A stretch of DNA of 64,000 bases from the NCBI GenBank assembly GCA_000004985.1, contig GG738902.1; one strand, written 5' to 3'. Of the stretch, positions 1 to 64,000 are shown one piece after another. The translations under genes and the position numbers were made by a program. The first letter of the stretch is position 1. Every line of letters starts with the position of its first letter. The notes beneath the pieces are model-generated. The model was not told where the DNA came from. It made no database searches and saw only the letters and a list, made by a program, of their open reading frames with translations. This DNA comes from Naegleria gruberi. Taxonomy: Eukaryota.

Positions 1-1
1 G

Positions 2-768
2 GAAGGTAAATTTGGAAAGGAAAGAGTTGCTGTATTGAATATGGCTAATCCAAATACACCTGGAGGTGGATACAAGGGAGGATGTGGGTAAGTTTCTTTC
101 AATATTATTTAATCCAAAAATTCATATTGAAACTATATTACAGAGCTCAAGAAGAAAATTTACACAGAAGATCAAACTTGTATCAATGCTTGGACAATTA
201 TGTAGACAAGATTGACAAGACTAGAACATGGAATTATCCAATAGGATATGAAAGTGGAGTCTATAGTCCAGATGTTACATTCTTCAGAGGATGTGAAGCT
301 AAGGGTTATCCACTCCTTTCTGCTCCAAGATTAGTCGATGTCATTACCACTGCTGCAGTTCCAAACTCTCTCAATCATGGTGATGGAGAAATTGATGAGA
401 GAAATATTGGCAGTATTGAGGCCATTTTAAAGATTGCAGTTCAACACGGAGTTAGAAATGTGGTCTTGTCGGCTCTTGGTTGTGGAGCTTTCAGAAACTC
501 TCCAACAGCAATTGCTAAAGTTTTCAAGGAAAAGATTGAAGGTCCACAATTCAAAGGCCACTTTGATAGACTCTACTTTGCAATCATTGAAGATCACAAC
601 TCAAAGAAGGGACATAATCCTGATGGAAATATCAAACCCTTTGTCCAAGTTTTCAATGATTATTTGAAGGATAGAACCGATGTAACAGAACTCACTGACT
701 CACAATTCAATTATGATTATGATAATATGAATGATGTATATCAGCAATACTATGAAGAAAGTAGGTGA
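2..768 (+). CDS. Microbial-type PARG-like macrodomain protein (DUF2263/TIGR02452-like), 5'-partial at the window edge. Exon 2..87, intron 88..143 (GTAAGT...TTACAG, 56 nt), exon 144..768.
   Basis: Frame 2 from position 2 reads EGKFGKERVAVLNMANPNTPGGGYKGGCG. After the intron the frame continues AQEENLHRRSNLY...LSALGCGAF. The N-x-A-N-x3-PGGG ... QEE signature is typical of bacterial-type PARG macrodomains. The ORF-track stop at 89-91 lies inside the predicted intron. Confidence 0.7.
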
Positions 769-1086
769 GAGTATTATCAAATTGTATAATAAATAATCAA
801 TATTAAATCCAATAACTATTAAATAATTGTACTCTCGCTTTCCGATAGCCAAATAAATATTTAATTCACCATATGGTGAGAATGACCGATTTCTTATAAT
901 TGTGTTGGCAGTCCTGAGCCCGAGGACACAAGCAGCAAATTAATTTTTTAAGCTTAACGAAATAGCACCTCCTCAATAAACTTAAAACTTCTCACACCGC
1001 CAAGTGCGCTCTGATTCGGACACCTCAAACACCAATGCTTAATTTCTCATTTTGCATTATGATAACAGAGAAAACAAGATAAAAAA

Positions 1087-2268
1087 ATGGAACAATCGGA
1101 AGTGACCATTGCATACTTTAATAATGGCCTTGATGTGCTGAGTATGTTGAGTAGGTGGCAAGTACCAAGCTCGGAATCTGTCATGATTTTCATGTCAAGT
1201 GTTTTGTTTTGCATTGTGGCGACATTGGTTCTTCCTGGAAAGATGGTTCAGGGAGTTCCATTGAAGGATGGATCGAGGATTACATACAAGATTAATGGAT
1301 TATCGGTTGTGTTGCTTGGAACTTTATTTTATGGATTGTTGTGCTATTTCAATTTCCAAATTGGGAATGAGCTTATTTATTCATTGGTTTGTAAGAGTTT
1401 TGGACAATTGCTGGTTACAAGTTTGGTGTTTAGTTTTCTATTGACCAGTTTCTTAAATTTGAGATGTGTCCTTCAACCAGAGAGAAGTAATTACGTTTAT
1501 CCTAAATGGAATATTATCATGAATTTTTGGTGTGGTGTTGAATTGAATCCACACATTTTTGGATTTGAAATTAAGCAATTTTCGTATAGACCTGCATTCT
1601 TAATGATTGGAATTTTGAATTTAAGTTTTGCTTTCGAACAGTTTCGTCTCTATCAAACACTTTCTCAAAATTTCATAACTTTCCAAATCATTAGTTTCCT
1701 CTACTTGATTGATTGTTTCGTATTTGAAGAAGGACTCATTTTCATGTTTGATATTATTGAGGAAAACTTTGGATTCATGTTAGTTTTTGGTGATTACATG
1801 TGGACTCCATTTATTTTCACACTTCAAAATTTATATTTGATTAATGACTTTAATGTTAATCATTTCCAAACAGTTGCCAATATTTTGATATTCATTGTTG
1901 GTTATATCATCTTTAGAGGAGCCAATAATCAAAAAATTACCTTCCGTCAAGATCCAAAACAAGTTTGGCTTGGACTAATCGAACCTAAAGTATTGGAAAC
2001 TTCTCGTGATAGAAAGCTGCTCATTTCTGGATTCTGGGGAATGGCCAGAAAGATTAATTATTTAGGAGATATCCTAGTGGCCATCTCTCAAAGTTTCCCA
2101 TGTCTTCAATGTGGCCATGTCCTTCCATGGATGTATCCAATTTATTTAACACCACTTTTACTTCACAGAGCCATGAGAGATAATGAAAGATGTAAGGAAA
2201 AGTATGGAAAGTTTTGGGATGAATATTGTTCAAAGGTTAGGTGGGTTATGATTCCTGGAATTTATTAG
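1087..2268 (+). CDS. Sterol reductase family protein (ERG4/ERG24/DHCR7-like)
   Basis: 393-aa multi-TM ORF starting at ATG 1087. The C-terminal motifs LLISGFWGMARKINYLGDIL and LLLHRAMRDNERCKEKYGKFWDEYCSKVRWVMIPGIY match the ERG4/ERG24 sterol reductase signature. The N-terminal LPGK...GVPLKDGSRITYKINGL also fits. Confidence 0.8.
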   Translation: MEQSEVTIAYFNNGLDVLSMLSRWQVPSSESVMIFMSSVLFCIVATLVLPGKMVQGVPLKDGSRITYKINGLSVVLLGTLFYGLLCYFNFQIGNELIYSLVCKSFGQLLVTSLVFSFLLTSFLNLRCVLQPERSNYVYPKWNIIMNFWCGVELNPHIFGFEIKQFSYRPAFLMIGILNLSFAFEQFRLYQTLSQNFITFQIISFLYLIDCFVFEEGLIFMFDIIEENFGFMLVFGDYMWTPFIFTLQNLYLINDFNVNHFQTVANILIFIVGYIIFRGANNQKITFRQDPKQVWLGLIEPKVLETSRDRKLLISGFWGMARKINYLGDILVAISQSFPCLQCGHVLPWMYPIYLTPLLLHRAMRDNERCKEKYGKFWDEYCSKVRWVMIPGIY

Positions 2269-2449
2269 AAATTTTTCGTAGAGATTAGAATAAACTTTCG
2301 AATTTTATGAAATTTAAAGTTTTTGAAAAGAATAATTTCAATGGCTTAATCATGATGTTTCTGATAAATAACTGAATGTAATATTTGTAGATGAAAACAT
2401 AGTCAAATGACGTCAACTGTCATCGATTAATAAAAATCAAATAAAAAAA

Positions 2450-3205
2450 ATGTCATCAGAGTTAATCGTGCCACCAACACCAAGAGGTGCAGCCTCTACA
2501 TCAGAAACAGCTCCAATCACTGAAATTGTAGCATTAAAAATTTCATACGAAATTCCAGAACAAATTTTATCCGAAAATGAACTTGATCAATCACACATTA
2601 GAATAACTTATTGTTTTCCTTCGGATACTTTAGTACAACAAGTTAAAAAACAATTTATTTCTCACTTGTTGGCTAAAGGAGTTGTTAATTTGGAAGTTTC
2701 TAATAAGAATGATGTAGATTCGAATACATTGGATCAGTTTCGTTTACTTGTTACAGGTGGAAAGGAATTATTAGTCGATAAAAAATCACTTCAAGAAAAT
2801 AGAATTGAAAATAATGGCAAACCACTTTCTGTCAATTTAATCAAAATTTCTAATAATCCATCCGAAACTGATGACGAAAATGTTGTAAACCTTTCAGATT
2901 ACGTCGAACGTGAAACTATCAAAATCAAAAAGAAACATGTCGAAGTCAAGCTCAGAATCCAAGAAAAAGTTGGTGATCAAGTTTTAACATGTGACATTTC
3001 CTGTAAAAACAATAAGAAATTTGGAGTCATTTCAAAAATGTATTGTCAACACAGAAATTATAATGCTGAAGATTTTGTGTTTGCAACAAGTGTTAATCAC
3101 GTCTTGTTGAAGAATGAAAAATCACTTTCAAGTATGGGAATGGTTGAGCAAGGAACTGTTTATGTTATTAATGTTTATCATAAGGATTTGGTTAGTTTTA
3201 AATAA
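2450..3205 (+). CDS. Hypothetical protein (251 aa); no recognisable domain.
   Basis: Long ORF with an ATG start, eukaryote-like composition and an A-rich upstream region. Confidence 0.45.
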   Translation: MSSELIVPPTPRGAASTSETAPITEIVALKISYEIPEQILSENELDQSHIRITYCFPSDTLVQQVKKQFISHLLAKGVVNLEVSNKNDVDSNTLDQFRLLVTGGKELLVDKKSLQENRIENNGKPLSVNLIKISNNPSETDDENVVNLSDYVERETIKIKKKHVEVKLRIQEKVGDQVLTCDISCKNNKKFGVISKMYCQHRNYNAEDFVFATSVNHVLLKNEKSLSSMGMVEQGTVYVINVYHKDLVSFK

Positions 3206-3269
3206 AGGAATTTTATGGAAATAAATCTATTGGAAAATTGAATTTTAACTCAAAATAGGAATGATGCAG

Positions 3270-3278
3270 AAAAAAAAA
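3270..3278 (-). terminator. Pol III T-run terminator (T9) 6 nt downstream of the tRNA-Ala 3' end.
   Basis: The plus strand has A9 at 3270-3278. On the minus strand this follows the tRNA as ...CATCTCCACTTACC then TTTTTTTTT. Confidence 0.7.
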
Positions 3279-3284
3279 GGTAAG

Positions 3285-3357
3285 TGGAGATGCGGGGTAT
3301 CGATCCCCGTACCTCTTCCATGCTAAAGAAGCGCTCTACCATGTGAGCTACATCCCC
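3285..3357 (-). tRNA. tRNA-Ala (anticodon AGC), nuclear pol III type, 73 nt, no encoded CCA.
   Basis: The minus strand reads GGGGATGTAGCTCACATGGTAGAGCGCTTCTTTAGCATGGAAGAGGTACGGGGATCGATACCCCGCATCTCCA. Acceptor stem is 7 bp with the G3:U70 Ala identity pair. D-arm is GCTC/GAGC. Anticodon stem is CTTCT/GGAAG with loop TTAGCAT. T-arm is CGGGG/CCCCG. Discriminator is A. Confidence 0.9.
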
Positions 3358-3632
3358 TTACATTCTTTTCGAAAACAAGTCTTAATACAACGTTGAAGAA
3401 CGATTTTTACCAGCTGGCAAGATCAAGAAATTCAAGTGTTATTTCAACAAATTATTAATAATTGAACTTAGCACATAATATTAATTTTCTCTCGGAACAT
3501 ACCTCAATTTCCGAAGTCAGACACCACTCAAAAAAAAAATGCACATCGGAATTTCACTCCCTTACTTAAATCTCACTCTTCTTTTCCGATGCCAATCAAT
3601 GAAAAAAACAAGAAAACATCAATATCTTCCAG

Positions 3633-4145
3633 ATGGCCAAAAACAAGACTGCCAAATCTCAAACTCCTCAAGTGAAACCTCAAATCCAAAAGATTGAAAA
3701 ACAACATCAACAAATCAATAATGATTTGAATAAGCAATTGAAGAAGGAAAATTCCGAAAAGAAGAAGCAACATCAAACTTCCTCAGATGCTGCTTTAAAG
3801 AATCAAGAGAGCAAGCAAGTGTCTTCAACAGGTTCATCTCCAGAAAATATTAAGACAGAAGTTACTCCTTCCAATAATCAGGCAACATCAGATTTGTCTC
3901 CTTCTTCCGAGAGCAAATCAAATGATAAGAGGGAGAAAACAATGGAAAGAATTAGAAAGGTGGTAAAACAATTGAAGGAAGATCAAAAGAAGGAAGAAAA
4001 GAAATCAAAAGTTTTGAAAACTCCACTTATTGAAGAAATTAACGAATCGGAGGAGAAGGAATGTCAATCTTCTGAATCATCTTCAGAGAAGAAAGAAGAA
4101 AACGAACGAAATGACGCAGAAGCAAGTACTGTTGAATGTAAATAA
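3633..4145 (+). CDS. K/E/S-rich low-complexity protein (170 aa), possibly nuclear or nucleolar.
   Basis: ORF with an ATG start. Highly charged and Ser-rich; no known domain. Confidence 0.4.
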   Translation: MAKNKTAKSQTPQVKPQIQKIEKQHQQINNDLNKQLKKENSEKKKQHQTSSDAALKNQESKQVSSTGSSPENIKTEVTPSNNQATSDLSPSSESKSNDKREKTMERIRKVVKQLKEDQKKEEKKSKVLKTPLIEEINESEEKECQSSESSSEKKEENERNDAEASTVECK

Positions 4146-4183
4146 ATATTGAAAAGTTTAGTTTTGGTTTATTGGTGATCAAT

Positions 4184-5551
4184 TTACAGAATAGAGGTAG
4201 TGATTGGTTTGGAAAGATAGGATGACTTCCTTCGGGTAGGAAGTGTTTTGGAAGCTACAGAATTGAGAAGATTATCATTTTCTTGTTGTAGTTTGAGGAT
4301 TGTCTCTTCACGATCTAATCTCATCTTGTCAGCTTCATTAATGTGTGAAAATAGTTCAGAAATAGTTCGTTCTTGTTTTTTGGCAACTGTTTGAAGGTTG
4401 ATACTATTAGATTGTTCTCTCTTGACTTGTTCCTGAAGTTGCTTGATTTTCTGTTCAAGTTGTTGAATGGTATCTCGTTGTTGCTTTATCATTTCATCCT
4501 CTTCTTGTAGTCTCTTTCTATTCTTGTAAGGGGGCAGCCATTTATCGTGTTCAACCTTGAGCATTTCTTGTAAGAGTTTGTGATGCAGTGATGCAATAGA
4601 ATTTTTGGACTCATCTTCCAAAGATTTATCCACACTTTCAATTTCAGTTTCTCGACTTCCAACAATTTTCACTCTCGATTCACTCAAGAGATTGGCAAGC
4701 TTTTCCTTATCGAGACTGTTTTGAGTCTTTCCATCTTTTTCATGGAGCATGGTATTGAATGAAATGACGAGCCTGGATAAGGTTTGAGCTCTATCATGCC
4801 ATCGTTCTGCCCAATCATCAGAAATTTCCTTCTGTTGAGCCAACTCGTGGTTTCTATTCAAAAGAGTGGCATTCTGGGATTCAATTTGTGCTAAACGAGT
4901 TCTCAGCATTTCATTCTCTGTGTGAACATCTTTTGAAATGTCCTTTTGTGCACACAGATTTGCGTGAAGATAATTATTCGTCCTCACTGAATCCACAACT
5001 ATATGTTCATATTGTTTTTTACATTCTTTCTTTGTTTTGTTCAATTTTCCCTTCAAATGATCAATTTTCTGATCCCTCTTAGCTAAACTCAAATGTACAG
5101 AGAGTGGATCCATATCCAAGCATGCCCTTTCATATCTATCCTTCGTCGTTTCATCCAATGAATAATTACTATCAGAGTCTAACGAAGCAATGGAAGACAA
5201 GGAATTTGATCTTTTCAATCTTCCACCATCTCCACTTCCTCTCCTTAAATTACTAGATGATGATGATGAAAATGATGGCAACAAGTGCCTATAATAATAA
5301 TAAGGCATGTAAGGATAATAACGATTCGGAATGGAAAAGGCATCATCAACAGAACCGTGCCAAAGTACTGAAGAGGACGGAGCTGATGGATAATGATCAT
5401 AGGGATCTGCTCCTGCTGGCCAAACACTTGATGAATAGGGTCCTCCCCAACGATGATAATTGACCATTTTTTTTAAATCCTTTTTATTTACGATTTTTTT
5501 ATTACCAACACTTGACTTCATTTTCTGTAATGAATAACAAGCAGCAACCAA
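4184..5551 (-). CDS. Coiled-coil protein (455 aa), Q/E/K-rich heptad regions.
   Basis: Long minus-strand ORF. The central region, about 200 aa, has a coiled-coil-like composition (QQLEQKIKQLQEQVKREQ...). The N-terminus is S/Y/P-rich. Confidence 0.5.
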   Translation of the reverse strand: MVAACYSLQKMKSSVGNKKIVNKKDLKKMVNYHRWGGPYSSSVWPAGADPYDHYPSAPSSSVLWHGSVDDAFSIPNRYYPYMPYYYYRHLLPSFSSSSSSNLRRGSGDGGRLKRSNSLSSIASLDSDSNYSLDETTKDRYERACLDMDPLSVHLSLAKRDQKIDHLKGKLNKTKKECKKQYEHIVVDSVRTNNYLHANLCAQKDISKDVHTENEMLRTRLAQIESQNATLLNRNHELAQQKEISDDWAERWHDRAQTLSRLVISFNTMLHEKDGKTQNSLDKEKLANLLSESRVKIVGSRETEIESVDKSLEDESKNSIASLHHKLLQEMLKVEHDKWLPPYKNRKRLQEEDEMIKQQRDTIQQLEQKIKQLQEQVKREQSNSINLQTVAKKQERTISELFSHINEADKMRLDREETILKLQQENDNLLNSVASKTLPTRRKSSYLSKPITTSIL

Positions 5552-5895
5552 CGCAAGGATGCAAATTCAGTCATTGCTCTTGTTGCTATTCGCATCAATA
5601 TTTACCACTATTTGCCGTGCCGTTATTAAATTGGCTCAAACAAATACTTGAACCAACAAGGCAAATCTTATTACCATGAACCTCAAATCAAGCAACAAGA
5701 TAACACCTCAACAATTTCATTAATACATAACACCAATTCGGCACTTGCTAGCCTTTTATTTTCACTTGTCTTGTTGTCACTTGGAAGGATAAATTGTGGC
5801 ATAAGTTCTTTTAGAGTAATTAGTCAATTAAATTTCAATTGAACTCTTTAGTCTAAGCCCTTGCAATTAATTGATATCAAAAAAAATCTGCAAAG

Positions 5896-8800
5896 ATGCC
5901 ACTACACCAAACTTTCATCTACACTGGGAAGCTACAACCAGACGAAACTAAACATACAACATTTCCAACAACAAGAACAATATCGCGGAATAGTCGAATT
6001 TCTTTCTCTTCATCAACTATAACCACAAATTTAATTATTTCAATTCTACTGCTAGCATTTATCACCTCTCTCATACAATCTCTATATTATCAGATAGTGT
6101 ATTCATCCAACAATGACAACAAACTTTATAGTCACACATTCTTTGTGAATGCTGCCACTACATGCTATGGTGTTGACAGCACGGATCCTAGTGTTTGCTC
6201 GGGTAATGGAAATTGTACCAGTAAGAATAATTGTGAGTGCAATGATGGATTTAGTGGAAACAAATGTCAAACAGAGACGGTGAAATGTTATGGTGTAGTA
6301 GATACTGATCCTACAGTATGTTCAGGTCATGGAAATTGCTCTAGTAAGAATAATTGTCTGTGTGATTCAGGGTACAGTGGTAACAAGTGTCAAACCTTTG
6401 ATGGTACTAGTTCGATATCGTGTTATGGAATCGATTCGACAGATAGTTCAGTTTGTAATTACAATGGTAATTGCACAGCAACGAATAATTGCGTTTGTAA
6501 TCAAGGATATAGTGGAAATCAGTGCCAAACATTGGATAGCTCTTTTAAATGTTATGGAGTTGACTCTACTGACGTTTCTGTTTGTAATGGAAATGGAAAT
6601 TGTACATCAACTAATAATTGTGTCTGCAAATCTGGTTACACTGGGAATCAATGTCAAAATGAAGATAGTTCATTTAAATGCTACGGGGTTGACTCGACAG
6701 ATATCTCTGTTTGTAGCGGAAATGGAAATTGTACAAGCTCAAACAATTGCGAATGCAAATCTGGTTATACTGGTAATCAATGTCAATCAATTGATAGCTC
6801 TTTCAAGTGTTATGGTGTTGATTCGATAGATATCTCTGTTTGCAATGGAAATGGTAATTGCACTAGTTCAAATAATTGTGTTTGTAAATCTGGTTACAGT
6901 GGAAATCAATGTCAAACCTATGATGGCGGTAATAGTGGTTCATTTAAATGCTATGGAGTTGATTCTAGTGATATCTCTGTTTGTAGTGGAAACGGTAACT
7001 GTACTTCTGCTAATAATTGTGAATGTAAGGCAGGTTATAGCGGCAATCAATGCCAAACCTTCTCTACCTCTTTTAAGTGTTATGGTGTTGATTCGACAGA
7101 TAGTTCAGTTTGTAATGGAAATGGCAATTGCACCTCCTCTAATAATTGCGAATGTAAATCTGGATACACAGGAAACCAATGTCAATCAATTGATAGCTCG
7201 TTCAAGTGTTATGGTGTTGATTCGATGGATGTCTCTGTTTGCAATGGAAATGGTAATTGCACTAGTTCAAACAACTGTGTTTGTAAATCTGGTTACAGTG
7301 GGAATCAATGTCAAAACAATGATGGCAGTAGCACCATTAAATGTTATGGTATTGATTCGACTGACCCATCAGTTTGCTCAGGTCATGGTATCTGTTCCTC
7401 AACCAACGACTGCCAATGTGAAAATGGTTACAGTGGAAATAAGTGTCAAACCTTTGCAAACGAAACATCTACTTTCAAATGTTATGGTGTAGATTCTTCG
7501 GATCCTACTGTTTGCTCTGGTAATGGAAACTGTACATCCACCAACAATTGCCAATGCCAATCAGGATTCAGTGGAAATAAGTGTCAAACTACAGTTAATT
7601 ATTGCTTTGGTTATGATGAAAATGATAACAATGTTTGTGGTGGTCCAGATCGAGGAAAATGTACATCTAACGATGTTTGTGAATGTAAGGGAAGCTACGT
7701 TGGTTACGATTGTGGTGCTTTTGTTTCAGACAAATCACTCATCAAAATAACCTCAAAATATTCAAAGATTCTAAGCACCAATACTGACATTAATTTCATA
7801 ACAATTAGTATTCCAAAGCTCACTAACAGCTACAAGGGAATTGAGAATAGACTCAAGAGTACTTTGGTGATTTTCAGCAGTAATGTTACTATTGATTATT
7901 CCACTACTGGAATGATTGAACAGTTTCAATTGTATAAGAACATGACACTTGGCGTCTACTCTCTCAATTTAACCATTGTTGATACTACTTATAACATTCA
8001 AGTTGCTGCTACTGTTGAGAGCTCAATATTTTCTATACTGACTCTTGAACAAACTACTCAAAGTGTGGATACCTTGACAGCAAAAGAAATTGCACAAGTT
8101 ACAAAGCAATTGAACCAAATTACAAACCAACAACAATTTATTTCTACTGTGGTTTCTACTTTGAAAGAGAATGTTAATAATTACACAATTGATGATGGTT
8201 TAGATTTGACTTCGTCACTATTAGATATTTCCAATGTCAAGTTGGATACTAAATCTAAACTGGGAATATCTGAAACCCTAAAATCATATGCTCAAAATAT
8301 GATCGAAAAGTTTGACAATTTCACAACAGAACAAGTCAAACCAGTTGCAATTAACATCGTTTCTGTTGCCTCAAATATTTTAAATCAATCTATATTTACT
8401 GAACCATCATCTAAATTTGTGGTTATCGGTAATTCTATTCAATCCGTTGAAAAGACACTTTCCCTTGTTACGATTGTTAATCCAACAGAAAATTTATCAA
8501 TTGAAACTTCGATGATTAAGGTTCTTCTCATTTCAAAATCAGAATACAAGAATTTACATACTATAGATAAGGATTATACTCTTAATCTTCCAGAATTGGG
8601 GTTTGAATATTCGTTTGGTTTGGTAAAATATGAAAATTACTTGACAGAAGATTTGCAAAACACAAGTTCAATTTCTGACATTTTGCAAGTGAGACCAATG
8701 TTGAATGGTGTTTTTAGCCCTCTCAGACATTTATCCACTCCATTCAATTTGACTTTCTCTATCAAACATTTCGGTGCGCCACCAAGTAATGAAACAGTTG

Positions 8801-10590
8801 CAACTGTGGTTTGCAAATATTGGAACGAAACAACTAATGAATGGTTGAGTGATGGATGTAGCACCACAATCCTTTCGGCTGATCAAGTCTTGTGCTCATG
8901 CTATCACACAACAAAGTTTTCCTCCTTTGTGGATTATTCTAAAGTGAATTTCAGTACCAGAACTATTCAGACATCACTAGCCGTTGCCAACATCATTTTC
9001 AGTTCCTTATTTATTGCTGCAATTCTAGTTATCCTTGTGTTGTTGGTAATTTTCAGAAAATCCCAACCTGTAAAATCAAGATTTATTACTCCCTACTTTG
9101 CATTAACTGCCCTATTGATTGATAATTTGGTTTCTGGTATTATTGCCAAAGGACTTTTACTTGGAAATTACTCATTCAATGTAGTTATCATGACAAGTGT
9201 CTGTGCAGTAATTTCAAGTGCACTATTGGCAAGTGCAGTCTGGTGCTATTTTGTCATGTCCATTCGTTTCATCATCCACAGATACTTTTACGAATACATG
9301 ATGAGAGTGGTTGAGAACAGACAACAAAAGAATGCCGTTTTGGTTAAGATTTTGAACATTTTCAAACAGGATAAGCTTCTCATCTTGTCTAGTTTGATGA
9401 TTGGTTTTGGTTTTGTCTTGTACTTTACCATTTTTATCATTTTGAAGGGAGTGGATGCTTTCTCTGATTCTCAATTCACTTACTCAACAACCATTTCATT
9501 GTTTATTATTTTACTTTTCATGACGGCGATGGTAATTGCTATTTACATTTTAGACTTTTATTTGGACTTTACAAACAAACAATTAAGAGATGAATTAGTT
9601 GACATATCTGATGAAATAATGTTATTAGAAAGTGGAGATTCAAGCTTGAACAATCTCAATTCTAGAAAATCCCTTAAAATTACAAAACCTTTCGTTGATT
9701 TGTTGGAACAATCCCATATTAAGAAGTTTTTCAATTTATTCTACTCAAATGACAAGTTAATGTTCAGACCTGAGGCCATTTTCTTCATGTTAGGTATTTC
9801 ATTCTTTACCATTTCTTACTGCTTGGGATTTGCCAGTGTCCATGACCGTTACGTATCAAATCCAACTTCTACACAAATTCAAACAGTCGACATTCTCGAT
9901 GCAGTTGCATTCCTTTTTGAAGTCTTGATGACCGTTTGTTTGATTACTAGCTTTGGAGGTTTCTCTGTTGGTTGGGCCATTTTCACTGAAACCAGAAAGA
10001 GAAGTTGCTTCAAGGAATCCAGACAAGCTTCTGTCAATGCTGAGAGAATCAAATCTCAAAGACTTGAAAGCTACGAGGATCTTACCAACAGGTTTGATGT
10101 TTACAAGCTCATGAAGAACAAGTACTTGTTAAGACTCTTCCAACAATATGCCAAGTTGGAAATGTCACTAGAAAATTATATTGTTTGGATGCGAATTGAA
10201 CATGCCAGATCTAAATTTGCCAAATTGTGGGTTGATATGGATGGAGAAGCAGCATCTATCGAGGAATGGAATTCACTCTTGGAGGAATTACTTGGATGGC
10301 TAAAGGATCACTTGGATCCAGATGCAGAACTCGCTCTCAATGTCAGCCACCACTCTGTTAAACAATTCATTGCTGCTGTGCATATGCTAGAAAGCAAAAT
10401 TGACACCATTTCAACTAAGAACAGAGATTCCCTATTCAATTTGAAAGAAATGGTTAGACAAGCCATTGATTCATTAATCATCGATGTTCTCTACAATTTA
10501 ACAGACACCTATTCAAGATTTATCATCACGGATGAATACAAAGCTCTCAAAGAAGTAGAATCTGTTACCGAAATGAATACTTTCAAATAA
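5896..10590 (+). CDS. Adhesion-GPCR-like receptor (1564 aa): N-terminal signal/anchor, about 17 tandem EGF-like repeats, GPS/GAIN-like motif, 7TM region, C-terminal RGS domain.
   Basis: EGF units follow CYGVDSTDxSVCSGNGNCTSxNNCxCxxGYSGNxCQ. GPS-like motif is CKYWNETTNEWLSDGCSTTILSADQVLCSCYHTTKFSSF. Seven hydrophobic helices follow. The C-terminal YEDLTNRFDVYKLMKNKYLLRLFQQYAKLEMSLENYIVWMRIEHA ... LTDTYSRFIITDEYKAL resembles the RGS fold (EFSEENLEFW ... DSYPRFLKS). Continuous ORF, no intron seen. Confidence 0.75.
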   Translation: MPLHQTFIYTGKLQPDETKHTTFPTTRTISRNSRISFSSSTITTNLIISILLLAFITSLIQSLYYQIVYSSNNDNKLYSHTFFVNAATTCYGVDSTDPSVCSGNGNCTSKNNCECNDGFSGNKCQTETVKCYGVVDTDPTVCSGHGNCSSKNNCLCDSGYSGNKCQTFDGTSSISCYGIDSTDSSVCNYNGNCTATNNCVCNQGYSGNQCQTLDSSFKCYGVDSTDVSVCNGNGNCTSTNNCVCKSGYTGNQCQNEDSSFKCYGVDSTDISVCSGNGNCTSSNNCECKSGYTGNQCQSIDSSFKCYGVDSIDISVCNGNGNCTSSNNCVCKSGYSGNQCQTYDGGNSGSFKCYGVDSSDISVCSGNGNCTSANNCECKAGYSGNQCQTFSTSFKCYGVDSTDSSVCNGNGNCTSSNNCECKSGYTGNQCQSIDSSFKCYGVDSMDVSVCNGNGNCTSSNNCVCKSGYSGNQCQNNDGSSTIKCYGIDSTDPSVCSGHGICSSTNDCQCENGYSGNKCQTFANETSTFKCYGVDSSDPTVCSGNGNCTSTNNCQCQSGFSGNKCQTTVNYCFGYDENDNNVCGGPDRGKCTSNDVCECKGSYVGYDCGAFVSDKSLIKITSKYSKILSTNTDINFITISIPKLTNSYKGIENRLKSTLVIFSSNVTIDYSTTGMIEQFQLYKNMTLGVYSLNLTIVDTTYNIQVAATVESSIFSILTLEQTTQSVDTLTAKEIAQVTKQLNQITNQQQFISTVVSTLKENVNNYTIDDGLDLTSSLLDISNVKLDTKSKLGISETLKSYAQNMIEKFDNFTTEQVKPVAINIVSVASNILNQSIFTEPSSKFVVIGNSIQSVEKTLSLVTIVNPTENLSIETSMIKVLLISKSEYKNLHTIDKDYTLNLPELGFEYSFGLVKYENYLTEDLQNTSSISDILQVRPMLNGVFSPLRHLSTPFNLTFSIKHFGAPPSNETVATVVCKYWNETTNEWLSDGCSTTILSADQVLCSCYHTTKFSSFVDYSKVNFSTRTIQTSLAVANIIFSSLFIAAILVILVLLVIFRKSQPVKSRFITPYFALTALLIDNLVSGIIAKGLLLGNYSFNVVIMTSVCAVISSALLASAVWCYFVMSIRFIIHRYFYEYMMRVVENRQQKNAVLVKILNIFKQDKLLILSSLMIGFGFVLYFTIFIILKGVDAFSDSQFTYSTTISLFIILLFMTAMVIAIYILDFYLDFTNKQLRDELVDISDEIMLLESGDSSLNNLNSRKSLKITKPFVDLLEQSHIKKFFNLFYSNDKLMFRPEAIFFMLGISFFTISYCLGFASVHDRYVSNPTSTQIQTVDILDAVAFLFEVLMTVCLITSFGGFSVGWAIFTETRKRSCFKESRQASVNAERIKSQRLESYEDLTNRFDVYKLMKNKYLLRLFQQYAKLEMSLENYIVWMRIEHARSKFAKLWVDMDGEAASIEEWNSLLEELLGWLKDHLDPDAELALNVSHHSVKQFIAAVHMLESKIDTISTKNRDSLFNLKEMVRQAIDSLIIDVLYNLTDTYSRFIITDEYKALKEVESVTEMNTFK
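6160..7720 (+). repeat. In-frame tandem array of about 150-bp units encoding the EGF-like repeats; accounts for the overlapping ORF-track artefacts at 6329..6829 and 6845..7492.
   Basis: Near-identical stretches recur every roughly 150 nt, for example tgttatggtgttgattcgacagat... and ggaaatggaaattgtac. Confidence 0.8.
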
Positions 10591-10672
10591 AATTTATTCA
10601 GGAAGCACGTATGATTAAGGCAAAGTTTTATTTAAATCCACGTATACTTTACTTCTTTATAAAATGAGATAA

Positions 10673-11910
10673 TTATCTTTTAATGGGCGGGCGTGTCTGT
10701 AAATCACTGATTGAATAATCCTGGAATATTTTCAACATGCGCTCTCTATTCATCAATTTTGTAGTGTGTGTAATTATTAAATCTCCTCTTTTACAAACGA
10801 ATTCGAATAGATCATCCCCAATATAATCCTCATGAATATAGTGAATGTAAAGAAGAATCTCAGGATACTTTGAAAAAAAGGGTGCAACTTCATAATATTC
10901 ATAACATGTACTCACTGAGACATCATACCGTAAAGTTAATTCCAAATATTTCAATCTTTCGGTTCTAGGAATATAGCGGATACACTTTGGTACAATTGAA
11001 AGAATTTGAGGTAGGAATGTAGCTTGTTCCTTGACAAAGCGAAATGTTGAGGGATCTCTTTTCACACAATTCATTACAATTTCCTGATAATTTTCAATGG
11101 CAGGATCAACATATTGGAGGGTGAGAGGATCCAACTCAAGTGCTGGTATTACAATTTCTGGATTCTTTTTGAAAGCTGCAGTCATAAATTGAAGATTGTG
11201 TGGCAGTTTTCTAATGGCCAATAGAGCCATTTCTAAATCAGATTTGAATTCAAAATAAATGTATCTGAATAAATGTGGATTAATTTCTAGAGCCATCTTG
11301 GTTAATTCTCTATCTTTTCTCAATTCCAATTTGATAAATGAAAAGGAAGCTGGATTTAATCTCATATTAATCAATGATTCTTTTACAATTTGCATATCCT
11401 GAAGAGATTCATCAAATTTTTCAAATGAAACTCCATAATTGAGCATTTCCATCATTAATTCTCTATCATTTCTATAAGAATGATTCGTTGGAAAATGATG
11501 TGCTTCCCTCTTTTTTTATCCAATTTCAGAATTTTCAAAAGATATTCAATCGATGAATCGTGACTCAAGGCATAAATTACAAATTCTCTCATTTTAAACA
11601 ATGATTCATCTAAAAGTTTTGCAATTTTTTGTGGATTTCCTTTTCCACTTTGAATTATTTGCATCATGAGTTCTTTATCTTTTCTAAAAGATTTTGGAAT
11701 TAGCTCAAGACATTCTGGATCAATTTCAAATGCCATTAACATTGATTCTCTTGTTTCTTTCCAATTATCTGGGAAATATGAAAATTTTGGATTGATTTGT
11801 TGTCCACTTTTGGCAGCCATCTTGCCTAATTCAAAATCCTTTTCCAAATTATTGACATTTGGCACATATCCATATTTGCTAGCCACCAATTCAAGAATTT
11901 CTCTATCCAT
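10673..11910 (-). pseudogene. DUF4116-repeat protein gene interrupted by a frameshift near 11455-11520; either a pseudogene or a sequencing indel in a homopolymer.
   Basis: Two abutting ORFs (11455..11910 and 10673..11455) both carry the 24-26-aa repeats (IDPECLELIPKSFRKDKELMMQII and LEINPHLFRYIYFEFKSDLEMALLAI). The downstream frame stays open upstream through ...SYRNDRELMMEMLNYG, which is itself a repeat unit. No GT...AG intron is available there. An A7/T7 run lies at about 11510-11516. Confidence 0.55.
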
Positions 11911-12248
11911 ACACCAATTAGACTCTTTAAATAATGAATACAGACAATCAGAATCTCTATTCGAAGAGAGTTTCTAATAGCTATTCTATGTTCGACCACG
12001 ACACTCAAGTATATCTTGAATTTCCATTTTTTTAGAACATTCAATCAATATTTCTTTATCAACACTGCGCAACCAACCAACTCTTTTCAAATACTCCCAA
12101 TAATTTGTTTCCTTTCTCAACTGGAACAAAAGCACGCTACATGATTAACAGATCGAAGTAAAAACTAGTTTGTTCGTTGCTTAGTTGGTTATTTTCACTT
12201 TTGTATTAAGACTAATATTTAATTGAATAGATTTCTTAATGAATGTTA

Positions 12249-12307
12249 GGGGATGTAGCTCACATGGTAGAGCGCTTCTTTAGCATGGAAGAGGTACGGG
12301 GATCGAT
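12249..12307 (+). pseudogene. Truncated tRNA-Ala(AGC) copy: the 5' 59 nt are identical to the intact gene at 3285..3357, then the sequence diverges and runs straight into a T6 tract.
   Basis: GGGGATGTAGCTCACATGGTAGAGCGCTTCTTTAGCATGGAAGAGGTACGGGGATCGAT matches the intact copy. It is followed by CTTTTTTGTACGC rather than ACCCCGCATCTCCA, so the 3' T-stem and acceptor strand are missing. Upstream flanks share TTGTATTAAGACT...GAATGT(A/T)AG. Confidence 0.75.
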
Positions 12308-12785
12308 CTTTTTTGTACGCTTCTATCTTTTTCAATGGAACAAGTTGAAATTACCTTCAATTATTTAAAATAGAATCTTTTTGTAGTATTATTTGAATAA
12401 CATTCTTAGCTAAGAACCATTAGATGACAAAAAACCAAAAACCGCCCAGCAAAACCGTTACACCATTATAAATGGTTTTTCAAAAAAAAACACCATCAAG
12501 AATTTATTCTCACCTGCAATGAAGTAACAACGACACACAGGTGCTAGTTTCAAATCCACATCAAATTACCTGTCTAGATGCCCTTTGCCAATTCTCTTTT
12601 ACCAAGAGCAAAGTGAAAGTCCCCAAAAGATGTTTCCACCATAATACAAAAACAAGTAACACATATTTTCATATATGAATAATATCTATTGCAAGATATT
12701 ATAATCACCATCAAACTATTTGACAAATAAAATTAGCCGGCTGGTTTGCCATCATAATATCCAAGTTGGATTTCAAACAACAAAA

Positions 12786-15700
12786 ATGTCCAAATTGCTT
12801 CTCCTACTATTACTTTCTCTTTTATTTGCAACAACAACAACACGAATAATCAGTGCCTACATCCTGCTACCACAACAATCAGCATCATCTTCACTTTATA
12901 ATAACCAAGATGATAATTCATCATCAACAACTATAATAACATCATCCTCATCATCATCAAATGTATTACTTTCTGCTACAGCAGCAGTGGTGGTGGAGAG
13001 GAATAAAACATTCTATATCAATGAAGCGAATGGCACACAAAGTGGTGATTGTTCCGAGCCTTCAAAAGCCTGCTCCTCCATCCTCTATTTAACTGGTTTG
13101 ATTTCACGATCGACCGATTATTTAACAAACAAGTTTTTAATCTATCTAATAGGAGATTGTATTAAATATGAACCAATAACATTCAGTACCATGACCTTGA
13201 CGAGTACTTTTATATTTCTCTCATACAATGATTCAAATAATACAAATAATAGTAGTGGCAGTACAGTTAATAGAGTGACATTGGCAAATAAGAGATGGTT
13301 AGCTCAATTTTCAAGTATGGGATTTGAAAATTTAATTGTGGACAAGATGGAAATATTTCCAGGAGATGGATTTTCATTTGTGAATTGTCTGGTTAGAGGG
13401 ATGAGTTTGAAGAGAGGATTTACTTGGATGATTGTGAAGAATACAGTGATTGAGGATTCAATTTTTGGAGATGATAGTGTCACGAGTTATATGAGGAATA
13501 AGGACGATAGACCAGTGATTGAAATTACACAGAGTAGAATTGTTCGTTCAAAGATGAATTTAGAATCAATTACTAATGTTATGAACTGTAATTTTACCGA
13601 ATCTAATATGACGATTAGCAATTCAGTATCTTCAACATTGCAGAATATTGCTGTTAACAATTCTAGAATTTTATTAAGAGTTGTCTTTTATATTAATGTG
13701 AATTATTTTGATTGCTCCAATAGTAGTTCATCATTTGCAATTGATGGAGCCAATGAGGTTAAAATTGTGAGGTTCAATTTTGAGAATTGTAATAATTATG
13801 GAGAAAGTACTCTCTTCTCTACTGTTAGGACTTTAAATATTGATCACATGAATTATATTAGAAATAAGGGTGCACTTACGTTTTTAGGAGTTTACCAAAC
13901 TAATATGGGATCATCTAATTTTATTGAGAATAGAAATGGTGCCATTCAAGTGGAAAATCATGGCGACTCACCAACATATTTTGTCGTGCAAGGTTCCAAG
14001 TTTTTGAGAAATAGCAGATTATCAAATGGTGGAGCTATTTATATGGATTCAGCTTTATCAAATTTCCATACCTATTCTAGTGTATTTGAAGATAATATGG
14101 CATTGAATGGAGGTGCTGTATATGTATTAGCATCCATTAGAAATACCTATACCAATACTGTTTTTAACAGAAATAAGGTTACAGACTGTGCTAAATGCGG
14201 TAATGGTGGAGCTCTTTATTCCAACACAAACTCTCTAGAGTGGAGATCCTCCAATTTTACAAATAATGTAGCCATTAAGGGAGGAGCTGTTTTTATTGAT
14301 AGAGTACCATCTATTACCTTTGAAACTCAGGATATTGTGTTTCAAAATAATGAAGCTCAATTTGGATCAGACTTTTTCTTTGAAAAGTATGAAGTTGACA
14401 AGTTCCCTGTTGATAAATATGCAAACTCTACTGCCAGCTCAATTATGAAGAGTTTCAAAGTACTCATGAATAATATTGAGATAGACTCAGGAAAGAACTT
14501 TGATGTCTATCCAGGTGAAACGATACAATTACAATATTCCTTTGAAGACATATTTGGAAATAGAATTGAATCTTCTCATAATCAACCTGTCATATCCTCT
14601 GATGCAAATATTACTCTATACACAGTTTTTACCTCAAATACGGACTTTAAGTTGCTCTTTGATTTGAATAATAAGGGAGAGATATCTACAACTGTTGAAT
14701 TGGTCATTGCCTATTCAGAATTTACTGTAATTAGTGAATTGCATCTCACCATTGCTCCATGTCCACAGTATCATCGTTTACAACAGGTCAATTTTAATGG
14801 ATACAAATGTGTCAAGCAAGATGTATTGCTTATTATCATTTCCTCTGTACTTTCATTTATTTCCCTGCTTATAATAATACCATTCATTTCATTCATTCTT
14901 TACAGGTTTGCACTCAAAAAGTTGTTTATATTCTACAAGAGAGAACGAGAGGAGAGAAGAATTGAAAAGCAATTGAAAGATTACCTCTTTAGAAATATTA
15001 ATGCCAATGATGAGAAACAAGGTCTCCTCAAATCTTTGACACATTCTAATATGATAATTCCAATCAGTGACATTCAAATTGTTTCCAAAATAGGAGAAGG
15101 ATCGAATGGTGTAGTATATTTGGGGCGATGGAAACAAACTGACGTTGCCCTCAAAAGTATCAAACATGATTCTACCGATATTGATATTGAAAATCAATTA
15201 GAAGAATTTGAACATGAAGCTTCCTTATTAGCAAGCTTACGTCATCCCAATGTCATTTCATTTTATGGTATTAGTTTCGGTCTCAATGTACAATACATGG
15301 TAGTTGAATATTCAGTTAATGGAAGTTTGGACAAGGCAATTCATCAATCCAAGATTAAGAAGAAGGTTCTCAGTTTTAGAGATAAGATTAATATTGTTCT
15401 TGGAATTTCAAAAGGTTTAAATTACTTGCATTCATTGAGACCACAAATGATTGTTCACAGGTATGTATTTGAATAGTCTTATTGAGATTAATACTGAAAT
15501 TATCAAATAATTTTAGAGATTTGAAACCTGGAAATATTCTATTGGATAGTAATTTTGAGCCAAAGGTAACAGATTTTGGAATGAGTCGATTTATTGGAAC
15601 TGAAAATTCATCCATGACCATGAATGTTGGTACATTACGATATTGTGCACCTGAGATATTCAACAATGACAAACACGATGCCAATCACATGGTCGATGTC

Positions 15701-16096
15701 TACTCATTCTCAATGATTATGTATGAATTATTATTTGAGGATGCTCCCTTCTCTGAAAATACTAAAAAGATGAAGAATAGAAGTTCAGGAATCTCTACAT
15801 CTGACTCCTCATCCGTAACAAGTGGAAGTGGTTCAAATAATATTAATGAAATGTACAGTATTCCAGTTCGAGTAGTGAGAGGAGAACGCCCAAGCATTCC
15901 CTTCTCGAATGAAAATGAATTGGAAATGTGGGCTGATGAGTTTATTACTGATAATGCCTCTCTAAACTACAAAGTACAAGCTCTTGAACAATATATTGAA
16001 TTGATGAAACAGTGTTGGGCTCAAGCTCCAAATCAAAGACCATCCTTTGGTCAAATTTCGGAAACCCTTTTGAATATTAGCATTTCTTTCAGATAA
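12786..16096 (+). CDS. Receptor-like TKL protein kinase. Exons 12786..15460 and 15517..16096, intron 15461..15516 (GTATGT...TTTTAG, 56 nt). Signal peptide, beta-helix-like ectodomain, one TM, kinase domain.
   Basis: Starts MSKLLLLLLLSLLFA. The ectodomain has recurring NGGAIY, NGGAVYV, GNGGALYS and KGGAVFID motifs. TM segment is VLLIIISSVLSFISLLIIIPFISFILY. Kinase motifs are IGEGSNGVVYLG...ALK and, across the splice, HR|DLKPGNILL...DFGMSR. The ORF-track stop after HRYVFE lies in the intron. Confidence 0.8.
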
Positions 16097-16428
16097 GCCA
16101 GCTACATGCCAACACAATCTCTCAATGATACAATCAAGCAAATTTTCTTCATAATTTATTGTAAATTATTGTAATCATTAAATTGTTTAGCACTGAGAAT
16201 CTTGTGGATACTTGGGAACGGTTTTCATGTTCCAAAACGAGACGCAAATAACAAAAACGCGAAAAAAAATAATTAGCGAAATTTGGGCGCGGATTTACTT
16301 TTCTTCAGCAAATTTCATCATCAGCACAAAGCAGCAAGCTTATCATCACCATCATCACGGAATAATTATCTTTTCTATTTATTTATTAATCTTCAATATC
16401 TAGATTTTATCTATTTGGAGAGAAGAGA

Positions 16429-17496
16429 ATGAACATTAGAATTCTTGTAACTACTTTAATATCATGTTTAGTAATCTTTCAAGCCACAATTTTATCGGTT
16501 GAGGCTTGTTCTTTCTTGTTGAAGGGAGAACAACAATGTACTCATTGGTCCTATCAGAAAGCTGCTATATGGCAACAGGAATGTCCATTCTCATCATGTG
16601 GAGGAAGATCACAATCACCCATTTCTATTTCACTCTATCAAACGACACTCTATGAGACCTATTTCATGAATGCCAAGGCACAGAGTTTGATCATGTATGA
16701 TTTCTCTACGGATGATAAGAGATTGATTGTGTTTAGGGGAATTGATAACTTTTTTCAACAATTTAGCTTTTCTGTCATTAATAATAATCATACTATTGTG
16801 ATGGAGAGTGTGAATGAGGAGTCAATTTCGATTGAGAGATCATTTTGGATTAGAAATAATACTTGGCAAACGTTTAATTCGATAACAGTGCCATATTATT
16901 TGAAACAATTTCACTTACATTCACCTTCTGAACATTTGGTCAATTCTGAGAGTTTTGATTTGGAGTTACATTTGGTTTTCCAAAGAAATGATCTTCCTTC
17001 AAATACAAGTGAAGCTCTAGTTCCAAAACTTGCTGTTGTTGGAATATTGTACAAGGTTCTTTTGGGAGCTATTGATAATCCACTTGTTGACATTGTCATT
17101 CAAAATGTTTTACAGAAACCAAGAGTTATTGGAAAGCCAATTCCAACCACTGTTACAGGAGGATTATTATTCGACCTAGTTACTGCACGTCAACAATTTG
17201 ATCCACTTTATTCATACTTTGTTTACAATGGAAGTTTAACAACTCCAAATTGTAATGAAAATGTCATGTGGAATTTGATTAATCCAAACATTATGAGTGG
17301 TGGTTATCATTACATTTCCTCCAGACAATTAACAACATTACAACAACTCATGAATCAAAATAAGCCACACATTGCAGAAGGTGCCAACTTGGGAAAAGTT
17401 CAAATTAACACTGGCTCTGCCTATATTGGAAATAATAGACCTTTACAACCTCTGAATGGTAGAACCATCATTAATATTGTAAAGAAATTACTGTAA
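16429..17496 (+). CDS. Secreted alpha-carbonic anhydrase family protein (355 aa).
   Basis: N-terminal signal peptide. QSPISI matches QSPIDI. FHLHSPSEHLVNSESFDLELHLVF matches the zinc-ligand region FHFHWG..SEH..ELHLVH. LTTPNCNENVMWNL matches the LTTPP Thr199 loop. Confidence 0.75.
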   Translation: MNIRILVTTLISCLVIFQATILSVEACSFLLKGEQQCTHWSYQKAAIWQQECPFSSCGGRSQSPISISLYQTTLYETYFMNAKAQSLIMYDFSTDDKRLIVFRGIDNFFQQFSFSVINNNHTIVMESVNEESISIERSFWIRNNTWQTFNSITVPYYLKQFHLHSPSEHLVNSESFDLELHLVFQRNDLPSNTSEALVPKLAVVGILYKVLLGAIDNPLVDIVIQNVLQKPRVIGKPIPTTVTGGLLFDLVTARQQFDPLYSYFVYNGSLTTPNCNENVMWNLINPNIMSGGYHYISSRQLTTLQQLMNQNKPHIAEGANLGKVQINTGSAYIGNNRPLQPLNGRTIINIVKKLL

Positions 17497-17768
17497 ATAA
17501 TTGTACAAAATAAAGATATAATTCCTATGAACAACCTCCTAAATAGAAAGATAAATTGAACATTCAATTTATTATTAATTGTAAAAATAGATCAAGAACC
17601 ACAATATGAAATTCTAGTACATAAAATATCGATTCAAACTCTGTGTGAATTCCATTCATGAATGAGGCATGTAGTGTAATTCTAACATCACGATCAGCTC
17701 ATTTATCTGAAGTGTTGGTGGCGTAACTCCACCCATGCCTTTTTATCTTTCGAATTCTTTTAAAAAAA

Positions 17769-18905
17769 ATGAACGATTTCAACAAGGTACTGACAGTTGT
17801 TTTCATATTGAATTGGTTACTTTTTATTGCATTTTGGAGGAGTTATGCCCCTAATCCACAAGAAAGTTATAACTTGGGTGTTGCCGATAATGAGGGGGTT
17901 GAAGTACCATCTGCACCATTTTATGCCAAAACTGAAGTAATTAGTCCAGAGAAAGTGGACGAAAGAAAAGAAAGTTCTGTAATTGTGAAAGGAGCTTCGG
18001 GATACAAGTGTATTTTGCCACCAACCGAAACTAACAAGCAATTTTTCGCTGTTGGTGAGAATTATTATAGTGGCAGTTCGGAAATGTTGAAATTTATTTG
18101 TGAATATTTAAAGAGACGAAACTTGGTGCAAGAAATTATTCCAAAATCAAGAAAGATGATGAAGAGATTAATATACGAAACTCATTTGATGGAAATGGTG
18201 GGATTGAGAGATGCAGTGATGAAAAGATATGCCAATTCCTTGATTGATAATCAGATATATTTTGGTGGACCACAAATCAAGAAAAATAGACGATTTGTTA
18301 TTCGAATCGGATTAATTCGAAAGGCAATTATCGAATATTGCAAAAGAAAACCGCCTTCTTTCATCAACAATTTGGATACACCACTCAGGGCTGCCTTATT
18401 TAATATTCGAAATGAATTAAGAGGGGATGCACTTTTTCTATTTATCAATTTACACGATCAACAGATATTGAGAGAAATTTCTAGAGAAATTGTTTCGAAT
18501 CTGCCACAATATCTTTCTAATATTGGAAATTCTTCAGATCTTTCAAAAATGATGAAGGAGAAATTAGCAGAAACAGTTTACAAAATGTTACAACGATATG
18601 GAAACAAAGAAATTAGTACTACAATCTCTCTTGAACTGGTAGCCTCAGTATTATCAGAAAACAAAAAACTTTTCAATAACTATGAAAATTGTTTCACCAA
18701 TCATTCAACCAGACCAATGCTTGGATGTTTTGGATTTATCAAGAACATGCCAAAACCACTTTACAATGCAATGATTAAGAAATTATTTGAGAGAAGTGGT
18801 GAAATCCGGATCCTTTGCCACAATCACCAAATAAGTGCAAACGCGAAAGAAAAGTTTGAAAAAATGTTTTCATTAAGATTGGATCGATTTCTGAAGAAAT
18901 TGTAA
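17769..18905 (+). CDS. Hypothetical protein with N-terminal TM anchor (378 aa).
   Basis: ATG start. N-terminal hydrophobic segment LTVVFILNWLLFIAFW. No recognisable domain. Confidence 0.45.
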   Translation: MNDFNKVLTVVFILNWLLFIAFWRSYAPNPQESYNLGVADNEGVEVPSAPFYAKTEVISPEKVDERKESSVIVKGASGYKCILPPTETNKQFFAVGENYYSGSSEMLKFICEYLKRRNLVQEIIPKSRKMMKRLIYETHLMEMVGLRDAVMKRYANSLIDNQIYFGGPQIKKNRRFVIRIGLIRKAIIEYCKRKPPSFINNLDTPLRAALFNIRNELRGDALFLFINLHDQQILREISREIVSNLPQYLSNIGNSSDLSKMMKEKLAETVYKMLQRYGNKEISTTISLELVASVLSENKKLFNNYENCFTNHSTRPMLGCFGFIKNMPKPLYNAMIKKLFERSGEIRILCHNHQISANAKEKFEKMFSLRLDRFLKKL

Positions 18906-19133
18906 ACTAAAGTTTTTTTAAACTATTCACAATAAAACTGATTCAATTGTAGCATTTGAACCAAATACAAGTAAAATGTTAGCTAACATTTGATAAGGTA
19001 GGTTCAATTGACTTTGAAACATTTGACAGTGCTTCCTTTTCGAATATCAAACAAGCAAATTATTATCAAATCACAGAACTTCACAATATAGAGGATTTTG
19101 CTGTTAATAATCAAAATTTGTATTGTACAATGG

Positions 19134-19970
19134 TTATTGAACAAATGGTTCAAAACCAAACTGAGTCATTCCCTTGTGCATAATATTTAATTCTATTGTC
19201 ACCTCTCCTCCAACACTTTCAGTCCTGGTTACCTCTCTTCCTTCACCTTTACAAACCATTGTCGAGTCGAAATATTCTGGGGCCACTCCCTTTACGGAAC
19301 CAATCCATTTCTGTATTAAGGATGTACTTTGAGGTTTAAACAGTTTAACTTTCAGACTGTGTTTTCCAGCTCCGATTGGTACTTGACACCATCCATATCC
19401 GATAATCTTTTGCTTTCCAGTTCCTTCTTGAACAACAAGACACAACTTTGGCCATCCATAAGGATTTGTACTTCTAAAACAAATCTCCAGAGGGAAATTC
19501 CAAATATACTTTGAGTTGAATCCTCTTGGCCTCATTGCAACCTGTGTCACACCACTTTCCAAGCTTACTCCTTCTCCAGTTGTTCTTGCAATTTCCCAAT
19601 CTTGCCCATAAACAAATTGAAAACTACACGAAATATTCATATTGCCAGGAAATTCTGCATGACTTATTACACCATTCACAATCACATAAAACGATGAAGT
19701 GGCATTATTATTTTGAACTGATGTATAATTATTATTCATGGTTGTATTATTGAGGGTGATATTTGTTGTATTCAAATTGATGCTATTCATCGGATCAAGA
19801 TTATTTACACTTGTTGATAAAATACTACTCGCTGAGGTTTCTATAATGTTGTTTGCTGCTTCAATATTTTCCGATATTATTGGCTGTTTATTTGGTCTGC
19901 CGAGCATACCTGCCGTACTTGGTCGTGAACTAACACCTGCTGGCTTTGAGCTTGATGGTCTATTGAGCAT
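19134..19970 (-). CDS. B9-domain protein (B9D1/MKS1-like ciliary transition-zone component) with an N/S/T-rich N-terminal extension. Further upstream exons are possible.
   Basis: FYVIVNGVISHAEFPG...FVYGQDWE...IWNFPLEICFRSTNPYGWPKL...GYGWCQVP..GKH...PEYFDS..V.KGEGREVTRTESVGGEV aligns along its length with B9D1 (VNGQ.ESA.FP; FVYGQDW; VWNFPIDV.FKSTNPYGWPQ; GEGREVTRV). Confidence 0.8.
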   Translation of the reverse strand: MLNRPSSSKPAGVSSRPSTAGMLGRPNKQPIISENIEAANNIIETSASSILSTSVNNLDPMNSINLNTTNITLNNTTMNNNYTSVQNNNATSSFYVIVNGVISHAEFPGNMNISCSFQFVYGQDWEIARTTGEGVSLESGVTQVAMRPRGFNSKYIWNFPLEICFRSTNPYGWPKLCLVVQEGTGKQKIIGYGWCQVPIGAGKHSLKVKLFKPQSTSLIQKWIGSVKGVAPEYFDSTMVCKGEGREVTRTESVGGEVTIELNIMHKGMTQFGFEPFVQ

Positions 19971-20347
19971 TTTTTTTAAGGAATTGTTTGGATTTTGTGT
20001 AGATTTTTGGCGGGAAAGTCTAATAATACAACACTCCTCAAACGTTCTCAGATTCTAGTTTGAAGTAAATGGTTATACCTGTTTGTTTTACAGTCAGAAG
20101 ATTGGATTGTTTGAGAATAGTTGGGAAACATTGGATTCCATCTGCTGTGAAAGATTCTATAAAAGAAATTAAAGTATATCTTTCAAAAGACGAAGTAACT
20201 ATTTTAAGGGAAGGCGAGGTTTACCATTTGTCTAAATAATTATGACAAAGAATGTACGTTGGTTCATATGTACTAAAATGAGCATGCTTTGTGTTTTGAA
20301 AATTAGAACCAATTCCATCCAGTAAATAACAAGTTTGAAACTAAACA

Positions 20348-21763
20348 TTGCAAACAGAGAAAAACAGTAAGGTTAATCCAAATCAAAAAAAAATGTCCGA
20401 AAAACAACCTTCATCAAACTCTTCAAACAACAATAACACAAAGCATGATAGTAATAATAGTAATAATAATAACGACAATGGAATGACCAATAAGATTGGA
20501 CATAAACAATTCATCTTGGAAAAACCCATCGATACAATATTTACAACAAGTAATTCTTCATCAAGAAGTTTCATAACACCACTAACACCAGAACAACAGG
20601 AAAGGTTGAAAATGATCGATCCAAAGCAGGCTATGATGTTGTATTTTGTTACAAGTACATTCTTTTCACGTCTGTTTGCTCATCCATTGGACAGAATTTC
20701 AACCATTCTCCGAACACAACATGTTCTTCCAAATGCGTATGGTACAAGCTTTTATACAAATTTGCCAACAGCAGTATCTTCATCATTGGTACAACCACAG
20801 CAACAGGCTCCTTTTAGAGGTGCCATTGATGCTTTGAAAAAACTTCCAAAGGATAGAACATTGTGGAGAGGATTGGCTCCCGATGTTTATGGGTAGGTTC
20901 CATATAAACTATGGATTTTAATATTTGGATTAACATTTGGAAATTGGATTTTTATTAATCTGGAAATTTATTATTATGGATTTTTTAATATTTAATTAAA
21001 TCAATTTGGATTTATTAATATTTCGGAAAGTCGCTTATGTGCAAAAGTAGTGGAATTACAATTTGCAGATGAAATTAACAACTTTATTCAACCTTGGATG
21101 GGAACTCTTGTAGAACAAGATCCAAACGATCCAAGAAAGAAACTTTTAAATACAAAGGTGTTGGCTACCTCTGTAATATCTGGTGCTGTTGCATCCTTCC
21201 TTATTTCTTATCCATTCAGTGTTGTTTCAACAAGAATGCAATCCAATTTAATTCCACTCCATGAAGTGAAATATAATATGGATTGGCAAATGGTGAACAA
21301 GACCAACTTTTCCAATGTATGGCAATCATTTAAATCAATCTATCAATTTGAAGGAATAAGAGGATTCTATACTGGTTTATCAGCTGCTGTATCTGGTCTT
21401 GCTGTTTATAGAGGCATCTATTTTGCCTTATTCGATTCATTGAGACGATTGGGAATGAGTGACAATTATTCATTGAGTGAGAAATTCTTATATAGTCAAG
21501 GTTGTATATTCACTGCTGGTCTCAGTGCTTATCCTTTCCGTCTCATTGGTGATCGATTGAAAGCTCAAGCTGTCTTTAGAAAATTATACACGGAGGAGGA
21601 AACTCAGCTATTCTATAGAGGAACTTTGGATGCCATGAAAAAGATTTACCAACAAGAGGGAATTAGAGGATATTACAGAGGATTTGTTTTTTCATTGGGC
21701 ACAAGTTATGCAGGTGCCATCTTACTAAGCATGTTTGTTGCCCTTGGATCGAGACAATTTTAA
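20348..21763 (+). CDS. Mitochondrial carrier family protein. Exon 1 ends at 20892; intron 20893..21030 (GTAGGT...GAAAG); exon 2 21031..21763. The true start is probably ATG 20393 (MSEKQPS...).
   Basis: Exon 1 carries an N-rich tract, then HPLDRISTILR...GAIDALKKL...LWRGLAPDVYG. Exon 2 carries LATSVISGAVASFLISYPFSVV, GFYTGLSAAVSG and GIRGYYRGFVFSLGTSYAGAIL, the three carrier repeats. The only in-frame AG acceptor between the in-frame stop at 21017-19 and the downstream ORF is at 21029-30. Confidence 0.65.
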
Positions 21764-21909
21764 CTGTCACCCTTTAGCAAATGTTCCACAAGATCAGTAG
21801 ATAAATAATAATTAATTGTACAAAACAAATTTCATGAATGGATCAACAACAATAACAGTACTGATTAAAATAGTATTAAGGTTAGCAAAAATTTTATTGA
21901 GGGAATAAC

Positions 21910-22896
21910 TTATTCAGTCTTCTTTACATCAGTCTTCTTCCTCTTATAACTTTGAATATAAAAGTTCAAGAACAAGGCCAAGAAGGCAGCAACAGTCAAG
22001 TCAACCAAGAAGAATGGATAATAATTACCAGCACAAGTTTGGTTATCTCCATACTTGAACCACAACCAAACCTTTGGAACAACCAAATCAAAAACAAATT
22101 GAATAATTTGCATTCTGGTAATCCATGGCTTGATAACATTCAAACAACCTGGAGTAAAGATTGGAGAATTCTTAACAGTACAAACATAAAAGTAGAAATA
22201 CATGATAACGTGAACACCAGCATTCAAAGTTGAAGGGAACCACATCATTTGTGACTTTTCCAAAATGACATACCAACACAATAATAAGGTAATCATGTGA
22301 TGGAAGGTATGCAAGAAAGTCAAACTCTTACACTTGATCATTAAAAAGACAGTATCTAACAATTCATAATATTTGGACAAGTAGAAAATGTACAACCAGA
22401 AAGGAACTGCACCCTTTCCCATTCTATTAGGAACATCACAAGTTAAGGCAGAGAGTTTTTCCATAAAGCTAGCTTCTGGAATTTCATTAACAACTTCAAC
22501 AGCTTCACCAACAAATCCCAAAACCATGATCAAACTCAACACACTGAGGAAAATATTGTGGAATTTAATGAACATTTCCAAGAGTGGATGTTTCATTGGT
22601 GTATTATTTCTAACCTTTTTCATATACAGTGGAAGTAAATAAAGAGACAATCCATAACCAACAACAGCTGTTGCTGGATAGATCCAGTGAGATATTGGTG
22701 CTTCATTGTAAATGTACTTGAAATCGTGAATGTACTGGGACATTCCTTCACCATTAGGAATGAATTGTAAAAGTCTATCGATGAACACCATACTGATTCG
22801 AGATGATGATGAATATAAGAGTGGGTGTTGAGTGTGTTGGTTTTTTTCAAAAGTTTGAGCATACAGTCTTTGCACCAACCAGCCTTTATGGTTCAA
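21910..22896 (-). CDS. ELO family fatty-acid elongase.
   Basis: Motifs SKYYELLDTVFLMIKCK (KxxExxDT), FLHTFHHMIT (HxxHH), NAGVHVIMYFYFY (HxxMYxYY) and TRMQIIQFV (TxxQxxQ). Multiple TM helices. Start codon uncertain. Confidence 0.8.
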   Translation of the reverse strand: MNHKGWLVQRLYAQTFEKNQHTQHPLLYSSSSRISMVFIDRLLQFIPNGEGMSQYIHDFKYIYNEAPISHWIYPATAVVGYGLSLYLLPLYMKKVRNNTPMKHPLLEMFIKFHNIFLSVLSLIMVLGFVGEAVEVVNEIPEASFMEKLSALTCDVPNRMGKGAVPFWLYIFYLSKYYELLDTVFLMIKCKSLTFLHTFHHMITLLLCWYVILEKSQMMWFPSTLNAGVHVIMYFYFYVCTVKNSPIFTPGCLNVIKPWITRMQIIQFVFDLVVPKVWLWFKYGDNQTCAGNYYPFFLVDLTVAAFLALFLNFYIQSYKRKKTDVKKTE

Positions 22897-23949
22897 ACAA
22901 CAACAAGATCATCTTCACAGCCTCATTGGAAATTTTCAATAATTGAAACATCATCAACAAGGTGATGCTTGAAGCTGTTGTTTTTTGATTTTTACTCCAA
23001 CAACGGATCCTACAAATTGAAAAGTCCAAAATTGTGCGGTATGAAGCAATTTGTGTTATTAGGAAGTAAATAATATTGATAAGGTGGACGAGAATGGTGG
23101 AGGATCATTGATTGAGGATTATATGATGATTATTTTAATAATTAATATTGATCATCTTGTGTTGAATATTAATGTCGATTTTGTTGAGGTCTGAAGCCTA
23201 ATTGAACCGTAATTAAAATGGATGTTCACCACGCCTGTTGCCGATCCGATTTGTAATACTAGACAAACTCTTATTAAATAAATAGGCATGACCATCATCA
23301 ATGCACAATAATAATTTAATATACGATCGTCATGATGATGATGATGCAACTTTAACGTTGATGATGATGAGCATGGAAGGATGAAAGTTCTCCTGACGCG
23401 TGAATTTCAAAATGTGTATTTACTTTTGAAACTTCGTTAATAATAATAACAGAGAATTAAATAGTGGAATATCAACGGTACTATTATAATCTGTTATTGA
23501 TAATTTATTGTAAGGAAATTGAATTCAAATTGTAAGGTGGAGCAAATTTTCACACAGTACCAACTTGCTTCCATTATCGGTCTATTTTGATTTTGTCCGT
23601 TAGAGTGAAATTCCACCATTTGGAAAATTTTATTATTTGGGATTGTGAAATTTGACAGTGGTCACAGACCTTTTTTGTGGTTGTATAATAACTAGTAATT
23701 TACAGTAATGATAAGGTTGTTTGACTTTGAGGTGGAGTAAGGATGTCCTTCATGAGTGTCCTTACTTGTCGAACAAGGCATTTCGGTCACAAATGATTTT
23801 CAATACCAAGACTGCAAATATTACTTGTGAAAATAAGAAAAGGTGATAGATGTGTTTAGCCTAAAGGTTTAGGTCTGAAAACAGATTAGGATAATTTTCT
23901 TCAATTCGAATTAAAAAAATACCATTGAGATTGACCATCAAACGTCAAT

Positions 23950-25269
23950 ATGACTGAACAACAAACAGTGTTAATTGATGATCTTCAATTAATTTCAAAT
24001 CAATTTCCATGTGGTGATATTCTTTGGGAAATTTTATCATTTTGTAATGATTTTACATTTATTGTAATGAATTGTGCACTAGTTTCCAAACAGTGGTACC
24101 ATGTCATTTTGGAAAGATGTAAACTCTCATTAACCTGCAATTCGGATCAGAAATTGAAGGGAAAATTTCTTGAAAGAGTTTCAAATTTCACAGTTAAAAA
24201 GAATGAAGAAGGAAATTTGTTTAATTGTCAAATTTTTGAATGTTTGAAGAATTTGACAAGAATTGATATCAGTGATAATGAAATTAGCGATGAAAGGGTT
24301 AAGCATTTTGGTAATTTGACTCATTTGACAAATCTTGTAATTAATTGTAACGACATTGGTGTAGAGGGAGCTAAATGTCTTTGTCAACTGAATCAATTAA
24401 CAAGGCTTAATATTGGAAACAACAGTCTTGAGACTGAAGGTGCTAAATACATTAGTGAACTGAAGAATTTGACCAAACTTGATATCGCTCGCAACTGTAT
24501 TGGTGATAGAGGTGCTCAATTTATTACTGAAATGAAACAACTGACTTCTCTAAACCTTAACAGGAATGGAATTGAATATTTAGGAGCAAAATTTATTAGT
24601 GAAATGTATCAATTAACGAGTCTTGATATCAGTAACAATGACATTGGTTCTGAAGGAGCTAAACAAATTAGCAAACTCGACCAATTGACCAAACTATATA
24701 TTTACGATAATAATATTGGTGATGAAGGAGCTATGCACATTAGCGAAATGAAACAACTAACTAATCTCGATATTAGCAGGAATGATATTGACTCAGAAGG
24801 TGCCAAATCCATATGTGAACTCTATCAATTAACAAATCTCAATATTTGTTCGAATTACATTGGTGAAACAGGTGCCAAGCATATCAGTGAAATGAATAAT
24901 TTGACCATTCTTGAAATTGGCAGTAATGAAATTGGATCTGAAGGAGCGTATCATATCAGCAGAATGCACCAATTGACTAGGCTCATGATTTTTGCTAATG
25001 ATATTGGAGAAAAAGGGGCCAAACATGTTTCTGAGATGAAACAATTAACTAAACTCGATATTTATGATAATAATATTGGTGATGAGGGAACTATACACAT
25101 TAGCGAAATGAAACAATTAACCTACCTCGATGTTTCAGCCAATAATATTGGTCACGAAGGTGCTGAATATATTAGGAAATTGAATCGATTGACATTTCTT
25201 AATGTTCACTATAATTCATTCAGTGATAGTGAATCAGAACTTATAGAAAAGGAGTTAATGAAGGATTAA
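23950..25269 (+). CDS. F-box-like / RNI-type leucine-rich-repeat protein (439 aa).
   Basis: The N-terminus, IDDLQLISNQFPCGDILWEILSFC...VSKQWYHVI, is F-box-like. About 13 tandem 24-aa units follow, of the form LTxLxIxxNxIGxEGAKxISEMKQ. Confidence 0.7.
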   Translation: MTEQQTVLIDDLQLISNQFPCGDILWEILSFCNDFTFIVMNCALVSKQWYHVILERCKLSLTCNSDQKLKGKFLERVSNFTVKKNEEGNLFNCQIFECLKNLTRIDISDNEISDERVKHFGNLTHLTNLVINCNDIGVEGAKCLCQLNQLTRLNIGNNSLETEGAKYISELKNLTKLDIARNCIGDRGAQFITEMKQLTSLNLNRNGIEYLGAKFISEMYQLTSLDISNNDIGSEGAKQISKLDQLTKLYIYDNNIGDEGAMHISEMKQLTNLDISRNDIDSEGAKSICELYQLTNLNICSNYIGETGAKHISEMNNLTILEIGSNEIGSEGAYHISRMHQLTRLMIFANDIGEKGAKHVSEMKQLTKLDIYDNNIGDEGTIHISEMKQLTYLDVSANNIGHEGAEYIRKLNRLTFLNVHYNSFSDSESELIEKELMKD

Positions 25270-25485
25270 CATGAATAAAAATTACTAATCTTAATTATTT
25301 ACGGTAATATTGAACAAAGATTGTAAAAGTGTTGTTTAATGTAATTGGAAGGAATGTGGAATTTGAGACGGATTAAGGATAACACCCAAGTCGAAAGTGG
25401 TCGCATTCTTTTCCTTTCACTGAAATTCTTGTTGTCAACTTTTACTGACAAGTGACAGCAACATAATTAAAAAAAATAGCAATAA

Positions 25486-26568
25486 ATGAACAATTACGAT
25501 GTAAGTTTCGTCTACCAACCATCTCATCATCCAACATGATTTCATCATCTCATCCACAGTTCGATTCCATCAACAAGGAAAGCAAAAAACAAGTGTAAGT
25601 TCAAATTTGAATCACAAGTCCAATATAATGTTGAAATAATATTCACAAACAGTGCTTGTCGTATCGTTGTCGGTGTTTGCATCCTTGGTTGCTGTATCTT
25701 TGCTGTCATTGCTGCTGTCGTCTTGGCTGCAGTCTTCTTCCCAAGAAGTCCAAATATTGTTAGTCAGTATGTATATATATATTAGAATCATTCATCATTC
25801 TCATCATCATATTTTGTTGTTGATTGGAATATCATCATCTTTATCGGAATGATATTAGACAATTGTATTTTACTCAATTTTCAGTGGATTTTTGTCCTGC
25901 TCAAAGTAAGAGCAATAATTCGGCATGTTGTGTTGGAAGTTCGTGTACCTTTTCCTATAATAATGCAACATTGGGTATTGCTTCGTATTTTGTGGTGCGA
26001 GCTACGAATGGTAACTTGTTTAATATATCATTGAATGCGTAGGTTTTATGATAATTTGATGATGAAATATTAATTCTTGATGGATGATGATGGTGTGGAT
26101 TTTATGTATTGATGTGATAATTGATGATTTTAGAGTCAAGATTGAAATCATGTATGGATCGGAAGTGATCGGTTCGAGTGCTTCGGAGAGTTATCCTGTT
26201 GGTCCACAAACTACTCAAGGTTTGTACTCATTGAAAATTACTTTATTCCTTAATTAATTAATTAATTCAATTTAAATTTAATAATTTTATTTGAAAATAC
26301 AAATAATAATGTGGAATGAAATGTAGATGTTAATGTACCAATTATATGGAAATCTTCTCTGAGTAGTAATGTAATGAAATCAATCATGTGCCAACTCACA
26401 GGTAATAACAATGCCTTACCTTATACATTCACGTTAAGTATGGGTTCAGTGACTTACTTCCTCAATACATTTGCATTCTCAAGTCAAACAGCAAGTCTTC
26501 AAGCTTCCATAGATGTTTGCTCATCCAATTGTAAAGTACAATACTACTCTTCAATGTGTCCAACCTAA
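25486..26568 (+). CDS. Multi-exon gene or genes for a small Cys-rich membrane or secreted protein; exon structure unresolved.
   Basis: Exon 1 ATG AAC AAT TAC GAT | GTAAGTTTCG...CCACAG (25501..25558). Exon 2 FDSINKESKKQ | GTAAGT...AAACAG. Exon 3 encodes the TM-like ACRIVVGVCILGCCIFAVIAAVVLAAVFF. Further GT...AG-bounded coding blocks run to a stop at 26566-68 (...CSSNCKVQYYSSMCPT). Several donor and acceptor choices are possible. Confidence 0.3.
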
Positions 26569-26986
26569 TGATATAGTCATTCACATGTGGACATGAAATT
26601 TAATAAAAATTCAAGAAAACAATCTTTTTCTCAATGTTGGAATACATGAAAATTAAGAACTTGTAAGTCCCAATTAATGTAAATTCCTTGTCTGATTTGG
26701 CGAGATATGTTACAATGGAAAAATTCATTAAAATTCATCTGCGTCTCACTTTACTGGTCAGAACTTCTCCCGCCAAATCGTAAACGAGTAACCAATCATA
26801 ACTGTTACGCTTGAAAAATTTACTTTAGAAAAAAAAAACTCAATTCTCTCCCCTCTACACTCTTTCAGTTGTTGTTGCAACAAATTTTTATCGTAGTGAG
26901 GGTTTTTATATATTTTGTATAGTTCATCATCCAAATCCAAATCATCATCAACCACCTTACTTACTATATTATTTATTAAATCGAGA

Positions 26987-29900
26987 ATGGGTTGCGGAAA
27001 TTCAAAATCAACACTCGGTGTAGTTGAGACCGTCGAAGAAAAACCAAAACAACAAGCCACTGTCAATAACACCACTAATACTACCACTGCTGTCATGACA
27101 GGAACACTTGAACCAGAGGCACCAAAGAAGAAGGATGGTTTCTGTTACTTCTTTGGTCTTGACAGTCAAACTAAGGAAAACCTCACTGAAGGGAATAAGG
27201 ATATGAAGGAACTACTTGGAGGAAAAGGTGCTAACTTGTGCGAAATGTGCAATTTAGGTATTAATGTTCCTCCTGGATTTACTGTTTCTACAGAAGCCTG
27301 TGAACACTTTAGCCAGCTTCATAACCTTGCTACTTCAGCAGGAGAAGAAGGAGCTGAAAAAAAGAATCTCACTTTACCAGAAAACATTCAAACACAAGTC
27401 GACGAATATCTCAAAAAATTGGAACAAGCAACTGGAAAGAAATTTACCGATTCATATGAAAATGATACAGATAAGGTTCTCTTAATTTCTGTGAGATCAG
27501 GAGCTGCCATTTCAATGCCTGGAATGATGGACACTATTCTTAACCTTGGTATTTGTGACAAGAATATTACTCAACTCGTTAAAAACTTTGGTGGAAATGA
27601 AAAATTCGCTTGGGATTCATATCGTAGTCTCGTTCAAATGTTCGGTGAAGTTGTCATGTCAGTCAAGCCAGAACATTTCGAAGACAATATCAAAAAGCAA
27701 AAGGAAAAGAGAGGTATTACTCATGATTCTGAATTGAATTTGGAAGAAATTCAACAAATCGTTCAAGATCACAAACTTACTATTTTCGAACAAACTGGAG
27801 GTGAAGACTTCCCACAAGATGTTCGTCAACAATTGTACAGAGCTATTATTGCTGTCTTTAACTCATGGCACAATAAGCGTGCTGTGCAATATAGAAAGAT
27901 TCACAACATTACTGGTCTTAAGGGAACTGCTGTAAATATTCAATCCATGGTCTTTGGTAATGTTGATGAACGTTCATGTTCTGGTGTCTGTTTCAGTAGA
28001 AATCCTTCAACAGGTGAAAATCTATTCTATGGTGAATATATGATTCAAGCACAAGGTGAAGCTATTGTTGCTGGTCAAAGAACTCCAGAAAAGATTGAAA
28101 CCTTGGCTACTAACTTCCCAGAATGTAACACTAGTTTGAAGGAAATCAGTACCAAATTGGAAAAGCACTTTAAGGATGTCCAAGATATGGAATTCACAAT
28201 TGAACAAAATACTCTCTATATGTTGCAATGCAGAAATGGTAAAAAGACAATTCAAGCTTCTCTCAAGATTTACTGTGACATGATAGATGAAGGTCTTATC
28301 AATGAAAGAGAAGCCATCTCAAAGATTGATGCTACTCAACTCAACCAAATGCTCCATCCATTCTTGGATGATTCTGAAAAGGCTCATCACGAACCTTTGG
28401 CAACTGGTTTACCAGCAAGTCCTGGTGCTGTAGTTGGTAGAATTGCTTTCACCAGTGAACAAGCCATTAAAATGTCTGAAACCAGAAAGGAAGATGGTGA
28501 TGTCATCTTGGTCAGAGAACAAACAAGCACTGAAGATTTGGCTGGTATGCATGCTTCTCAAGGTTTCTTGACTACTAATGGTGGTCTTACTTCTCATGCT
28601 GCTGTTGTTTCTCGTCAACAAGGTAAATGCTGTGTAAGTGGATGTAGCTTGCTTTATGTCACTAGTGAAGAATCTTGTACAATTAATGGAACCCTCTTTA
28701 ATCAAGGTGATATTATTACTATTGATGGTTCAACTGGTAATGTCTACGGTAAGGCTCTCAAGACAACTAGACCAGGTATTTCTCAACCTGACTTTGTCAG
28801 AATTATGGATATTGAAAAGAAGTACAGAACTATGAGTGTCTATGCTAACGCTGATACATCTGTCGATGCTCATAAGGCTGTTGAATTCGGTGCTGAAGGT
28901 ATTGGATTGTGTAGAACTGAGCACATGTTCTTTGAAAAGACAAGAATAGTTGACATGAGAAGAATGATTGTTGCCTCCACCACAGAAAAGAGACAAGAAG
29001 CTATTAATGTTCTCAAAGATTATCAACGTTCTGATTTCCTTTCCCTCTTCCATGCTATGGAAGGAAAGAAGGTCACTATTAGATTGTTAGATCCTCCACT
29101 TCACGAATTTTTACCAGAAGATCCACAAGAAATTGAAGAATTGGCTTTGGCTCTTGGTGAATCTGTTAAGGATGTTACCCTTACTGTCTCTCAACTCAAG
29201 GAAAAGAATCCAATGTTGGGTCATCGTGGTTGTAGATTGGGTATTACCTTCCCCGAGATTACTCAAATGCAAGTTGAAGCCATTTTTGAAGCTGCTATTG
29301 ATGCTACTCATAAGGGCGAAGTTGTTGTTGATATTATGGTTCCATTAGTTCAATCTGTTCAAGAACTTGTCAACCAAAAGGAAATTATTGAAAAAGTTGC
29401 TTCATCATTGTTTGCCAAGCATGAAGACAGAAAATATCTCATTCATTACAGAGTTGGTTGTATGATTGAAACTCCAAGAGCTGTTTTGATGGCTAAAGAA
29501 CTTGCTGGTGTTGCTGATTTCTTCAGTATTGGAAGTAATGACTTGACTCAAATGACCTTTGGTTTCAGTAGAGACGACAGTGGTAAATTCCTTAAATATT
29601 ATCTCGAACGTGACTTGATTGAAAATGATCCATTCGAAGTTTTGGATACAGAAGGTGTTGGAAAGATTATTCAACTCACTGTCCAAACTGGTAGAGAAGC
29701 AAAGAATGGTTTGACTGTTGGTTTGTGCGGTGAACATGGTGGTGAATCTCACTCTGTTAAATTCTTGTACCAATGCGGTCTTTCATATGTCAGTTGTTCA
29801 CCTTATAGAATTCCAATCGCTAGACTTTCTGCTGCTCAAGAATCTGTCAAGAATTGGAGAAATGTTATTTGTGTTAATGGTGGTCCAGGATCAGGAAAGG

Positions 29901-30412
29901 GCACACAATGTGCCAAACTTGTTGAAAAGTATGGTTTTATCCATTATAGTACAGGTGATTTGTTGAGAGCTGAAGCTGCTAAGGATACAGAACAGGGTAG
30001 AATGATCTCGTCATACATTAAGGAAGGTAAGATTGTGCCTGGTGCTGTTACTCTTGGTTTGTTAAGAAATGCTATTTTGAACCATCCTAAAAAGGATGCT
30101 ACGTTCTTGATCGATGGCTTCCCAAGAGAAATGCAACAAGCTGTTGACTTTGAAGCTCATGTCTGTAAATTCAAGTTTGTCCTCTTCTTTGATTGTCCAG
30201 AAGAAATTTTGGAACAAAGATTGTTAGAAAGAGGTAAGACGAGTGGTAGATCTGATGACAATGCCGAAAGTATTAAGAAGAGATTCAAGACCTATAGCGA
30301 CCAAACAATGCCAGTTATTGGATACTTTAAGAAGACTGATAGAGTCAAGACAATTGATAGTTCAAAGACACAAGAAGAAGTGTTTGCTGAAGTATGCAAA
30401 TTATTTGATTAA
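26987..30412 (+). CDS. Pyruvate,phosphate dikinase fused in-frame to a C-terminal adenylate kinase / UMP-CMP kinase-like domain (from about 29860). N-terminal MGCGNSKS dual-acylation motif.
   Basis: PPDK hallmarks run the length of the protein (LLGGKGANLCEM, GINVPPGFTV, GGLTSHAAVVSRQQGKCCVSG, GAEGIGLCRTEHMFF, SIGSNDLTQMTFG, LCGEHGG, SYVSCSPYRIPIARLSAAQ). There is then no stop before NGGPGSGKGTQC...GDLLRAE...IDGFPRE...RLLERGKTSGRSDDN, which is the P-loop/LID of adenylate kinase. Gly2, Cys3 and Ser6 follow ATG 26987. Confidence 0.85.
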   Translation: MGCGNSKSTLGVVETVEEKPKQQATVNNTTNTTTAVMTGTLEPEAPKKKDGFCYFFGLDSQTKENLTEGNKDMKELLGGKGANLCEMCNLGINVPPGFTVSTEACEHFSQLHNLATSAGEEGAEKKNLTLPENIQTQVDEYLKKLEQATGKKFTDSYENDTDKVLLISVRSGAAISMPGMMDTILNLGICDKNITQLVKNFGGNEKFAWDSYRSLVQMFGEVVMSVKPEHFEDNIKKQKEKRGITHDSELNLEEIQQIVQDHKLTIFEQTGGEDFPQDVRQQLYRAIIAVFNSWHNKRAVQYRKIHNITGLKGTAVNIQSMVFGNVDERSCSGVCFSRNPSTGENLFYGEYMIQAQGEAIVAGQRTPEKIETLATNFPECNTSLKEISTKLEKHFKDVQDMEFTIEQNTLYMLQCRNGKKTIQASLKIYCDMIDEGLINEREAISKIDATQLNQMLHPFLDDSEKAHHEPLATGLPASPGAVVGRIAFTSEQAIKMSETRKEDGDVILVREQTSTEDLAGMHASQGFLTTNGGLTSHAAVVSRQQGKCCVSGCSLLYVTSEESCTINGTLFNQGDIITIDGSTGNVYGKALKTTRPGISQPDFVRIMDIEKKYRTMSVYANADTSVDAHKAVEFGAEGIGLCRTEHMFFEKTRIVDMRRMIVASTTEKRQEAINVLKDYQRSDFLSLFHAMEGKKVTIRLLDPPLHEFLPEDPQEIEELALALGESVKDVTLTVSQLKEKNPMLGHRGCRLGITFPEITQMQVEAIFEAAIDATHKGEVVVDIMVPLVQSVQELVNQKEIIEKVASSLFAKHEDRKYLIHYRVGCMIETPRAVLMAKELAGVADFFSIGSNDLTQMTFGFSRDDSGKFLKYYLERDLIENDPFEVLDTEGVGKIIQLTVQTGREAKNGLTVGLCGEHGGESHSVKFLYQCGLSYVSCSPYRIPIARLSAAQESVKNWRNVICVNGGPGSGKGTQCAKLVEKYGFIHYSTGDLLRAEAAKDTEQGRMISSYIKEGKIVPGAVTLGLLRNAILNHPKKDATFLIDGFPREMQQAVDFEAHVCKFKFVLFFDCPEEILEQRLLERGKTSGRSDDNAESIKKRFKTYSDQTMPVIGYFKKTDRVKTIDSSKTQEEVFAEVCKLFD

Positions 30413-30435
30413 ATGTAAATAAATATATAAATATT

Positions 30436-31353
30436 CTAATTTCCATACGTCTCTGCAAACTTTTGAAGTAAATATTGGTAAGCTGTTTTGTTAACAGATT
30501 CAATAAAAAACTCCTTGTCTGGTTGTCCAAAGAATGCAATACTATACCTATCTGATTCATAATTAGACAGGACAACTTGATGAGGAACACTCTTATATTC
30601 TTGATCAGTCCATTCTTGCATCAAATCTCCACAATTTACAATAATGGCATCTTTAACACAAGGTGCATCAATCATTTCATTAGTGATTCGGTCCAAAACT
30701 TTCAAACCACCTGTACTATCCTGACATAACAATGTTATTGAACCATAGTCAGAGTGAATTCCACATCCATTACTAAATTTTGGAGCACTTGAATCAAGTT
30801 TAGGATAATGTAAATATCTCAAACTATGTTCCATTTCAGAGTGAGCCAGAGCAAAATCATCCGTTTGTTTACTCAATCCTCTCTGTAAATCACCCAATAA
30901 TTCAATCAATAGACCATGCAATTCCAAGAATAGTTTCTTTGAAAATTCCTCAAATCCCTTAACAGAACCATGTTCATCTTCATTAGGAAAATAAACTTTT
31001 CCATAATCTACATCCGACTTGGACATTCGAACATTGTAAGCCTCCTTCAGATCAATGTCCTTTCCATTTAATTTCTCACTATTCGTACTAATGTAACCAC
31101 TTTCTCCCTTCACTGTATGAAGTTCTTGTTTCACTTGTTTCGGCAATTCAAAAAACAGTTTTGAAAATTCAAAAGCTTGATCAATTAATGGAATTAATGG
31201 ATGATCAACAAGATAGAAAAATCCGATACTGTTCAGGGCATGTTTAATTTCGTCCAATCTCGTGTCGCTGTTGTATGAAATGATGGGAATTAAAGTTTCG
31301 TTTGGTTTCATTTTTTTGAGTTTCGTAAGGTAGGTACTTTCCCAAGTCCACAC
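30436..31353 (-). CDS. 2-oxoglutarate/Fe(II)-dependent dioxygenase family protein.
   Basis: GIHSDYGSITLL (HxD), a later His in SVPHQVV, and RYSIAFF (RxS 2OG-binding) at the C-terminus. IPNS/flavonol-synthase-like fold. Confidence 0.65.
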   Translation of the reverse strand: MWTWESTYLTKLKKMKPNETLIPIISYNSDTRLDEIKHALNSIGFFYLVDHPLIPLIDQAFEFSKLFFELPKQVKQELHTVKGESGYISTNSEKLNGKDIDLKEAYNVRMSKSDVDYGKVYFPNEDEHGSVKGFEEFSKKLFLELHGLLIELLGDLQRGLSKQTDDFALAHSEMEHSLRYLHYPKLDSSAPKFSNGCGIHSDYGSITLLCQDSTGGLKVLDRITNEMIDAPCVKDAIIVNCGDLMQEWTDQEYKSVPHQVVLSNYESDRYSIAFFGQPDKEFFIESVNKTAYQYLLQKFAETYGN

Positions 31354-31597
31354 ATAACTTGGTTAAAATTCACAGATTTCTTCAATAAATCTTTATTAGA
31401 AAGTTCCTTTCCTCAACATTTTCATCCAATTATTGAAGGGAAGATTTGGCGCCAAAAAATTTCCGGATATTGTAAACTGGTTCTGCTGGTTGCAAAGCAT
31501 TTTTCCAGCAAAACAAAAGTTTGTGTTTTCTACCAACTGACAAACCTATTTAAGACGAAACCAATTCGAAACACCACTAAACAAAAACAACAAAAAA

Positions 31598-32821
31598 ATG
31601 CCAAAACGTGATTCAGCAAGCAACAAAGAACAAGTAGTAGAAAACTCAACCGCCACAACTTCAAGACCACCCAACAAGAAACGCAAATCTTCAAGTCAAC
31701 CAACTTGTGCTGCTTTGGATTATTCGATTGAAGAATTGAGAAAACTCATCAATATTACATTATTCACCAGAAGAATGGACAATGATGAGAATGAAAAGAA
31801 TGCAAAGGATTGGAAACAATGGAATGAATGCAAAGATGCAGAACTCAATCTATTCGAAAGTAATTCTCGTCTCGTACGAAAGGTTTCTCATATTACGGAT
31901 TTTGATTTGAGTGAACAATCTGCTTCTAAAATACGTTTAGGCATTCGAGTTGATAACAAAACAAACATGGATCTGGAAATGCAAGTTTTCATTGATGAAA
32001 AAAAGATGAAATCGAGATGTTGTGAGAGAAATGCCGAAACTTTTATCATTTCCGAAAGGTCAAATCCCCAAACAGTTCATCCATTCATCCTTAAGAAACA
32101 TGAACAAGCTGAGGACGAAACTGAAATTGATAAGGAAGTTCTCAAAAAATTGGGAAGTGTCAAGTTTAAATTTTTCAAAACTAAAGTGACTCGAAAGAAT
32201 TCCATTTCAATTAATCGTCATTTTGAAATCGATAATGAAAATATCAAAATTAAGAGTAGCATGTTGAAGGAAGCTCCAATGTCACTTGGTTTGGGGGAGG
32301 GAATCAAGTCAGAGGTTAAAAGGGGAAGAACGTTAAGTTCATTGAAGGATTTAGTTTTGGAATGTGAAATTAAGTATACTAATCAAATAGGATATTTATT
32401 GGAATTGAGGAAGAATGGTATTGAATTGGAACCTGCAAATAATAGAGTTCAAGCTACTTCTTCTTCTGCAGATTCAAGTCTTGATGTTATTGAACTATCA
32501 GATAGTGAAGAAGAAACTAATTTGCCTCCAATTGGAAATTCAACCTCAACTCCATTGTTAAAAGTCTATGAAAATATCACTGAAACGATTCAAGATATTT
32601 CTAAAATGGAAGTTGAGGACTTGTTAAAGTTCATTAAGCGTACAGATGAAAAGTTATTTAATGTAGCCGAAACCCTTTTCAAAGAACATGAAATTAATGG
32701 ACGTGCCTTTTTGAGTCTCCCCTCCTCTACAAGCAGTATGCTCGCTTTAGGATTAAAAATTGGATCCCGAGCTAAAATAGAACAAATTATTAAGCAAATT
32801 CAACACAATCCACAAAATTGA
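31598..32821 (+). CDS. Nuclear-type protein with basic NLS and a C-terminal SAM-like domain (407 aa).
   Basis: PNKKRKSSS near the N-terminus. The C-terminus, EVEDLLKFIKRTDEKLFNVAETLFKEHEINGRAFLSLP...LGLKIGSRAKIEQII, resembles a SAM domain. Confidence 0.45.
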   Translation: MPKRDSASNKEQVVENSTATTSRPPNKKRKSSSQPTCAALDYSIEELRKLINITLFTRRMDNDENEKNAKDWKQWNECKDAELNLFESNSRLVRKVSHITDFDLSEQSASKIRLGIRVDNKTNMDLEMQVFIDEKKMKSRCCERNAETFIISERSNPQTVHPFILKKHEQAEDETEIDKEVLKKLGSVKFKFFKTKVTRKNSISINRHFEIDNENIKIKSSMLKEAPMSLGLGEGIKSEVKRGRTLSSLKDLVLECEIKYTNQIGYLLELRKNGIELEPANNRVQATSSSADSSLDVIELSDSEEETNLPPIGNSTSTPLLKVYENITETIQDISKMEVEDLLKFIKRTDEKLFNVAETLFKEHEINGRAFLSLPSSTSSMLALGLKIGSRAKIEQIIKQIQHNPQN

Positions 32822-32839
32822 AAATAAATATATCTATAT

Positions 32840-33880
32840 TTATTCATGCCAAGTTACATTGGGTCTCCATTTGAGGTAGACATTTTGATGATAATCCTGT
32901 GAAGCTTGTTGAGATAGCTCAACATGTTGATAATCACTCATGAAACTCGTTTGTGCAACTCTTTGAAATGGTTGAATTTTGTTCACACGTTTATGTCTGT
33001 ACGATGAATGAACACAGGATAAATAATCCTCCCACATTGCCTTTTCCTTTTCATTGAGTTGAACAGAGTTTGAATTGAGTAGTATTTGAGAGAGTCCATG
33101 AATTTGAATTCCTGGTTGATAATCAGTATCGTCAAAGAGTGTGCATTCTCTATAATTGAGAATTTGCTGACCATTGAATCCATCATTGTCGAATTTAAAA
33201 GGTGTTCCATCATCTCTGAACATGATGAATGTAAATTTGTGATTGAGTGGTGCAATTAAGTCTCGTTTCAACATATTTCCCAATCCCCATCCTTTGAATT
33301 TCATTTTCATGAATTGGAGTTGGCTTATGGTTAGTGATTCTTCTAGAAATGATAGAGGATTTTGGCAGTCTCTCTTTCTAATATTCAATCCGAAACAGAA
33401 CAGAAATTTGAAATGGAAATGTTCTTTCCAACTCATTGATTTAATTTCTGGAGAGGCAAACTTTTCCAATATTGATTCGATATCATTCTTTTTTGCTGCT
33501 GATGAGCCACATAAATAGTCCAGTTTATGCAACATTCGGTCAATCTCTGAAAAATCAACAAATTGTTTCGGTGCAGTTGACTGAACTGGTTGTTGTTCAT
33601 CATCATCAATAGGACGATAATAAATCTCCCCTTCAGTGCCATTTCCCAACACTTCTCTATAGTATAGTTTTGCAAATTTTTCACTTTCAATGAATTTCCG
33701 CCAACTTTTGCAAACTATTCTTGGATCGAAAAAGAGGAAAGCAGGTGGAAGAAACAATAAAATTTCATAGAGAATTGGTTCATGATCAAACCAGCAATAG
33801 TGCTGGGCAGCAGTATCAACAACGCGTTGATAGGTCATTTTTTTTGGAAACTCCTTTCGTCTGATTTTGGTACGAATCAT
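32840..33880 (-). CDS. Hypothetical protein with N-terminal F-box-like motif (346 aa).
   Basis: HEPILYEILLFLPPAFLFFDPRIVCKSWRKFI fits the F-box consensus. The remainder is uncharacterised. Confidence 0.45.
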   Translation of the reverse strand: MIRTKIRRKEFPKKMTYQRVVDTAAQHYCWFDHEPILYEILLFLPPAFLFFDPRIVCKSWRKFIESEKFAKLYYREVLGNGTEGEIYYRPIDDDEQQPVQSTAPKQFVDFSEIDRMLHKLDYLCGSSAAKKNDIESILEKFASPEIKSMSWKEHFHFKFLFCFGLNIRKRDCQNPLSFLEESLTISQLQFMKMKFKGWGLGNMLKRDLIAPLNHKFTFIMFRDDGTPFKFDNDGFNGQQILNYRECTLFDDTDYQPGIQIHGLSQILLNSNSVQLNEKEKAMWEDYLSCVHSSYRHKRVNKIQPFQRVAQTSFMSDYQHVELSQQASQDYHQNVYLKWRPNVTWHE

Positions 33881-35457
33881 TAAATTAATTGTGTAAAGTT
33901 AATTATTTATTAATTATTCATCATGTTGAATTTAGTATAATATTGCACATGGTAAAAAAGTGATGAAATTTTCATGTAAGAAACTGACTCGTAGCTCTCT
34001 TCTAAAGAGGAAATTTCCCTTTCTGTATAATTATTCGATTTGATAATTCGTCCTAGAAGGAACTTTCTATTCGAAACAAGTGATCAAAACAAACACCATC
34101 TGCAGCTATCGTGCCACCAGTTCACAACTCAAACTGTCAATTCAACAACTGAAATAACAATCATCCTATCCAACAAGCAACCAATTCACAGCAATAAAAA
34201 CAAATTCTTCTCCTTTGTGTGTTAACATATGTGAAAATTATGAATCAATTATATTGACCAAACTCCATTATCAAAGTATCAGATGATATTCAAACCTCTG
34301 TGTTTTCATAGTTTTCGTTGTGTCTTTTGAAAACCATGTTAAACTCTAAAAATAAACACCAAAAAAAAATTGTTATTCACATTTTCACGCGCACTGCTGC
34401 TGAACACACAACAATTTTTGAATCCCTTTGAGAGTTGTTGAAACTTGCAAGTTGATTTTTGAAAAGTTTGAACACTGTGTGCACTGTTCAGCATATATAG
34501 TACCAATATATTGACACATTTGTTGGTCCGGAAAAATCATTTCATCATTGTATTGATCAATTTTTAGATCATCATCACGGAGAGAGCAAAATATCATATC
34601 TCAAGTTGAAAATCATCAACCAAGTTTGCGTAAGTTTAAGGCTTTTCCAAATCGTGTATATTTATTGATAATCTATGATAATCTGCTTTTTCAAAATCAA
34701 ATCATATTATAATAATATCAAACATATGTTGCTGATGATTAACAACAATAATAATAACAATATTTGAAATTCTACTTATATTTAACCTCTCTATATGTGT
34801 GTATTCCTCTATAACGCGGATCATATTGTTGTTGTGATGATATATATCTTGTTGTTTGTGTTGTGTGCACAATGTTCTATTTCATACTAAATTGTACTAA
34901 ATAATCAATTTCTCCTACTTTCTATCCATACACAATTATTACCTAAACTATATAAATTCAATATATAACCATTATAATAATACTATTTCTACTAATTTTA
35001 CTACTTTATTATACGAACAATACGAATAATAACAATGGACCACCCGTGAATATTTACCTCATCCTCTCAACTAATATTTGGCTATCAAAAAACATCTAAA
35101 ATTTCCTCATCATTATCATTTTAAAAAAAAACGGATCAATCAGAACTTCTCCCTGTCATTCAATAATTTGATAGTTGTTGTTGTTGTTTGAAGATAAAGC
35201 TTTTGCTAATAGAATCTCTAGTTGTATATAGTTAGTTCGTTTCAAGGATTTGTGGATTAACAACACAAAGAACGAGTTGAAAAAACTGTTTTATAGTAAT
35301 CGTACAGAAGAATTGAATTGTAACTTGTTGAATATAACAAGAACAATAACATATTCTTACAATATATAATTTATAACAAGAACAACATTTGAGGATCAAA
35401 TTGTTACTTTGCGAGAATAACTTGTTTTTACTACTCTAATTAAAACAAGAGAATATA

Positions 35458-37509
35458 ATGTTGACCAATCATGGAAAATCCGATAATTCATCTTCAGATG
35501 TTCTGACGATAGGTAATAATAACAACATGTATATCCATTCTGGAGGAGATGATTATTATTTACCTCCATCAGCTGAAAGAGATGACTCTTCAGTTCATTC
35601 TGGATCGGAGAGGAATGATTCATCCATGTTGGGTAGTATACCTGAAGATATCGATGATGATAATCTTGGTATCAAGGAATATGGAAGTTTTGCACCACAG
35701 TCAAAACAAGATTTCTCCTCTCCAGTATCTTTGAGACCTCCAGTTAGATTCCCTACACCTACTGTCCCTCTGCCACCTTCTCGTCCACCAACTCTCCAAT
35801 CTCTCTCTAACCCAAGACCTTCACTCCCACCATCTGTTGCTAATACTACTAATGCAATTTCAACACCATCCCAACAATATCCATCAAGTCCTTCCAATAC
35901 ATTCCAAGAATTCGTATCAGGTGAAGAATACAAGAGACCTGTTATTCTTTCTCCATATGATGATTCACATTTCCATCTTGTTGATGAAAAGAGCCGAGTT
36001 AAACAATCGTCGCCTCCTAAAAAAGCAACCACTTCAACAAGTACCACATCAAAGACAACCAATTCAAGTACTACTAGTAACAGTATTAATTCTACAAATC
36101 ATACATCTGCTGCTGTTACTTCAGTTAAATCATCTAATGGAACAACAACAACATTTGAGCCAAAAAACAATCAAGTAGGTCTAAAGACACTGCTGGCTCA
36201 AAAACAACAACAAATGCAACAACAAAAAGAAGACAAAATGGAAACTGATGAAAAAACAAAGGAAGATAAGAAGGAAGAAAAGGTCAAGGAAGAAAAGCCT
36301 AAAAAAACCACTAAGACATCAAAGAAAAAATCTAAGAAGGATTCAGATTCAGAATCGGAATATGTGGATGAATCGGAATCAGATGAATCAGATAAAAAAC
36401 CATCTAAAAAGACTAAAAAGAAGGAAAAGATTAAGAAACCAACCAAACCAAAAACAACCAAAAAGGAAACTAAAAAAGAGGAAGAGAAAAAGGAAACTAA
36501 AAAGGAAACTAAAAAGGAAACCAAAAAGGAAACCAGATCAAGTAAGAAGGATATTACTATTCCAAGTCCTAAGCGAACACTAGATCCGAGTGGTTCAGAG
36601 AATGAAACCAACGGAGGTGATGAGCCAAAATCTAAAAAGAATAAGATTACATCATCAATAATTGATGAACCAATTACTGCTACTATTACTACTAAACCTA
36701 GTGTGGAGACAATTAGTGCTCCTGTTGTAAAAACTACAAGTCAAATTGTTAAAGAGAAATTAGAGGCCAGAAAGTCTCAAACCAGACCAAACGAAGATCC
36801 TCCAAAGAAGAAATCTGAAACAAAACAAACTCTTGCCAAGAAACAAAAACATACTGCTGATGATAAGATGAAACAAAAGAAGAGTTCAGAGGCAATTTCG
36901 TACTATCTGAGAGCAGGTATCTTGTTTAGTGAAGGTGCTCACTTTTCAAAGGAAGCTTATTTGATTTCATCCAAGGAAAACAAACAAACTTATTTCTTTG
37001 ATGCAGTCAATTTACTACAACAAACTGTTGCCTACTTGAAACAAATTGCTAAAATGGCTCTTCAACATGGTGAAATTCAAAAGGCTGCTCTCACTCATCT
37101 GCTGTTATTCACAACTGTGAAAGTGTGGTTCAAGCTGAAATCAGAAACAATTGTAAAGTATAAGAATTATTTAATGGCAAAAGTTAATGAATTGGGAGGA
37201 GCCTCAACAGGCAATAGTCAATCAACTTCTCCAGCTGTGACATCCCCTCAATCAGTCTCGACTCCTTCACCAATTCATAGCTCCATGAATGCTACAGAAG
37301 GTATTCAGAAAAAGGAAGTGGAAAAACTTTGTAAAGAATTAGACGTTGTTTCCCAACTTGCTGAACAAGAAGATAATTTAAATCTTCAACTCAAGAACTT
37401 TGCTGTATACAGAGAAGATTCCGAACTAATGATTCGTGTCTATCAGGGAGATCTCATGTTTGTCACAATGTTCATTGAAGAAGAATTGATAAAACTAGAT
37501 GTGTTTTAA
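35458..37509 (+). CDS. S/T/P/K/E-rich low-complexity protein (683 aa) with a structured C-terminal region.
   Basis: Long ORF with an ATG start, poly-Ser/Thr, a KKETKKE repeat block and a helical C-terminus. Confidence 0.5.
   Translation: MLTNHGKSDNSSSDVLTIGNNNNMYIHSGGDDYYLPPSAERDDSSVHSGSERNDSSMLGSIPEDIDDDNLGIKEYGSFAPQSKQDFSSPVSLRPPVRFPTPTVPLPPSRPPTLQSLSNPRPSLPPSVANTTNAISTPSQQYPSSPSNTFQEFVSGEEYKRPVILSPYDDSHFHLVDEKSRVKQSSPPKKATTSTSTTSKTTNSSTTSNSINSTNHTSAAVTSVKSSNGTTTTFEPKNNQVGLKTLLAQKQQQMQQQKEDKMETDEKTKEDKKEEKVKEEKPKKTTKTSKKKSKKDSDSESEYVDESESDESDKKPSKKTKKKEKIKKPTKPKTTKKETKKEEEKKETKKETKKETKKETRSSKKDITIPSPKRTLDPSGSENETNGGDEPKSKKNKITSSIIDEPITATITTKPSVETISAPVVKTTSQIVKEKLEARKSQTRPNEDPPKKKSETKQTLAKKQKHTADDKMKQKKSSEAISYYLRAGILFSEGAHFSKEAYLISSKENKQTYFFDAVNLLQQTVAYLKQIAKMALQHGEIQKAALTHLLLFTTVKVWFKLKSETIVKYKNYLMAKVNELGGASTGNSQSTSPAVTSPQSVSTPSPIHSSMNATEGIQKKEVEKLCKELDVVSQLAEQEDNLNLQLKNFAVYREDSELMIRVYQGDLMFVTMFIEEELIKLDVF
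36487..36535 (+). repeat. 15-bp in-frame tandem repeat (aaaaaggaaac[tc]aaa), about four copies, encoding KKETK repeats.
   Basis: Direct read of 36481-36540. Confidence 0.7.
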
Positions 37510-37626
37510 CAATCCAATAACAATACATTCAATAACTTATTTAAATGCAACAATAAATATATAAGATGATTTATTATTATTATGTTGACATTCAATTTAA
37601 TAATAAATCAAGGTTTGCTTTCTCTA

Positions 37627-38310
37627 TTAATGAGCTAAACACTTCTCCAAAGTTGGACAATAACTTGGAACCTTGAAAACATCAGCATCTACCTTCTCTG
37701 TTTGATCATAATATACAACTTGCTCATTACCAGTGAATGTAAAAGTATTCACATTCAAAATCCAACATTTTCCACTCTCAATTCGCTCATCATTAAAAAC
37801 CCAATATTCAGCATCTTGTCCATACTTGTTAACAGCTTCAATTCTATTGGCATTATATTGACCAATCTTTCCCTTTGTAATCTTTCCACTCTTTGGAACA
37901 CAAGATGGTTGCCACTTGCTTGGATCTGTATTCACTTTCACACATGAACAAATACCTTCGAATGGCACACGATATTCTACACTAATTGTTTCACTAACTT
38001 TGAAATCCCACAATGTGAATGAGTAAACCTTACCAGAGATTGAAAATGAACCGGATTGTCTGATCTTTCCAAGATTGTAATCACCAAAGAAGGAAGAAGA
38101 ACCTTCAGAAAGAGCCAAAGTTTGGTTGACATCATTTATGGCCACAATGTTGAAGGATGAGTTGTAGGAGTGGACATTTGGTAAGCAACAATAGTTGTTG
38201 TTGCCTTGTTGGTCCATTTGACTTTCCAATAGTTTGAAAGAATCGAATGCAGTCAAAAAAGAAACAAGAGTCAAGATGATGAATGAAACAGCAAGAGCTT
38301 GTACGTGCAT
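37627..38310 (-). CDS. Secreted ependymin-related (EPDR/MERP-like) protein.
   Basis: Signal peptide MHVQALAVSFIILTLVSFLTA. The mature region begins CCLPNVHSYNSS (compare CCAPKQWEG of EPDR1) and ends VFKVPSYCPTLEKC (compare VFTPPSTCQ). Conserved Cys spacing, about 200 aa. Confidence 0.55.
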   Translation of the reverse strand: MHVQALAVSFIILTLVSFLTAFDSFKLLESQMDQQGNNNYCCLPNVHSYNSSFNIVAINDVNQTLALSEGSSSFFGDYNLGKIRQSGSFSISGKVYSFTLWDFKVSETISVEYRVPFEGICSCVKVNTDPSKWQPSCVPKSGKITKGKIGQYNANRIEAVNKYGQDAEYWVFNDERIESGKCWILNVNTFTFTGNEQVVYYDQTEKVDADVFKVPSYCPTLEKCLAH

Positions 38311-38441
38311 TTTTTTCTAGTCAACTGAAATATAACGACCACTCCCAATCAGCACAACACACCATCAAATTACAATCTAATAAAATTAGATGAAAGCTCA
38401 ACAAATAATTTTACAAAACACAAAACAATTAATTAAAAAAA

Positions 38442-39026
38442 ATGCCAAAACGTAAAGCTGCTGCCCCATCATCCACACAAACTCTAGAACCGTCATCAAA
38501 TAAAAAGAAAAAATCGGAAGAGAAGGTTGAATTGCTGAATAAAATATTGAATGCACTCGAGGAAAATAATGCATTACAAAAAGCCTTGCTCCGACATCTA
38601 GGAGGAAAAGTTCCTGCTCTTCCTTCATCATCAACAGCCAATTCAAATTCAACAAATAGGACTGCAGCAGTTAATTCAGTTTGTGAAAGTAGTGAAAGTA
38701 GTGATGAAGATGAAATAGTTAGTGATGATGTTGCAATATCATCAAAACGTTCGACTATTAAAACAACTTGTCCATGGACAGGTTCAAATCTGCAAGAACC
38801 TGTTCAATCTAAGAAATGTAAACACGTATATGAAAAGGCAGTGGCTTTCGCAAAATTGAGAACTGGAGGGGGTTATTTTGAATGTCCTATTATTGGTTGT
38901 AAGGAATGCAGAATTACTATAGTAGACCTTGTGGAAAGTCCATCCCTTGCTTTACAAATCAGAAAGGAAATTAAGAGAAAAGAAGAAGAAAAGAGAAAAA
39001 AGGCAGAAAGTTCTGAGGATTGTTGA
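38442..39026 (+). CDS. NSE2/MMS21-like SP-RING protein (SMC5/6 SUMO-ligase subunit homologue).
   Basis: TCPWTGSNLQEPVQSKKCKHVYEKAVAFAKL...YFECPIIGCKE matches the NSMCE2 SP-RING (CPIT...PV..K.CGHTYE..AI...CP..GC). Confidence 0.65.
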   Translation: MPKRKAAAPSSTQTLEPSSNKKKKSEEKVELLNKILNALEENNALQKALLRHLGGKVPALPSSSTANSNSTNRTAAVNSVCESSESSDEDEIVSDDVAISSKRSTIKTTCPWTGSNLQEPVQSKKCKHVYEKAVAFAKLRTGGGYFECPIIGCKECRITIVDLVESPSLALQIRKEIKRKEEEKRKKAESSEDC

Positions 39027-39179
39027 ATTTTAAAATCCACAACCTATATTTTAATTCGTGAAACTGAAAGAAGATTGAGGATTAATTGAGGAATTGGTGA
39101 ATACAAAATATTTATTCAAGGGAATTGTGGAATTTTATTTAAAAGGATATTCAACTTGACAATTAGTTTGTGGAATCAT

Positions 39180-40016
39180 TTAATTAAGTTGGGAAGCAAG
39201 CATGGTATCTTTCAATTCGAGGGCCTTTTTCTTATTGAGAGATTTTACCAAATAATTTCCACATACCACCAAGTTATCTAAATCTCTAATCCATTGAGTG
39301 TTTCTCAACAGTTGGTACGAGGAATCAGTGAGTAAATTTCCTTGCAAATTTAACCTCTTGACATGCTCGAATTTGTTTGACTCACAGAGAATTTTCAAAC
39401 CCTCATCACCAATAAAGGTATTCACCAATTCGAGACGTTTCAAATTTACAAGATATGGAGATTGAACGAGTGATTTAACACTTTTAGGACCGAAATCTGG
39501 ATTATTGTGAATAATTAGAGTTTCGAGAGTTAAAAGTTTCGAACAATTTGCTAGCATCCCAAACGAGTCTGGACTAATATTCGAGCAAAACAGTTCTAAT
39601 TCTTTCACATTTGTTAGGAATGGGCTTTCAACAAGGGCTACTATTGCCGCATCATCAAAATCCATTCTGCCAAATCTGAGACTTGTGATATTTCTGCACT
39701 TTTCTGAATTCAAAAAGTGTTGCAACACTTCTAACGTTAATCCACTCGAGGACTGAATTTCCAATCTATTGAAATCTTGTGTTAAAAGAAGAGGTAGATG
39801 ATTCTCTTGATTGATAATTAGTGAGAGGTCAACTTTAACTTTCTTCTCACAGGAATTTAATTTCTTAATCCTTGGTAAAGAAGGTGGCGATGAAGGACAT
39901 GATGATGTCGAAGATGAAGCAATGGATACGTTATCTGGTTGTGTGGCTTGATCAGTTTCCTTCTTTACACTTTTGTTCAATTTTCTTGGTTTCTTGCTGG
40001 TGAGTTGTTTTGGCAT
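39180..40016 (-). CDS. Leucine-rich-repeat (RNI-like) protein (278 aa).
   Basis: Repeated L..L.L..N.I...G...L units throughout; S-rich N-terminus. Confidence 0.5.
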   Translation of the reverse strand: MPKQLTSKKPRKLNKSVKKETDQATQPDNVSIASSSTSSCPSSPPSLPRIKKLNSCEKKVKVDLSLIINQENHLPLLLTQDFNRLEIQSSSGLTLEVLQHFLNSEKCRNITSLRFGRMDFDDAAIVALVESPFLTNVKELELFCSNISPDSFGMLANCSKLLTLETLIIHNNPDFGPKSVKSLVQSPYLVNLKRLELVNTFIGDEGLKILCESNKFEHVKRLNLQGNLLTDSSYQLLRNTQWIRDLDNLVVCGNYLVKSLNKKKALELKDTMLASQLN

Positions 40017-40752
40017 TTTTTTTATGAGTGGAAAAATTATTTTTAGATTTGAAGTGTTGCTTTTAACAAGCTGCTAACGAAAATTTATGTTTTTTCGAGC
40101 TAAACACATCAATCAAAAAATTCAATTTGAATAAAACATTGTTTTACAGTTATTTTCAATGTTTCTTTAAACAAGAATATTCTTGTCTATTTGATCTGTT
40201 AGTACTATTATGAAATAACTTAAAATTTAACTCTCGGAACTTCAACATGTCTTCCTAACGAATTCGTGTGGTGAACATTCCGAAACTTTCCTTTACACAA
40301 AACAACATGTTATTCAAGACAGAAAGTTCTTGTATTCCAATGTGTTCTTAAATACATTGCAAAGAAGATTTACATTCATGAGAAGAAAGCAACTACAATG
40401 AACGTTGGAAGGATTTCAATGATATACAGTTCAATTAAGCTTCAATTAACTTTAAAATAGATTCTAATAACATTGAAAACTATCTTGTAACAAAGATACC
40501 CAAATTAGAGTTTGACCTCCAGGAAATTATTTCCAAACAACTGCAATAATATTGAAAAATGGTTCAAAAGAATCAGATTATAATAATTTTCTCTCTGTTA
40601 TCCAAGCTTGAGGTGTTTTAAATTACTCCTTGCGGCATTTCAACAACTGACCTTGCCTTACAACTCCATCTCCGTCTCCTTCTATCATTCGCATAATTGG
40701 CTTCTAAACTGAGTCAAGTCAACTATGCCAAAAAAATCCATCAAAAAAAAAA

Positions 40753-41385
40753 TTGAGAATGAACAAACGCTTAACACTTTTATCTTTGTTCTTGCTATGC
40801 TTGTTAATAAGCATGTCACTTGTTCAACATGTCAACTCTTCTCGACCAAACTGTGCTGAGCCTCTCAACACACAAAACTCTGGTTCTTCAGATTCGTTTG
40901 GAAGGAAAACTCTTCAAGCAGCTGATCAAGATGTCAAGTTGTTGAACAATAAAGAGGGCATAACCTCTCTTCTCATTGATAGTATGGCCAGAAATGCAAT
41001 GGCTCAATTATCTCCAAGTGTTTTCAATGGTGTTCTAGGCCCAACCAATAAGTACATTCCACTTGTTACATTTGAAGCACATGCAAATGCCAAATGTTAT
41101 GCATGTCAAGTGGATTGTTTGAAAAAGTGGAAAGGATTAACGGAGAGAGCTCTTTTCAAATCATGTAAATATAGATATTTCTATTATGGATGTGATAGAC
41201 CATGTTATGGAAGTCATACTGCTTCACAGAAGGATACTGCTGATATGATTGCTATTTGTTATGTTAGGAATAATTGCAGATTTGGAAATGTATTGCTTGA
41301 TTATGCTAAAAAGTATAAGAAGAAGGCAATGAGTTCTATTGTGTGGGATATTGGAACAGCTGCTCAAAATACTAGAGCTGATTAG
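40753..41385 (+). CDS. Secreted Cys-rich hypothetical protein (210 aa).
   Basis: Signal peptide MRMNKRLTLLSLFLLCLLISMSLVQHVNS, followed by multiple Cys. Confidence 0.45.
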   Translation: MRMNKRLTLLSLFLLCLLISMSLVQHVNSSRPNCAEPLNTQNSGSSDSFGRKTLQAADQDVKLLNNKEGITSLLIDSMARNAMAQLSPSVFNGVLGPTNKYIPLVTFEAHANAKCYACQVDCLKKWKGLTERALFKSCKYRYFYYGCDRPCYGSHTASQKDTADMIAICYVRNNCRFGNVLLDYAKKYKKKAMSSIVWDIGTAAQNTRAD

Positions 41386-41575
41386 TTTTGATATTCTTTG
41401 ATTTCGAATAAATAGTTGGAAATGAATTTATTCTAATCTCTGTTCTGATACACGAATTATTTCGGTCAAATATTGAGAGTATAGGTGTGATAGTAGTTGA
41501 TTCTTTTCAAATATTGTTCATAATCCTTAAAGAAAATAGGAAACTGTTCCATGTAAAATTGTAATTGTTTCAAAA

Positions 41576-43992
41576 TTACTCAAACTCCCTTGTAAATATT
41601 CCAGAAAGATCTTGTTCTGATAAAAAGGAACTACTCTCCCAAAATAGTGGATTCTCAAATCCTGTAATACCAACAGACGAGTAGTCTTCTGGTTGAGTAG
41701 GTGTAACTTCAATATTCAGTTGTGTATTTAGTGGAATGTCAATAGGAGTAGGTTGTACACTCACAACACGTCTAACTCTTATCAGAGACAAGTATTGTTC
41801 CATGTCTGCAAGAAGGTCCTTAAAGAAAAGCTCAACAAACTTGTATCGTTTTTTCATCAAATTAAAAGCTCTCATATCCTTCTCAAGAATATCGAAATAA
41901 TCAATTCCGTTATATCTGAAATCTGTACTTTGGCTTGAAATTAGTGTTTTGACAATTTGTAAATGCACATTGGTTGCCTTGGCTACACAGACAAGAGTTT
42001 CTATAGGGAAGAGTGGAAACCAAGCATGTTGCGTTATTTCTGTAATTTCCAAAGCTGCCTTCTCCATAATATCCCTAACAGTTGGATTGTGTGATTTAGA
42101 TAGAATTGAAATTCTCAGTGAGTTTGCAATTAGAGTAAATATTGGATCAACTAGTTCTTCATACTCAGGTCCTACAATTCACTTGTTCAGATATTTGTTT
42201 TATAATGAAACTTACCATATGAAAAACATGCAAGAGCAGGACTCTTTGTTGGAGTGTCTATCAATCCTTTGGCCACCTTTTTGATATTCTCCACACACAT
42301 TTGGACAACACTCCAAATTTCAAAACAATTTTCACTATTAACTTCTCTAGTCACTACACCGATCCATTCCTCTGGAAATTTATCCATTGTAAAGAAGCTA
42401 TAAATATCAGGCAATCTTCTGAGGAATTCTTTCAAGTCCAAACGATTCAAATCATCTCCCAATACATTGTTAAAATAAAATACAAGATTTTCCAAATTTC
42501 TCTCACAGTCTGTCATAGTAGCTCTCTTCTCCTCGCCACTGAGTTGCGTCTTGACATAGTACTGGAGAATTTGCATGTAGAATTTTGCATTTTCGTATCT
42601 TCCAACCCAGCCTTCATACGAGGCCAAATTACCATAAGTTGCTGCAATATGATAGCTTTGAATTTGGTCAAACATTTTAGAAAGTGCCTTTTTGGCTCTT
42701 TGAGCTGTCTTTTCTGCTAGCTCAGCGAGTCCATATCTACATTCACACAATGCTCTCACCGATAAGAAGAGAGGGAACATTTCCTTCTTGTTGCTCTTTT
42801 CTCCTTCGATATCATTTGGTGTTGTAATGTAATTTTCCAATTCTTCCTTGCTCACCAATGGACATCCATCACATGCAATATCAAAATAAAAGTCAATCAC
42901 ATTTCTCTTACTGAGATGACCAACTTCTTCCACATTATCACTATCGGAATCACTATTTTTTTCTGCAATATTATTGTTGGTGGTTGAATGGTATGGTTTG
43001 AATTTTGGATCATTCGAAACTACACCATCCTTTGGTTTGAATGAGGTAACTCCTTTCTTTTTCTTTCTCTTCTTTTTTTCCTCAGTTCCCTTGATTGCAT
43101 TCCTCTTTGATTCTCTATAAATACATTCCACAGATCGTTGTGTACATGCTGTACAACATGGCAATTTCTTATCTGTAATATTATGGTGAATTTTAAAATC
43201 AACAAATAATAAAATACCTACCACTATTAAGGATTTAAAATTAAAATGTTATTTAGATTATTTACATACCATTTTCTATTAAATAGTTAATAATATGAAG
43301 ATTAAAAACACATACCGATGCTGCTTTCTACAAGGCTCACAGGCAATTGGAAAGAATTCAGTATTATCGTCTGTTGCAGCTGTTTGATTTGGTGAGCCAG
43401 TCTTTTCGTTACCTTCTGAACCATTACTACTGCTACTACTCGATTGGCCATTAATAACATTAGTTGATAAATTAATATTTTGATTTGGAATAAATCCTCT
43501 ATTATTATTTACAAAATTCAAATATTCTTGTTGTCTTTGTTGGAAAAGCAATCCGAAACTGTTTGGATTCATTCCTCCCAATAATTGTTGCTGCATTAAT
43601 ATTTGTTGAAGACTTGGATTGTGATTATTCATCATTAATTGTTGATTTACAGGATTCATTGCAGGTTGTTGATTATTTACAGAAGAAATCGATGGATCTT
43701 GAACAGTTTCCCAACCAGAAGCAGAATTTCCTAAAGACTTTCCGAGTGATGATAAAAATCCACCATTATTTCCACTACTTGTATTATCATTACCTAAATT
43801 TGAAAGGAAATTCATTGATGATCCACTATTACTATTATTCATCATCATCATATTATTCATCAATACATTATTCATCATCAACTGGTGCTGAGACGTTGCC
43901 GAATAGCTTTGATTATTACTATTCATTTCAAACGTTTGTTTGGTGTTGTTATTTGTTGGTTCCGAGTTGTCTTGATGATTTAACGGACGCAT
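41576..43992 (-). CDS. Zn(II)2Cys6 (Gal4-type) transcription-factor-like protein. Minus-strand exons 43992..43316, 43275..43270 (6 nt), 43223..43222 (2 nt), 43172..42216 and 42171..41576. Introns are 40, 46, 49 and 44 nt.
   Basis: The spliced junction reads ...ACEPCRKQH R|K C|DKKLPCCTACTQRSVECIY, giving CX2CX6CX6CX2CX6C. Donors are GTATGT, GTATGT, GTAGGT and GTAAGT; acceptors are TAATAG, TAATAG, TTACAG and TTGTAG. The C-terminal half (LQIVKTL...GIDYFDILEKD) is paralogous to the gene at 44562..47128. Confidence 0.7.
43222..43223 (-). other. 2-nt microexon (TG) completing a Cys codon within the Zn2Cys6 gene.
   Basis: Flanked by CCTTAATAG| and |GTAGGTATTTT. A paralogous TG microexon is present at 45316..45317. 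Confidence 0.6.
43270..43275 (-). other. 6-nt microexon (AAAATG) within the Zn2Cys6 gene.
   Basis: Flanked by TTTAATAG| and |GTATGTAAA. Needed to complete the codons CGA-AAA-TG. Confidence 0.55.
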
Positions 43993-44561
43993 TTTTTTCT
44001 TTTAGAATTTAAAATTTCCCGCTACAAAAATGTTAAACACTTCAAAATTGGAATTAAAATTTTGTAATATTGTACCAAATAAATATGTTTAATCAAATTC
44101 CATTCTTGTAATTCATATCCTTTTGTTGTACAGCTTCACCAAGTCAACCAATAGACAATATTTGAACGATTCCACTTATTTTTTTCTATCAGGAAAATGC
44201 TTGAACAGAATCCTCAAATAATGATGAAGGAATGAGATCATAAATGAGTTTGAAGAATTGTCTTTCCACTCAGTATCATCATGTTATCAATACTGAGATC
44301 AACATGCTTAGTAGAGGTGGAGAATAATAAAATTGAAATACCAGCAGCACTTTGGAGGACCTCCATTCGATTCTTGCTCCAATCGTGCTCTTTTTTGTCT
44401 CTTGTTCTCAATTATCAATGTGCGCTCAATTTCCGACGCAAGAATCAAAAAAAAAAAAGACGTTTTCCGTTCGCTCGTCCGTGATGCTTTAGAAACAAGC
44501 AACAGATAACAACACTGTAAAAAAGAAGAATTTGTGGCGTTTTGAGAAAGAGAAGGAAAGA

Positions 44562-47128
44562 ATGAATTCGTCATCAACATCACCACAACAGGCTCCTCCT
44601 CAAGGCTTTGGAAGTTTTCCTTCCTCCCCTAACAATAACATGTATACACAGCCTCAGCAACAACAATATTCTTCCTATAATAATAGTTTAAATAGTAGTA
44701 ATAGTACTAATAACAACATGATGATGATGAATAGTGTCCACCATCATCAGCCTCTTCCTTCATCTCCTTATAATCAACATCATCATGTGGCATCTCAATC
44801 AAACACCTCACAACAGCAACAGTATTATGATAATAACAATAATTATCAGGAATATAATAGACCACCGAATAATAATAACATGAATCATTCATCATCGATG
44901 AATAATGGTACGATGATTTCACTTCCTAGTCAAAATTCCTCCTATCAGACGTCACCATCACAATATGGCAACAGTAATAACAATAACTTTATTTATAATA
45001 TTCCACCACCATCCACACCACAGCAACCACCACCTCAACAAAATTATCATAATGGAATGCAAGGAATGAGTAGTAGTTCATATCAATTTGCGAATAGTAA
45101 TGGAATGCACAATAGAATGAATAATCAAAATGTGTCACCACCCATGAATCAACAACAAAATCTCGAATCAAGTCCAGAAGAAAATTCGTCATCACCAAAT
45201 GCTGAGCAATTGGGAAATTCGGATTTTCATCCCATCGCCTGTATAAATTGCAGAAAGCAACACAAACAATGGTAAGTTTAGTTATATTTGGAATTAAATC
45301 GATAACATTTTATAGTGGTAAGTATTAAATAAGAGAAATTGATTATTTAATGTTTCGGATATATAATTTAAACCTATCAGATAAGAAATTACCAAGTTGT
45401 CAACGATGTATTTCGAAAGGTATAACTTGTGAATATAAAACGCCTAGAAGAATGAGATATCCAAATCAGTCGAAACAAAAACAACAGCAACAGTCAACTG
45501 AGGAACAGCAACAATCAGAACCAAAGAAGAAGAAAAAGAAAACCGACTCGAAAGATAACCTAACACCAAAATCAAACTCTCCTCTCGATCCAGAAAATGT
45601 TTGTGCTCCAAATACAACTCTCACTAGCAGATTCCCTCAAACTCTCTCAAAAAAGAATATTATTGATATTTATTATAGCATGATATGCGATCACTTTATA
45701 TTTATTGAAAAACCAGTATTGGAAAAGTATATTCTTTCCAAGAGTAATAGTGAAGATGTGGATGATTCAGAATTACCACTCAAGAAGGAAATGCAGACAT
45801 TCTTCTTCTCTGTGACAGCACTAGTGGAACAACGTATGGGAATGGGAGATTTATCTGAAAAATCAGCAAAGAAGGCTAGAGATTGTCTTTCTAAACTTTT
45901 TGATGAAATGAATAACTTTGTAGTTGCCTGTTCGTATGCAAATTTGGGATCATATGAGATTGGATCAGGACGAGTCAAACTATCCAGGTTCTATTTCCAT
46001 AATGCCAAGTTTTACTTTGAAAGTTTGGACGATTCTGAAAAGTCAAGGTTATCAGAGCATGAAAAGGCTCTCCAAAAATACTTGACATCAGTGGAAATTG
46101 TAAATGCAGATAATGATCTAGGAATTTCAGCCATGATACATGACATGCCAAAAGTTTTTCATTTCACCACAGGACATCACTTACCTCAAGAAATTGTTAA
46201 AGCAACTCAACAAGAGGTCAGTCCTTCGAATTGTTTGGACTATCTCAAGATTGTGGAAATGATTGCCTCGTACTTGAACAAGTATTTCAGAGGTATGGCC
46301 ACTAAAACTAGAGGAGAAAAGGAAATGGAAATGTATGACAAGGGTAGTAATCTCTGCCAAGGTTTACTAATGAACGGATTACGTGTAGGTGTCTTGACTA
46401 AGGCAGGGTATGGCAAGGATCTTATTGAAGAGTCTTCTTTGAGAATTACGTATGCGTCCGAGAGTGAATTTTTTCCATTCCTTCCTGTTATTGTAATTCC
46501 ACACGTTGCTCTCGCTGCCCGTATTCACTTACAAATTGTAAAAAAGATTGAAAATGGTACCAGACAAAATCATCAGAAAGGGCTCACTTTCCAAAATACC
46601 GTTGGACCTATTGATTATTTTGATATTCTGGCAAAAGATTACAGATCACTCATTATTCTCTCTAAAAGATTTAAGAGAGTGTCGGTATGTTACGGTTCTC
46701 TCCTTGATGAAATTAAAGAGATTTTAGGTAGGAGAGTTGAAGCTCAGCAAAACAACGACACCACCTCGACAAATAACTCTAATACTGTTACTACCCCAAT
46801 TGCAGATGATGCACTCTTACAGCCACTTTCCTTAGACTCTTCCAGCCTGCCTCCACTGTCCTTCCTTCTAGGTTCTATGAATGATAATCCTTCACTACCT
46901 CAATCTTCAAGCTCTCAAAAATCAACCCTTGATGGATATGCTTCCAACAATTTACAACAAAGCATTTTCAATTCAATAATTCAATCTCCAATCAAATCAC
47001 CCTCACAACAACAAGAGTTGTACTTTGCTGATCCATTCTTTACACACGAAGATTTACAACAAATATTTTCTCCACATACGTATGGCGATTTTGAGGATGT
47101 ATCAGAATATAGTTTTAATGTGAAATAA
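44562..47128 (+). CDS. Zn(II)2Cys6 transcription-factor-like paralogue. Exons 44562..45271, 45316..45317 (2-nt microexon) and 45381..47128.
   Basis: Exon 1 ends ...FHPIACINCRKQHKQ + tg. Intron 1 is 45272..45315 (GTAAGT...TTTTATAG). Microexon is TG. Intron 2 is 45318..45380 (GTAAGT...CTATCAG). Exon 3 starts ATAAGAAATTACCAAGTTGT. The spliced protein reads ACINCRKQHKQCDKKLPSCQRCISKGITCEY. The N-terminus is N/Q-rich; the C-terminus is homologous to the minus-strand paralogue. Confidence 0.7.
45316..45317 (+). other. 2-nt microexon (TG).
   Basis: TTTTATAG|TG|GTAAGTATTAAAT. Without it the zinc-cluster frame cannot be joined. Confidence 0.6.
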
Positions 47129-47154
47129 ATTAGTTCCTTTCCCATATAATATCT

Positions 47155-47493
47155 CTATTGTTCTTCCACGTATTTGGCTACATATTCAGGATAGCATGGC
47201 AATCTATCTCCTAGCATAACGTGGTGATTACCAGTTTGAGTTTCAGCTGTTGGTTCAAAGACTGGTTCCAAAGGCTTTTCCACAAATACTTCGTGATCTT
47301 TCTTAACTGGTAATTCTTCCTTCTTTTCTTCAACAACTGGTGTTTCTGTAATTGTTTCTTCCTTCTTTTCTTCAACTGGTGCTTCTACAACTTGAGTAGT
47401 TTCCACAGAAATTGGTGGTACTTGTTCAATTGAACAAATAAATGGAATTGTTTCTTGAATTAACTTTTTACAATTTTCAACTTGATAATTCAA
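47155..47493 (-). CDS. Acidic E/P/V-rich ORF (112 aa). Either a separate small gene or a C-terminal extension of the upstream ankyrin/coiled-coil gene via an unresolved frameshift or splice.
   Basis: It overlaps the stop of 47477..48148 by 17 nt in a different frame. No canonical intron or single-base homopolymer change joins them. Confidence 0.25.
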   Translation of the reverse strand: MNYQVENCKKLIQETIPFICSIEQVPPISVETTQVVEAPVEEKKEETITETPVVEEKKEELPVKKDHEVFVEKPLEPVFEPTAETQTGNHHVMLGDRLPCYPEYVAKYVEEQ

Positions 47494-49381
47494 TCAGGTA
47501 AATTCCAATTTGAACTTTTTTAGGAATAAATTGTTGTAATTCAACAGTTTCGTTTCCAAGGCTCTCCATGATTTTTCTTAATAATTCATAAATTTCAATA
47601 ATTTCACTTAATTCATCCTTATTTAACAATTGAATGTCAGTTAAATATTCTTGATTCAAATATGTTTTGATAAATTCATCCAATACTATTAACTTCTCTT
47701 CCAATTCTTGAATATATTTGGTCAATTTCATTAAAAAATTCTCCGATTTAATGCTTTCTACCATACAAGTCATGTTTAACTTTAGTTCATCAACTTGTGA
47801 ACTTTCTTGTTCAAGTTTCAATTCATTAGCATGTTCAAAACAATTCTTTAACTTTTCACAAATTTCCAAATATTCTTTTTGAAATTCATTTTCTAATACA
47901 GTACATAAAACCTTAATTGCATTGATTTGTGAATTGGATTGAGTTTCTTCTTGTCTTTCAATATTTGTTTCTTGTGTTTCGTCTTGTTCTTTAATATTTT
48001 CGTCTTGTTTTTCGAGAGTTTCTTGATTTTCATCATGTTTTTCCTCTTGTTGTTCGAGAGTTTCTTGGTTTTCATCATGTTTTTCAAGTGGTTCTTGTTT
48101 TTCAAGAATTTCTTTCTTAATTTTATCTTTTTCAACTTTTTCATTCAATTCCTTCTTAATTTTGGAAATTTCCTTTCCGTTGACTTTCCATAAATTGTTA
48201 ATTTTAATATTTGGTGATTGAAGTAATAATTTAACAATTTCTAAACGTCCTTTTTCACATGCAATATGTAATGGAGACTAATAAATATTTAAAAATGTTG
48301 TAATTATTATTACTTACTTCCTATTATGGTAATGTTTAAAATAAGTATTAAATACAAACCATCTAAATAATAATGTAAAATATTTTAAATATTTAATTCT
48401 TACATGCTACGAGGAAATAATTAATAAATTAATTATTAATTTACATACTTCCTAAAATAGATAAATAATTTAATTGGTTAATTACTCACTTTCTAATAAC
48501 AAAGTTGGCAAATTAATTTCAATATTTAATAATACTAACTTCCTATTAAAAAAATTAATATTAAATATTAAAAATACTAACAATCTAAAAAAATGTAAAT
48601 ATTTAAAATTGTTTAAAAACTTACAACTCTCTAAAACAAATATACACGTAATTTAATTAGTAGAGACTTACTTGCTAATAAAAATATTAATTTAAGATTA
48701 TATTACTTAAATTACATACTTCCTAATAAGGAACTTGTTCATAAATAAAGAATTTAATACTTACTCCCTAATAATATTAACATTAAATAGTTATAAGTGA
48801 AATACTAACTTTCTAATAAATTATTTTATAAATAACTAAGTATTAAATACTTACATGCTAATAAAATGCTAATTTAATACAAAATTACCAAATTTAGAAT
48901 ACTTACATACTAAAAATAGTATTATTTTTATATTTTTTAATATTAAATTACTTACAGTCTGAAAATATTATTATTACAATGCTAGCAACACTTACAAACT
49001 AATAGCATTAAATATAAATAATTAATTATTCAATTCCTTACATACTAATTAATTATTTAGTATTTTACAATATTTCCTTAAATACTTACTTTCTACAATC
49101 ATACCCATTTAGATCTTATTAAACAATTGATATTCTACTCACATACTACTCAATTTTAAATATTTATAATGTTAATATTAAATAGTACTTACTCCCTTAT
49201 TCACATCAAGTCCTCCACAATTCAACAATAACTTGACAATTTCCAAATGTCCCCTCTCACAAGCCATGTACAACAATGTCTTATTCCGATCAGATTCATT
49301 TACCTTCGTTGGCTTGAAATACTTTTTAAACTCGGCAACGTTTCCACTATTTGCAGCATCTACAAGATGAGGAGAGAGCAT
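47477..49381 (-). CDS. Ankyrin-repeat plus acidic coiled-coil protein. First exon 49381..49193, a 915-nt microexon/mini-intron array at 49192..48278, and a downstream exon 48277..47477.
   Basis: Upstream exon reads ...TLLYMACERGHLEIVKLLLNCGGLDVNKG. Downstream exon reads SPLHIACEKGRLEIVKLLLQSPNIKINNLWKVNGKEISKIKKELNEKVEKDK..., in frame with ORF 47477..48148, then an E/K-rich helix. Confidence 0.65.
48278..49192 (-). other. Array of 20 tandem mini-introns (about 37-50 nt) separated by 19 microexons of 3 nt (one alternatively 6 nt).
   Basis: The minus strand reads GGA|GTAAGTAC...GAGTAG|TAT|GTGAGTAG...TTGTAG|AAA|GTAAGTAT...TAATTAG|TAT|GTAAGG...TATTAG|TTT|GTAAGTG...TTTTCAG|ACT|GTAAGTAA...TTTTTAG|TAT|GTAAGTAT...TTATTAG|CAT|GTAAGTAT...TTATTAG|AAA|GTTAGTAT...TTATTAG|GGA|GTAAGTAT...TTATTAG|GAA|GTATGTAA...TTATTAG|CAA|GTAAGTCT...TTTTAG|AGA|GTTGTAAGT...TTTTTAG|ATT|GTTAGTAT...TTAATAG|GAA|GTTAGTAT...TTATTAG|AAA|GTGAGTAA...TTTTAG|GAA|GTATGTAA...CTCGTAG|CAT|GTAAGA...TTATTTAG|ATG|GTTTGTAT...CATAATAG|GAA|GTAAGTAA...TTATTAG|TCTCCA. 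None of the 3-nt units is a stop codon. Confidence 0.7.
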
Positions 49382-49532
49382 TTTGATGTTTGGTGTTGTT
49401 TTGTTTTTTTTGAATGAAATTTTCTTTTTATCACCATATTAAGGCCTTAATGAAAGTTCATTATGGTTTGGGAACTTGTAATTTCTAGAAGTTGCGTTTG
49501 GAGTTTAATTAGAATGTTTAAAAATTGAAGTA

Positions 49533-51506
49533 TTAATCAGAATCACCAGAATATGATTCATAATCATCGGTTGAAATCATTTCTTGTTCGCGTGGTAAAC
49601 CATTAATGTAATCGGCATAATCTACTCGCAAATATTTGACTAAATGGAAAAATTGAGATCGTAGCATGGTGTTACCTTGAACGAACTCTCGTGCTTCGAT
49701 TTCTACACTATTACAGTTAATTTCTAGTAAACGGATAGCTAGCTCAATTATTCCTGTTTGTATCAGGGCAAGATTCCTCTTATTTTCAATGTCAAAATTA
49801 AGAACTTTCAGTGTTTTAGTTTTGGCTAAAGTAAAGTTGACTGCCTTATCAATATCCAATAGAGCTATTAAACCTGCAAAAATGTAAATGGAACGTTTCT
49901 CCAACATTGCTCGCATTAAAATTTCTACTAGCTTTTCAAGATTAGGTGGCTTAATTCCTTTCACAATATAGTCACAAACTAAATTGATGAGGCAGTTATT
50001 ATTTAGTGGAATCCAAGAGTTTTTGATAGCCAAGCTATAAATAAATTCCATATTTGATACCGCATTGCTTATAGGTTCAATAGCGTCATACATTTGATAT
50101 GAAACAAGTACTCTTGCTGGTCCAGTTAGTTCATTATTTGATCTGAAATAGAAGAGTAATAAATCCGAAATGACTTTCCTTATGTTATCATCCAAAAGTT
50201 GTTTCTCTGAAAGCAGTTGGTGTATGCGTAAACATAGAACCAATCGACCAGCCATTGTTTCTGGAAGTACGGTTTTCCAAGTTATAAATCCAGGTATTAA
50301 AGATTTAACAGCTAGCACCATCCTTTCCGTCATTCCTAATATTATTAAAATGGTTTCTATGAATTTGAAATACTCAGATTCAAGTGGATATTTTACAATA
50401 TTAGAAATTATACTTGTCAATTCGTCATCCTTAATCATCTTGTTAGTTAATTCCATTGTAGCACACAAAAAATTAAGAAATGGTTCAACATCCTCAGGTG
50501 TTTCCACTTTAAATTCAATCGTACCGTTGTAAATTACTTCCAAACATGACTGATCGAGCATAATTTGGTCCAAATGATATGGTAAACCTAGTAATAAAAT
50601 TTTTCTAATGGAATATGGAGCATTTTCGAGAATCTCTTTGATATAGAAATTTCCGAATGTTTCATCGCTGAAAAGGGCACATTTCATGGCTATTTCTCGT
50701 AAATCTAACAACTCTGTAGCATCCCCAATAATTCTAAAATAATGTGCAATGAATGCACTAAATTTGAGTTTTTCAACAACTTTCAAAGCTTTTCTTAATC
50801 TTTGATTGTGTTCTTCATTTCGTTCCAAATCACTAATAGCATCAAACTCTTGATTTAGAAAAGCAAATGTTGGAAACGGACAACTATGAGCATAGATTCG
50901 GAGTATGTCTATTAAATTCTCATCTGGTTCTACGTCAATTCTTTCATATAATAGTTGGAATAAGTTTTGCAACATTGGTTCATTTTTGGTTGTACGAACA
51001 ATTCTAAGGTCTGCATACTTTGAAAGTAATTTTTTTTCTCTTGTTGTCCATTTTGGACACATTGCCTTGTCATTCCAATATTTTTCATTATAATGTGACA
51101 AGAAATCAATTAACTTGATGTAAAAAACATGAGAAAGAGTAGCACCTTCAGTATTCATACACGCCCAGACAGCATGAAAATACCAATACGGTACCACATG
51201 TTCATACTTAGTATTTGGAAACAGAAAATTGTCCCTTGTCTCCTTATAGTCATCCAAAAATCGATAAACCAACTGGCCAGCACCACCAAGGTTGATCACT
51301 TTAAATAAATTTGTAATATCATCATCGTCACTCCAAGAAATTTCCGTAAATGTTTCTTCATCTTCCATCATGTCATTTTGAACAATATCACACAACAGTT
51401 CATAGCTTGTGTAAATGTCTCCCCCAGGCAGCTCATCGGACAGTTGTGACTTGTGCAAATGTTCCTTCAGAGCATCACGGTTAGGTCCATCACGAAGTTT
51501 GAACAT
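49533..51506 (-). CDS. Hypothetical protein (657 aa), helical; no recognised domain.
   Basis: Uninterrupted ORF with an ATG start and a D/E-rich C-terminus. Confidence 0.5.
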   Translation of the reverse strand: MFKLRDGPNRDALKEHLHKSQLSDELPGGDIYTSYELLCDIVQNDMMEDEETFTEISWSDDDDITNLFKVINLGGAGQLVYRFLDDYKETRDNFLFPNTKYEHVVPYWYFHAVWACMNTEGATLSHVFYIKLIDFLSHYNEKYWNDKAMCPKWTTREKKLLSKYADLRIVRTTKNEPMLQNLFQLLYERIDVEPDENLIDILRIYAHSCPFPTFAFLNQEFDAISDLERNEEHNQRLRKALKVVEKLKFSAFIAHYFRIIGDATELLDLREIAMKCALFSDETFGNFYIKEILENAPYSIRKILLLGLPYHLDQIMLDQSCLEVIYNGTIEFKVETPEDVEPFLNFLCATMELTNKMIKDDELTSIISNIVKYPLESEYFKFIETILIILGMTERMVLAVKSLIPGFITWKTVLPETMAGRLVLCLRIHQLLSEKQLLDDNIRKVISDLLLFYFRSNNELTGPARVLVSYQMYDAIEPISNAVSNMEFIYSLAIKNSWIPLNNNCLINLVCDYIVKGIKPPNLEKLVEILMRAMLEKRSIYIFAGLIALLDIDKAVNFTLAKTKTLKVLNFDIENKRNLALIQTGIIELAIRLLEINCNSVEIEAREFVQGNTMLRSQFFHLVKYLRVDYADYINGLPREQEMISTDDYESYSGDSD

Positions 51507-52162
51507 TTTTTTTCTTATTAAAATTAGTTAAATATTATTAAATAAATAAGTTTGGAGCTATTTGGTTTTTTGGTGACAATATAATGTTACGCCACCGAAG
51601 CTCCAACTCAGAAAAATTTTCAAAATTCAAAGTAAAATTGTGTTTGTGTTATTAGAGTGTTAATAATTAAATACTGTCGGTTTCAATCCCTTATCGTTTA
51701 CGCAGACTTTTTATTGATGGTGCGATTTTATTATTGGTAAACAACTCAAGCAGGAACTATTCTAATCATTCAAAAAATTATTCATATTGGTGTGGGTGTA
51801 ATTAAGTTGGGGGGGCTACGTGCAGTTAAGAACAACTAGATCTGATGCTCTATTCAGTCTGTGTAATGTTACTTTTGGTTGCAACGAAGGAATGGAATTT
51901 TCTAATTATTTTGAATGTATCTGTCTAGAATCCAAAGTGAAACCTTTTCCAAGATTAAATAAAACAACTTTGGATTATTTAATAACAATTATTCCTTCGT
52001 CCCAATTAATATCAATCTCAAAAAGAGGAAAATCCAATGTATTACTGTATATCATCAAGTTGTGTCAATCATCCCACCTTTATTTATTGAGATAATCAGC
52101 TGGCTTCCAGTTTTTCTAAAATGCACTAATATGGCAATGCTTATTTTGACTTTTCAAAAAAA

Positions 52163-52564
52163 ATGACCAAAAATTGTAAAAGAAAAGGAGTTATTATTGA
52201 TGAATTAACGTATGAAGGATCATCAAAACCAAAGGATTTCTGTTGTGTTTGTAAATCCAAACATGATACAGTTATTTGGAAGAAGGGTTCCTTTACACTC
52301 ACTCCTTTAGCATTAAAGATGGCTTCACTTATGAAAAATTGTGTCATTGATGGCAATTTATGTGGAAATGTTTGTTGTAATGCAGCGTATGTGGAAATAT
52401 GTAATTATTACAAGTCTCCAATAGGGAAAGGAAAGGCAGATTCACTAAAAACCATCAAGGATCCCATCTGGAAAACTGATAACAAAATTCGAAAACCGAA
52501 ATTCGAAATTGTTAAATCGCAAAGAACACTTGTACCAATTTTACTTTACTATTTTATTCAATGA
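52163..52564 (+). CDS. Small Cys-rich hypothetical ORF (133 aa); weak.
   Basis: ORF only. It could instead belong to the 5' region of the downstream gene. Confidence 0.2.
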   Translation: MTKNCKRKGVIIDELTYEGSSKPKDFCCVCKSKHDTVIWKKGSFTLTPLALKMASLMKNCVIDGNLCGNVCCNAAYVEICNYYKSPIGKGKADSLKTIKDPIWKTDNKIRKPKFEIVKSQRTLVPILLYYFIQ

Positions 52565-52847
52565 ATAAGGGATGAAAAACATTCATTAGAAGAAGATAGA
52601 TTCCCAGTAATATATTCTCTCTCTGTACAATTTATTATTTCAATATCTGTCAAGTTAATTGAGATAGAAGGTTTTTCATTAGCTCATACCAAAATAGCTG
52701 GAGTTGAACTTCCTTGAAAAAGAAGTCTGGAAATTCCAGGAAAGAATTTGGAACAAAAATCTTTCCTAGAAAATCCAGAGAAAAATCTTTCCGGCTACAT
52801 TACCAAAAGGGTCAATCATCTCTCTACCAGCAGCCAATTCGAATCCT

Positions 52848-55004
52848 TTGACCAAACTATTCAATAATATTGAGGAACAATTTAGTAGTAAACAACTCTC
52901 CAAAAGAGAACAACGAAAAACATCTCAACTCAACGTTAATGATCCTAAATTTTGTGAGTTGGATATTGAAATCGTTCTTAAGTGTTTTCCAGAAATTAAA
53001 CCTGCAAGCTTTATTTTAGAAACCATATTACAGGAACAAAATGAGTATCCTCTTGATGTACGTTATATGGTAGCATTAGCAGTGGCCAAATATGATGTTG
53101 GAACTCAAAATATTTATGATATTGTCAAATTAGTTGGTAATTTGCCAGAGTTTGGTAATTTAAAATTACGCGATGCCATGAATTCTGACACAGTAATAAG
53201 ATGTATTGTTGAGATTGGATTATGTGTTAAAGTTGCACTTTCTTTAATCCTAAGTGAATCTTTGGATTTGTTGTGGTCTTGTGATGAAACAGAGGATCAT
53301 TATAGAAGATTTCTTGCCATTACAGCACATGGAATGTTGAAAGACAAACCCTGGCATTTTGTTCTTGGTTTATCCGAAATTAGTGATCATGCCAGCGTAA
53401 ATATTGGTTGCAAATCTGGAATATTGACACAATTCAATAATCAAAGAAGACTGGATTATAAAGAAACTGATCCTTATGGTGTCACAGTATTGGAAGATTG
53501 TATATTTTTGAGTTGTGCTGATCATACGGTTGCTTTAGCGGCTAAAAGAGCTCACAAGCAAATGGCAGAGATATGCAAGGAGTTTAAAGTATATGATCCA
53601 ACAAAAATTCCTCCGTGCTATCTTAGTATTATTCATTACATTACTTCCGTGATATCATCTAAGTTCAGAACTACTTCCAAAAACAAATATCTTGCATTCG
53701 AAAGTAAGTGGAAATTAAAAAGTAGACCAATGGTCTGTGTAGATGAAATAAGATATTGCTCAGTTGATATTGTAGCAAACTTGATTGTTGAGAGATTATA
53801 TTTTTTTAAAAGTATTAGAAGATACATCACTGACAAAAAGTTGTATGAGGTATTGATGTTATTGGATAGAAAAGAAATAGTGATGATGTTGTGTGTTAGT
53901 TCTTGCATGTGGACATCTCTTTACTCCAAATATATGAAGAGTGGTTCCATTATTTCCTCTTCCAGTTATTATTTGGAATATTTGGAAAAGCTTACAGCTA
54001 TCATTTCAAATCCAAATAATTATTCCTATATATTGAATGTAACTTTTGAAATAACACCAGAGTTATTTCGGGAATATTATAACTCAACTAAATCCTTAAC
54101 TTTGAATATTCCTTCACTAATATCAGGTCAAATAGAATATGAAAATAATATCTTGCCACTCAATCAATTTGAAGAGCAAATTGGTAAAAGCCTTGTTCAA
54201 AATAGAGCTATAGAACAAGACAAAGTTGCAGTTCTGATATTAGAAGAGTCGTCAGAAGATAATATAGAGCATGTAGATATTAGTTGCATTGGTAATGTTC
54301 AAGAAAACCTATTTATGAGGTTCGGTGAAGCAATCATCTCTGGAAATGTTACTTCCTTAGTGGATTATATTACCAAAAATAATTATGCTACAGAAAAGTT
54401 GTACTCAGATTTCATTACAGCAACAAATAGATTGTGTGAAAGAACATTCTCCACTGTGAAATATGCTCTTGATGATAATTCTAGAACCAGAGCACTGGTA
54501 ATCGAGTCAATAATATTAGTCAGGCAATTTCCATTAGACTTGAATGTCAGTAGCTTTTCTCCATTATTTGAATTCAAAAAGAAAGCTAGAGTATTGCTAG
54601 ATTCACAACAAACAAGAAAAGAGATCGCCTCGGAGAAGGTGGTCATTGAATTAAAACAGGCTGAAGAAGAATCCCAAAAAGTAGCAAAGAAGCACTCTCA
54701 ACAGTTAGAAGGAGAGTTGACAGATCAATTATTGAGAGTATGTGGAATAACATTAGATACCAATCTCAAACCTTATACTAACAAATGGTACGCATTGGTA
54801 GTAGATAAAATTAAAAAACACTACAATGGAAAGAAGAAGAAGAAATGGAGGAAAACTTTTCGGAAAAAGAGTGATTATGTACAATTTTTGGCACAAATTG
54901 CACTTGAAGAGGAGAATAGATTGTGGAGAGAAGGGTTGCCATCATCACAGTCTGATTACTCACAACAAAATGCGTTCACAATCGAGGAACCAAGTACACA
55001 ATGA
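52848..55004 (+). CDS. Hypothetical protein (at least 718 aa). The annotated start is a TTG, so the true start is upstream or in another exon.
   Basis: The long ORF is open upstream to 52698 with no in-frame ATG before it. The C-terminus is K-rich. Confidence 0.45.
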   Translation: MTKLFNNIEEQFSSKQLSKREQRKTSQLNVNDPKFCELDIEIVLKCFPEIKPASFILETILQEQNEYPLDVRYMVALAVAKYDVGTQNIYDIVKLVGNLPEFGNLKLRDAMNSDTVIRCIVEIGLCVKVALSLILSESLDLLWSCDETEDHYRRFLAITAHGMLKDKPWHFVLGLSEISDHASVNIGCKSGILTQFNNQRRLDYKETDPYGVTVLEDCIFLSCADHTVALAAKRAHKQMAEICKEFKVYDPTKIPPCYLSIIHYITSVISSKFRTTSKNKYLAFESKWKLKSRPMVCVDEIRYCSVDIVANLIVERLYFFKSIRRYITDKKLYEVLMLLDRKEIVMMLCVSSCMWTSLYSKYMKSGSIISSSSYYLEYLEKLTAIISNPNNYSYILNVTFEITPELFREYYNSTKSLTLNIPSLISGQIEYENNILPLNQFEEQIGKSLVQNRAIEQDKVAVLILEESSEDNIEHVDISCIGNVQENLFMRFGEAIISGNVTSLVDYITKNNYATEKLYSDFITATNRLCERTFSTVKYALDDNSRTRALVIESIILVRQFPLDLNVSSFSPLFEFKKKARVLLDSQQTRKEIASEKVVIELKQAEEESQKVAKKHSQQLEGELTDQLLRVCGITLDTNLKPYTNKWYALVVDKIKKHYNGKKKKKWRKTFRKKSDYVQFLAQIALEEENRLWREGLPSSQSDYSQQNAFTIEEPSTQ

Positions 55005-55092
55005 TGTTTTTGTTTTTTTTTAATAAAATTTTACAACAAAAATGCGCACCAATCAAATTACTGGCGTAACATTAGTGACAATACTTTACGTT

Positions 55093-55989
55093 TTATAACA
55101 AATCTATTGAAGATACCAGTGAATTGTACATGAATAAAAACATTTCATCACTCAGTTTGGAGGAATCAGCACCAAATTCACTGAGTGTTTTCAGGGCAAT
55201 ATTGTGTTTGGTTTTGATTAATGATGCTGAAAGTTTTACAGAGAGAGGAATTAATATTTCTCTCAGTTTGGCAACATTTGAATCTGAAATATTATTCTTC
55301 ATCCAATATAATGCAAATTCCAATAATTTCATCTCACCAAACACAACCTTTTGATCCTGATATTCCTCAATAAAACCAAGCATCATACTCTCATCAAAAT
55401 AATTAATATACATTGATAACTTCCAGGAACTTGTAAACTTGGTTTTTAATCTGGTTTCCATCTCTGGGATTGCAAAAGTTTTAGCCAAATAGTACAATTT
55501 GAAAAAGTGTTGCACATAATCACCATCTACCAACTTGTCAAGAAGAAAGTTTGTCAATTTAGGAATTCCCATCAAAATTGAAAGCCTAATCGCATCAATA
55601 ACATTATCCAAAGAATGATCGAGCAAATGGTCCCTCTCCTCTGCTTCGTACAAATAGAGCATTACATATTCAAAAGCCTCTCTATTATACACTTTGAGAT
55701 CAACTTGAATTGTTTTTGATTGATTTTCATCGGAGGTGATGATCATTGCATCGGAATGTTCTTCCTTCTTTTCATCATCATGATTAGTTGTTATATTATT
55801 ATTATTATTACTAGTAATATTAGAATTATTTGTTGATGATTGTTGCGTTAACTTTTCTAAAAAGTAAAGAGAAGAGACAATTATTGAAGAGTGAGCATAA
55901 TATTTGATCGGATCAGATAAAAGTTGTGGAAAGAGTAATACTACGTTATGATCACTTTCATTATTGAATTTCAACTCTTGTGAAGACAT
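55093..55989 (-). CDS. BTB/POZ-domain protein with an N-rich insert (298 aa).
   Basis: HNVVLLFPQLLSDPIKYYAHSSIIVSSLYFLEKL fits the BTB core (vVLlv...f.AHs.ILaarSpYF). A later IDAIRLSILMGIPKL helix follows. Confidence 0.5.
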   Translation of the reverse strand: MSSQELKFNNESDHNVVLLFPQLLSDPIKYYAHSSIIVSSLYFLEKLTQQSSTNNSNITSNNNNNITTNHDDEKKEEHSDAMIITSDENQSKTIQVDLKVYNREAFEYVMLYLYEAEERDHLLDHSLDNVIDAIRLSILMGIPKLTNFLLDKLVDGDYVQHFFKLYYLAKTFAIPEMETRLKTKFTSSWKLSMYINYFDESMMLGFIEEYQDQKVVFGEMKLLEFALYWMKNNISDSNVAKLREILIPLSVKLSASLIKTKHNIALKTLSEFGADSSKLSDEMFLFMYNSLVSSIDLL

Positions 55990-56075
55990 TTTTTTTAATT
56001 AAAATTATTATCCGTATTATTTTAATAATTAATGAAAATGTTAATTGTAAAGTATTTAAAAATATTTAAAAAAAA

Positions 56076-57596
56076 ATGAGCGGTCAATCTGTGGTGATTA
56101 CTCTGGTTGATCATCCTCAACAGGACCATCAATATTTATTTAATCTTCTCTTTCAAAAGATGCAACACCAAATCAAAGGCTTTGTCCGTTGGTTTGAAAG
56201 GCGGGAAAATATTTTAAATGAAATTCGAGTAAATAATAATAATCGTGATGATGATCATGATGAATATTTCATTCCGAAACCCTTCTCTGTATGGATTGAA
56301 AAGGAGGAAAATTTAAAGAAAGAAATGGGTTTTTTACCAATTGAATTTTCGTTGGATAATGCAAGTCTGGTGGCTTATACGATTGTTGCAACTCTTTTCT
56401 CATTGTCGTCCAATATGTTTGAAATTGTCGTATTCAACAAGAATGAATGTACTAGTGAGAGGAGTGAAGGATTTCTTCTCACGAGCCTACTTTTAGATCA
56501 AAATGAGGAGGAGTTTATTGAAAGTTTTCCCAATGAATTGATTGGTTCGAAAGAATTTATGAAGAAAGCTGTCGAAATGTGTGGAACTATTGTTAGGTGT
56601 GAGTGTTTGAATAAGGAGTTTTTGCAGGATCGTGATTTTGTGTTAAGGGCTGTGAATAATGCACCAATTTCCCTCTTGGAAGAGATTCCACTTCAATATA
56701 GAAATGATGATGAGATTGTTTTTAAGAGTTGTTCATTCATCCCAGCATGGGATGCAGAATTAATGTCAGATCGTTTAAAGAGCGACAAATCTTTCCTTTT
56801 AAAGGTGATTGAGAACGATCCTCCCATCTTTAAGTGTATTAGTCCAGAACTAAAAACCGATACAGATTTCATTATGGAATGCCTTGATAGGGCTGGCACT
56901 ACGCTATTTGATTACATTCCCGACTGGATTTTAGAATCAATCGTTAAGGATATCAATATATTGAAATCAGTTTCCTCCAAACGATTTATAAGGGATTATT
57001 TTGCACGAGCTGCCTCTAAATTCCTCCCCCATGAAGTAATTATTGAACTTTCCAATGACAGAGAGTTTGCCTATCAATGCATTAAGAATCAATCAACAGC
57101 TGCTTCATTCTTCTCACCAGATATTAGAAAAGAAATAGAATTTATCAAACTATCCAAGAATTTGAACATTGCCCCAGATAAGACAGTATTAGATCGTGAA
57201 TTCCTGAAAGAAATGTATAGCTTGGACATTCAAAATTTCCACTACATGCCAGACGAGCTCAAGAATAACAAAACCTTTGTTTTGGAGTTGATGGAAATCA
57301 ATGGATTAGGTTTGGAATTTCTCTCTTCTTCCCTAAGAACTGATCATGACATTATCCAACGAGCAATTCAACAAAATGGTTCCTCCCTCAATGTTGCCCT
57401 AACTAAAGAAAGACGAAACAAGAAACTTCAAGAAATGGCAACCGAAACTAGTGGCTATTTCGAATATTTACATGCTGACAACATGAAATTCTGGAAACAC
57501 TTTAATTTAAGATTGGAGAAGGAGTACTTTGGATTTGACATTCCCAAACGTTTTTGTTCAGTAGCAGCGTTACACAAAAAGTACCAACTTGATTGA
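56076..57596 (+). CDS. DUF4116-repeat protein (506 aa), paralogous family to 10673..11910.
   Basis: Repeated about 25-aa units: FLQDRDFVLRAVNNAPISLLEEIP, LKSDKSFLLKVIENDPPIFKCISPELKTDTDFIMECL and LKNNKTFVLELMEINGLGLEFLSSSLRTDHDIIQRAIQQNGSSL. Confidence 0.65.
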   Translation: MSGQSVVITLVDHPQQDHQYLFNLLFQKMQHQIKGFVRWFERRENILNEIRVNNNNRDDDHDEYFIPKPFSVWIEKEENLKKEMGFLPIEFSLDNASLVAYTIVATLFSLSSNMFEIVVFNKNECTSERSEGFLLTSLLLDQNEEEFIESFPNELIGSKEFMKKAVEMCGTIVRCECLNKEFLQDRDFVLRAVNNAPISLLEEIPLQYRNDDEIVFKSCSFIPAWDAELMSDRLKSDKSFLLKVIENDPPIFKCISPELKTDTDFIMECLDRAGTTLFDYIPDWILESIVKDINILKSVSSKRFIRDYFARAASKFLPHEVIIELSNDREFAYQCIKNQSTAASFFSPDIRKEIEFIKLSKNLNIAPDKTVLDREFLKEMYSLDIQNFHYMPDELKNNKTFVLELMEINGLGLEFLSSSLRTDHDIIQRAIQQNGSSLNVALTKERRNKKLQEMATETSGYFEYLHADNMKFWKHFNLRLEKEYFGFDIPKRFCSVAALHKKYQLD

Positions 57597-57749
57597 ATCA
57601 TCGAGTACGAAACTTCCTTACCAATGCTTATGTGCGAAGATAGAGCTCTATTGATCAGATTCAGTTCCCGTTAAAGACTCAATTATTACTTTTACGTCAT
57701 TTGTCAGATATCTCTGTTCTCCCAAGAAATTGAAAAAAAAAACATTCAA

Positions 57750-58832
57750 ATGGAAGAGTGTAACATCATCATTGAACCTTTTGCCTATGGCCTCGATAAC
57801 AGCTCTGCTTTATCTACAACAACTAGAAATGTTCATTATTTTTCTCTGAGCGCCTACGGTGTGACCATGTTGATGGCCATAGCACTGTTATTATTTATGG
57901 CAGTGTTACTTGTTAGGAAAGGTCATTCTATGGTTTCGAACAAAAAGTTGCTGTACCTCTTGACCATCTTTTTGAATATTATTCAGGTTGTGGCCATAAT
58001 GTCAGGAGTTGGACATTCGGTGAGCAAGTTGACAAATGCTGCAGAGGTGGTTGGTCAGGCCTTTTTCATGATTCACTACGAGACGATTATTATAACATTA
58101 TTCTTATCAATTATTTGCCAGAGTATGACAACAAAGGTTTTCTATACTGTTTATTTTGTTGGAAAGAGAAGAACAAAGCTCCAGACCTTTCTTAAACATT
58201 ATGCAATTATCAATGCAATTATTTGGACTATTTTGGTTTCCTTGTTAGTGATAACAATCTTTTTCACCTTGATGGCATACTACTTTCCTGGTGTGAATCA
58301 GGAAATTGCCAAAGATGCTGCTGTTGATAGGTTTTATGTTGATGCTGCTGTTGGTTGTTTTTACATTATTTCTGTAACTGTCACAGGAAGTGTCAATATT
58401 GCTTTGGTTGTTTATCTTATCAGATCAATCAGGGAGTCAGCTGCTAGATGTGGGCTTAAACCAAGTGAAGAACAGAACACTGCATCTAAAAAATTAATTG
58501 CTATCAGTATTAGTCAATTATTTCTTGGAATTGGAATGGGATTAACAACATTTTTATTCATTTTAGGATTATTGGATTATATTGCATTTGCAGTTGCAAG
58601 TCACTTGCAAAGAATACTGGTATTCGTTTATTCTTTGTTGGTAGTTTTCACTTTTGGGCCTCTGGATGATTTGAATAAGCACCTTTCCTCAAATTCTCAA
58701 CTTAAAACCATTGCTTCTCCAACTTCTCCACAAAGAGCAAAAACCAAATCAGAATCACCAGAAACTGAATTGAAAGGATTTGATATTGCATCACCCTCAA
58801 TCAACCATTCAAATGTTGTTAGTAGTGTTTAA
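57750..58832 (+). CDS. Seven-transmembrane receptor-like protein (360 aa).
   Basis: Seven hydrophobic helices with short loops and a C-terminal S/T-rich tail. No family-specific motif recognised. Confidence 0.5.
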   Translation: MEECNIIIEPFAYGLDNSSALSTTTRNVHYFSLSAYGVTMLMAIALLLFMAVLLVRKGHSMVSNKKLLYLLTIFLNIIQVVAIMSGVGHSVSKLTNAAEVVGQAFFMIHYETIIITLFLSIICQSMTTKVFYTVYFVGKRRTKLQTFLKHYAIINAIIWTILVSLLVITIFFTLMAYYFPGVNQEIAKDAAVDRFYVDAAVGCFYIISVTVTGSVNIALVVYLIRSIRESAARCGLKPSEEQNTASKKLIAISISQLFLGIGMGLTTFLFILGLLDYIAFAVASHLQRILVFVYSLLVVFTFGPLDDLNKHLSSNSQLKTIASPTSPQRAKTKSESPETELKGFDIASPSINHSNVVSSV

Positions 58833-58862
58833 TCAATTTTGGAAACTATGAAACTTCCTTTA

Positions 58863-61800
58863 TTAATCAGCTAATTGCCTATTAGATGGTTTGATTTTAG
58901 TGGAAATTTCCCACAAATCTTCATCTGAATGATGAATAAGACGAGGCAATTCCTCAGTAAAGACGAATTGAAGATAGGCCAATTCTTGGAAGTCATAATT
59001 GAGACACAATTGTTGTAGGGAAGCAACACGCTCCAATGTCTTGAGGAGAATTCTCATCATCTTGTAATTAATTACCTTCTTGTTTGGACTTTTTGGATGG
59101 TCTAACAGTGGTTTGTTACCTTCCTTTGTGAATAAAACTTGACTTTGAAAGCTTCCTAAATATGGAACACATGGTAATTGTTTTTCTGACAAACTGTCAT
59201 ACATGGCAGCAATTTCCTTCGAATTGATAACCTTCTTTTGACAATCTTCCAATTCTTGATAAAGTTTGTGAACTTCCTTATTGTCTTCATAAAGCTCCTT
59301 GATTCTATAGACAGAGGTGGATCTGAGAGCTCCTAACAATGCCATAAATCCGAAAAAGTTGTTTTGTTGATAGCATGACTGAGCTGAACACAAGACTTTT
59401 GTGAAAACCTTCTTTCTATCTCTGTCATTTGTTTGAACAAGTACCATTTCGTTCGCCCAATGTTGAACCAGTTTGAAATGCTCTTGCATGAATAGAATAT
59501 TACTGCTGTACTTTTCTCTAATTTCCTTATCCTTGCTTTCAATATAGTAAAATTCGTAAGGTTTGATTTTGAGGAAGAATTTAGCCTCCAATAGAGTAAG
59601 TTGATGAGCAATCTCGTTGGAAGGCCAAGCTACAATATCAAAAGTAATTTTGAACGGATTGGTAATACGTTGAGTAGTAAAGTACAATTCTCTATCGTGA
59701 TTCCACTTTGACATTGGAATTTGTGGAGTGGATACCATTTGAAGTGTCAATCCTTTTGGAAGAATGAGTGTCTTGTCTGTTGATTGATCTCCATCTTGTC
59801 CAGGGCTTGTAATGTTACAACGAGAGCCTGAAGATGCCTGAATGGACAAGACATTCAATAAGAGGGCATTTTGAATCTTGGCAATACTGGAACTGCTACT
59901 ATCTGACATGTGTTCAATTTCCCGCATGAAATTAATACTCTTTGCAATACTTAAATTGTTAAAAGCATAAAAACCATCCTTGATTAATCTGGCTGCTGTT
60001 CTTTCTAAATTAATCTTGGCAATAAACAAATTGTCCTTCTTGGAGGAGTCCATCTTTGATTGTTGATTCAAGTGTTTGTACTTGGAAATGAGAATATCAA
60101 TAATGTGCTCTGGAGAACTAAATAAATTATATGTCAAGTAGAACATTTGAGAAAAGTTTTCAGTATTTTCAATATCATTCTCTGGATTAAATCCTAAAAT
60201 CTTATTAATGGATGCTTCCAATGTTGCTGCCTTGAGAGATTTAGATTCCAAATCGACAATGTAGTCCTCAGGTTCGGCTTCATTAATATTGCTAATGGAA
60301 GATGCCTCTATTCTACTCAAATATTCACTCAATAAAATATCACTACAGTTAGCACAGTGTGCTCTGAACACATCTGTATCATAGTCCAAGTCGTTTGCAT
60401 CTGGACAAAAGACCAACAAGCTGTGAGATTTTTCCATGAACATTAATAAAGCAATGAGTAATCTAAACTTGTTTTCCTTCTTTAAGAATTTCATAGACAA
60501 GTCTCTTGAATTACTAATTTCATGAACACTGATTCTCTCAGCAAAGTTGGTAATAAGCTCTGTCATGACACTTTTAACCATTATAAAGCAAGTATTACCA
60601 TCATGTCTTAAAAGTGAGTGAATGACTGTGTGTCGAATGAGTTGAATTAGTTTGTATAATAGTGCCTCAACAGTATCATCATCTGCTGCACTATCTGAAA
60701 CATTTTCCAAAACAGAAATCAAGTGCTTGGTCATACCTCCTTCCTTTCCTATAAATAAGTTAAAGATTAAATAGACCACAATTTGATAAGATTTGCTAAC
60801 AAAGTCAAGCTTTTTGGATTGTTGTTCAGATCTCTCTTTTGAAATACCTCTGAATGAAAGTACAACATTCTTGAAAAACTTTAAAACGTAAAATATAATA
60901 CTAATGTCATTCAGATCGTTAGCAAAATAGAGGGTCTTTTTCTTCCACCACTCAATCAAGGTATCTCTATTACAATTTCTCATGGTCCACAACATGATAG
61001 TACTCAGAATAATATTAATTTCGTTGAATTGTTTGAGTTTGAGCAAAAGTTCTTCTCCTTTGGTAAAGAAGTTGTCAACTAATGAATTAAATAAAATTCC
61101 AATGACTCGCTCACGTTGTTCCCTCGATTGATATCTTTCATCATAATCAATCTTGATGAAAAGATCAAGGAAATATTTGGCTGTCTTGAAAATTATCTTT
61201 TCATTGCCAGCCTCAATTGATTCCAAGAAGAAAGTAATGAGCTTGCTTACGAATGCGTTTTCCTTTCCAGCAGTGTCCAAATCCCAAATAGAGTGATAAT
61301 CTGTAATAATAGCCAAAGATTCACTCAATAATCTAGAAGCAGTATCCTTGGAAGTGCATCGATTTACCTTTTTACAATAAAAATCAAAAACACCAGCCGA
61401 TTCAGAATACCCCAAAAATGGAATTAAATCTCTGATAAATAGAGCAATATTTCTGTTACAGTAAACTACCAAATTATTGTTAGCTGCATTGTTGGTACCT
61501 AACAGTTTTTCCATTCCTTCAAAAAGTAATTGGATAAGACTCTTTGAAAGTTGAATAAGATCTGCCTCTTCATAATTTTTAACACCTTTGGATTGTGCAA
61601 CAAGGAGACTCTTAATAGCCATATCGAAAATAAACCAAGAATATCTGCATGACTCTGATTCAACACTGATATCGTCTTGTTGCTTTTGCTCCTTGCTATG
61701 CATGTAGAGAATGAATAAACTCAACAATTTGCAATGTAAAGTTTCATAATTAAATACATATTTCACATATCCAGAGAAAAATCTATTACCACGAGAGCTA

Positions 61801-64000
61801 TTTCCACACAAGTCATGGAAGTGGTTCATACAAGTTACCAAGGCATCAAATGTTCTCACCTGAAGGTCTGATCTAATCTTCTCATGAGTAGCTATATCCT
61901 TGACGAATTGGTCACTATCGGAATAGTTCAGAATTTCTAGAAGAATATCAAATATCAAGTACATGTATGGCATACACAAGCTGAAATCTATCAATACAAT
62001 CTTGTTGTATAAGTGATAAACAATATATTCTAGAATGGCTGATTTTTGAAGAGATGTACTCTTTGTAAATGCATTATAAGCAGCAAATAATAATTGCAAT
62101 CTTTCATCGGGTGGTTGAATAGTAGAGACAAGATTTGCATCAATTTTGAGTTTGGCTTTTTCAGTAAGTTTGTTAGACATCAAGTCCTTCTCACTGGCTG
62201 ACAAGTAACCAGGATTTAGTTTTGAATAAATCATCAATGTCTCATTAGTAACACTTTGTCTAATTGCCATATAATTCACAAGTAAATCACCAAATATTGT
62301 CTTATCTGCTTCATAGACAGAATTCTTTGCTGCCAATGGTAAGAAGGCATAACCAAGAATGTTTCTATTAGAAGAACCGAAATGAGCATTTCTAATATCT
62401 AGGGAGTCCATATATTTTTGAACTTTACCTTTAGAATCCTCAACATCAATACTGTAGAATGTAAATAACAAGTGATGGCCTGCAGTAATGTTTTCAGAGG
62501 TGAGTCCCAACAAGTCAACCTTAATTTCATCAACAAAGTGTACATTTTTCTTTGTATTGTTGGCGAGACTGGAGAATTGATATCTTTGTAGTTTGTTATT
62601 GTATTTTCCAATCAATCGTTTCAACATTTTGCTCTCAGTATTGGTAGTAGAGATAAAATCTTCTGGAGATGGCTTAGAGAGATCATTTTCTCTTACAGCC
62701 ACTTCAATTAGTAAATGTTTACATGATTTAACTCCTCCCAACCGAGCAAACTTTAAATGAATGTACATCATGTTCTTATAGACCATATTTGGATATCTTG
62801 ATTTTGTCCAAGGAATTTCTTCAATAATATCTTCATTCATTTCCTCTTCTAGCATTAAATTGGATTTGTTTCTTCTCTTTTGTGATTCTGTACTTCTACG
62901 GTGAGGTGAATCTGGACGGAATGGGTCTGTCCTCTCTTCATCCCAGAAATCCAATGAGAATGTATCATCCTCAATGTAACTAGATTGTTTAGTGAGAGTT
63001 GAACGAGAGAATGAACTCTTCCAATCCTTTTCCAATCTCGACTCGATAGTAACTTTACCTTTGATATGGTAAGCTTGAAGTCCGTTGTGTGAACTCTGAG
63101 GATCCAAATGTTTCAATAGAGTGATAATGTTAAATGTTTCAATATTGGCATCCACAATGATTGGATAAAACCTTTCCAAAACAATCTTATTAAAATTCAA
63201 ATCAATCTTGGTGTCATCAATATTTTCCGAGAAGAAGGATGAGCTCATTGAGTTTGAGGCTGTATTGCTGAAACTATTATTTAAACTTGTACCTTTCTTT
63301 TGTGCGAAAAGTTTACAAAATCCTAGCAAGAAGGACTGTTCAAAGTGAGCTAAAGTTTTCCTTCTCTCATCATTAGTATTATTCTTCCTGTCCTTTGAAG
63401 AACCTCCAAGTTCTTCTGCGGCCTCTTGTACTGTACTATGGGGAGCAATTCGTCTCACAACAAGAACACAATAAACTTGATCATGTGGATAACTAACATG
63501 GAAAGTTTTTTCTTGCACAATTGTTGGAGGCATTCTCAAATGTTCTTGTGCAGATGGAGGAAGAGTTGAAAGTTGAGCCTCCGTGAGGAAATTAAAATAC
63601 CAGTCCTCACTAATCTTCCTCTCAGTCTTGCAATCATACAACGAAAGGGAGAATGTGAATAATTCTCTCGAATCAACCATCAATGAAAAATCAGACACAG
63701 ACAGAGTAATAGTAATCTTGCTCTTGACAGGAAACTCGAGAGATGGCAATGTCCTATGGCACAGAATTAAATCCAAAGGTTTGTACTCATAGTATGGTTT
63801 GAGAAGCATCATTAACCTCTCTTCCAGAATTTCATTCTTGATATTCATGTCAGCAGCTGTTGGAGCACTACTCAAGATTGCATTTCCAAATTTGGCAGAC
63901 AATCTTCTATTTCCGTTAACTGAATATGTGAGCTCGTTGATAAATGTAACCATTTCATCATTTAAATTTTCCTTGGTAAGATCCTCCAATTTTCTTTCCT
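58863..64000 (-). CDS. Large RasGEF (CDC25-homology) protein, 5'-partial; the N-terminus probably lies beyond the window end.
   Basis: The C-terminal region carries IAHQLTLLEAKFFLKIKPYEF...NFFGFMALLGALRSTSVYRIKELY...LPCVPYLGSFQSQVLFTKEGN, the RasGEF catalytic domain. A REM-like segment lies upstream. The reading frame is open to position 64000, and the listed start is a TTG. Confidence 0.7.
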   Translation of the reverse strand, partial: ERKLEDLTKENLNDEMVTFINELTYSVNGNRRLSAKFGNAILSSAPTAADMNIKNEILEERLMMLLKPYYEYKPLDLILCHRTLPSLEFPVKSKITITLSVSDFSLMVDSRELFTFSLSLYDCKTERKISEDWYFNFLTEAQLSTLPPSAQEHLRMPPTIVQEKTFHVSYPHDQVYCVLVVRRIAPHSTVQEAAEELGGSSKDRKNNTNDERRKTLAHFEQSFLLGFCKLFAQKKGTSLNNSFSNTASNSMSSSFFSENIDDTKIDLNFNKIVLERFYPIIVDANIETFNIITLLKHLDPQSSHNGLQAYHIKGKVTIESRLEKDWKSSFSRSTLTKQSSYIEDDTFSLDFWDEERTDPFRPDSPHRRSTESQKRRNKSNLMLEEEMNEDIIEEIPWTKSRYPNMVYKNMMYIHLKFARLGGVKSCKHLLIEVAVRENDLSKPSPEDFISTTNTESKMLKRLIGKYNNKLQRYQFSSLANNTKKNVHFVDEIKVDLLGLTSENITAGHHLLFTFYSIDVEDSKGKVQKYMDSLDIRNAHFGSSNRNILGYAFLPLAAKNSVYEADKTIFGDLLVNYMAIRQSVTNETLMIYSKLNPGYLSASEKDLMSNKLTEKAKLKIDANLVSTIQPPDERLQLLFAAYNAFTKSTSLQKSAILEYIVYHLYNKIVLIDFSLCMPYMYLIFDILLEILNYSDSDQFVKDIATHEKIRSDLQVRTFDALVTCMNHFHDLCGNSSRGNRFFSGYVKYVFNYETLHCKLLSLFILYMHSKEQKQQDDISVESESCRYSWFIFDMAIKSLLVAQSKGVKNYEEADLIQLSKSLIQLLFEGMEKLLGTNNAANNNLVVYCNRNIALFIRDLIPFLGYSESAGVFDFYCKKVNRCTSKDTASRLLSESLAIITDYHSIWDLDTAGKENAFVSKLITFFLESIEAGNEKIIFKTAKYFLDLFIKIDYDERYQSREQRERVIGILFNSLVDNFFTKGEELLLKLKQFNEINIILSTIMLWTMRNCNRDTLIEWWKKKTLYFANDLNDISIIFYVLKFFKNVVLSFRGISKERSEQQSKKLDFVSKSYQIVVYLIFNLFIGKEGGMTKHLISVLENVSDSAADDDTVEALLYKLIQLIRHTVIHSLLRHDGNTCFIMVKSVMTELITNFAERISVHEISNSRDLSMKFLKKENKFRLLIALLMFMEKSHSLLVFCPDANDLDYDTDVFRAHCANCSDILLSEYLSRIEASSISNINEAEPEDYIVDLESKSLKAATLEASINKILGFNPENDIENTENFSQMFYLTYNLFSSPEHIIDILISKYKHLNQQSKMDSSKKDNLFIAKINLERTAARLIKDGFYAFNNLSIAKSINFMREIEHMSDSSSSSIAKIQNALLLNVLSIQASSGSRCNITSPGQDGDQSTDKTLILPKGLTLQMVSTPQIPMSKWNHDRELYFTTQRITNPFKITFDIVAWPSNEIAHQLTLLEAKFFLKIKPYEFYYIESKDKEIREKYSSNILFMQEHFKLVQHWANEMVLVQTNDRDRKKVFTKVLCSAQSCYQQNNFFGFMALLGALRSTSVYRIKELYEDNKEVHKLYQELEDCQKKVINSKEIAAMYDSLSEKQLPCVPYLGSFQSQVLFTKEGNKPLLDHPKSPNKKVINYKMMRILLKTLERVASLQQLCLNYDFQELAYLQFVFTEELPRLIHHSDEDLWEISTKIKPSNRQLAD

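Follow-up and report, generated by a model that had tools for sequence, protein, structure and literature searches.

Introns that lie almost end to end are known from several systems. In recursive splicing at zero-length exons, acceptor and donor meet at AG/GT ratchet points within introns of tens of kilobases, and near-intron pairs, together with parallel intron gain at hot spots, are known for example from Daphnia. Ultra-short exons of 1 to 5 nt have likewise been described from plants, fungi and animals: constitutive 1-nt exons, with transcript proof, occur in APC11 of Arabidopsis (PMC4674806) and in CYP621A of Fusarium (PMC12940212), and exons of 2-5 bp in Arabidopsis, Drosophila and human are among the cases cited in the latter paper. 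Finally, fungal stwintrons and abutting introns are removed in consecutive reactions, and a proposed origin for them is the local duplication of parts of introns (PMC7138796, PMC5587772). The predicted 2-nt exon TG of Naegleria gruberi described in the following joins the ultra-short exons.

The window, i.e. the whole stretch of DNA analysed, comprises 64,000 nt of N. gruberi nuclear DNA (GenBank assembly GCA_000004985.1, contig GG738902.1) and contains two paralogous genes, arranged head-to-head, whose products are predicted to be Gal4-type Zn2Cys6 transcription factors. As judged from the sequence, the best explanation, and a highly probable one, is that both genes carry paired mini-introns around a TG exon, that these introns would be removed sequentially and that the arrangement would have spread by gene conversion. 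Coordinates, lengths and peptides given for the two genes in an earlier note on this DNA were correct to the base (Table 1).

Table 1. Predicted exons and introns of the two zinc-cluster genes (positions in the window)
Gene	Feature	Positions	Strand	Remarks
Plus gene (NAEGRDRAFT_73153, extended in the present analysis)	Exon 1	44562..45271	+	Open frame from ATG 44562
Plus gene	Intron 1	45272..45315	+	44 nt, GTAAGT...TATAG; after base 2 of the Cys3 codon
Plus gene	2-nt exon TG	45316..45317	+	Sole GT-AG path to CX2CX6CX6CX2CX6C
Plus gene	Intron 2	45318..45380	+	63 nt, GTAAGT...ATCAG; phase 1 within the Asp codon
Plus gene	Last exon	45381..47128	+	Starts ATAAGAAATTACCA; includes stop codon
Minus gene (NAEGRDRAFT_73151)	Exon 1	43316..43992	-	Ends ...CRKQH + CG (...CATCG)
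Minus gene	Intron A	43276..43315	-	40 nt, GTATGT...AATAG; phase 2 within the Arg codon
Minus gene	6-nt exon AAAATG	43270..43275	-	Included in public model XP_002671912.1
Minus gene	Intron B	43224..43269	-	46 nt, GTATGT...AATAG
Minus gene	2-nt exon TG	43222..43223	-	Splice paths, PF00172 score, public model XP_002671912.1
Minus gene	Intron C	43173..43221	-	49 nt, GTAGGT...TACAG
Minus gene	Exon 4	42216..43172	-	Starts ATAAGAAATTGCCA
Minus gene	Intron D	42172..42215	-	44 nt, GTAAGT...TGTAG; missing from the L004 orthologue
Minus gene	Last exon	41576..42171	-	Includes stop codon

In the plus gene, exon 1, which ends in ...CAATG, covers an N/Q-rich N-terminus together with the first half of the zinc cluster (...FHPIACINCRKQHKQ + TG); the TG exon provides base 3 of the Cys3 codon and base 1 of the Asp codon, and the other half of the cluster, followed by a basic linker and an all-helical Cep3-like domain, is encoded in the last exon. 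The predicted spliced transcript (...CAATGTGATAAGAAATTACC... across 45200-45450) yields a product of 819 aa reading ...ACINCRKQHKQCDKKLPSCQRCISKGITCEY..., while that of the minus gene (...CGAAAATGTGATAAGAAATTGCC... across 43100-43380) yields ...ACEPCRKQHRKCDKKLPCCTACTQRSVECIY..., with the same succession of zinc cluster, basic linker and Cep3-like all-helical domain. The spacing CX2CX6CX6CX2CX6C reported earlier is present in both products and fits CX2CX6CX5-12CX2CX6-8C; in the proposed HMM check against PF00172 the full plus-gene protein scored 37.1 bits and the full minus-gene protein 31.5, both over the Pfam gathering threshold of 21. The spliced domain resembles the solved zinc-cluster domains of PUT3, HAP1, LAC9, Cep3 and PPR1 (E-values 6e-5 to 8e-3), on whose third ligand the microexon cysteine is aligned. 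The two products share with fungal Gal4-type factors and Cep3 the six-cysteine spacing, the KCD..P motif, the basic linker and the Cep3-resembling helical domain, but they are non-fungal and neither of them has a Pfam match to Fungal_trans. N. gruberi already has 71 zinc-cluster (Zn2Cys6) proteins on record (PMC5611559).

All GT-AG splice paths across the gap of each gene were enumerated. In the plus gene, 3 of 91 paths stay in frame and the TG path alone gives the Zn2Cys6 spacing; in the minus gene, 28 of 189 are in frame and two give it, the second by way of a 20-nt exon, the weak donor GTTGAT and a 31-nt intron. The earlier statement that the cluster can be assembled only through TG thus holds for the plus gene, whereas in the minus gene the TG path is the best-scoring one and one other, weak-donor path fits as well. 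Scored as fragments against PF00172, the TG paths reach 43.1 bits in the plus gene, versus 21.4 and 23.6 for the alternatives, and 36.6 bits in the minus gene, versus 30.2, 21.4 and 17.4. A non-canonical donor shifted by 2 nt (...TGGT/AAGT) was rejected: it remains in frame as WYKKLP, but the zinc ligand is lost and the score is lower (32.8 bits). It is very improbable that there is no 2-nt exon and that other sites are used instead, for example, for the plus gene, one 125-nt intron (45272-45396) and, for the minus gene, the 20-nt exon with the 31-nt intron. Such paths would keep the reading frame, but through them the cluster is lost or deformed (21.4 bits for KQCCQRC, versus 43.1 for the TG path); they also remove the conserved DKKLPS, require weak sites and are at odds with the orthologues.

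The arrangement itself is hardly to be expected by chance. The probability that random sequence composed like introns holds an internal AG-TG-GT[AG][ATG]GT, with an intron of 30 nt or more remaining on either side, is about 2e-4 per gene and about 3.5e-8 jointly, in agreement with the earlier judgement that chance is unlikely. Across the whole window, the succession of a short intron, a 1-9-nt exon and a second short intron was matched 17 times versus 1.3 expected, always at one of three places, i.e. the two TG sites and an array of microexons at 48278-49192; a relaxed scan (1-15-nt exons, introns up to 200 nt) gave mostly chance matches and was dropped. The introns around the microexons have U2-type termini, with the donors GTAAGT (twice), GTATGT (twice) and GTAGGT and the acceptors TAG or CAG, and their lengths (40-63 nt) lie beside those of other plausible introns in the window (44 and 56 nt). 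TAAC- and TAAT-like motifs, possible branch points, occur in them. RNA structure or an Rfam family as explanation of the TG site was ruled out: the sole Rfam match was a tRNA at 3285-3357, with none at the microexon sites, and no unusually stable fold was found (z-scores -1.1 and -0.3).

For the plus gene, the deposited model XP_002671853.1 is truncated, as it misses the N-terminal 261 residues and with them the DNA-binding domain. This could be taken to mean that the loci are pseudogenes or untranscribed, with the AG-TG-GT arrangement a relic or coincidence, which is extremely improbable in view of intact frames (236 + 582 codons in the plus gene, 745 in the minus gene), 51-67% identity to orthologues, the same solution in two genes and the joint chance value given above. 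The deposited model of the minus gene, XP_002671912.1 (P0003), reads CRKQHRKCDKKLPCC and already contains both microexons. It equals ours save for one extra predicted 63-nt intron (43894-43832) with the weak donor GTCTCA; since this doubtful intron is included, the model may rest on homology-guided prediction and not on transcripts. In the protein collection searched, neither gene had a transcript-derived copy, and an RNA-seq dataset is on record (ENA PRJEB23822).

The preferred explanation is that in both genes the codons for Cys3 and the following Asp would be split by two ordinary U2-type GT-AG mini-introns 2 nt apart, so that the mature mRNA must hold the 2-nt exon TG; in the minus gene a third intron 6 nt upstream would create the additional 6-nt exon. 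Each of these 40-63-nt introns is probably recognised across the intron (intron definition), and the two flanking TG would be removed consecutively, because U1 at the downstream donor (TG/GTAAGT or TG/GTAGGT) and the factors at the upstream AG cannot share 10 nt simultaneously. Whichever intron goes first, an intact site is restored for removal of the other, and special exon recognition is therefore unneeded. A spliceosome able to define 2-nt exons, as advocated in the earlier note, need not be invoked, since sequential removal of short introns, each recognised across itself, suffices.

Skipping of TG leads in the sequence of both genes to an immediate TGA TAA. A refinement of this explanation, compatible with it, would make the TG exon a splicing switch, in which a large share of transcripts skips TG, yielding a truncated or degraded product, and the split cluster is a regulated on/off point. 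Two immediate stop codons in both paralogues are in its favour, and selection for the presence of introns would fit the concentration of 13 of about 17 introns of the gene family inside one 23-nt segment. We regard such a switch as unlikely, however, given that donors as strong as GTAAGT and GTAGGT speak for efficient use and that skipping of the 12-nt exon found at this site in N. fowleri would remain in frame; the 'stop' outcome is therefore not common to the species.

Like the exons of APC11 and CYP621A, the TG exon is bounded by canonical AG and GT, lies in a highly conserved motif, is essential for the frame and has G as its last base, in keeping with the donor consensus; all were missed by automatic annotation, and in each case an uninterrupted relative helped to infer the exon. 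As in other ultra-short exons, the frame is kept, a conserved motif is restored and homologues are uninterrupted or differently interrupted here. The difference lies in the host, a heterolobosean amoeboflagellate (Discoba), in the occurrence in two paralogues and in the exon being predicted from sequence and comparison, where the published cases have transcript proof. With stwintrons and abutting introns the site shares two U2 introns close enough to force consecutive removal, but it lacks the mark of a stwintron, an internal intron that breaks up the donor, branch site or acceptor of an external one. No splice signal is interrupted by the other intron, every donor and acceptor being complete, and 2 nt would be retained in the mRNA. 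In N. fowleri, intron 1 resembles the 5' part of intron 2. Similarly, the nearly juxtaposed acceptor and next donor and the stepwise removal recall recursive splicing, whereas in N. gruberi 2 coding nt are retained and the introns measure 40-63 nt. Finally, homologous genes have differing intron positions a few nt apart, as in near-intron pairs of the Daphnia type, but here neighbouring introns coexist within one gene and leave exons of 2, 6, 7 and 12 nt.

Comparison with relatives supports the spliced products. The N. fowleri models P0004 and P0005 read HKQCDKKLPSC, the same as the spliced plus-gene product, and the N. fowleri orthologue (65-67% identical) has the exon end ...EFHPIACINCRKMHK, as in exon 1 of the plus gene; DKKLPS is conserved at the protein level with synonymous differences across species. 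At this site the plus-gene orthologues have a 12-nt exon in N. fowleri and a 7-nt exon in a metagenome relative, and the N. fowleri model XP_044567455.1 omits the 12-nt exon, which carries a zinc ligand. An uninterrupted orthologue, sought as a check on the split codons, exists twice for the minus gene: N. fowleri has a continuous ORF through the cluster, with RKCSKHLP at the point of the TG exon, and the L004 orthologue (51% identical), whose whole gene is a single ORF, is continuous with RRCDRRLP. The TG exon, called conserved in the earlier note, is so between the two N. gruberi paralogues, but not outside N. gruberi, where orthologues have other intron positions or none. An ENA metagenome contig from a relative (~92% identical) includes just the 3' ends of two genes, the plus gene and the array gene, and was uninformative because it is too similar. 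No synteny with N. fowleri was found beyond the two zinc-cluster genes, and scans of JGI metagenomes for relatives with automatically chosen (poor) peptide patterns gave no match.

Of the two introns, that in the Asp codon would be the older, because a distant paralogue (L003) has an intron at the position of plus-gene intron 2; the second would have arisen 2 nt upstream of it. The two TG-flanking introns show no mutual similarity within N. gruberi (P 0.67), and origin by duplication of one intron is therefore unsupported. We suggest that, in the N. gruberi lineage, a short gene-conversion tract carried the pair from one of the adjacent paralogues to the other, on the basis of 18 nt and a weak intron similarity. 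Over these 18 nt (Cys3-Pro) the minus gene matches its neighbour at 17/18 positions and its own orthologues at 13/18 and 9/18, while in the flanks it matches the neighbour at only 26/42 (Fisher P = 0.008). Among the intron pairs, similarity is greatest between minus-gene intron B and plus-gene intron 1 (P about 0.01), which occupy the same position in the two paralogues and share the 11-mer ATAACATTTTA. Alternatively, the common positions could be ancestral, predating the duplication, and have been lost or shifted in other species without gene conversion. The use of the Asp-codon position by the distant paralogue would accord with this, but we consider it rather improbable: in other species, three orthologues of the two genes have neither position, and paralogues only about 25-30% identical nonetheless share the near-identical tract and the 11-mer.

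The introns of the family as a whole are strikingly crowded, with eight positions inside 23 nt among 11 genes; another paralogue (L005) has an intron at the position of minus-gene intron A. It is conceivable, if still doubtful, that these 23 nt (His-Pro, Cys3-Cys4 loop) form a hot spot of intron turnover in the vahlkampfiid Zn2Cys6 family. The array at 48278-49192, 3 kb from the zinc-cluster sites, has 20 putative introns and 19 putative microexons and might have been built by the same process. Extending the splicing of TG to these 19 microexons, as the earlier note did, is an argument from plausibility: Pfam Ank_2 scores 63.7 bits on the array gene without microexons versus 58.1 with all 19, so protein homology does not require the array codons. 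Recent tandem duplication as origin of the array was rejected because its introns are barely more alike than shuffles; with Tandem Repeats Finder, neither the array nor the microexon sites showed a repeat of long period.

For annotation, these results mean that the public record of NAEGRDRAFT_73153 lacks its DNA-binding domain and that XP_044567455.1 is short of a zinc-ligand exon; with 71 recorded N. gruberi zinc-cluster proteins, other models may be similarly affected. Exons of 5 nt or less would be extended to a lineage distant from plants, fungi and animals, and the TG site would be a natural substrate for studying how two spliceosomes handle sites 2 nt apart. If the hot spot is real, spliceosomal introns there underwent repeated gain, shifting, local duplication and copying from paralogue to paralogue, which would lead to coexisting introns 2-12 nt apart and to microexons of 2, 7 and 12 nt among orthologues of one gene. 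Three orthologues with three microexons, together with the eight positions, make for unusually dense near-intron pairs in an intron-poor genome, and this density could make intron gain, sliding and paralogue-to-paralogue transfer directly testable.

Read on both strands between 42400 and 46200, with every junction placed by script, the two Zn2Cys6 genes have exactly the structure that the earlier note had described, a predicted 2-nt exon (TG) in each and a further predicted 6-nt exon in the minus gene (table below). The conceptual product of the plus gene (NAEGRDRAFT_73153 as extended here) has 819 residues and reads ACINCRKQHKQCDKKLPSCQRCISKGITCEY, and that of the minus gene (NAEGRDRAFT_73151) has 745 residues and reads ACEPCRKQHRKCDKKLPCCTACTQRSVECIY; both share their overall build with fungal Gal4-type factors. 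The corresponding conceptual junction sequences are CACAAACAATGTGATAAGAAATTACC (plus gene, TG included) and CATCGAAAATGTGATAAGAAATTGCC (minus gene, both microexons included), while skipping of TG yields CACAAACAATGATAAGAAATTACC and CATCGAAAATGATAAGAAATTGCC and skipping of the 6-nt exon GCATCGTGATAAGAAATTGCC.

Coordinates of features in the window and at comparison loci
Feature	Position	Strand	Basis or remark
Plus gene, ATG	44562	+	conceptual model
Plus gene, exon 1 end ...AAA CAA TG	45271	+	script-located junction
Plus gene, upstream intron, 44 nt, GTAAGT...TATAG	after 45271, before 45316	+	script-located
Plus gene, TG exon	45316-45317	+	script-located
Plus gene, downstream intron, 63 nt, GTAAGT...ATCAG	45318 to before 45381	+	script-located
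Plus gene, last exon, starts AT AAG AAA TTA CCA...	45381 to stop at 47128	+	
Minus gene, ATG	43992	-	conceptual model
Minus gene, exon 1 end ...CAT CG	43316	-	script-located; then 40-nt intron
Minus gene, 6-nt exon AAAATG	43275-43270	-	then 46-nt intron
Minus gene, TG exon	43223-43222	-	then 49-nt intron
Minus gene, fourth exon	43172-42216	-	then 44-nt intron
Minus gene, last exon	ends 41576	-	
tRNA-Ala (AGC) gene, minus strand	3284-3357		
N. fowleri plus orthologue, 12-nt exon, ...CAT AAG / 68-nt intron / CAATGCGATAAG / 187-nt intron / AAA CTC CCA	L001 (VFQX01000007.1) 10706-10972		
L007, 7-nt exon ATTACCT	606-612 within 570-671, JGI metagenome 3300002220		introns 36, 59 nt

The zinc cluster depends on the TG exon, as had been proposed. 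All GT-AG paths over each gap were listed, allowing up to four introns with a minimum length of 20 nt. Of the 91 paths in the plus gene, 3 stay in frame through the downstream exon, and the TG path alone gives the motif CX2CX6CX5-12CX2CX6-8C; of the 189 in the minus gene, 28 are in frame and two give the motif, the TG path and one that combines a 20-nt exon with a weak GTTGAT donor and a 31-nt intron. On equal-sized fragments, the TG path scores best against PF00172 in both genes (43.1 bits versus 23.6 and 21.4 for alternatives in the plus gene; 36.6 versus 30.2, 21.4 and 17.4 in the minus gene), and the HMM search with full-length spliced products gives 37.1 (plus) and 31.5 bits (minus), above the cut-off of 21. 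PUT3, HAP1, LAC9, Cep3 and PPR1 align with the spliced domain, and the cysteine built by the microexon lines up with their third zinc ligand. Chance is indeed improbable: in random sequence with the base composition of introns, two usable introns parted by an internal AG-TG-GT[AG][ATG]GT would turn up with P ~2e-4 per gene, and in both genes jointly with P ~3.5e-8. Scanned as a whole for intron, 1-9-nt exon and intron, the window has 17 matches where 1.3 would be expected, each of them at the plus-gene site, the minus-gene site or the candidate microexon array at 48278-49192; a crude screen of the 64 kb picked up just two further short introns flanked by long reading frames.

A homology search places the window in Naegleria gruberi, on a scaffold of 305,921 bp. 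The deposited minus-gene model, XP_002671912.1 (NAEGRDRAFT_73151), reads ...CRKQHRKCDKKLPCC... and equals ours save one extra 63-nt intron (43894-43832), so both minus-gene microexons are already in public annotation. This extra intron, with its weak donor GTCTCA, falls inside a low-complexity Asn/Met-rich stretch on the minus strand and is probably a prediction artefact. The plus-gene model, XP_002671853.1 (NAEGRDRAFT_73153), starts at Met262 of our model and thus lacks the N-terminal 261 residues, and with them the zinc cluster and the whole DNA-binding domain. NAEGRDRAFT_58437 (protein model P0091, start MPSCDRC...) looks similarly truncated; 71 zinc-cluster proteins are on record for N. 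gruberi (PMC5611559).

Exons of 1 nt have transcript proof in Arabidopsis APC11 (PMC4674806) and Fusarium CYP621A (PMC12940212), and the latter paper refers to exons of 2-5 bp in Arabidopsis, Drosophila and human. Ultra-short exons are already known, and one of the two Naegleria cases stood uncommented in a deposited gene model; a literature search found no paper tying Naegleria to microexons. The five introns around the microexons have U2-type ends with strong donors (GTAAGT, GTATGT, GTAGGT) and lengths of 40-63 nt, as is usual for the few other introns of the window. Being so short, each would most likely be recognised across the intron. Since the upstream AG and the downstream donor overlap in one U1 footprint, the two splicing reactions would have to be consecutive, and whichever came first, the remaining intron would keep complete signals. 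Hence, the special capacity to define 2-nt exons that the earlier note had ascribed to the spliceosome is not called for by the sequence. Neither an unusual RNA fold (z = -1.1 and -0.3) nor an Rfam family was found at the TG sites. Skipping of TG leads to TGA TAA in both genes, and a regulatory use of such skipping is possible.

At the array, an ankyrin-repeat gene on the minus strand is broken up by 20 GT...AG units in direct succession, each 37-50 nt long. Its spacers (18 pieces of 3 nt and one of 6 nt) are all multiples of 3 and read YKYFTYHKGEQRVIEKEHME, stop-free, while the intron lengths spread over all residues modulo 3. The public protein model P0008 joins a different subset of the pieces (FTYHFISIKLGQEEME). 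The array codons are not needed by Pfam Ank_2, which scores 63.7 bits without them, 58.1 with all and 64.6 with the last five. The arrangement resembles the micro-exon genes of schistosomes. The putative array introns scarcely resemble one another more than shuffled sequences do, and a tandem repeat was not detected in the array. In a metagenome contig from a very near relative of N. gruberi NEG-M (ENA ERZ929261, k127_438657; ~92% protein identity), the last array intron has a 3-nt deletion relative to the window.

In N. fowleri, locus L001 carries orthologues of both genes in tandem. The minus orthologue is a single unbroken ORF across the zinc cluster, CINCRKQHRKCSKHLPSCVEC, and this continuity, which the earlier note had named as a check, supports the microexon reading. 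The 12-nt exon of the plus orthologue is present in the models XP_044567429.1 and CAG4711921.1, both of which read CRKMHKQCDKKLPSC and contain HKQCDKKLPSC, identical in the spliced N. gruberi plus product; the exon is skipped in a third model, XP_044567455.1, at the cost of a zinc ligand. The pair is head to head in N. gruberi (41576-47128) and head to tail in N. fowleri (L001 10001-15218), so one gene was inverted; beyond the pair, no synteny of the window with L001 was found within 10 kb.

A profile search with the product of the last exon, run exhaustively, gave 126 family representatives. Ten were traced to source (N. gruberi, N. lovaniensis and Willaertia magna), DNA was retrieved for seven, and introns were mapped by script, with positions counted from the His codon of H-(K/R)-x-C-D-K-K-L-P-S. 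Four comparison loci are metagenome contigs from vahlkampfiid-like organisms, and their splicing is conceptual.

Intron positions in the zinc-cluster segment of family members
Gene	Introns after nt	Microexon
N. gruberi plus	11, 13	TG (2 nt)
N. gruberi minus	5, 11, 13	AAAATG (6 nt), TG (2 nt)
N. fowleri plus orthologue (L001)	6, 18	12 nt
L007, plus-like orthologue, metagenome	20, 27	ATTACCT (7 nt)
L003 paralogue	13	none
L005 paralogue, N. gruberi-like organism	5	none
L006 paralogue	21	none
N. lovaniensis paralogue (L009)	21	none
N. fowleri minus orthologue	none	none
L004 minus orthologue, 51% identical	none	none
W. magna member (L008)	none	none

The 7-nt exon of L007, a third orthologue-like gene of the plus type, again lies within the Cys3-Cys4 loop (between the third and fourth zinc-ligand cysteines), and its path scores 34.9 bits on Pfam versus 26.9, 25.8 and 21.1 for alternatives. 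At L005 (ENA ERZ929261, 3062-3106), the ORF caller ran on through a stop-free 45-nt intron whose length is a multiple of 3, and the unspliced intron puts YVYSSHLFSINNSN into the zinc cluster of protein P0095.

Positions 11 and 13 are absent from the other-species orthologues of both genes, and the two N. gruberi genes are only ~25-30% identical, yet adjacent and head to head. At 17 of the 18 nt that run from Cys3 to Pro the minus gene agrees with its neighbour; for its own orthologues the figures are 13 and 9 of 18, and in the flanks only 26 of 42 match the neighbour (Fisher P = 0.008). The 11-mer ATAACATTTTA is common to the upstream introns of both genes, the most similar intron pair (P ~0.01). 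The absence of both positions in orthologues, the tract match and the shared 11-mer favour gene conversion, and we suggest with moderate confidence that a short tract moved both introns from one paralogue to the other. Position 13, also used by the distant paralogue L003, may be older. In the N. fowleri plus orthologue, intron 1 resembles roughly the 5' 60 nt of intron 2 (P ~0.001), a likeness that takes in the ATAAG/GT context and hints that new introns may in part stem from intron sequence duplicated locally.

Eight intron positions of the mapped family genes fall within 23 nt. This segment holds ~13 of their ~17 visible introns (binomial P ~1e-22), and 8 of 12 (P ~1e-13) when genes picked for broken-looking models are left out; four loci were chosen for such interrupted-looking models, which overestimates the share of members with an intron here and leaves the concentration within genes unaffected. 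The microexon called conserved in the earlier note is thus common to both N. gruberi paralogues, but the family map makes the 2-nt exon specific to this species. The conserved trait in the family is that introns occur at some point within this short stretch, and, judged from the genomic sequences compared, their variable map would be a more unusual result than the 2-nt exon.

Follow-up and report, generated by a model that had tools for sequence, protein, structure and literature searches.

A probable chain of twenty mini-introns and one-codon microexons in an ankyrin gene of Naegleria gruberi

The ankyrin gene considered here lies on the minus strand of a 64,000-nt stretch of DNA from Naegleria gruberi NEG-M (contig GG738902.1), all of which was analyzed and which we call the window. 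Its two ankyrin exons are separated by a gap of 915 nt (49192-48278), which we parsed into 20 GT...AG units of 37 to 50 nt each (mean length, 42.9 nt; period, 40 to 53) and 19 intervening spacers, whose sequences are given in order in Table 1. Eighteen of the spacers are 3 nt long and one is better read as 6 nt, while lengths of 0, 1, 2, 4, 5, and 7 to 9 nt between an AG and the following donor never occur. Beyond the gap, the translation of exon 2 begins SPLHIACEKG.... The only open reading frames in the array region are short, AT-rich chance ones, and no Rfam family was detected there on either strand. The public gene model P0006 takes another route through the locus, with 12 introns, which counts against reading the gap as a chain of 20.

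Table 1. Features of the ankyrin gene and of the two Zn2Cys6 control genes in the window
Feature	Position	Strand	Description
Exon 1	49193..49381	-	MLSPH...GGLDVNKG, 63 codons, phase 0 end; public model P0006 'predicted protein', Naegleria gruberi
Whole array	48278..49192	-	20 putative mini-introns and 19 microexons
Intron 1	49146..49192	-	47 nt, GTAAGT...TAG; then microexon TAT 49143-49145
Intron 2	49093..49142	-	50 nt, GTGAGT...TAG; then microexon AAA 49090-49092
Intron 3	49045..49089	-	45 nt, GTAAGT...TAG; then microexon TAT 49042-49044
Intron 4	48999..49041	-	43 nt, GTAAGG...TAG; then microexon TTT 48996-48998
Intron 5	48959..48995	-	37 nt, GTAAGT...CAG; then microexon ACT 48956-48958
Intron 6	48910..48955	-	46 nt, GTAAGT...TAG; then microexon TAT 48907-48909
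Intron 7	48858..48906	-	49 nt, GTAAGT...TAG; then microexon CAT 48855-48857
Intron 8	48813..48854	-	42 nt, GTAAGT...TAG; then microexon AAA 48810-48812
Intron 9	48768..48809	-	42 nt, GTTAGT...TAG; then microexon GGA 48765-48767
Intron 10	48723..48764	-	42 nt, GTAAGT...TAG; then microexon GAA 48720-48722
Intron 11	48675..48719	-	45 nt, GTATGT...TAG; then microexon CAA 48672-48674
Intron 12	48631..48671	-	41 nt, GTAAGT...TAG; then microexon AGA 48628-48630, better AGAGTT 48625-48630
Intron 13	48585..48627	-	43 nt with donor GTTGTA; then microexon ATT 48582-48584
Intron 13, alternative	from 48624	-	40 nt, donor GTAAGT
Intron 14	48543..48581	-	39 nt, GTTAGT...TAG; then microexon GAA 48540-48542
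Intron 15	48493..48539	-	47 nt, GTTAGT...TAG; then microexon AAA 48490-48492
Intron 16	48452..48489	-	38 nt, GTGAGT...TAG; then microexon GAA 48449-48451
Intron 17	48407..48448	-	42 nt, GTATGT...TAG; then microexon CAT 48404-48406
Intron 18	48363..48403	-	41 nt, GTAAGA...TAG; then microexon ATG 48360-48362
Intron 19	48321..48359	-	39 nt, GTTTGT...TAG; then microexon GAA 48318-48320
Intron 20	48278..48317	-	40 nt, GTAAGT...TAG; last unit before exon 2
Exon 2	47477..48277	-	SPLHIACEKGRLEIVKLLLQ..., ankyrin repeat, then E/K/Q-rich coiled-coil-like region; TGA 47477-47479
Control A, Zn2Cys6 gene	43173..43315	-	Three-intron chain; public model P0239
Control A, intron	43276-43315	-	40 nt
Control A, exon	43270-43275	-	AAAATG
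Control A, intron	43224-43269	-	46 nt
Control A, exon	43222-43223	-	TG
Control A, intron	43173-43221	-	49 nt
Control B, divergently oriented Zn2Cys6 paralogue	45272..45380	+	Two-intron chain
Control B, intron	45272-45315	+	44 nt
Control B, exon	45316-45317	+	TG
Control B, intron	45318-45380	+	63 nt

The periodic succession of acceptor, 3 nt, and donor that the original prediction described between the ankyrin exons is real and far from random. Junctions of the form YAG-N3-GTNNGN occur 18 times, compared to a mean of 0.22 and a maximum of 3 in 2,000 dinucleotide-preserving shuffles, and the looser form YAG-N3-GT occurs 19 times (mean, 2.06, and maximum, 8, in 2,000 such shuffles). On both strands of the remainder of the window we found seven isolated matches to the motif, none of them flanked by AT-rich intron-like sequence. 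All 20 donors begin with GT and 19 have G at position +5 (consensus, GTAAGTAWT), and all 20 acceptors have AG after a pyrimidine (TAG in 19, CAG in one). For comparison, frame-validated introns in the window have the donors GTAAGT, GTATGT, and GTAGGT and lengths of 40, 44, 44, 46, 49, 56, and 63 nt, in agreement with the earlier observation that the array's introns are of the size usual here. Each unit thus has the donor, the acceptor, and the length of a U2-type GT-AG intron and must be removed if the frame is to stay open. Two details of the signals count against a chain of used introns: several donors are weak (GTTAGT in three units, GTTTGT, GTAAGA, and GTAAGG), and G is the last base of just 1 of the 19 microexons, whereas most ordinary donors in the window follow a G.

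The spacing had been described as exactly 3 nt in every unit, with one unit open to a 6-nt reading; 3 nt holds for 18 of the 19 spacers, and at unit 12, a 6-nt AGAGTT followed by the consensus donor GTAAGT is preferred over AGA followed by GTTGTA. It is also true that none of the triplets is a stop codon, although on its own this is not significant (P about 0.12 from local composition). The triplets are A-rich rather than T-rich, in contrast to the intron bodies, and their first position is G or C in 8 of 19 cases, compared to 11.5% in the bodies (P = 7e-4). The statement that the flanking exons stay in frame only with none or all of the units was mistaken: as all spacers are multiples of 3 nt, any subset keeps the frame.

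The spacers also bear on recursive splicing, in which the gap would be removed stepwise through ratchet points at the internal sites, with nothing left in the mRNA. Periodic acceptor-donor pairs superficially resemble the ratchet points of Drosophila (PMC8605326), and both arrangements, with adjoining acceptor and donor motifs in an apparently single gap, imply ordered, stepwise action of the spliceosome. Ratchet points, however, are juxtaposed AG and GT dinucleotides that occur in introns of great length and contribute nothing to the mRNA, whereas the array has 3 nt between its sites and a total length of 915 nt. No AG directly followed by GT occurs as a zero-spacer junction in the region, and none of the 19 triplets starts with GT, so that no 5' splice site would be regenerated and a ligated triplet could not be removed. 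The host "intron", moreover, is less than 1 kb long rather than tens of kilobases. In its classical form this reading, one of the three put forward in the original prediction, is contradicted by the sequence and barely credible.

A second reading makes the gap one long intron with a decayed minisatellite, in which only the donor at 49192 and the acceptor at 48278 would be used and the internal motifs would be functionless. Intron-shaped minisatellites do exist, as metagenome families L097, L071/L083, and L064 show, and the product without any microexon scores well as ankyrin. In amphioxus, moreover, "mirages" are tandem repeats of exon-intron boundaries that leave normal splicing undisturbed; their units are 81 to 100% identical (PMC3087553). 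Mirages, introns and minisatellites that arose by tandem duplication (Zhuo et al. 2007, as cited in PMC3488318), and the array are alike in that each repeated unit brings its own donor and acceptor. The known arrays of this kind are young, though, and evolve in concert, with most of their internal sites cryptic or out of use, whereas the Naegleria units are no longer recognizably similar and yet have kept their signals and frame. TRF found no period of ~45 nt in the array, the pairwise similarity of signal-stripped intron bodies is barely above that of shuffles (z about 3 to 4 overall), adjacent units are no closer to each other than distant ones (z = 1.4), and the matches returned by repeat searches center on the splice-signal core; head-to-tail similarity of the kind expected of a minisatellite is missing. 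Under neutral decay, signals should have been lost and indels should have altered the spacings, just as the lengths of the bodies have changed, but all 20 GT and all 20 AG dinucleotides are present and all 19 spacers are multiples of three. With G at only 5% in the intron bodies, the positions at which G is invariant are out of mutational equilibrium. Retention of a unit would bring an in-frame stop in 16 of the 20 cases, and the remaining 4 have lengths that are not multiples of three. Given that signals and spacings are kept while the bodies are near-random, and that retention would be harmful, we take selection to have acted on used splice sites rather than on a dead minisatellite.

Length points the same way. 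At 915 nt, a single intron would be roughly 10 to 20 times as long as any other recognized in the window, and given the 40 to 63 nt of the window's introns and the 9 to 95 bp reported for a related heterolobosean (PMC11589745), it would be far out of range. Twenty strong decoy site pairs would also be expected to be used in an organism that splices by intron definition, and we consider one long intron distinctly improbable. The suggestion that the array is a minisatellite derived from an intron-plus-codon unit may be right about its origin by duplication and is wrong if an inert repeat is meant. By analogy with the systems above, the array may plausibly have arisen from a unit across an exon-intron boundary that was duplicated in tandem. 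Duplication of exon segments, by comparison, was rejected: of 40 local alignments between chain introns and flanking exons, 2 had p<0.05, which is the chance rate.

Two Zn2Cys6 genes in the window provide internal controls (Table 1). Inclusion of their 6-nt and 2-nt exons restores the zinc-cluster pattern CX2CX6CX6CX2CX6C. With the 6-nt exon the Pfam Zn_clus score is 35.9 bits, compared to 20.2 bits without it, below the cutoff of 21 bits, and omission of the 2-nt exon causes a frameshift and a stop. The public model P0239 retains the tiny exons, and in the orthologues from N. lovaniensis and from two environmental Naegleria the same residues are specified by uninterrupted codons. Judging from these reading frames, N. 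gruberi is evidently able to use exons of 2 to 6 nt inside mini-intron chains. The control chains hold 2 or 3 introns, not 20, which counts against extending the comparison to the whole array.

Single-codon exons are, of the readings originally offered, the one best supported, by way of these 6-nt and 2-nt exons; from sequence we infer both the use of the array's internal sites and the number of microexons included. The account that we favor, and think reasonably likely, is that a chain of 20 genuine U2-type mini-introns fills the 915-nt gap, each of them removed individually, with most or all of the microexons kept. Each mini-intron would be recognized by intron definition and excised one by one, leaving most or all of 18 microexons of 3 nt and 1 of 6 nt in the mRNA. 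Because each donor lies just 3 nt from the preceding acceptor, neighboring introns would not be engaged simultaneously but removed in turn. Skipping of a microexon would stay in frame, so that products of somewhat varying length may occur and would do no harm. Growth of the array probably came about as an intron multiplied locally, again and again, together with a codon or beside one; the array would be old, its intron bodies having drifted to near-randomness. Purifying selection would have preserved every GT, every AG, and every spacing in multiples of three, since an unremoved unit brings a stop or a frameshift.

The main product, with all microexons included, is predicted to have 349 amino acids, of which the microexons supply at most 20 residues. 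The predicted insert, YKYFTYHKGEQRVIEKEHME, would extend the loop that joins ankyrin repeats 2 and 3. With zero inclusion, the predicted direct exon junction brings ...AATAAGGGA up against TCTCCATTACAT; inclusion of all microexons is predicted to give ...AATAAGGGATATAAATATTTTACTTATCATAAAGGAGAACAAAGAGTTATTGAAAAAGAACATATGGAATCTCCATT in a product that exceeds the direct join by 60 nt, and for the direct join AATAAGGGATCTCCATT is predicted. The Pfam Ank_2 score is 63.3 bits for the product that lacks all microexons, 63 to 64 bits with four, and 57.7 bits with all of them. The ankyrin domain has no need of the insert, which counts against the chain. We likewise rejected, as evidence for the NEG-M gene, the argument that zero inclusion leaves a repeat 4 residues short, as Pfam scoring shows no preference.

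The near-identical scores with 0 or 4 inserted residues would also suit combinatorial alternative splicing, by which a population of in-frame isoforms, longer in the loop by 0 to 20 residues, would arise, either stochastically or under regulation. All subsets of the spacers are in frame, several internal donors are weak, and one skipped microexon would make an intron of ~90 nt, inside the window's size range. This reading likens the array to the micro-exon genes (MEGs) of schistosomes, which generate protein variation and in which exons of 3 to 81 bp are interspersed regularly with introns (PMC10526429). Both have many consecutive, very short exons in multiples of three, whose skipping is frame-neutral. 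MEG introns, however, reach 5 kb and MEG exons vary in size, whereas the array's introns are ~43 nt and 18 of its 19 exons are one codon. MEG products are secreted and their coding region is mostly microexons, while the array would form an insert in what looks like an intracellular-type ankyrin/coiled-coil protein. Against a combinatorial use of the sites, skipping of the 2-nt exons would destroy the reading frames of the control genes, so nearest-site pairing is evidently reliable, and we regard this alternative as unlikely.

Comparison with orthologous loci, which had been proposed as a check, extended over the 1.3 array units that the related Naegleria contig L001 covers before its end. The final microexon (GAA, 48318-48320) is conserved there together with its splice sites, as are the 3' part of intron 19 and, save for a 3-nt deletion within the intron, intron 20. 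Relative to L001, NEG-M lacks 11 nt near 47480-47500, which creates a premature TGA with the downstream frame still open, and given this early stop the NEG-M allele could be decaying. The array might then be a relic, once functional, in what is now a pseudogene whose signals are no longer selected. Such a relic would fit two empty searches, for an orthologue of the ankyrin gene in other Naegleria species and for a transcriptome-derived protein in the searched protein collection. Both exons and all 40 splice sites are nevertheless intact, and the missing 11 nt could reflect either an error in sequencing or a C terminus that is really shorter. We think a dying gene very improbable, and it would bear on present function, not on the nature of the structure.

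Comparable structures occur elsewhere. An ankyrin gene on metagenome contig L003 has five paralogous introns of 35 to 44 nt at five consecutive codon boundaries of the canonical ankyrin loop, with four one-codon exons (K, W, N, and S) at the same point of the repeat as the NEG-M array. Here a 29-residue exon and the 4 codons add up to the canonical 33-residue repeat, so that the argument from loop length remains valid for L003. A protein search with this gene gave generic ankyrin matches only, none of them near-identical or derived from a transcript. A second contig, L054, has at least 11 introns of 51 to 68 nt with exactly 3 nt after each. The bare three-unit DNA pattern was rejected as evidence of recurrence, as prokaryotic genomes are full of matches too; under stricter chain criteria, 7 of the 120 metagenome matches listed passed, compared to none of the 120 prokaryotic control matches listed. 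The proposed scan for recurrence of the motif thus found only isolated matches in the remainder of the window but comparable arrays in metagenome eukaryotes. Families L097, L071, and L083 have adjacent identical triplets, as tandem duplication predicts.

Ultrashort exons as such are not new. Isolated examples include 3-nt exons in Drosophila hth and human MAP4K5 and a 1-nt exon in Fusarium CYP621A, and they show that splicing can include exons of 1 to 3 nt and that the correct protein depends on them (PMC7392893, PMC8632122, PMC12940212). Those exons are single and lie between ordinary introns, whereas Naegleria has an array. Introner elements share with the array the multiplication of introns within a genome, but they are near-identical introns dispersed over many genes, and the array's units lack related copies. 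Searches of the 20 units by blastn-short against the masked 64-kb window and 50 kb of other Naegleria DNA returned only AT-rich chance matches of 11 to 19 nt, apart from a lone related match, the orthologous L001. With no related copies outside the array within the window and the other Naegleria loci, we rejected an introner family as its identity. Full-text literature searches turned up neither arrays of single-codon exons nor such a feature in Naegleria, and the array is apparently an extreme gene structure undescribed so far.

Circumstantial evidence hints at a wider pattern. Across lineages, the introns of the Naegleria zinc-cluster paralogues occupy five different positions in a stretch of about 15 nt, and together with the ankyrin loop of L003 and the units of L054 this leads us to propose, tentatively, that mini-intron chains with one-codon or 2-nt exons may be a recurrent, undescribed architecture of short-intron eukaryotes that arises from local intron multiplication. 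Such a process would insert each new intron only a few nucleotides from one already present and would usually leave the coding sequence unchanged. If this is true, intron definition alone allows the Naegleria spliceosome to resolve exons as small as 2 nt, and the 20-intron array is the extreme case, able to encode as many as 2^19 in-frame isoforms.

In current models of splicing, some distance is required between an acceptor and the donor that follows it: U1 base-pairs with positions -3 to -1 of the exon, and the first exon nucleotides are contacted from the acceptor side. Nineteen consecutive 3-nt exons, together with neighboring 2-nt exons, would define how small an exon can be under intron-defined splicing, and such a natural substrate would force strictly ordered removal of adjacent introns. 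The order of splicing and steric exclusion would become directly testable in a culturable amoeba. Spliced aligners are unable to anchor 3-nt exons, and gene callers mis-model such chains or thread them arbitrarily, as the idiosyncratic 12-intron path of P0006 illustrates, so that the architecture may be systematically overlooked. For evolution, a single locus with 20 introns, beside a neighboring locus whose intron positions vary between Naegleria species while the protein is collinear, would offer a rare chance to study intron multiplication in situ.

The window is gene-dense, holding NAEGRDRAFT_73137 to 73155, and its GC content of 33.5% falls to ~20% in the array region. Between exons 1 and 2 of the ankyrin gene, the minus strand gave a clean parse into 20 GT...AG units of 37 to 50 nt and 19 spacers, with average signals GTAAGTAWT at the donor and TTATTAG at the acceptor. 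Spacers were exactly 3 nt long in 18 of 19 cases; unit 12, first read as AGA with the poor donor GTTGTA, reads better as a 6-nt exon, AGAGTT, before a consensus GTAAGT. The junction motif was observed 18 times, compared to a mean of 0.22 and a maximum of 3 in 2000 dinucleotide-preserving shuffles of the region, and a looser motif 19 times (shuffle mean, 2.06; maximum, 8). Acceptor-to-good-donor spacers of 0, 1, 2, 4, 5, or 7 to 9 nt were absent within the array region, and beyond it every spacer length was about equally rare. Elsewhere in the window the motif had 7 isolated matches, all in ordinary coding-like sequence. The parse and the motif counts bear out the periodic array of the original prediction, and its 3-nt spacing holds save for the one spacer that is probably 6 nt. 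Its claim that only none or all of the spacers keep the frame was mistaken, as any subset of 3n spacers does so. The triplets do lack stop codons, but this alone is not significant (P ~0.12).

Coordinates of the ankyrin exons, zinc-cluster mini-introns and metagenome arrays
Feature	Position	Strand	Remarks
Ankyrin exon 1	49381-49193	-	encodes MLSPH...GGLDVNKG; ends in phase 0
Ankyrin exon 2	48277-47477	-	encodes SPLHIACEKGRLEIVKLLLQ...
Gene A intron, 40 nt	43315-43276	-	then 6-nt exon AAAATG
Gene A intron, 46 nt	43269-43224	-	then 2-nt exon TG
Gene A intron, 49 nt	43221-43173	-	third of chain
Gene B intron, 44 nt	45272-45315	+	then 2-nt exon TG, same as in gene A
Gene B intron, 63 nt	45318-45380	+	after TG exon
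L003 (Ga0207864_1037532)	1024-1425		ankyrin gene of a 17%-GC eukaryote
L054 (Ga0193713_1068682)	59-760		soil metagenome, 30% GC
L097, intron-shaped minisatellite	1019-3350		33 units
L071, intron-shaped minisatellite	7190-7750		10 units
L083, intron-shaped minisatellite	243-840	-	11 units

The array bears little resemblance to a conventional repeat. Tandem Repeats Finder reported no tandem array in the region with a ~45-nt period. Stripped of splice signals, the 20 bodies were marginally more alike than mononucleotide shuffles (z ~3.3 global, 4.0 local), a similarity that could simply stem from AT-rich dinucleotide structure, and similarity was no higher between adjacent units than between distant ones (z 1.4). 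Direct repeats in the array centered on the junction core, their 72 to 80% identity coming mostly from the splice signals themselves. We found no similarity between the units and the flanking exons. Apart from the orthologous match in L001, an ENA metagenome contig, neither the rest of the window nor 50 kb of additional Naegleria DNA contained relatives of the units. The region had no Rfam match on either strand, and its ORFs were short and of chance character.

While body sequence and body length have drifted freely, the signals are intact: 20 of 20 GT, 19 of 20 G at +5, 20 of 20 AG, and 19 of 19 spacings that are multiples of three. Because G occupies only ~5% of body positions, its constancy in the signals is far from what mutational equilibrium would give. 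Purifying selection on used splice sites would be the simplest explanation of the kept signals. An obvious basis for such selection is that retention of any of the 20 units would be harmful, through in-frame stops in 16 and a frame shift in the other 4. That the array is an unused intronic relic is improbable, given signals and 3n spacings that stayed intact while the bodies drifted. We also considered concerted evolution as the cause and rejected it, since it would have homogenized the bodies, which have diverged. The triplets differ from the bodies in composition, being A-rich rather than T-rich, with G or C at position 1 in 8 of 19 compared to 11.5% in bodies (P = 7e-4).

Among the ordinary introns collected for comparison, an apparent 92-nt intron (43315-43224, minus strand) proved to be part of a mini-intron chain in gene A, a Zn2Cys6 gene. 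With both tiny exons included, the product ACEPCRKQHRKCDKKLPCCTACTQRSVECIY is a canonical Zn2Cys6 cluster (CX2CX6CX6CX2CX6C) scoring 35.9 bits against Pfam Zn_clus. Omission of the 6-nt exon lowers this to 20.2 bits, under the gathering score of 21, and omission of the 2-nt exon breaks the frame, with a stop immediately after. The public N. gruberi protein P0239 has the same residues as the chain product. At the chain site, the orthologous ORFs of N. lovaniensis (L122), a Naegleria from a JGI metagenome (L123), and a Logan assembly (L124) run uninterrupted, encoding CRKQHR[KR]C[SD][KR] contiguously; the N. lovaniensis DNA there reads cat aga aaa tgt tca aaa. The divergently oriented paralogue, gene B, encodes IACINCRKQHKQCDKKLPSC..., a stretch also given as ...CRKQHKQCDKKLPSCQRC..., across a chain of its own. 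Judged by reading frame, domain conservation, and orthologue collinearity, N. gruberi demonstrably has mini-intron chains with 2- to 6-nt exons that require inclusion, and these chains are the strongest support for the array as real introns with retained microexons. Separately, in the N-terminal part of gene A (~43830-43900, minus strand), P0239 excises as an in-frame intron 63 nt encoding SQHQLMMNNVLMNNMMMMNNS; an uninterrupted ORF reads through them, and this intron call looks doubtful.

We consider it probable that most or all of the microexons are included in the mRNA. N. gruberi introns are tiny and would be recognized across the intron; those of a related heterolobosean measure 9 to 95 bp (PMC11589745). 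Each donor would pair with the closest branch site and acceptor downstream of it, a rule that the control zinc-cluster genes require. In U2-type splicing, U1 pairs with the last three exon nucleotides (-3 to -1) and contacts on the acceptor side reach the first nucleotides of the exon, so that two spliceosomes cannot engage one 3-nt exon together, and adjacent introns would be removed in succession. The default product would keep all microexons, giving a 349-aa protein in which the loop joining ankyrin repeats 2 and 3 carries the insert YKYFTYHKGEQRVIEKEHME. Skipping would be tolerated because the frame is kept, and for this reason variable inclusion of the microexons is conceivable, if rather less expected. 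Recursive splicing, one of the readings first proposed, requires ratchet points where AG and GT abut (AG|GT) or where the new junction recreates a donor. The array region has no spacer of 0 and no triplet starting with GT, which excludes this mode for practical purposes and leaves it extremely unlikely; once an internal acceptor is used, the triplet is locked into the mRNA, to be lost only by skipping or by use of the outermost sites alone.

For the ankyrin gene, the protein collection searched held no transcript-derived protein. The public model P0006 inserts FTYHFISIKLGQEEME between the ankyrin exons. We could obtain this insert only through a path of 12 introns, some of them single units and others fused units of 86 to 194 nt, and such a path looks like an ab initio guess. 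Inclusion levels are not distinguished by the ankyrin profile (Ank_2, 63.3 bits with none of the extra codons, 63 to 64 with four of them, and 57.7 with all 20). L001, the sole related sequence, encodes a protein ~92% identical and covers only 1.3 array units; it keeps the final GAA exon and both flanking splice sites, the only change being a 3-nt deletion in intron 20. Relative to L001 (830-880), NEG-M is missing 11 nt near ~47477-47500 (minus strand), resulting in a premature TGA, and the downstream frame (KLIQETIPFICSIEQVPP...) is open in NEG-M and matches the L001 protein P0007. The NEG-M allele may be truncated, mis-sequenced, or decaying as an early pseudogene; despite the missing 11 nt and the early stop, we think it quite unlikely that the array is a relic in a decaying gene. 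Exon 2 also contains, at 47939-48114, tandem repeats of 21, 30, 33, and 42 nt, imperfect but in frame, whose product is E/K/Q-rich (EKHDENQETLEQQE...) and whose copy content differs in L001.

None of the known systems compared matches 20 diverged mini-introns with single-codon exons, and the full-text literature searched yielded no description of single-codon-exon arrays. Exons of 3 nt, and one of just 1 nt, have been described as isolated cases (PMC7392893, PMC8632122, PMC12940212). Schistosome micro-exon genes likewise have many symmetric short exons but long introns (PMC10526429), and ratchet points have zero-length exons and lie in very long introns (PMC8605326), unlike the 3-nt exons here. 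Amphioxus mirages and introns derived from tandem arrays are repeats of recent origin, and most of their internal sites go unused (PMC3488318, PMC3087553), whereas the array units are diverged; introners form dispersed families, and the units lack such relatives in the window. We class the array as microexons combined with duplicated introns, both of known kinds.

A metagenome scan for three consecutive GTAAGT...YAG-NNN units matched >120 contigs, most of those listed being satellites or (GTAA)n-type low complexity with a stop codon as the "triplet." The bare pattern proves nothing, because it also matches prokaryotic genomes, at 120 loci or more. When a chain length of four or more was required, with four or more distinct triplets and no stop codon among them, 7 of 120 loci remained among the metagenome matches listed and 0 of 120 among the prokaryotic ones; the lack of stop triplets, partly the basis of this choice, is not independent evidence. 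In L003, each 29-codon exon is followed by five clearly paralogous 35- to 44-nt introns and four predicted one-codon exons (AAA TGG AAT AGT). The predicted product, ...NAKN-K-W-N-S-TPLH..., is a canonical 33-residue ankyrin repeat, with the chain at the same place within the repeat as in Naegleria, and the repeat that follows, at the end of the contig, likewise finishes with a GTAAGT donor. L054 has at least 11 consecutive pyrimidine-rich putative introns of 51 to 68 nt, with exactly 3 nt after each (ATA ATA AAT AAA GAG AGA AGT ACT AAA AAA); a normal exon follows the chain. The L097, L071, and L083 arrays, with units 67 to 77% alike, are younger intron-shaped minisatellites; L071, which has fungal-looking genes, and L083 have one unit family in common. 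Their least conserved column is the 3-nt spacer (majority fraction, 0.4 to 0.7 versus 0.8 to 0.99 for most intron columns), and neighboring units often have a common triplet (e.g., GAT five times, AGA three times), which is the signature of codon-plus-intron tandem duplication. In L063 (~1005-1190, minus strand), a run of 19- to 20-nt GTAAGT...TAG units lies 3 or 6 nt apart, some spacers being TAG; it represents a satellite or, alternatively, a chain of mini-introns as small as those of nucleomorphs or ciliates. The Acrasis kona genes of the genome paper (PMC11589745) are obvious candidates for the same chain architecture.

Two models could account for the origin of the array. In one, a codon-plus-intron unit was tandemly duplicated time after time, a process observed in the younger metagenome arrays and one that accounts for the strict 3-nt register. 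In the other, introns were gained serially and locally within codons already present, as the zinc-cluster locus demonstrates and L003 suggests. At the zinc-cluster locus itself, simple tandem duplication of intron plus exon nucleotides was rejected, as it would lengthen the mRNA and the coding sequence is collinear. The gene B orthologue has a single ~136-nt intron after ...QCDK in N. lovaniensis (L122, ~7828-8100) and two introns around a 12-nt exon, CAATGCGATAAG, in the Logan Naegleria (L124, ~7851-8200, SRR29240419). With the Cys codon numbered nt 1 to 3, gene A has introns after nt -5, 2, and 4, and gene B has them after nt 2 and 4; the L124 introns fall before nt -3 and after nt 9, and the N. 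lovaniensis intron also falls after nt 9. In all, there are five intron positions in ~15 nt, with the coding sequence collinear throughout. The site is a local hot spot at which introns are gained or moved in Naegleria, and closely packed introns thus arise or shift beside existing ones with the protein unaltered.
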